Below are positions 1 through 25,925 of a stretch of DNA of 25,925 nt, in pieces. The notes below the pieces were generated by a model, which saw only the letters and a list, made by a program, of their open reading frames with translations, searched no databases and was not told where the DNA came from. Every line of letters begins with the position of its first letter. The first letter of the stretch is position 1. The stretch is from Gemmatimonadaceae bacterium. Lineage in GTDB: Bacteria; Gemmatimonadota; Gemmatimonadetes; Gemmatimonadales; Gemmatimonadaceae. The DNA is taken from positions 1-25,925 of the forward strand of contig JACMOE010000134.1 of NCBI GenBank assembly GCA_014378185.1, written 5' to 3'. A program made the translations under genes and the position numbers.

Positions 1-300
1 CCGGGCCCAAATGTTGCGCCCGCTCCAATGAAAGCAAATGCAACAGATCTGGGTTGCTTGCGCATCATCGATACAGTCAAGCGTCAGCAATACGTCAAAA
101 TCCCAAGTTGTGCCATGAAATCCACAAATAAACGGCATGAAGCAACAATCCGACCGGTACTTCCACGCCGGGGAAATCGTCGCGCGCTGGCCGTCCTCCT
201 CCGCCACGAACCGGACCTTGCCGACTTCAAGGGCTGGTTCCGCGCCATGCCCCCCGGACGCCCAGAGCGACTCGGCGCCATTGCACCGGCCGGCGCATGA
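1..300 (+). CDS. Possible upstream ORF or 3' end of a gene; may be non-coding
   Basis: Frame 1 is open from base 1 to TGA at 298-300. This stop overlaps the treZ ATG (ATGA), as at the glgX/glgB junction. No recognisable motif, and roughly 28-150 is AT-rich and looks promoter-like. Confidence 0.2.
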   Translation, partial: PGPNVAPAPMKANATDLGCLRIIDTVKRQQYVKIPSCAMKSTNKRHEATIRPVLPRRGNRRALAVLLRHEPDLADFKGWFRAMPPGRPERLGAIAPAGA

Positions 301-2318
301 GCTACCCGGCCAGCATGGACATGCCGCGCGAAGGCGACGTCGACGTCGACGGCCGCTCGTGGCAACTTCACCGCGGCGCCACTGTGCACACGCACGCAGT
401 GGAGTTCAGCGTCTGGGCGCCAACGGCAACGTCGATGTCCGTCCACATCGCAACGGGCGACGCCGCCGGCGATCACCCGCTCGCGCAATCCGGCACGGAG
501 CGCGGTGTCTGGACCGCCACCATCGCAAAGGCGCGCGCCGGCGACCGCTACGGCTTCCGCATCGACGACGCCGACCCACTGCCAGACCCGATCAGTCGCT
601 CGCAACCGGACGGCGTCCACGGCCTGTCTGAAATCGTGGACCCCACGCTCTTCCTCTGGACGGACCAGGCATGGCACGGCGTCGCCATGGCGGACTTCGT
701 CATCTATGAACTGCACGTTGGCACCTTTACCACTGAAGGCACCTTCGAGGCGGCCGCCGCACGCCTGTCCGACCTCGTTGCGCTCGGCGTCACGGCCATC
801 GAGCTCATGCCCGTCGCCTCGTTTCCCGGACGTCGCAACTGGGGCTACGACGGGGTCAACTACTACGCCCCGCAACACTCGTACGGCGGCACCGATGGCC
901 TCAAGCACCTGGTAAACGCGGCACACGCACACGGACTAGGCGTGGTGCTCGACGTCGTCTACAATCACGTGGGCCCGGAAGGCAACTACCTCGGCCGCTT
1001 TGGCCCCTACTTCACCGATGTCTACCGCACGCCATGGGGCCCAGCGGTGAATTACGACGGTGCGGGCAGCGACAACGTACGCCGCTGGGCCCACGACAAC
1101 GCACTCTACTGGATCGCGGAATTCCACGTCGACGCGCTTCGCCTGGACGCGGTGCAGGGCATCTATGACTTCGGCTCGCTCTCATTCCTGGAAGAACTCT
1201 CGGACGAGGTTCACGATCTCGGCCGGCAACTCGGCCGCAAGGTGCAACTCATTGCGGAGAGTGACCTGAACGACCCGCGACTCGTGCGCCCGCCCAAGGA
1301 GGGCGGCTTTGGCCTCGATGCACAGTGGGCGGACGACGTCCACCACACCATCCACGCCGCGCTCACCGGCGAATCACACGGCTACTACCAGGATTTCGCC
1401 GGTATCGCCACCGTCGCCGACGTCTATGCCGAGCCGTTCTTCTATGCGCGGCGGTATGCCCCGCATCGCGATCGCGTGCACGGCCGCTCGCCGGCAGGTG
1501 TGCCACGCCAACGATTCATCGCCTCCATCCAGAACCACGACCAGACGGGCAATCGCCCCAACGGCGATCGCCTCGCCTCACTGGTGCCTCCAGACCGCCA
1601 ACGCCTCGCCGCGGCGCTGCTGCTCCTGTCGCCATACGTCCCCCTGCTGTTCATGGGCGAGGAATACGGCGAGACCGCGCCGTTCGCCTACTTCATCGAG
1701 CACGGTGACCCCACCCTCATCGACGCGGTGCGAGCCGGCCGCCAGCGCGAATACGACCTGCTGGGAATATCCGGCGAACAACTCGACCCGCAGGCAGAAT
1801 CCACCTTCCTGCGCTGCCGCCTGGATTGGGCCCGGCGCGAATCGCCGGATGGCTTACCACTGCTCACGCTGTACCGCGACCTCCTGGCGCTGCGTCGTGA
1901 GGAGCCGGCACTCAAGCCCGGTGCGAGCGAGACCCACGTGCAGGGCGCGGCAGAGTGGTTCACCGCGCTCCGCATCATGCCGCTTCTATATGACATCTAC
2001 GACGCCTCGCGCTCGCGCCGAGCACTCCTCTGCGTGTTCAACCTCTGTAGTCATGCCATGAACGTTCCCATACGCTCCGACGCGATCGGCGCGTGGAAGC
2101 TTCGCCTCTCCACCGAAGCCACTGGTTACGGCGGCACCGGCGTGATGGTGCACACCATTCCCGCAGAGCAAACGGCCCCGCCACCGAGCGACGCACCCAA
2201 ACGATTGATGGACATCGCACCGAAGGAGCCGCCCATTCGCACCATTCGCATGCCGGCCTGGAGCGCTGCCGTGTATACCCGCGATTTCGACGATGAAGTC
2301 AGCGGTGGTTACGCGTGA
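297..2318 (+). CDS. treZ: Malto-oligosyltrehalose trehalohydrolase (GH13)
   Basis: 673 aa with N-terminal 'FSVWAP' and motifs YELHVGTFT, WGYDG, DVVYNHVGPEGNYL, LRLDAV (nucleophile), QNHDQTGNR and LFMGEEY, all typical of TreZ. The start could be a downstream ATG (316 or 322). Confidence 0.92.
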   Translation: MSYPASMDMPREGDVDVDGRSWQLHRGATVHTHAVEFSVWAPTATSMSVHIATGDAAGDHPLAQSGTERGVWTATIAKARAGDRYGFRIDDADPLPDPISRSQPDGVHGLSEIVDPTLFLWTDQAWHGVAMADFVIYELHVGTFTTEGTFEAAAARLSDLVALGVTAIELMPVASFPGRRNWGYDGVNYYAPQHSYGGTDGLKHLVNAAHAHGLGVVLDVVYNHVGPEGNYLGRFGPYFTDVYRTPWGPAVNYDGAGSDNVRRWAHDNALYWIAEFHVDALRLDAVQGIYDFGSLSFLEELSDEVHDLGRQLGRKVQLIAESDLNDPRLVRPPKEGGFGLDAQWADDVHHTIHAALTGESHGYYQDFAGIATVADVYAEPFFYARRYAPHRDRVHGRSPAGVPRQRFIASIQNHDQTGNRPNGDRLASLVPPDRQRLAAALLLLSPYVPLLFMGEEYGETAPFAYFIEHGDPTLIDAVRAGRQREYDLLGISGEQLDPQAESTFLRCRLDWARRESPDGLPLLTLYRDLLALRREEPALKPGASETHVQGAAEWFTALRIMPLLYDIYDASRSRRALLCVFNLCSHAMNVPIRSDAIGAWKLRLSTEATGYGGTGVMVHTIPAEQTAPPPSDAPKRLMDIAPKEPPIRTIRMPAWSAAVYTRDFDDEVSGGYA

Positions 2319-4504
2319 CCATGCGCATCTGGCCCGGACGTCCCTACCCACTCGGCGCCACCTGGGACGGCATCGGCGTGAACTTCGCGCTGTTCTCCGA
2401 GCACGCCACCGGGGTGGAACTCTGCCTTTTCCAGGACGAGGGCGACACCAGGGAATCGTTGACGCTGTGGCTCACCGAACGCACGGACCAGGTGTGGCAT
2501 TGCTACTTGCCCGACCTGCGGCCTGGCCAGTTCTACGGCTATCGCGTGCATGGCCCATACGAGCCGCAGCTCGGCCACCGCTTCAATCCAGCCAAGCTGC
2601 TCATCGACCCGTATGCCAAGGCCATCACGAGCACCATCGAGTGGAGCAACGATCTCTTCGCCTACAAGGTGGGCGAACCGCTCGATGATCTCGAGCCGGA
2701 TCACGACAATTCCGCCGGTCGGGTGCCAAAGTCCGTGGTGATCGACAGCGCGTTCAGCTGGGGTGACGACGGACCGATCCATGTGCCGTACAACCGCACC
2801 ATCATCTACGAGTGTCACGTGAAGGGAATGACCATGCGGCATCCCGACGTGCCGCCCGAGCTGCGCGGGACGTACCTGGGGCTGTGCAGTGACGCCATGC
2901 TGGACTACTTCCAGAAGCTTGGCGTGACCGCAGTGGAACTGCTGCCGGTGCACCAGTCCGTGGTGGACCGCCACCTCGCCGAGCGCGGTCTCACGAACTA
3001 CTGGGGGTACAACACGATCGGGTTCTTTGCGCCCGAAGTGAGGTACGCCACGCGCGGGCTCGGCAACCAGGTCCACGAGTTCAAGACCATGGTGAAGACA
3101 CTGCACGCCGCCGGCCTGGAGGTGATTCTCGACGTTGTCTACAACCATACGGGCGAGGGCAACCACCTCGGACCGACGCTGTCGATGAAGGGGATCGACA
3201 ATCGTGCGTATTACCGCCTGGAGACGGAAAATCCGCGCTTCTACACGGACTTTACCGGCACGGGCAACTCGCTCAACATGCAGCACCCGCGCACCATCCA
3301 GCTGGTGATGGATTCGCTGCGCTACTGGGTGGACGAGATGCATGTCGATGGCTTCCGGTTCGACCTGGCGCCCGTGCTCGCGCGTGAGTCGTACGACGTG
3401 GACAAGCTGTCGGCCTTCTTCGACGTCATGCACCAGGATCCCACTCTCGCGCGCGTGAAGCTCATCGCGGAGCCGTGGGACGTGGGGCCTGGTGGCTACC
3501 AGGCGGGCAACTTTCCCGTGCGCTGGACGGAATGGAACGGCAAATACCGCGATGCGGTGCGGAAGTTCTGGCGCGGGGAGCCGGGCCAGGTGTCGGAACT
3601 GGCCAGCCGCCTGGCGGGGTCGAGCGACATCTTCTCGCACAGCGATCGCGGCCTGTACGCGAGCATCAACTTCATCACCGCGCACGATGGCTACACGCTG
3701 CGCGACCTGGTGAGCTACGAGCAGAAGCACAATGACGCCAATGGAGAGAACAACCAGGACGGCCACAACGACAACCTGAGCCGCAACTGGGGAACGGAGG
3801 GCGAGACGACCGACGCGAACATCATCAGTATGCGATACCGCCTGATGAGGAGCTTCCTGGCCACGCTGGCCTTCTCGCAGGGCGTGCCGATGCTGGCGCA
3901 CGGCGACGAGCTGGGACGTACCCAGGGCGGCAACAACAACGCGTACGCCCAGGACAACGAGATCACGTGGATGAACTGGGATCTCACCGAGGAGCAGGCG
4001 GCGCTACTCAAGTTCACGCAGGAGCTGTTGGCTATTCGCCAGGCGAATCCCGTCCTCCGGCGCAGGCACTTCTTCCGCGGCGAAGCAGTTGCCGGATCGA
4101 CCCGGAAGGATGTCACCTGGATCCGGCCCGACGGACGAGAGCTTTCTGACGTAGATTGGCGCAACGCGGGCGCACACGTCATTGGCATGCTCATCGACGG
4201 CGCAGCGACGGACGAGGTAGGCGAGCGCGGTCACGCGGTACTCGGTGATACGCTGCTCATTCTGATGAATGCCGGCGAGGACGCGATGCCATTCTCCTTG
4301 CCGGCGCTCAATGCCGAGGGCGAGAACATCTGGGTGACCATGGTGGACACGGCGCGCGAGGAGCTGCTGGTAGTGCGGAATGGCGCGGTGAGCGTGGATC
4401 CCCACGCGGTGATGCTGCTGCGCTTCGGGATCGACCGCCGCATGCCGGCGGCCATGGAACTGCGGCGCGAGAGGCCCTCCATCGTGGAGCAGCACACCCT
4501 ATGA
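2315..4504 (+). CDS. glgX: Glycogen debranching enzyme / isoamylase (GH13)
   Basis: PYPLGATWDGIGVNFALFSE, LLIDPYAKA, NYWGYNTIGFFAP, DGFRFDLA, KLIAEPWD, NFITAHDGYTL, GNNNAYAQDNE. The GTG start overlaps the treZ stop; alternative ATG at 2321. Confidence 0.96.
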   Translation: MTMRIWPGRPYPLGATWDGIGVNFALFSEHATGVELCLFQDEGDTRESLTLWLTERTDQVWHCYLPDLRPGQFYGYRVHGPYEPQLGHRFNPAKLLIDPYAKAITSTIEWSNDLFAYKVGEPLDDLEPDHDNSAGRVPKSVVIDSAFSWGDDGPIHVPYNRTIIYECHVKGMTMRHPDVPPELRGTYLGLCSDAMLDYFQKLGVTAVELLPVHQSVVDRHLAERGLTNYWGYNTIGFFAPEVRYATRGLGNQVHEFKTMVKTLHAAGLEVILDVVYNHTGEGNHLGPTLSMKGIDNRAYYRLETENPRFYTDFTGTGNSLNMQHPRTIQLVMDSLRYWVDEMHVDGFRFDLAPVLARESYDVDKLSAFFDVMHQDPTLARVKLIAEPWDVGPGGYQAGNFPVRWTEWNGKYRDAVRKFWRGEPGQVSELASRLAGSSDIFSHSDRGLYASINFITAHDGYTLRDLVSYEQKHNDANGENNQDGHNDNLSRNWGTEGETTDANIISMRYRLMRSFLATLAFSQGVPMLAHGDELGRTQGGNNNAYAQDNEITWMNWDLTEEQAALLKFTQELLAIRQANPVLRRRHFFRGEAVAGSTRKDVTWIRPDGRELSDVDWRNAGAHVIGMLIDGAATDEVGERGHAVLGDTLLILMNAGEDAMPFSLPALNAEGENIWVTMVDTAREELLVVRNGAVSVDPHAVMLLRFGIDRRMPAAMELRRERPSIVEQHTL

Positions 4505-6693
4505 GCACCATCGACGCGGGCGCGCGGCACGCCATTCTCGACGGCCGGCATTCGGACCCGCACCAGCTGCTGGGCGCGCATCACCACGAGGTAAACGGCA
4601 GGCCTGCGGTGATCGTTCGCGTGTTCCAGCCCGAGGCGGCGGATTGCTACGTGGTGCGCCATGGTGTCGCGGCGGCCATGAAGGACGAGGGCGATGGGTT
4701 CTTTTCGCTCGTGCTGCCCGGCGCAGCGCTGCCATTGCACTACACGCTGCGATTTCTCGCGGCCGACGGGCGCTCATGGGAACGAGGCGATGCCTATCGC
4801 CACCCGCCCACGGTGGGCGAGATGGACCTGCACCTCTTCAACGAAGGCACGCATCGCGAGCTCTGGACCCTGCTCGGTGCACACCTGCGCACCATCGACG
4901 GGGACGAGGGCACCAGGTTCGTCGTGTGGGCCCCCAATGCGGAGAGGGTCAGCGTCGTAGGCGACTGGTGCAACTGGGACGGTCGCCAATTCCCGATGCG
5001 CCGCATGCAGGGCAGCGGATTGTGGGAGCTCTTCATTCCTGGCGTGGCGGCGAACGCGCTTTACAAGTTCGAGCTGCGCACCCGCGAAGGACTGCTGCGC
5101 CTCAAGTCCGATCCCGTGGGGTTCAAGATGCAGTCGGCGCCGGACTCAGCGTCGATCGTGGTGCCGGAGGGCACCTACCACTGGCGCGACGACGCGTGGA
5201 TGACGGCGCGCCGCACCCGCGACCAGGTGCGCGAGCCGGTGCACATCTATGAAGTACACCTCGGCGCATGGGCCCGTGTCCCCGAACAGGGCGACAGGTC
5301 CATGACGTATCGCGAAATTGCGCCGAGGCTTGTGGACCATGTGCGACGGATGGGCTTTACGCACGTGGAGCTGCTGCCCGTGATGGAGCACCCCTTCTAC
5401 GGATCCTGGGGCTATCAGGTAACCGGGTACTTCGCACCGTCGTCGCGGTACGGCACGTCCGACGACCTCCGTTACCTCATCGACGCCCTGCACCAGGCGG
5501 ACATTGGCGTGTTGCTGGACTGGGTGCCGGCGCACTTTCCCAAGGACGACAACGCGCTGCGCCGCTTCGACGGCACGGCGCTCTACGAGCACGAGGATCC
5601 ACGCCTCGGCGAGCACCCCGATTGGGGTACGCTGATCTTCAACTACGGTCGCAGCGAAGTGCGCAACTTCCTCGTGGCCAACGCGCTCTACTGGCTGAAC
5701 GAGTTCCACGTGGACGGCCTGCGCGTGGACGCCGTGGCGTCCATGCTCTACCTGGATTACAGCCGAGAGGCGGGGCAGTGGGTGCCCAACAAGCACGGTG
5801 GCCGCGAGAACCTCGACGCCATCGACTTCCTGCGCGAGATGAACGCCATCGTGCATCGCGATGCGCCCGGCTGTGTCACCATCGCCGAGGATTCGACGGC
5901 GTGGCCTGGTGTCACGCGGCCCATCAACGAAGGGGGGCTCGGGTTCACCTTCAAGTGGAACATGGGCTGGATGCACGACACGCTCGCGTACTTCGAGAAG
6001 GATCCGCTCTACCGCCGGTACCATCAGGACCTGCTTACGTTCGCCATGATCTACGAGCACACCGAGAACTTCATCATGCCCCTCTCGCACGACGAGATGG
6101 TGCACCTGAAGGGATCGCTGTACCAGAAAATGCCGGGCGACCACTGGCAAAAGCTCGCCAACCTTCGCGCGCTGTTCGCCTACATGCTCACGCGGCCCGG
6201 CAAGTCGCTGCTGTTCATGGGTAGCGAGCTGGCGGTGCCAGGCGAGTGGAATCATGACGTCTCGCTGGACTGGCACCTGGCCCACGAGCCGGATCGGGCG
6301 GCGTTCATGGCGTTCGTGCAACGGCTTGGTCGCGTGTATCAGGAGCACAGTGCCTTCTGGCAACTCGACTGCGAGCCACGCGGCTTCGAGTGGATCGATG
6401 CATCGGACAAGGACAACTCGGTGCTCTCGTTCGTGCGGCGCAGCGCGAACGAGCATGCGATCGTGGTGCTGAACCTTCAGCCCACCGTGCATGCGTCGTA
6501 TCGCATCGGCGTGCCGGACTGGGGCGAGTACACCTGCGTGCTGAACAGCGACGCGAGTGAGTGGGGGGGCAGCGGGTACGGGGTAATCACTTCCGTACAC
6601 ACTGACGATATTCCGTATCATGGCCGTCGCCACTCCGTGAATCTCGCGCTGCCGCCGCTCTCGGCGCTGGTGCTGATGCCAGCTGCGAAGTAG
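4501..6693 (+). CDS. glgB: 1,4-alpha-glucan branching enzyme
   Basis: FVVWAPNA, IYEVHLGAW, SWGYQVTGYFAP, DWVPAHFP, DGLRVDAVASMLY, KWNMGWMHD, LSHDEMVH. ATGA overlap with the glgX stop. Confidence 0.97.
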   Translation: MSTIDAGARHAILDGRHSDPHQLLGAHHHEVNGRPAVIVRVFQPEAADCYVVRHGVAAAMKDEGDGFFSLVLPGAALPLHYTLRFLAADGRSWERGDAYRHPPTVGEMDLHLFNEGTHRELWTLLGAHLRTIDGDEGTRFVVWAPNAERVSVVGDWCNWDGRQFPMRRMQGSGLWELFIPGVAANALYKFELRTREGLLRLKSDPVGFKMQSAPDSASIVVPEGTYHWRDDAWMTARRTRDQVREPVHIYEVHLGAWARVPEQGDRSMTYREIAPRLVDHVRRMGFTHVELLPVMEHPFYGSWGYQVTGYFAPSSRYGTSDDLRYLIDALHQADIGVLLDWVPAHFPKDDNALRRFDGTALYEHEDPRLGEHPDWGTLIFNYGRSEVRNFLVANALYWLNEFHVDGLRVDAVASMLYLDYSREAGQWVPNKHGGRENLDAIDFLREMNAIVHRDAPGCVTIAEDSTAWPGVTRPINEGGLGFTFKWNMGWMHDTLAYFEKDPLYRRYHQDLLTFAMIYEHTENFIMPLSHDEMVHLKGSLYQKMPGDHWQKLANLRALFAYMLTRPGKSLLFMGSELAVPGEWNHDVSLDWHLAHEPDRAAFMAFVQRLGRVYQEHSAFWQLDCEPRGFEWIDASDKDNSVLSFVRRSANEHAIVVLNLQPTVHASYRIGVPDWGEYTCVLNSDASEWGGSGYGVITSVHTDDIPYHGRRHSVNLALPPLSALVLMPAAK

Positions 6694-6725
6694 CGTCGGC
6701 ACGACGGAAGACCCACCAGACCAAA

Positions 6726-8882
6726 ATGGAAGATTTCGAACGCCCGCTGCTCCGCCAGCTCGCCACCCGCATGGGGATCGTGGACGCCTACGTCGACCAG
6801 TCGGGCGACGAGATGCGTCATACATCGGACGCCACGCGCGAACGGCTGCTTGCCGCCATGGGGCTCGATGCAAGCACGGAAGCGCGAGCGGCGCGCGTAC
6901 TGCGTCGGCTCCGACGCGAAAAACGGGCGCAGTGCATCGCGCCGGTGCGCGTCGTGCGGCAGCGCAGCAAGCGCCTGTCGCGCGTGCTGGTGCGCGTTCC
7001 GCACATGGATGCGGAGCACGTAGCGTGGCGACTCACGCTGGTGACGGAGGAGGGGATCCGCACCGAATGGAGCGGCGACACGCACGGTGGCCCCTCGCGT
7101 CGCATGGCGCTCACGCTGCCGGTGGTTCCGCCACTGGGCTACCACTCGCTGGACGTGGATTTCCACGCGGGAGATACGCATCGCCGCGGCACGCAGCGGC
7201 TGATCGTGGTGCCATCGCGCTGCACGCCACCGGAAGCCCGCCTGCACGGGCACCGCGGATTCGGCATCACCACCAACCTCTACACGGTCCGGAGCGCAGG
7301 GAACTGGGGCGCGGGCGACATTGGCGACATCAAGTCGATCGCGCACTGGCTCGGTCACTACGGCGGATCGTTCGTGGGCATGAACCCGCTGCACGCATTG
7401 CGCAACGCGGGTTACGACGTGAGCCCGTACAGCCCCATCACGCGCCTCTTTCGCAACCCGCTCTACCTGCGCGTGGAGGACGTGCCCGAGCTTGCGCACG
7501 ATGCGTCGGCGCGCGAGCAGATCGCGTCGCCCGCATTCCAGGCCGAGCTCGCGGAGTTGCGCGCCGCGTCAATGGTGGATTACGAGCGCGTGATGGCGCT
7601 CCGCATGCCGGTGCTCGTGAGCCTGCATCGCACCTTCCAGCTGCGCGAGGTGACGAACAACTCGCCACGTGCGCGTGAGTACGCCAACTACATCGCGCGG
7701 GAGGATCCGCCGCTCACGGGCTTCGCGACGTACATGGCCATCGCCGAGCGAGAAGGACCGGACGCTCGGCGCTGGCCGGAACCGCTGCGCAATGCCAATG
7801 GTGACGCGGTGGCCCAGCTGCGAGGTGAGCTGTCCGACCGCGTGGATTACCATCGCTGGCTCCAGTTCGAGCTGGACCGCCAGCTCGGCGTTGCCGAGTC
7901 TGACGCCATGCAGTCGGGTCTCGAGTTGGGAATGTATCAGGATCTCGCTGTGGGTTCCGCGTCGTCCGGCAGCGATGTGTGGTCGCATCCAGAGCTGTTC
8001 CTGCTGGGTGCCACCGTTGGTGCTCCGCCGGACATGTACTCCGACGAAGGCCAGAACTGGGGATTGCCTGCCATCAATCCGCACGTGCTGCGCGCCACCG
8101 GCTACGAGTACTGGACGCGACTGCTGCGCGCCGGCTTCCGGCACACGGGCGCACTGCGCATCGACCACGCGCTTGGCCTGTTCCGGATGTTCTGGGTTCC
8201 GCTTGGCGAGTCGGCGCGGAAGGGCGCGTATGTGCGCTCGTTCAGTGCAGAACTGTTCGGCATCATCGCGCTGGAGAGCGTGCGCCACAATGCGCTGGTT
8301 GTAGGTGAGGATCTCGGCACGGTGCCGCCCGATGTGCCGGGCGTACTCGCGAAGTGGGGTGTGCTGGGTTCGAAGGTACAGGTGTTCGAGCGGGACTTTC
8401 ACACGGGTCGTTTCCGGGATGCGGACGCGTACCCACGGATGGCGCTGGCCACGGTGAATACGCACGACCTGCCGCCGCTGGTAGGGTGGGCGGAGGCGCG
8501 GGACATCATGCTGCGGAGCGAGGTGGGGGACCTGGCCGACGCGGGTGCGGCGTCGGCCATGCGTGCGTCGCGCATGAATGATCTTGGCGCTCTGGTCACG
8601 TCCCTCATCGATGCGGGACTGCTGCCGCACGACGCGCATCAGCATGTGACGTCCGACACGCTGATTCCAGCGGTGCACGCGTTCATTCGCCGCACGCCCT
8701 CGGCGCTTGTGGGGTTGTCGCTGGACGACCTGGCGCATGAGGCCACGCCGGTGAACATCCCGGGGGTGTGGCAGGACCGGTACCCAAGCTGGTCCCGCCG
8801 CATGCGCGAGACTCTCGAGGAGCTGTTTGGGGGAGCCAGGGCGGAAACATCACTGGGTGGGCGGAGATCTGACGGCATGTGA
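6726..8882 (+). CDS. malQ: 4-alpha-glucanotransferase (amylomaltase, GH77), long form
   Basis: GAGDIGD, SPYSPITR, YQDLAVG, GAPPD, QNWGLP, RIDHALG, GEDLG and THDLP motifs of GH77. Confidence 0.95.
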   Translation: MEDFERPLLRQLATRMGIVDAYVDQSGDEMRHTSDATRERLLAAMGLDASTEARAARVLRRLRREKRAQCIAPVRVVRQRSKRLSRVLVRVPHMDAEHVAWRLTLVTEEGIRTEWSGDTHGGPSRRMALTLPVVPPLGYHSLDVDFHAGDTHRRGTQRLIVVPSRCTPPEARLHGHRGFGITTNLYTVRSAGNWGAGDIGDIKSIAHWLGHYGGSFVGMNPLHALRNAGYDVSPYSPITRLFRNPLYLRVEDVPELAHDASAREQIASPAFQAELAELRAASMVDYERVMALRMPVLVSLHRTFQLREVTNNSPRAREYANYIAREDPPLTGFATYMAIAEREGPDARRWPEPLRNANGDAVAQLRGELSDRVDYHRWLQFELDRQLGVAESDAMQSGLELGMYQDLAVGSASSGSDVWSHPELFLLGATVGAPPDMYSDEGQNWGLPAINPHVLRATGYEYWTRLLRAGFRHTGALRIDHALGLFRMFWVPLGESARKGAYVRSFSAELFGIIALESVRHNALVVGEDLGTVPPDVPGVLAKWGVLGSKVQVFERDFHTGRFRDADAYPRMALATVNTHDLPPLVGWAEARDIMLRSEVGDLADAGAASAMRASRMNDLGALVTSLIDAGLLPHDAHQHVTSDTLIPAVHAFIRRTPSALVGLSLDDLAHEATPVNIPGVWQDRYPSWSRRMRETLEELFGGARAETSLGGRRSDGM

Positions 8883-9086
8883 CGTCAGAAGCAGACGGCC
8901 GACATCCGACATCGCACCCAACGTCAAACGCAGGATGTGGTGTCGAGAACGGGCTGGCCTCGCGATGCTTCATTCACGCCACCAAACAGGTGGCAGATGC
9001 TGGAACGCTCCGTCTTCACAAGCTTTTTTTCGACACTCTCGATAGCCCTGCTGCACCGAAATCGATTGCGGTAGAAGTGCGGTCAG

Positions 9087-9114
9087 TTGAACCTCGGCGA
9101 TCCGTGGGTACAAT
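9087..9114 (+). promoter_or_regulatory. Candidate sigma70 promoter for glgP
   Basis: TTGAAC (9087-9092), a 16-bp spacer, then TACAAT (9109-9114), about 95 nt upstream of the glgP ATG inside a 325-nt intergenic gap. Confidence 0.5.
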
Positions 9115-9207
9115 TCCCTCATCATTCTGGCGTTCATAGACCGTCGCGCGCTCCAGCGGTACGAGGAGCGGGCGTTGCGGTTCTTTGCGATACAGTTCGA
9201 GGAATTC

Positions 9208-10947
9208 ATGACGCTCGGTACAACACGATCCACCGTCGCCTACTTCTCCATGGAGATCTGCCTCGAGCAGGCGATTCCCACCTACAGCGGCGGACTTGGC
9301 GTGCTCGCCGGCGACACCCTGCGCTCTGCCGCCGACCTGGGCGTCCCCGTCGTGGCCGTGACGCTGCTGCACCGGAAGGGCTATTTCGTCCAGCACCTCG
9401 ACGCCAACGGCCAGCAGACCGAGTCGCCCGTGGAGTGGAGCCCGGAGCAGGTGCTGGAGGCGGTGGAGGCGCGTTCGCTGGTGACCATCGAGGGGCGTCC
9501 GGTGCACGTGGCGGCGCGGAAGTTCGTGGTGAAGGGAGTGCGCGGACACGAAGTGCCCGTATTCCTGCTCGACACCAACCTGCCGGAGAACAGCGAGTGG
9601 GACCGCGCGCTCACCGATACCCTCTACGGCGGCGACGAGCACTACCGCCTGTGCCAGGAAATCGTGCTGGGCATGGGCGGTGCCGGACTGCTTCAGGCAC
9701 TCGGATACGATGACGGCGTGATCTATCACCTCAACGAAGGCCACTCCGCGCTGCTCACGCTCCAGTTGCTCGAGCGGCAACTCGACGGACGGCAGCATTT
9801 CCAGCTCGAAGACGCGGACCTGGAGGCGGTACGACACCGGTGCGTGTTCACCACGCACACGCCGGTACCCGCGGGCCACGACAAGTTCCCGCTCGACACG
9901 GTGCGCAAGGTGCTGGGTGACGAGCGCGTCGCGCTGCTGGAAGGGAGTGGTGGGGTGTACGAGGGCATGTTGAACATGACGCACCTCGCACTGCACCTCA
10001 CCCGGTTCGTGAATGGCGTCGCCATGCGGCACCGTGACGTTTCGCGCACCATGTTCCCCGACTACCTCATCAACTCCATCACCAACGGGGTGCACGCCAC
10101 CACGTGGACCGGACCCGCATTCGCCGAGTTGTTCGACCGGCGCATACCGGAGTGGCGTCGCGACAATCTCTACCTGCGGTACGCGGTGAGCATTCCGCTT
10201 CAGGAGATCCGCGATACGCACGCCGTGAGCAAGGGCATTCTGCTCGACGAGGTGAAACGTCGCACCGGCGTGACGCTCGATCCGAACGTGATGACCATCG
10301 GGTTCGCGCGCCGCGCCACGCCGTACAAGCGGGCAGACCTCATCTTTTCCGACGTCGTCCGCCTGGCCGAGATTGCGCGCAATGTCGGGAAGATCCAGAT
10401 CGTGTTCGGCGGCAAGGCGCATCCGCACGACGGCGGCGGCAAGGAGCTCATTCGTCGCATCTTTGCGGCCGACGAACGGCTGCAGGGGCTCGTCGAAGTC
10501 GTCTACCTCGAGAACTACGAGATGGCGTTGGCGCACCTGATGGTGGCCGGCGTGGACCTGTGGCTGAACAATCCCATGAAGCCGCTCGAGGCATCGGGCA
10601 CCAGTGGCATGAAGGCAGCACTGAACGGCGTGCCGTCGTTCAGTGTGCTCGACGGCTGGTGGGTGGAGGGCCACGTCGAGGGGGTGACGGGCTGGTCGAT
10701 CGGTACGCCGGAAGCCGAGGGCGATCCGTCGCGCGACGCGCTCGACCTGTACATCAAGCTGGAGCGCGTGATCCTGCCACTCTTCTACGGCTTGCCGTTC
10801 GCCTACGCGGAGGTGATGCGCTGGGCCATCGCGCTGAATGGCAGCTTCTTCAATACGCAGCGGATGGTGCGCCAGTACGTCCACAATGCGTACTTCCCGG
10901 ACAGCCTGCCGGCGGATGTGCGGGTCGAGGATACAGCGCTGCTGTAG
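9208..10947 (+). CDS. glgP: Alpha-glucan (glycogen/maltodextrin) phosphorylase, short type, ~579 aa
   Basis: VAYFSMEI, YSGGLGVLAGD, HLNEGHSA, FTTHTPVPAGHD, ARRATPYKR and the PLP-lysine motif EASGTSGMKAALNG. ATG 9208 has GAGGAA upstream and is preferred over the TTG at 9175. Confidence 0.94.
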   Translation: MTLGTTRSTVAYFSMEICLEQAIPTYSGGLGVLAGDTLRSAADLGVPVVAVTLLHRKGYFVQHLDANGQQTESPVEWSPEQVLEAVEARSLVTIEGRPVHVAARKFVVKGVRGHEVPVFLLDTNLPENSEWDRALTDTLYGGDEHYRLCQEIVLGMGGAGLLQALGYDDGVIYHLNEGHSALLTLQLLERQLDGRQHFQLEDADLEAVRHRCVFTTHTPVPAGHDKFPLDTVRKVLGDERVALLEGSGGVYEGMLNMTHLALHLTRFVNGVAMRHRDVSRTMFPDYLINSITNGVHATTWTGPAFAELFDRRIPEWRRDNLYLRYAVSIPLQEIRDTHAVSKGILLDEVKRRTGVTLDPNVMTIGFARRATPYKRADLIFSDVVRLAEIARNVGKIQIVFGGKAHPHDGGGKELIRRIFAADERLQGLVEVVYLENYEMALAHLMVAGVDLWLNNPMKPLEASGTSGMKAALNGVPSFSVLDGWWVEGHVEGVTGWSIGTPEAEGDPSRDALDLYIKLERVILPLFYGLPFAYAEVMRWAIALNGSFFNTQRMVRQYVHNAYFPDSLPADVRVEDTALL

Positions 10948-10991
10948 ACGACGGCGCTGGCGGGCACTCCTCGCGCAACCCATCTTGGGTC

Positions 10992-11771
10992 ATGGCTGAC
11001 ATTCACGATACGCGCTACGCCTCGGTGTCCGACGAGGAGCTGGCCGCACTGGAGCAGGACAAGTCGCTGCCCCTGGATGCCTGGATGGCGGTGGAGGCCG
11101 AGCGCGGTCGTCGAGAGGCGCGCAAGCGGGGTGCGCCCGCCGCGCCGGAGCACGCGGCTCCGCAGGAATCGGATGACGCGCGTATCGGCAGCGGGCTCGC
11201 CGAACTGCGCGCGCTGATGGTGCCAGGCGAAAAGCTGCTGGCCTTTGCCAGCCAGCGTCGGCTCTTCGCGCTTGCGCACAGGCGGGCCATCATCGGCGCC
11301 ACGAGCGGACGCTTCATCGCGCTCTACCGCGGCCTGCTCGGCGGATACACGCCGTTCGACGTGCGCTGGCAGGACCTCAACGATGTCTCCATTCGTGCGG
11401 GTACCTTTGGTGCCGACCTCACCATCGTGTCCATGGCCAACGACGACCTCGGCTCCCAGGAGCATCCGTCGTCGCGCATGACCTTTCACGGACTCGGCAA
11501 GCGCGAAGCGCAGCAGGTGTACACCATCTGCCAGGCGCAGGAGCAGAGCTGGCGCGAGAAGCGCCGCATTCGCGACCTGGACGAGTTGCGCGCACAGTCA
11601 GGCGGGGTGCAGATCGGTGCGCAACCAGGAGCCGCAGGCTTCAGCGCGGCGGCATCTGCCGGTGGTGACCCCACGGAGCGGCTGCGTCGTGCCAAGGAGA
11701 TGCTCGACGCGGGTCTCATCACCGACACCGAGTACGAGTCCATCAAGGCGCGAGTGGTGGACGCGCTGTAG
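10992..11771 (+). CDS. Bacterial PH-like domain protein with C-terminal SHOCT domain (259 aa)
   Basis: True start is probably ATG 10992 (MADIHDTRY) inside the track ORF 10104-11771. The core 'GEKLLAFASQRR...IIGATSGRFI...DVRWQDLNDVSI' is bPH-like. The C-terminal 'ERLRRAKEMLDAGLITDTEYESIKARVV' matches the SHOCT pattern. Confidence 0.75.
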   Translation: MADIHDTRYASVSDEELAALEQDKSLPLDAWMAVEAERGRREARKRGAPAAPEHAAPQESDDARIGSGLAELRALMVPGEKLLAFASQRRLFALAHRRAIIGATSGRFIALYRGLLGGYTPFDVRWQDLNDVSIRAGTFGADLTIVSMANDDLGSQEHPSSRMTFHGLGKREAQQVYTICQAQEQSWREKRRIRDLDELRAQSGGVQIGAQPGAAGFSAAASAGGDPTERLRRAKEMLDAGLITDTEYESIKARVVDAL

Positions 11772-11773
11772 CG

Positions 11774-12805
11774 CTACGCCGCGCTCACGACCGGCGCGCC
11801 CGACTCCACTTCCGCCTCGTAGTCCTCGGTCTTCCGCACCGCGCGCAGCACCGTATTCCCCGCCGCCACGGCGCCGAGCAGGATGTAGATGTAGAAGGTG
11901 TAGAAGCGCCACCAGATGAGCGAGGCGGCAAAGAGCTGCACCGGAATCGCGTGGCCGAGCGCGGCGCGAAAGGCCATTTCCACCGCGCCGCCCCCGCCCG
12001 GCGCGGGCACTACCGCCGCGCCGTAGAGAAAGCCCAGGGGCCAGAGTGCGAGTGGCGCCACGGGCGCCGACGCGACGCTGGTGAGGACGAGCGCGGGCAG
12101 CACCGTGAGCCGGATGGCCACGTGCACGAACGACGCGAGAAAGGCCCCGATGGCAGCCCTGCGATGGATGCGGTCCACGGAGTCCACCGTGGCGCGCAGC
12201 TTCCGCAGCGCGCGCTGCACCGTGCGCCAACGCCCGGCGTGCAGGCCAAGACGTCGTGCCCAGCGCGGGGGAGGGCCGTTCGCGTTGCGGCGGGAAAGAA
12301 ACAGGCCGAGTGCCCCGATGCCGAGGATGACGGCCGCATATCCGCCGACGACGCTCACGAGCGTCACCAGTACGGAGCCCGCATGCCGGAAGATCACGGC
12401 GACGCAGAAAACCACAGCCGCCAGCGACAGCACCTCGAGGAACAGCTCGGCGTAGAGGACCACGAGCACGCTTGACGAGGGCAGTCCGGCCTCGGACAGG
12501 ACGAAGAACCGTGCAGGCTCCGCACCGCTGCGCGCCGGCGTGATGGCGGCGGCGAAATCTCCGCCCAGGCAGGTGCGCGCAGCCGTGGAGAGTTTGAGGC
12601 GGATGCCCGCCGCCCGCGCACTCCAGCGGATCTTGAGCGAACGGGCGAGTACTTCGATAGCCACCGCGAGCAGCGCGAACAGGTGTGCGCGCATGGGGAG
12701 CACGAGCGACGTGCCCTGCTGCGACCAGCCGAGAATCATGTAGATGGACACGCCGATCGTCGCGGCGAACGAGAGTGCCGTGATCAGCCAGCGTGTCGGA
12801 GTCAT
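11774..12805 (-). CDS. UPF0104 / lysylphosphatidylglycerol-synthase TM-domain (flippase-like) membrane protein
   Basis: 343 aa with many hydrophobic segments. Family motifs 'AAITPARSGAEPAR', 'PAPGGGGAVE' and 'LIWWRFYTFYIYILLG'. Confidence 0.85.
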   Translation of the reverse strand: MTPTRWLITALSFAATIGVSIYMILGWSQQGTSLVLPMRAHLFALLAVAIEVLARSLKIRWSARAAGIRLKLSTAARTCLGGDFAAAITPARSGAEPARFFVLSEAGLPSSSVLVVLYAELFLEVLSLAAVVFCVAVIFRHAGSVLVTLVSVVGGYAAVILGIGALGLFLSRRNANGPPPRWARRLGLHAGRWRTVQRALRKLRATVDSVDRIHRRAAIGAFLASFVHVAIRLTVLPALVLTSVASAPVAPLALWPLGFLYGAAVVPAPGGGGAVEMAFRAALGHAIPVQLFAASLIWWRFYTFYIYILLGAVAAGNTVLRAVRKTEDYEAEVESGAPVVSAA

Positions 12806-12977
12806 TCAGGTCCGGACAGAAACATCGGCGGAAGCTACTCGTCGGCCATGGTTGGGTCGATGAAGAAGTGACAAGGATTCCATTGAAATTCTCGCACTCA
12901 TCCAGACTACGGCGGCCCACGTCGCTCCGCTGGGGCGTGTGGTAGGTTCCAGCCTCCCCAACCCGTCAGGAGCCTCT

Positions 12978-13682
12978 GTGTCCCACTTGGACAAGCCGTC
13001 GCCAGGCCGGCGCCAGTTCATCGCGCGCGTTGCCACCGCCGCCGCCGTGGTGGCGAGCGGCGCATGTGCCGCGCCGCTGGGCGCGGCAGCACAGCAGGGA
13101 GCGTCACGCATGCCAACGAGCCCACCGTTCGACGACAGCTGGACGCGGCGCGTAATGGCCGCACGGCATCGCGCGGTGATGGATTCGCCCGAGGTTGACG
13201 ACGGCACCGCGCTGGTGCAGGCCACGCTGTTCATGCAGGGCTACCGCCAGCAGCTCGACGCTGGCGGCAGCGACGTGGTGCCTGTCGTCGTCATGCGGCA
13301 TCATGGCACCGTAATGGCATTCAGCGATGCCATCTGGGCGAAGTACGCCCTGGGCGAGTATGCGAAAATCACGGACCCCGCCACGGGAAAGGACGCGCTG
13401 CGCAATCCGTTCGTGCGAGTGGACACGGACGACAAGAACCCGCTGGTGCCCGCCGATTCATCCATGGAAGCGTTGCTCGCGAGCGGCACCATCCTGCTGG
13501 CATGTAACAGGGCGGCCATGCGGCTCGCGTCACTCATGGCGAAGAAGTTCTCGCGCGACGTGGACGCCGTGCGCGCGGAGTTCCGCGCTGGCGTGGTGCC
13601 CGGCGTACTGCTGCAACCGTCTGGCGTCTACGCCACCCTTCGCGCGCAGGACGTGGGATGTGCGTTCATCAAGTCCACCTGA
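12978..13682 (+). CDS. Tat-exported DsrE-like protein, possibly a lipoprotein
   Basis: GTG 12978 is preceded by AGGAG. Twin-arginine signal 'GRRQFIARVATAAAVVASGAC'. The C-terminus 'ILLACNRA...VLLQPSGVYATLRAQDVGCAFIK' resembles the DsrE/F fold signature. The fold assignment is an inference. Confidence 0.65.
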   Translation: MSHLDKPSPGRRQFIARVATAAAVVASGACAAPLGAAAQQGASRMPTSPPFDDSWTRRVMAARHRAVMDSPEVDDGTALVQATLFMQGYRQQLDAGGSDVVPVVVMRHHGTVMAFSDAIWAKYALGEYAKITDPATGKDALRNPFVRVDTDDKNPLVPADSSMEALLASGTILLACNRAAMRLASLMAKKFSRDVDAVRAEFRAGVVPGVLLQPSGVYATLRAQDVGCAFIKST

Positions 13683-13828
13683 CCGGGGCACTCGTTCACA
13701 CAAATGGCGATGGTCCATCCAGCGCGCGTGGCGTCTGCCAGTAGCCGTCATGCAGCCTTTACGCGAAGTTATCGGTGACACCGGACTCCATGGGCGTTAG
13801 ACCCCAGCTTCGCGGATCAAGGTAGCGC

Positions 13829-14734
13829 TTGCCCCTCACGCCACGTCAATCATCGCAGGCCAGTTCTCGTGACGTCCTGGCTGACGGCATCCGCTACGAG
13901 CGGGGTGGCGTGTTGCACCGCGCGCGGGAGTGTTTTGAAACGGCCACGCGGGCCGTCGAGCACGCGCCGGCCGAAGCGGCAGAAGCGTGGTGGCGGCTGG
14001 CCAACCTGCACCGGTTGCGTTCCGCGTGGGATGACGCGCTCACGGCGGCACGGACCGCGGGCGAGCTCGCTCGCGCGCACGGCTTGTCGAACACGGAAGC
14101 CGATGCGTTGAACATCGAGGGCGCTGTGTGGTCCATGCGCGGCGACTTCGGCCAGGCGCGAGCGCTCTACACCCGCATGCTGGACCTGGCGCAAACGAAG
14201 GCCACACGCGCCAAGGCGCTCCAGAACCTCGGCACAGTGGCCGCTGAGGAGGGCGACCTGGACGAGGGCGAGCGGCTGTTTGTGCAATCGCGAGAGGCGT
14301 ACCGCGCGGAGGGCGACGCGCGTGGTGAGGCGAATTCCCTGCTCAACATCGGTCGCCTCCAGCTGGATCGCGGGCTGCCGGATGAGGCGGCGAGCACCCT
14401 GGAGCACGCCGTACACGCGGCCCGTCAGGCGGGCGACCTGGAAATGCACGCCGTCGCGCTGCTGAATCACGGCACGGCCCTGAGCGCACTCGGCAAGGAT
14501 GGGCAGGCGGAGGAGCGCATCACAACTGCCTATGGACAGTTCACCATCGCCGACATTCCCGTGCAGCGTGTGCGGTGCCTGATGCAGCTCGCGACGCTGG
14601 CGACGATCAGGAACGAGCACGCCGCCGCACGAGTCTGCCTCGACCATGCCCGGGACGTGGCGAGCGAGGCGCAGTTGCCGCGCGAGTTGCGCATCATCGA
14701 CGCCCAGCTTGCTGCGCTCCCGCCCGCAGGCTGA
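13829..14734 (+). CDS. Stand-alone tetratricopeptide-repeat protein (301 aa)
   Basis: About 6-7 successive TPR-like helical pairs, e.g. 'ADALNIEGAVWSMRGDFGQARALY', 'AKALQNLGTVAAEEGDLDEGERLF', 'ANSLLNIGRLQLDRGLPDEA', 'AVALLNHGTALSALGKDGQA'. No HTH or enzymatic domain seen. TTG start is uncertain. Confidence 0.85.
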   Translation: MPLTPRQSSQASSRDVLADGIRYERGGVLHRARECFETATRAVEHAPAEAAEAWWRLANLHRLRSAWDDALTAARTAGELARAHGLSNTEADALNIEGAVWSMRGDFGQARALYTRMLDLAQTKATRAKALQNLGTVAAEEGDLDEGERLFVQSREAYRAEGDARGEANSLLNIGRLQLDRGLPDEAASTLEHAVHAARQAGDLEMHAVALLNHGTALSALGKDGQAEERITTAYGQFTIADIPVQRVRCLMQLATLATIRNEHAAARVCLDHARDVASEAQLPRELRIIDAQLAALPPAG

Positions 14735-14881
14735 GCCAGCTCGGTGACTGAGCGCACAGACATCCGCGGGAAGGTGGCACAGCTTTGGCACTGGGGCCCA
14801 TCGGTAGTAACGCCGCCAGGCTGGCCACGAGAGCTGTGCTTGCGCATCGGGGCGTTCGGGTGTGATTCCGAAGGTGTAAAT

Positions 14882-15106
14882 ATGCGTAGCCGTCTGATAC
14901 TCGCCGCCGCCGCAACACTCGCACTGGCCGCCTGCAGTGAATCGGCGAGCACCGCGCCACGATCGCCGTCGCCAGGCGCGCGCGCGGCGGACGTGCTGCA
15001 ATGCCGGTCTGGCTATCATATCGCCACCCGCGCCGACGGCACGGATTACTGCGCGTCTGATGAACCCACAATGGCCGCCACCGCGCCAACGTCCAGCGGT
15101 TCGTGA
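14882..15106 (+). CDS. Small lipoprotein / exported peptide (74 aa) with a two-Cys loop
   Basis: ATG 14882 follows the SD-like AAGGTG. MRSRLILAAAATLALAA|C is a classic lipobox signal. The mature part contains C41-RSGYHIATRADGTDY-C57, and an intrinsic terminator follows. Confidence 0.8.
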   Translation: MRSRLILAAAATLALAACSESASTAPRSPSPGARAADVLQCRSGYHIATRADGTDYCASDEPTMAATAPTSSGS

Positions 15107-15124
15107 CGTCCTGATTGTGAAGGG

Positions 15125-15158
15125 AAGGCTGGCTCCCATGGAGCCGGCCTTTTTGTTT
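15125..15158 (+). terminator. Rho-independent terminator
   Basis: AAGGCTGGCTCC-CAT-GGAGCCGGCCTT stem (one G·U pair) followed by TTTGTTT, 18 nt after the lipopeptide stop. Confidence 0.85.
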
Positions 15159-15309
15159 CCGCTCGCCCAGGGTGAGATGCGGTCGTTGTGTACTGACGCC
15201 CGTCGGGCGATCAACCCTCGGACCGGACGACAATACCCTTGCGCGCCGACCCGGCGACGCTCTACTTGAATGCTGCTTCCCGCCCCCCTCCTGCCGGAGT
15301 TCCAGCATC

Positions 15310-18300
15310 GTGATTCGCCCTTTCGCTCGCGCCGCAATCGTCGGCGCGCTCGTCGCTCCATTGTCCGCCCTTGCCGCCCAGCGGATCATCCCCGCCCCCG
15401 CCAACGACATCCGCCCCAGTATCCCCCTCCAGCCCGGGACGCCCGCGGCATCACCACAGCTCGACACGGCGGCCGTCAATTCCCTCAAGTGGCGCGAACT
15501 CGGCCCCTACCGCGGGGGCCGTTCCGTAACGGTCGCCGGCTCGGCGGCGCGGCCCAGCGAGTACTACATGGGCACCGCGGGCGGTGGCGTCTTCAAGACG
15601 CTCGACGGCGGGCAGTCCTGGGCCGCCACCACTGACAAGTACTTCGGCGGTACCATCGGCGCCGTGACCATCTCCGCATCCAGCCCCGACGTGGTGTACG
15701 TGGGGGGCGGCGAATATGCCCTGCGCGGCAACGTGTCGCACGGCGAAGGCGTGTGGAAGTCCACCGATGCCGGCAAGACCTGGGTCTCGCTCGGCCTCAA
15801 GGCCACGCGGCAAATCTCGCGCGTGCTCGTGCATCCCACCAACCCGGACATCGTCTACGTGGCCGCACAAGGCAATGTGTGGGCGCCCACGGCGGATCGC
15901 GGCGTCTATCGCAGCCGCGACGGCGGGAAGAACTGGAGCAAGGTGCTGTTCCGCAATGACTCCACCGGTGCGTCCGACCTGGCATTCGATCCCTCCAACC
16001 CCGACGTGCTCTACGCGGCGTTCTGGCAGGCGGGCCGCACGCCGTGGATGCTCAACTCCGGCGGCGAGGGCAGTGGCGTCTTCAAGAGCACCGACGGCGG
16101 CGACAACTGGACGAATATCAGCCACAACCCCGGCATGCCCGGCGGCATCTTCGGCAACATCGGCCTCACGGTGAGCGCGGCCAACCCCAGGCGCGTGTTC
16201 GCCATCATCGAGGCGGACTCCGGCGGGGTGTATCGCTCCGATGACGCCGGTGCCACATGGACGCGGACCAATGCGGACCGTTCCCTGCGCCAGCGCGCCT
16301 GGTACTACTCCAAGATCCACGCGGACCCGAAGGACACGAACGTCGTCTACGTCAACAACGTGAACTTCAACAAGTCCACCGACGGCGGAAAGACCTTCCG
16401 CCCGGTGCGCGGCATACCGCACGGCGACTCGCACGACTTCTGGATTGCACCCAACGACAACAAGCGCATGATCGAGAGTGACGACGGCGGCGCGAGCGTG
16501 TCCACCGACGGCGGCCGTACCTGGACCGACGAGGACTTCGCCACCGCGCAGTTCTATCACGTCACCACCACCAACCACTTTCCCTACCAGGTCTGCGGCG
16601 CGCAGCAGGACAACAGCACGTTGTGCGGCCCCAGCCGCAAGGCGGGCGGCATCGACACGCGCGACTGGGTGGAAGCGGGCGGCGGCGAGTCGGGCTACAT
16701 CGCATCACGCTCCGACAATCCCGACGTGGTCTACGCCGGCAGCTACGGCGCACTCCTCACGCGCAAGGACCTGCGCACTGGCCTCACACGCAACATCAAC
16801 CCGTGGCCCGACAACCCGATGGGCCACTCGGCCATCGACCTCAAGTACCGCTTCCAGTGGACGTACCCCATCGTGCTGTCGCCCTTCAGCCCCAATGTGC
16901 TGTATGCGACATCCAACTACGTGCATCGCACCACCAACGATGGACAGAGCTGGGACGTGATCTCGCCAGACCTTACGCGCAACGACCCGAAGACGCTGGG
17001 TGCGTCGGGTGGCCCGCTCACCAAGGACCAGACGTCGGTGGAGTACTACGGCGTCATCTTCGCCTTTGCCGAATCGCCGAAGCAGAAGGGCGTCCTGTGG
17101 GCTGGTTCCGATGACGGGTTGGTCCATGTGTCGCGCGACAACGGCAAGTCGTGGCAGGATGTCACGCCGAAGGACATGGCGATCTACACGCGCGTGTCGC
17201 TCATCGAACCCTCGCACTTCTCCGCCGGTACGGCCTACATGGCCGCGAACCGCTTCCAGCTCAACGACGACCGCCCGCTGCTCTGGAAGACGACCAATTT
17301 CGGGGCGTCATGGACACGCATCGATGCAGGCATCGATCCCACCGAGTTCACGCGTGCCATACGCGAGGATGACGAGCAGCGCGGCCACCTGTACGTGGGC
17401 ACCGAGCGCGGCGTGTGGTTCTCGCACGACGAAGGCGCGTCGTGGCAGCGCCTCCAGCTCAACCTGCCTCCCGTGCCCGTGCACGACCTCGCGATCAAGG
17501 ACGGCGACCTCATCGTCGCCACCCACGGACGCAGCTTCTGGGTGATCGACGACATCTCGGCATTGCGTCAGATGACGCCGGCGCTCACGGCGGAAGACGC
17601 GCACCTCTTCAAGCCGCGCGATGCGTACCGCGTGAGCTTCGGCGGTGGTCGCTTTGGCGGTGGCGGTGGTGGCGCAGCACCGGGCGCCGTCGCTGGACCG
17701 GCCGTGCATCCGGTGGCGGCAAGCCCCGTCGGCGGACCGGTGGTGAGCTACTGGCTCAAGCGTGCCAATCGCGAGGTGGTGCTGGAGTTCATGGACGCGA
17801 AGGGCCAGTTGATCAAGCGCTTCGCCAGCCGACAGGATTCCGCCACGGCGGCGGATTCGGTCACGCGCGCGACCCGCATGCGCACCCGCGTCGATTCGCT
17901 CGTGCGGACAGGCCTCGCGGCAGACAGCGCCGAGCGTGTCGTGCGCGGCATGGCGGCCGCAGCGGCGGGCGAACTGGCGGCCTCGCTCGGCGAGGATGAC
18001 GGACCCATTCGCACGCCGCCGGCACCCCGCGTGCCCAACAAGGCAGGCGTCAATGCCTTCAACTGGAACATGCGGTACCCGGATGCATCCACGTTCGACG
18101 GACTGATCATGTGGGCTGGCGGCACACAGGGACCAACCGCACCACCGGGCACCTACCAGGTGCGTATGCTGGTGGACGGCAAGCCCGTCGCGACGCAGTC
18201 GTTCGTGCTCAAGAAGGATCCGCGTACCAACGCCACGCCGGCAGACCTCGCCGAGCAGTTCCGCTTCCTCATCAACGTGCGTGATCGCACCACGGCCGCC

Positions 18301-18762
18301 AACGACGCCGTGAAGACCGTGCGCTGGGTGAAGTCGCAGCTCGACGATCGCGAGAAGCGGCTCACCGGACAGGCGAAAACCGACTTCCAGTCGCAGGTGG
18401 CACCACTGCGCGCCGAACTGTCCGTCGTGGAGGATTCCGTGTACCAGACGAAGAATCGCAGCGGGCAGGATCCGCTCAACTATCCCATCCGGCTGAACAA
18501 CAGGATTGCGGCACTGGCCGGCGTGGCTGGCGGCGCGGAGGCGGCGCCCACGCGGCAGACCACGGTGGTGTATGGCAGTCTGGCCAAGCAGCTCGACGTG
18601 GAGCTCGCCGCAATGAAAAGGACTCTCGACACACGACTTCCGGCGGTGAACGCCACGCTTCGCAAGGCCGGATTGCCCGAGATCGTGCCGCGCCCCGCGG
18701 ACGTGCCAGCACCACCGGGTACCATCAGCGACGAAGATGACGTCGTCCAGCATGCCCAGTAG
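15310..18762 (+). CDS. Secreted BNR/Asp-box (VPS10/sortilin-like) beta-propeller 'glycosyl hydrolase-like' protein, ~1150 aa
   Basis: GTG 15310 gives a signal peptide (IRPFARAAIVGALVAPLSALAAQ). About 11 Asp-box motifs (TLDGGQSW, STDAGKTW, SRDGGKNW, STDGGDNW, SDDAGATW and others), the family start motif 'WRELGPYRGGRS' and a helical C-terminus. Confidence 0.88.
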   Translation: MIRPFARAAIVGALVAPLSALAAQRIIPAPANDIRPSIPLQPGTPAASPQLDTAAVNSLKWRELGPYRGGRSVTVAGSAARPSEYYMGTAGGGVFKTLDGGQSWAATTDKYFGGTIGAVTISASSPDVVYVGGGEYALRGNVSHGEGVWKSTDAGKTWVSLGLKATRQISRVLVHPTNPDIVYVAAQGNVWAPTADRGVYRSRDGGKNWSKVLFRNDSTGASDLAFDPSNPDVLYAAFWQAGRTPWMLNSGGEGSGVFKSTDGGDNWTNISHNPGMPGGIFGNIGLTVSAANPRRVFAIIEADSGGVYRSDDAGATWTRTNADRSLRQRAWYYSKIHADPKDTNVVYVNNVNFNKSTDGGKTFRPVRGIPHGDSHDFWIAPNDNKRMIESDDGGASVSTDGGRTWTDEDFATAQFYHVTTTNHFPYQVCGAQQDNSTLCGPSRKAGGIDTRDWVEAGGGESGYIASRSDNPDVVYAGSYGALLTRKDLRTGLTRNINPWPDNPMGHSAIDLKYRFQWTYPIVLSPFSPNVLYATSNYVHRTTNDGQSWDVISPDLTRNDPKTLGASGGPLTKDQTSVEYYGVIFAFAESPKQKGVLWAGSDDGLVHVSRDNGKSWQDVTPKDMAIYTRVSLIEPSHFSAGTAYMAANRFQLNDDRPLLWKTTNFGASWTRIDAGIDPTEFTRAIREDDEQRGHLYVGTERGVWFSHDEGASWQRLQLNLPPVPVHDLAIKDGDLIVATHGRSFWVIDDISALRQMTPALTAEDAHLFKPRDAYRVSFGGGRFGGGGGGAAPGAVAGPAVHPVAASPVGGPVVSYWLKRANREVVLEFMDAKGQLIKRFASRQDSATAADSVTRATRMRTRVDSLVRTGLAADSAERVVRGMAAAAAGELAASLGEDDGPIRTPPAPRVPNKAGVNAFNWNMRYPDASTFDGLIMWAGGTQGPTAPPGTYQVRMLVDGKPVATQSFVLKKDPRTNATPADLAEQFRFLINVRDRTTAANDAVKTVRWVKSQLDDREKRLTGQAKTDFQSQVAPLRAELSVVEDSVYQTKNRSGQDPLNYPIRLNNRIAALAGVAGGAEAAPTRQTTVVYGSLAKQLDVELAAMKRTLDTRLPAVNATLRKAGLPEIVPRPADVPAPPGTISDEDDVVQHAQ

Positions 18763-18789
18763 CATCCAGCACAGGGGACGCCGAGCCTG

Positions 18790-20016
18790 ATGGGCGCGCT
18801 GCTCTACCAGTGGAGCGCGGCGGCCCAGCTGGTCTCGGTGTTCATGATCGCCCTGTTCTACACCACCCTCGCGCGCTCGGTACGGCGCTCGGAGGTGGTG
18901 TGGTGGCGGGCGAGCTGGTGGTGGAACTTCGCGGCACTCGCGGTCACGGTGGCCTTCTGGCTCTTTACATTGCCGCCCGTCGGCAACTCGCTCATCCGGG
19001 GCGTGTACGTCGGCAGCAAGACGGCATGCGTTCTACTGCTGGTGCAGGGCGCGCTCGCCATGCGCCACCCGGGTGCACGCTGGTTGTCCACCCGCGTCCT
19101 TGCCGGCGTGAGTGTCGCCGCTGCGCTGAGCGGTGTGCTGCTGCTTGTCAGCGTGGACCGCGTGGGAGTTGCGGTGCAGGGGCTGATGGGCGTCCTGTTC
19201 CTGCTCTGCGGCGTGAACCTCCTGCGCGGACGCGTCGCACTCACGAAGTGGCTGGGCGTCGGATTCCTGCTGCGCGGCGCCATTGCAATCGTCGAAGCCG
19301 CCGGCTATCTCACCGACAGTCTTCCTGCCAACGCGCTCACCGACGACCATGCCCGCCTGGTCTCCCTGTTCCTCGGCTTGCACTCGGCCATCGATGTAGC
19401 GGGCGAATGGCTGCTCGCACTGGGTGGCGTGCTCGCCATCACGCGCCGCACGCAGAACGAGATGGAGAGCGCCAACGCGGATCTGCGCACGGTGCAGGAT
19501 CAGTTGCGCAACCTGGCGGACCGCGATCCCCTCACCTCCCTCGCGAACCGGCGCGCGCTGGCCGCGGCGTTCCGATCCGTGTATGACGACGGCGCTGCCC
19601 TCGTGTTTCTCGACCTCGATGGCTTCAAGAACATCAACGACAGCCTGGGACACGCGGTGGGCGACGCATGCCTCCGTCGCTTCGCCGACGCGCTGCGCAA
19701 CTCCTTCCGTCCGGAGGATGTGATCGTGCGCTATGCCGGCGACGAGTTCGTGATCGTGTGCGCGGGCGCCGACGTCGGCACGGCCGAGGCGCGCGTGGAG
19801 TCGATGCGCGATCGGCTGCTCCAGGATCCGGTGCTGCCCACCATCCAGTTTTCGGCAGGAGTGGTGGCGCTGGCGTCGCACGAACATGCGGACGCCGCGC
19901 TCGAGGCAGCCGACAGCGCGATGTACGAGAACAAGAAGGCGCGCGCCATGGATCGTGCGTCGCGCCCAAGCATCGCCCGCGCCCGGCTGAGCGGCACCTT
20001 CACCGCCATGCCCTGA
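18790..20016 (+). CDS. Membrane-bound diguanylate cyclase (multi-TM sensor plus GGDEF domain)
   Basis: About 7 hydrophobic N-terminal segments and a coiled-coil, then 'DPLTSLANRR', 'DLDGFKNINDSLGHAVGD', the RPED I-site, the AGDEF active site and 'ADSAMYENK'. Confidence 0.92.
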   Translation: MGALLYQWSAAAQLVSVFMIALFYTTLARSVRRSEVVWWRASWWWNFAALAVTVAFWLFTLPPVGNSLIRGVYVGSKTACVLLLVQGALAMRHPGARWLSTRVLAGVSVAAALSGVLLLVSVDRVGVAVQGLMGVLFLLCGVNLLRGRVALTKWLGVGFLLRGAIAIVEAAGYLTDSLPANALTDDHARLVSLFLGLHSAIDVAGEWLLALGGVLAITRRTQNEMESANADLRTVQDQLRNLADRDPLTSLANRRALAAAFRSVYDDGAALVFLDLDGFKNINDSLGHAVGDACLRRFADALRNSFRPEDVIVRYAGDEFVIVCAGADVGTAEARVESMRDRLLQDPVLPTIQFSAGVVALASHEHADAALEAADSAMYENKKARAMDRASRPSIARARLSGTFTAMP

Positions 20017-20025
20017 CGGTTTTCG

Positions 20026-20925
20026 CTACGGGCCGGCTGCGCCGAGGGCCATGCCCATGGTGTGGAACCCCTTGTCGACGTACACCGTGGTGCCCGTGAT
20101 GCCACTTGCCAGCGGCGAGCAGAGAAACGCCGTCACGCTTCCCACTTCAGGTGCGGTGAGCTCCTGGGACAGCGGTGCGTTCGCCGTCACGTACGCCACC
20201 ATCCGCTCGATGATCCCGATGGCCGATGCGGCGCGCGAGGCGAATGGTCCGGCCGACACCGTGTTGACGCGCGCCCCCCACTTTCGGCCGGCCTCGAATG
20301 CCAGCAGGCGCGTGTCGCTCTCGAGCGCCGCCTTGGCGCTCGACATCCCGCCGCCGTAACCCGGGATCACGCGCTCGCTCGCCATGTAGGTGAGCGACGC
20401 GAAGGCACCGTTCGGCCGCATGAGCGGTCCGAGCCGCGATACCATGCTCACGAGTGAGTATGCGCTGGCGCTCATCGCGGCCAGGTAGCCGTTGCGGCTT
20501 GTTTCCAGGAGCGGCTTCTTCACCTCCGGACCGTTGGCCAACGCGTGCACCACGATGTCCAGCGGCTGAGCGCCGAAGTCGGCAACGAGGCGCGTGGCCA
20601 GCCCGCCAATGGAGCAGTCGCCCACATCCTTGTACCGCTTGCTGGCGCGCAGCTCCTCGGGCATGTCGTCCATGGTGTCGAACACGGCGTCGAGCGGATA
20701 GATCTTCTCGAACACGAGCCTCGACCCATCGCTCAACGTGAGCGACTCGTCCATCCGGCCGCGCTCCAGGAGGGTCATGAAGATGTTGAGCGCCGGCGGC
20801 CACGTTCCCACGCACACGGTTGCGCCCGCCTCGGCAAGGGCCTTGGCGATCGCGAATCCGAATCCGCCGTCGTCGGCGACGCCGGCTACCAGGGCTCGGC
20901 GTCCTGTCAGGTCGATGTTGAGCAT
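20026..20925 (-). CDS. fabI: Enoyl-ACP reductase (NADH), plastid/Chlamydia-type
   Basis: '[27 protein letters not shown]', '[25 protein letters not shown]', '[17 protein letters not shown]' and 'VYVDKG' are hallmark sequences of plant, chlamydial and apicomplexan ENR. Start placed at ATG 20925. Confidence 0.92.
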
Positions 20926-21040
20926 TCGCTGATTATGGCACATTGCTGGACGTGATCAAAGGCCCATGCCTCCTCGCGAACAGCAAGTGCTGGTCGCGGC
21001 CCCCATCCCGCCGGGCTGTGCGGGTACGTAACGTGTACCT

Positions 21041-22261
21041 GTGCCGCGCCACGTGACATCGCCAGACAGCACCAGCTCGCTTCCGACCGCCGTCGCCGAC
21101 CCACCTCCGGTGCTGGTCGACCGCCGCCGCGCGGCCGCCACGGGCCCCGCCTTCGCGCGCGGACTCTGGCGTATTGCCGCCGCGGACGTCTCCAGCGGCA
21201 ACCGGGTGGGCCTGCTCCGCGACGGGCCGGCCACATTCGACGCCATGTGCGCGGCCATCGACGCGGCGGAGACCACCGTGGTGCTGGAAGCCTACATCTT
21301 CCGCTCGGACGAGGCGGGTCACCGCATCGGGGATGCGCTCATCGCCGCCGCGTCACGCGGGGTACAGGTGCGCGTGCTGAGCGACTGGATCGGCATGCGC
21401 GGCATGCAGTCCAGCTTCATCGCGTCGTTGAAGGAGGCGGGCATCCAGCACCGCGCCTTCAATCCGCCGGGTCTGCGGGCCTGGTTCGGCCTCATTCCAC
21501 GCGATCACCGCAAGCTGCTCGTCTGCGATTCCACCGTCGGCATCACGGGTGGCGTGGGCATCGGCAACGAGTGGCTCACGGGAAAGAGGAAGCGTCGGCG
21601 CAGCCAGTGGCGTGACACGGCCGTGCGCATCCAGGGGCCGGCGGCGGGCGACATGCAGCAGGCGGTCGACACGATGTGGGAGCGCGCGCTCAAGCGCGAG
21701 CGCCGCGGCATGCACCGGCTCACGCGGCGTGCGGCGCGTGGCGCGCACCTGGATCCCTCCACGGCAGCCCCGGCGCTCGTGGGCATCATCGAGGGTGAGC
21801 CGCTGCGCATGCGCGTTGCACGCGCATTGCAGATGCAGGCCATCTCGGCCGAGCGGTCCATCTGGATCGCAAACGCGTACTTCGTGCCGAGTCCATCGGA
21901 AGTGGAATCGCTTCTGGGTGCCGCGCGTGATGGCGTGGACGTGCGCATCCTGGTACCGGCCCGCAACGATCACCCCTGGGTGTCGTTCCTCACGCGGCGC
22001 TACTATCGGCGATTGCTCACCAACGGCGTGCGGATCTGGGAATGGAAGGGGACGATGATGCATGCAAAGACGAGCGTCGTGGATGGCCGCTGGGTCCGCG
22101 TGGGCTCCACGGACTTCAACCCACTCGGCGTGGGCATCAACTACGAGCTCGACGCCGTGATCGAGGATGCCACGCTCGGAGCGGAAGCAGAGGCAATGTT
22201 CCTCGCCGACCTCGAGGAGTCGCGCGAAATCACCATGCGCAGCCGGTTGATCCGGCAATGA
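21041..22261 (+). CDS. cls: Cardiolipin-synthase-like phospholipase D (ClsB/YbhO-type, no N-terminal TM helices)
   Basis: Two HKD motifs (HRKLLVCD; HAKTSVVD...GSTDFN), plus 'LLRDGPATF', 'WRDTAVRIQGP' and 'NAYFVP'. Start uncertain. Confidence 0.88.
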   Translation: MPRHVTSPDSTSSLPTAVADPPPVLVDRRRAAATGPAFARGLWRIAAADVSSGNRVGLLRDGPATFDAMCAAIDAAETTVVLEAYIFRSDEAGHRIGDALIAAASRGVQVRVLSDWIGMRGMQSSFIASLKEAGIQHRAFNPPGLRAWFGLIPRDHRKLLVCDSTVGITGGVGIGNEWLTGKRKRRRSQWRDTAVRIQGPAAGDMQQAVDTMWERALKRERRGMHRLTRRAARGAHLDPSTAAPALVGIIEGEPLRMRVARALQMQAISAERSIWIANAYFVPSPSEVESLLGAARDGVDVRILVPARNDHPWVSFLTRRYYRRLLTNGVRIWEWKGTMMHAKTSVVDGRWVRVGSTDFNPLGVGINYELDAVIEDATLGAEAEAMFLADLEESREITMRSRLIRQ

Positions 22262-23118
22262 ACCGTTATCGGATGTGCCGCGCACAGGTAGTACTGATGG
22301 CTGTGTTGCTCGGGCTGCCATGCTCCCCGGCCATGGCGCAATCGGATTCGACAAAATCCACCATACAGCTGTTCACGTATCGCGACGGGGCGCTCGCCAG
22401 CGGAGTCATCCTCGCGGCGCTGCTCGCCCGCCGCCTCGACGACCACTACGCGCAGCGGCTGCAGGATTCGTCCACGCAGGCCAACGAGAAGCTGCACAAG
22501 CTCGCCACCGTGGTGCGCACCACGGCGGCACCGGGCGCGTACATCATCAGCACGTCCATGTACGTCGTGGGCCGCGTGGTGAAGAACGACCACCTCGCGT
22601 CGCTCGGCCTGCATGGCTCGGAGGCACTGCTGCTGGGTGAATTCACCGGCGGCGTGCTGAAGGGGTTGATCGGACGACAGCGGCCCTACGTCACGCCACA
22701 GAATTCCCACAGTTTCGGATTTCTTCGCGGGTTTGGCGGCGGGGACAAGTTCCGCTCGTTTCCATCCGGGCATTCGCTGGCGGCATTCGCCGCGGCGGCG
22801 GCCGTGTCGAGCGAGACGGCGGGTTGGTGGCCCAACACGCGATGGATCTTCGGGCCCGTGCTCTTCACCGGGGCCACGCTCACCGGCGTGTCACGGATGT
22901 ACGACAACAAGCACTGGGCGAGCGACGTGATCGTCGGCGCGGGGCTCGGTACCTTTGCCGGCCTGAAGGTAGTGCGCTACAACAACGCGCACCCAGGTAG
23001 CCGGCTGGAGAAGCTGTTTCTCAGCGGATCCATCGTGCCGAACGCCAACGGTGGCCACGACCTGCACTGGTCACTGATGCCGGGCCTGTCGCTGGCGCAA
23101 CCGGCGCGCCGGCCGTGA
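22258..23118 (+). CDS. PAP2-family phosphatase with signal peptide (286 aa)
   Basis: ATG 22258 overlaps the cls stop (ATGA). All three PAP2 motifs are intact: KGLIGRQRP, PSGH, SRMYDNKHWASD. Confidence 0.9.
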   Translation: MNRYRMCRAQVVLMAVLLGLPCSPAMAQSDSTKSTIQLFTYRDGALASGVILAALLARRLDDHYAQRLQDSSTQANEKLHKLATVVRTTAAPGAYIISTSMYVVGRVVKNDHLASLGLHGSEALLLGEFTGGVLKGLIGRQRPYVTPQNSHSFGFLRGFGGGDKFRSFPSGHSLAAFAAAAAVSSETAGWWPNTRWIFGPVLFTGATLTGVSRMYDNKHWASDVIVGAGLGTFAGLKVVRYNNAHPGSRLEKLFLSGSIVPNANGGHDLHWSLMPGLSLAQPARRP

Positions 23119-23131
23119 GCATCGGCGGGTC

Positions 23132-23671
23132 GTGAGCCGCGGGCCGAAGAGCGGCATCTTCGTCATCGCACCCATCGGGGGCGAGGTGGGGGCACGCATC
23201 GCTGCCCTCCAGGGCGCCCACGACCCGCGCATCCTCAAGCTGGGCGAGCCGCACGTGACCATCGCCGGCTCGTCAGGCATGGGACCGATCAACCCGGCCA
23301 CCACCCTCGAGGAGCTCAAGCAGACGCTCGGTGTCATCGCCGCCGAGACGGCGCCGATTACGCTGCGATTCGGGCGACCCACGAAGTTCATGCAGACCGA
23401 GATCGTCGTGCTGCCGCTTGATCCGCACGGGCCACTCCGTACGCTGCACGAGCGCATTCAACTGAGCGGGCTGCGCAGCGCACCGCCGCGCTTCTTCTTC
23501 ACCCCGCACGTGACACTGAGCCTCTATCGCGAACTGCCGAAGGAGGCACTCAATGCCCTGCTGCGGGAGCGCTTTGACGAACCGGTAATGGTGGACCGCA
23601 TCGAGGCGCACCTCACGCAGGATACCGGCGAGTCGCGCCTGCTGGTGTCGCTCCCGTTGCTCGGAAGCTGA
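23132..23671 (+). CDS. 2H phosphoesterase (2'-5' RNA ligase/LigT-like family)
   Basis: Two HxT motifs (EPHVTIA and TPHVTLS) about 80 aa apart. 179 aa, starting 13 nt after the PAP2 gene. Confidence 0.85.
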   Translation: MSRGPKSGIFVIAPIGGEVGARIAALQGAHDPRILKLGEPHVTIAGSSGMGPINPATTLEELKQTLGVIAAETAPITLRFGRPTKFMQTEIVVLPLDPHGPLRTLHERIQLSGLRSAPPRFFFTPHVTLSLYRELPKEALNALLRERFDEPVMVDRIEAHLTQDTGESRLLVSLPLLGS

Positions 23672-23684
23672 GCAGCACGCAGAA

Positions 23685-24503
23685 TCAGGCGATGCTCTCC
23701 GGCTCCAGCGTCTTCTCCACCACGGCGCCGTTCACGACGCTCACGTAATAGACCTTGGCGTTCAACCGGGTATGGACGATGCGCTTCACCTGCGTGTCCT
23801 CGAAGTAGATGCCGGCGTCGTTGTCGCATGCATAGCCTGGCTTCATGCGTCCCGAGCCAATGAGCTGGTGGTACAGCGGCCTGCGGCCTGCTTCGGCGTC
23901 GTAGTGCGGGCTGTGGCTGCCCGGCAGGAAGCCGAGGCACTTGACGATGGAGAGCTCCCTGGGCCGCGAGTCGGTGGTGCCTTCCTCGAACCAGCAGAGC
24001 GAACCGGCGCTCGCCCCGCCCAGGACGATGCCCTGGTCCCATGCGCGACGGAGCACGGTGTCGATGCCCTGTGCCTTCCAGATGGCCTGCTGGTTGAGCG
24101 TGTTGCCACCGGAGGCCACGATGCCGTCCACGGAAAGCAGTACCTCGTCCCATCCGCGTGGTTGCGTGAGGCTTTCGATGAAGCTGGTCTGCACCTGGGG
24201 CTCGACGTCCAGCCGGCTGCAGTCCTTGTAGAAGCGAATGATTCCCGCCTGGTCGTCGGCGGACGCCGTGGGGAGGTAGAGAATCCTGGGACGCGCCTTG
24301 CCGGTGAGCGTCGCCATGTAGCGAATGAACGCTTCGTTGAATCCGCCACCGGCAATGAGGATCTTGCGCGTGGCAGCCGTTGGCATGGTGTCGTGAAGCA
24401 TCGTGGCGAGCGGGTGAAGGTGGCCGTCGGCGGGCGCGAGGTGGCCAGCGCCGAGTGCGACTGCGCCCAGGGCCGACGAGGTGAGGAAGTCCCTTCGCTT
24501 CAT
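23685..24503 (-). CDS. Peptidase S51 family (peptidase E/cyanophycinase-like, class I GATase-like fold) with Tat signal
   Basis: MKRRDFL twin-arginine signal, 'ILYLPTASAD', 'SGGNTLN', nucleophile elbow GASAGS and catalytic His in 'SPHYD'. Confidence 0.88.
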   Translation of the reverse strand: MKRRDFLTSSALGAVALGAGHLAPADGHLHPLATMLHDTMPTAATRKILIAGGGFNEAFIRYMATLTGKARPRILYLPTASADDQAGIIRFYKDCSRLDVEPQVQTSFIESLTQPRGWDEVLLSVDGIVASGGNTLNQQAIWKAQGIDTVLRRAWDQGIVLGGASAGSLCWFEEGTTDSRPRELSIVKCLGFLPGSHSPHYDAEAGRRPLYHQLIGSGRMKPGYACDNDAGIYFEDTQVKRIVHTRLNAKVYYVSVVNGAVVEKTLEPESIA

Positions 24504-24541
24504 TGAAAGTGCGGGTGTTGGTGGGAGTGCACAGCACGTCC

Positions 24542-24746
24542 AACGTACCTCGGCACCGCTTGTTTGTCATGGCATGCTTCACGAAGCCAGGCGCCAGCCT
24601 TCAGTCGTCCAGGGGTCAGCTCCGGCTAACAGCGTTCAGGGGTGTGCTTGCCGGGGTCCCGGGACCATTTACGCCACGCCGCTGACGGCTGTTCAAGCTG
24701 GGGCTGACCCCTGGACGACTGCAGGCTGATCGCCGAGGTGCGTTTT
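24542..24746 (+). ncRNA. Candidate ~205-nt highly structured RNA / nested inverted-repeat element of unknown family
   Basis: Closing stem 24542-24554/24732-24744 (13 bp). Long helix 24595-24627/24696-24728, containing a perfect 19 bp at 24602-24620/24703-24721. Inner helices run to an apical 12-bp palindrome at 24655-24666. Four G·U wobbles on the + strand, followed by TTTT. The inverted repeat is certain; the RNA status is inferred. Confidence 0.55.
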
Positions 24747-24945
24747 ACGGAGAGTCTTGAGTCGTCCGTTACCAGTCAGCGACAGTCACCAGTTGACCGC
24801 GGCTCGCCCCCTGTTCCCCCTTCGCTCGGAACGGCTAGCGATCTCGTTGGATTCACCGACTGGCCATTCGTGATGCGAAGCAGTAAAAGAGTATGCGCTG
24901 CCGCCTCCATCACGCCGTTCCACGACGACATCAACCGGTTCCGCC

Positions 24946-25884
24946 ATGAAAGCCAACTCCATTCTCGAGACCATCGGCAACACCCCGCACGTCCGCATCA
25001 ACCGCCTGTACCCCGATGCCGCCGCCCGGAACATCGAGGTCTGGTTCAAGCTGGAGCGCAGCAATCCTGGCGGTAGCATCAAGGATCGCATCGGGGTCGC
25101 GATGATCGAGGATGCCGAGAAGCGGGGCGTGATCAAGAAGGGATCGACGATCGTGGAGCCCACGTCGGGCAACACAGGCATCGGCCTCGCGATGGCCGCG
25201 GCGGGAAAGGGGTACCGCTGCATTCTCTGCATGCCCGATTCGTTCTCGGTCGAGCGGCGCCGACTGCTCGTGGCGTACGGCGCGGAGCTCGTGCTCACGC
25301 CGCGCGAGCTCGGCATCAAGGGCGCCATCGCGAAGGCCGAGGAGATCGTTGCCGCCACGCCCGGTGCGTGGATGCCGATGCAGTTCGAGAACCCGGCCAA
25401 CGTGGCGATCCACAAGCACACCACGGCGCAGGAGATCCTGCGCGACTTTCCGGAAGGGCTCGACTACCTCATCACCGGCGTGGGCACCGGCGGTCACATC
25501 AGCGGAGTGAGCGAGACGCTCAAGCTCACCATGCCCAGGCTGAAGACGTTCGCGGTGGAGCCTGCCAAGTCCACGGTACTGAGCGGAGGCACGCACACGC
25601 CGCACAAGCTCCAGGGCATTGGCGCGGGCATCATTCCAGGCAACTTCCACGCAGCCACGGTGGACGGCTACATCCAGGTCACCGAAGAGGATGCGTTCGC
25701 CTACGCGGTTCGCTCGGCGAAGGAGGAAGGCATCTTCGTGGGCCCGTCATCCGGCGCATCGCTCGCGGCGGTGGCGAACAAGCTGCCGGAGATTGCGGAG
25801 GGCAGTCGCGTGCTGGCGTTCTGCTACGATACCGGTGAGCGCTACCTGTCGGTTGAAGGGCTGTTTCCCACTGTCCCTGCGTGA
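24946..25884 (+). CDS. cysK: Cysteine synthase A (O-acetylserine sulfhydrylase)
   Basis: 'IGNTP', PLP-lysine motif '[11 protein letters not shown]', '[12 protein letters not shown]', 'QFENPAN', 'GVGTGG', 'HKLQGIGAG' and 'DTGERYLS'. Confidence 0.96.
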
Positions 25885-25925
25885 CGGACGAGACCGAACG
25901 TCCACGCTACCGCCGTTCGCCCTCA

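What the first reader, a model, noticed from the sequence alone, without database searches (positions are those of the whole stretch)
24542..24746. Unexplained ~205-nt nested hairpin with strand-specific G·U pairs between the S51 peptidase and cysK
Seen in sequence: (i) closing stem AACGTACCTCGGC (24542-24554)/GCCGAGGTGCGTT (24732-24744) followed by a T-run. (ii) A 40-nt 5' side arm with a GCTT-CACG-AAGC hairpin (24576-24587), opposite only 3 nt on the 3' side. (iii) A 33-bp helix 24595-24627/24696-24728 with one mismatch and a perfect 19-bp core CAGTCGTCCAGGGGTCAGC/GCTGACCCCTGGACGACTG. (iv) Continuing helices AACAGC/GCTGTT, TCAG/CTGA and GGTGTG/CACGCC. (v) An apical perfect palindrome GGTCCCGGGACC (24655-24666). 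Four non-Watson-Crick positions (24546·24740, 24621·24702, 24624·24699, 24643·24678) are G·U on the + strand but would be A·C on the - strand, which suggests selection on a + strand single-stranded fold. Inference: the size and closed rod shape recall 6S RNA. The layout (terminal repeat, short-stem arm, long hairpin, terminal repeat) recalls a retron msr-msd, though no reverse transcriptase is present in the window. It could also be a new sRNA, a cysK leader, or a non-autonomous REPIN/MITE-like element. No adjacent gene explains it.
Basis: partly seen in the sequence, partly recalled or inferred. Interest (0 to 1): 0.75.

Follow-up and report, generated by a model that had tools for sequence, protein, structure and literature searches.

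The report
Dispersed palindromic intergenic repeat copy
The big hairpin is real, but its 134-nt core is one copy of a hairpin-forming intergenic repeat family restricted to one Gemmatimonadaceae genus (like ERIC, YPAL or mycobacterial TRIT), not a 6S RNA, retron or unique small RNA gene.

Summary
The structure exists as described. Window 24535-24760 folds at -137.6 kcal/mol (z -9.9). Only the core, 24595-24728, is a conserved unit. It is one copy of a family of imperfect palindromes of about 125-150 nt.

- Copy numbers: 3 sites in this 77%-complete MAG and about 7-30 in some congeners. 17 of 55 genomes of the genus carry it. Outside the genus there are only weak hits.
- Build: each arm is about seven quasi-heptamers, (T)CAGNNN, around a conserved GGTGTGGCG...CGCCACACC hairpin.
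- Structure: pairing is kept (86.6% of cells) with compensatory changes, including whole-helix swaps between subfamilies.
- Strand: G.U versus A.C is 43:43 across the family, and orientation to the upstream gene is 8:7. There is no strand-specific selection.
- Position: most copies lie 7-60 nt after a stop codon (pth, gyrA, pckA, coaX).
- Turnover: the same sites hold other hairpin or heptamer repeats in other genomes.
- Negative searches: no Rfam family, no reverse transcriptase, no RAYT in any BLAST-detected carrier, and no target-site duplication.
- This copy: it is atypical. It sits in a divergent S51/cysK spacer and is absent from the syntenic spacer of a close relative. The outer 13-bp stem and side arm are local and not conserved.

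Verdict: an ordinary kind of element and an undescribed family. Its mobility and any 3'-end hairpin function are inferred.

The parts
24595..24728 (.). Core repeat copy: a 134-nt imperfect palindrome and the only part that recurs in other loci and genomes
   Evidence: BLAST and CM hits in the own genome and congeners. The CM hit spans 24587-24735 at 121.6 bits. Alignment A1 holds 20 copies.
24595..24635 (+). Left arm: quasi-heptamer array (T)CAGNNN repeated about six times
   Evidence: CAG/CTG spacing is 6-8 nt in 181 of 216 intervals across the family.
24636..24685 (.). Central module TCAGGGGTGTG...CGCCACGCCGCTGA with the apical GGTCCCGGGACC hairpin (24655-24666). This is the most conserved block and is shared by both subfamilies.
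   Evidence: Invariant and nearly invariant columns in A1. The block is shared with the G032/G064 subfamily.
24686..24728 (+). Right arm: the complementary NNNCTGA quasi-heptamer array
24542..24554 (+). Left arm of the local outer stem. It lies inside a 19-mer (24538-24556) that is 19/19 identical in the element-free syntenic spacer of G011, so it predates the extra DNA.
   Evidence: The motif is not repeated in the genome and is not upstream of S51 in G033 or G072.
24732..24744 (+). Right arm of the local outer stem, followed by TTTT. It has no counterpart in G011 and its origin is unexplained.
24555..24594 (+). Unique 40-nt 'side arm' with the small hairpin 24576-24587. It has no homologue in the genome or in relatives.
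   Evidence: hits cover only query positions from about 47 onward.
23685..24503 (-). Peptidase S51 gene, divergent left neighbour. Its start lies 91 nt from the core.
   Evidence: Pfam PF03575, E 2.4e-31.
24946..25884 (+). cysK-like PALP enzyme gene, divergent right neighbour. Its start lies 217 nt from the core.
   Evidence: Pfam PF00291, E 4.5e-73.

Best explanation
Window 24595-24728 is one copy of a non-coding, hairpin-forming intergenic repeat family confined to one genus of Gemmatimonadaceae.

Shown:
- Each element is an imperfect palindrome of 125-150 nt.
- Its arms are inverted arrays of about seven (T)CAGNNN quasi-heptamers around a conserved GGTGTGGCG...CGCCACACC stem-loop.
- Copies are dispersed, occur in either orientation, and lie overwhelmingly a few tens of nt after stop codons.

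Inferred mechanism:
- The elements spread, or are regenerated, at gene 3' ends by an unidentified trans-acting process. This could be MITE-like transposition, recombination or conversion between copies.
- They persist there because a long orientation-independent stem in the co-transcribed 3' UTR is harmless or useful. It could serve as a bidirectional terminator or insulator, a barrier to 3' exonucleases, or an RNase III site, as proposed for TRIT, REP, ERIC and Correia elements.

The window copy:
- It is an atypical, lineage-specific gain in a divergent promoter spacer.
- Its outer stem and side arm are accidents of the local flanks, not part of a 205-nt RNA gene.
For: - Multi-copy and dispersed. 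There are 3 sites in G000 (C659, C444, C339), 7 in G029, and about 16-30 in G034, G064 and G032. 17 of 55 congeners carry it, this tally including the unpublished G012.
- Restricted to the genus. Outside it, hits reach at most 42 bits in 3 of about 139 genomes of the order. The true matches in the public species set are Gemmatimonadaceae MAGs.
- Structure kept. 86.6% of cells are paired against 29-47% with slid partners, and 11 pairs (35 cells) changed on both sides. Whole helices are swapped between subfamilies.
- No strand signal. G.U to A.C is 43:43, and sense to antisense relative to the upstream gene is 8:7.
- Position. 16 of 18 family-1 copies lie 7-77 nt after a stop codon (pth, gyrA, pckA, coaX, regulators). 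Of 27 G032/G064 sites with both neighbours called, 20 are tandem, 5 convergent and 2 divergent.
- Presence/absence. The syntenic S51-cysK spacer of G011 lacks the element. The pth 3' end is filled in 11 of 30 genomes (this count includes G012) and is a direct pth-ychF junction in most others.
- Site kept, family swapped. The pckA 3' end has this family in G075 and G029 but a different -142 kcal/mol hairpin repeat in G000. The pth site holds subfamily 1, subfamily 2 or plain heptamer arrays.
- No Rfam family matches.
Against: - No mobilising enzyme was identified.
- No target-site duplication is visible.
- No autonomous parent was found.
- Copies are old, at 70-85% identity, so recent transposition is not shown.
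- No transcript data exist, so an RNA-level role is pure inference.
- There is no consistent U-tract after the stem, so these are not canonical intrinsic terminators.
- Enrichment at 3' ends could merely reflect purifying selection against insertions in promoters.
- Compensatory changes in a palindrome can arise by arm-to-arm template switching without selection.
- The window copy is not at a 3' end, so any 3'-end function does not apply to it.
- The genomes are fragmented MAGs, and repeats sit at contig ends. All counts are therefore lower bounds and absences are soft.
Confidence: 0.8

Rival explanations
1. The arms are arrays of phased binding sites for a protein that recognises CTGA/TCAG heptamers on DNA or RNA. 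The hairpin is a by-product of placing two arrays in inverted order. The family would then be a fixed form of the inverted heptamer arrays seen in several phyla.
For: CAG/CTG periodicity of 6-8 nt is strong and arm-specific, 256 against 28. Plain heptamer or octamer arrays occupy the same pth site in G071, G005, G008 and G014. Inverted (GGGGTCA)n...(TGACCCC)n arrays occur in Acidobacteriota, Planctomycetota, Bacteroidota and other Gemmatimonadota. Published CTGA-core heptamer arrays, TAACTGA (PMC4679880) and paired MTYCTGA arrays in Geobacter (PMC2700814), were proposed to be regulator binding sites.
Against: No candidate binding protein was identified. In the folded state the heptamers are sequestered in the stem. 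The variable positions of each heptamer co-vary with the opposite arm, so pairing rather than heptamer sequence is what is kept. The link to arrays in other phyla rests on motif resemblance only.
Confidence: 0.12
2. It is a REPIN-type element, an inverted REP doublet mobilised by a RAYT (Y1 transposase).
For: It is a hairpin-forming inverted doublet, intergenic, without TSD, and its copies diverge within a genome.
Against: PF01797 was found in 12 of 54 congeners but in none of the 8 carriers detected by BLAST, G000 included. The element is much longer than a REP doublet and has a conserved central module. No copies flank a transposase gene.
Confidence: 0.04
3. It is a strand-specific structured ncRNA gene of about 205 nt: 6S-like, a new sRNA, or a cysK leader.
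For: The fold is very stable, the + strand copy has 4 G.U and 0 A.C, and TTTT follows the outer stem.
Against: There is no Rfam 6S, SRP or other hit. The outer stem and side arm are not conserved anywhere. The element is absent from the syntenic G011 spacer and from 28 other cysK loci. The family-wide G.U to A.C count is 43:43. The rod lacks the large central bubble of 6S. No consensus promoter or terminator was found.
Confidence: 0.03
4. It is a retron msr-msd template.
For: Layout only: terminal inverted repeat, a short arm and a long hairpin.
Against: There is no RT in the window and no RVT_1 in the assembly (77% complete). Copies are multi-copy, lie next to unrelated housekeeping genes, and occur in either orientation.
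Confidence: 0.01

Closest known systems
TRIT (Tuberculosis Rho-independent terminator motif) of Mycobacterium (Gardner et al. 2011, PMC3152330)
   Same: A conserved-sequence palindromic hairpin that is multi-copy, bidirectional, restricted to one GC-rich genus and tightly associated with gene ends. The authors suggested that a factor binding the double-stranded motif is involved.
   Different: As I recall, TRIT is much shorter. The paper gives 147 copies centred at about -8 relative to the stop codon. The family here measures 125-150 nt, starts 7-60 nt after the stop, has quasi-heptamer arms, and has far fewer copies per genome.
ERIC/IRU (127 bp) and YPAL/RU-2 (168 bp) enterobacterial intergenic palindromic repeats (review PMC2229807)
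   Same: Imperfect palindromes of about 125-170 nt that are non-coding, intergenic and co-transcribable as long stem-loops, with filled and empty sites between relatives. YPAL is also not AT-rich, lacks TA termini and inserts at or next to dyad symmetries.
   Different: ERIC and YPAL make target-site duplications, and ERIC effects depend on orientation. Here no TSD and no orientation bias were seen. There is no sequence similarity. The heptamer-periodic arms are not a feature of ERIC or YPAL.
Correia/NEMIS elements of Neisseria (PMC2229807)
   Same: Elements of about 105-155 nt with terminal inverted repeats that fold into long hairpins in mRNAs and are proposed RNase III substrates. They are genus-restricted and often lie near gene ends.
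   Different: Correia elements have 24-bp TIRs with TA duplication, an IHF site and hundreds of copies. None of these is seen here.
REP/REPIN-RAYT systems (PMC3116915)
   Same: Inverted doublets that form hairpins, are extragenic and lack TSD.
   Different: The defining RAYT partner was not found in any BLAST-detected carrier. Unit size and architecture also differ.
CTGA-core heptamer arrays: TAACTGA repeats (PMC4679880) and Geobacter paired MTYCTGA arrays (PMC2700814)
   Same: Tandem 7-nt units containing CTGA/TCAG in intergenic DNA. In Geobacter they are drawn as two arrays on opposite strands.
   Different: Those are simple direct arrays, often just upstream of start codons. Here the units are degenerate, strictly inverted, closed by a conserved central hairpin and placed after stop codons.

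Membership tests
6S RNA | Match to the Rfam 6S covariance models | tested here: not met
   cmscan at E<=10 over 24300-25000 lists only MIR1151, VA and mir models, all below their gathering scores. There is no 6S hit.
6S RNA | Single conserved locus in related genomes, and a rod with a large central bubble | tested here: not met
   The element is multi-copy and absent from the syntenic G011 spacer. The fold has only small internal loops.
Retron msr-msd | An adjacent or genomic retron reverse transcriptase | tested here: not met
   No RVT_1 in the assembly (the assembly is 77% complete, so this is a soft negative). The neighbours are S51 and cysK.
Retron msr-msd | msDNA production with a branching G | not testable with these tools
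   This needs wet-lab detection.
REPIN/RAYT | A RAYT (Y1_Tnp) gene in genomes that carry the repeat | tested here: not met
   PF01797 is present in 12 of 54 congeners but in 0 of the 8 carriers detected by BLAST. MAG incompleteness applies.
MITE | Terminal inverted repeats | tested here: met
   The whole element is an imperfect palindrome. In the G032 subfamily the inverted ends extend to GCGCCGGACATCAG.
MITE | Target-site duplication flanking the copies | tested here: not met
   No direct repeats were seen at the edges in alignments of about 55 copies with flanks. The right edge of the window insertion cannot be fixed.
MITE | An autonomous element with the same ends | tested here: inconclusive
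   All 48 arm matches in G032 pair within 200 nt or less, or are solo. None was seen to bracket a kb-sized segment. Only four genomes were checked.
MITE | Filled and empty orthologous sites | tested here: met
   S51-cysK spacer: filled in G000, empty in G011. The pth 3' end is filled in 11 of 30 loci.
ERIC/YPAL-type intergenic palindromic repeat (descriptive class) | An imperfect palindrome of 100-200 nt that is non-coding, intergenic, multi-copy and folds into a long stem-loop | tested here: met
TRIT-like 3'-end hairpin | Palindromic, genus-restricted, enriched at gene termini | tested here: met
   16 of 18 and 33 of 41 sites face a stop codon. The family is genus-restricted.
TRIT-like 3'-end hairpin | Actual termination or 3'-end formation at the element | not testable with these tools
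   There are no transcript data. There is no consistent U-tract.

The most novel reading that the evidence does not exclude
The element may be a fixed member of a much wider, undescribed class: inverted arrays of CTGA/TCAG-core heptamers that mark gene 3' ends in Gemmatimonadota, Acidobacteriota, Planctomycetota, Bacteroidota and Geobacter. A conserved machinery would generate them or bind them. The rapid swapping of sequence families at fixed sites (pth, pckA) would then reflect a dedicated process that installs hairpins at 3' ends, rather than ordinary transposition.
Probability: 0.12. Interest if true: 0.7.

Novelty: new member of a known kind. Interest (0 to 1): 0.35.

Why it matters
It removes a false lead. 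This is not a 6S RNA, a retron or a new sRNA gene.

It documents, apparently for the first time, a structured intergenic repeat family in the poorly studied Gemmatimonadaceae.

Two aspects deserve follow-up:
- The arms are heptamer-periodic, which links the family to CTGA-heptamer arrays reported in other phyla.
- The same gene 3' ends carry different hairpin families in different species. This suggests either a real need for a strong hairpin there in a GC-rich organism without U-tract terminators, or targeting of these sites by several repeat families.

The repeats also sit at contig ends, so they contribute to the fragmentation of these MAGs.

Tried and rejected
- Rfam at a permissive threshold gave only spurious hairpin look-alikes.
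- The outer-arm 13-mers and the 19-mer are not repeated in the genome beyond chance.
- Insertion into pre-existing hairpins as a family habit: cis flank complementarity equals trans by duplex energy and by longest complementary run. Rejected.
- A general link to PF05635 (23S rRNA IVS / Avd-like) genes: they adjoin the hairpin only at the pth site in 5 genomes. Other PF05635 genes and other hairpins are not neighbours. Rejected as a general rule.
- The short (~50 nt) BLAST matches are not outer hairpins without the core. They are left-half elements with shared flanks.
- A candidate 8-bp direct repeat (CTCGGCAC / CTCGGAAC) and right-hand homology with G011: the local alignment is not above shuffles. 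Dropped.
- The gyrA 3' end of G000 is not in the assembly, so no filled/empty comparison was possible there.
- The promoter/terminator consensus scan of 24400-25000 found nothing.
- The earlier-findings look-up returned only an unrelated note on another part of the window.

Full report
**Observation.** RNAfold of 24535-24760 gives the same nested rod. The + strand folds at -137.6 kcal/mol (z -9.88) and none of 200 dinucleotide shuffles is as stable. The - strand folds at -120.7 kcal/mol (z -7.38). The neighbours are a Peptidase_S51 gene (23685-24503, -) and a PALP/cysK-like gene (24946-25884, +), so the hairpin lies in a divergent spacer.

**What recurs and what does not.** A search of the window's own assembly (G000: 808 contigs, 77% complete) with 24542-24746 found a second copy at C444:3669-3799. 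It is 81% identical but covers only query positions 60-193, which is the long helix. Relatives gave the same picture. Hits always cover about 24595-24728 and never the outer stem or the 40-nt side arm. A covariance model built on 20 copies finds the family in 17 of 55 genomes of the genus. Distinct sites number 3 in G000 (C659, C444, C339), 7 in G029, about 16 in G034, about 20 in G064, and about 19-30 in G032. One of the 17 carriers, G012, is an unpublished genome. It contributes only to this tally and to the pth-site count below. Outside the genus, only 3 of about 139 genomes of the order give weak matches of 42 bits or less. A two-arm pattern scan of the public species set returned true members only from Gemmatimonadaceae MAGs. 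Rfam has no family for it. At E<=10 only miRNA and VA models score, all well below their gathering thresholds.

**Anatomy of the family.** Elements are imperfect palindromes of 122-150 nt, and each copy folds alone at -75 to -109 kcal/mol. On alignment A1, 86.6% of pair cells are standard pairs, against 29-47% when the 3' partners are slid by 1-3 columns. Eleven pairs (35 cells) changed on both sides, and no shuffle reaches the observed covariation score. A sister subfamily (G032, G064, G011, G012, G069, and G000:C339) carries whole-helix compensatory swaps. CAGTCGTTCAG/CTGAACGACTG becomes CAGGTGCTCAG/CTGAGCACCTG, and the apical GGTCC/GGACC becomes GGTGC/GCACC. The GGTGTGGCG...CGCCACACC core is kept. 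The arms are quasi-heptamer arrays. Successive CAG in the left half, or CTG in the right half, are 6-8 nt apart in 181 of 216 intervals, and there are 256 such triplets against 28 of the opposite kind.

**No strand-specific signal.** The window copy has 4 G.U and 0 A.C in the core. Over the family the count is 43 G.U to 43 A.C, and the sister copy in the same genome has 0:4. Orientation relative to the upstream gene is 8 sense to 7 antisense, and the pth-site copies of G000 and G009 point in opposite directions. Whatever is selected is symmetric.

**Where the copies sit.** Sixteen of 18 family-1 copies with a called neighbour lie 7-77 nt after a stop codon. The upstream genes are unrelated housekeeping genes: pth, gyrA, pckA, coaX, a Crp-type regulator and a response regulator. 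In G032 and G064, 27 sites have both neighbours called. Of these, 20 are tandem, 5 convergent and 2 divergent, and 33 of 41 sites face at least one stop codon, typically 15-40 nt away (a rough GC3-based gene caller was used). The window copy, sitting between two gene starts, is the exception.

**Presence/absence and turnover.** G011 keeps S51-cysK synteny but has a spacer about 250 nt shorter with no element. The 19 nt GTCCAACGTACCTCGGCAC, which include the left arm of the outer stem, are 19/19 identical there. The right arm is missing. The left arm is therefore older than the extra DNA. The right edge of that extra DNA cannot be fixed, because the apparent homology is not above shuffles. Twenty-eight other cysK loci have no element upstream.

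At the pth 3' end the hairpin is present in 11 of 30 genomes, always facing a convergent PF05635 gene inserted between pth and ychF. Most other genomes have pth running straight into ychF. G068 keeps half an element. G071, G005, G008 and G014 have plain heptamer or octamer arrays at the same place. At the pckA 3' end, G075 and G029 carry this family. G000 instead carries a different hairpin of about 200 nt (-142 kcal/mol), built from GCTCGCTGGACGGGG-type units. That second family has about 31 sites in G000, many at contig ends. Repeats therefore break this assembly, and all copy numbers are lower bounds.

**Tests of named families.**
- Retron: no RVT_1 in the assembly.
- REPIN: Y1 transposases occur in 12 of 54 congeners but in none of the 8 carriers detected by BLAST.
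- MITE: inverted ends and filled/empty sites are met. No target-site duplication is visible, and no arm pair brackets a kb-sized segment.
- PF05635 genes adjoin the hairpin only at the pth site.
- The outer 13-bp stem is not a family trait. Flank complementarity in cis equals that in trans, and the 13-mers are not repeated in the genome.

**Interpretation.** That this is a genus-restricted, structured, dispersed intergenic repeat family is shown. How it spreads is inferred. Filled/empty sites, genome-specific subfamilies and family swapping at fixed sites point to mobility, or to conversion between copies, by an unknown agent. Its possible role is also inferred. The position just after stop codons, the independence from orientation and the maintained pairing fit a co-transcribed 3'-end hairpin. 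Such a hairpin could be a bidirectional terminator or insulator, an exonuclease barrier or an RNase III site. The same has been argued for TRIT in Mycobacterium (PMC3152330) and for ERIC, Correia and YPAL elements (PMC2229807). The distribution could equally be what purifying selection leaves behind. There is no consistent U-tract. The heptamer periodicity recalls the CTGA-core heptamer arrays of Beggiatoaceae, Cyanobacteria and Bacteroidetes (PMC4679880) and the paired MTYCTGA arrays of Geobacter (PMC2700814). Inverted GGGGTCA arrays turned up in four other phyla. This supports a minority reading in which the arms are phased protein-binding sites.

**Verdict.** The 205-nt unit, the 6S, retron, sRNA and leader readings, and the strand-selection argument are not supported. 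This is a new member of a known kind of element, with moderate interest.

Noticed in passing
G000:C504:9276-9475 (own genome, not in the window); about 31 sites genome-wide: A second, more abundant hairpin-repeat family built from GCTCGCTGGACGGGG / CCCGTCC...AGCGAGC units. It occupies the pckA 3' end, where congeners carry the window's family. Many copies lie at contig ends, so these repeats fragment the assembly.
   Followed up: partly
L002:1655-2020 (= G000:C444, - strand) and the same site in 10 congeners: A PF05635 '23S rRNA-intervening sequence protein' (Avd-like four-helix bundle) gene is inserted between pth and ychF. It is always convergent with pth and the hairpin lies between them. 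Genomes without it have pth followed directly by ychF.
   Followed up: partly
G000 contigs C128:2750-3000, C767:4500-4670, C222:4890-5050, C503:1943-2013: Other inverted heptamer arrays: (GACGGGG)n...(CCCGTCC)n flanking (ACTCGTG)n, and GTACC-type arrays. The C503 array lies just 3' of another PF05635 gene.
   Followed up: no
L107-L111, L114-L118, L120 (public MAGs of Acidobacteriota, Gemmataceae, Saprospiraceae, Brocadiaceae and other Gemmatimonadota): Inverted arrays of GGGGTCA/TGACCCC-type heptamers around unrelated centres. They are not members of this family but have the same arm logic.
   Followed up: no
window 24538-24556: The 19-mer GTCCAACGTACCTCGGCAC lies 34 nt upstream of the S51 start. 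It is 19/19 conserved at the same distance in G011 while its surroundings diverge. It is absent upstream of S51 in G033 and G072. It may be a promoter or operator element, since its - strand reads GAGGTACGTT.
   Followed up: partly
L210, L213-L216 (G064): A third hairpin family made of CAGC hexamer/heptamer units (…GCTGCAGCCGCAGCC…GGCTGCGGCTGCAGC…). It lacks the GGTGTGGCG core and was picked up weakly by the covariance model.
   Followed up: no
L057:1530-1584, L058:1666-1720, L061:1490-1541, L062:1497-1547: Left-half elements with shared non-palindromic flanks (GCGCCAGCTCGAGGGCC...GCGCCGCGAACGAT), conserved in two copies each in G029 and G075. They may lie in a conserved gene or another repeat.
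   Followed up: no
window 24765-24800: Just 3' of the hairpin lies a short arm-like tract, TTGAGTCGTCC...CCAGTCAGCGACAGTCACCAGTTGACC, with about 7-nt CAGT spacing. It may be the remnant of another arm. Neither nhmmer nor TRF detects it.
   Followed up: partly
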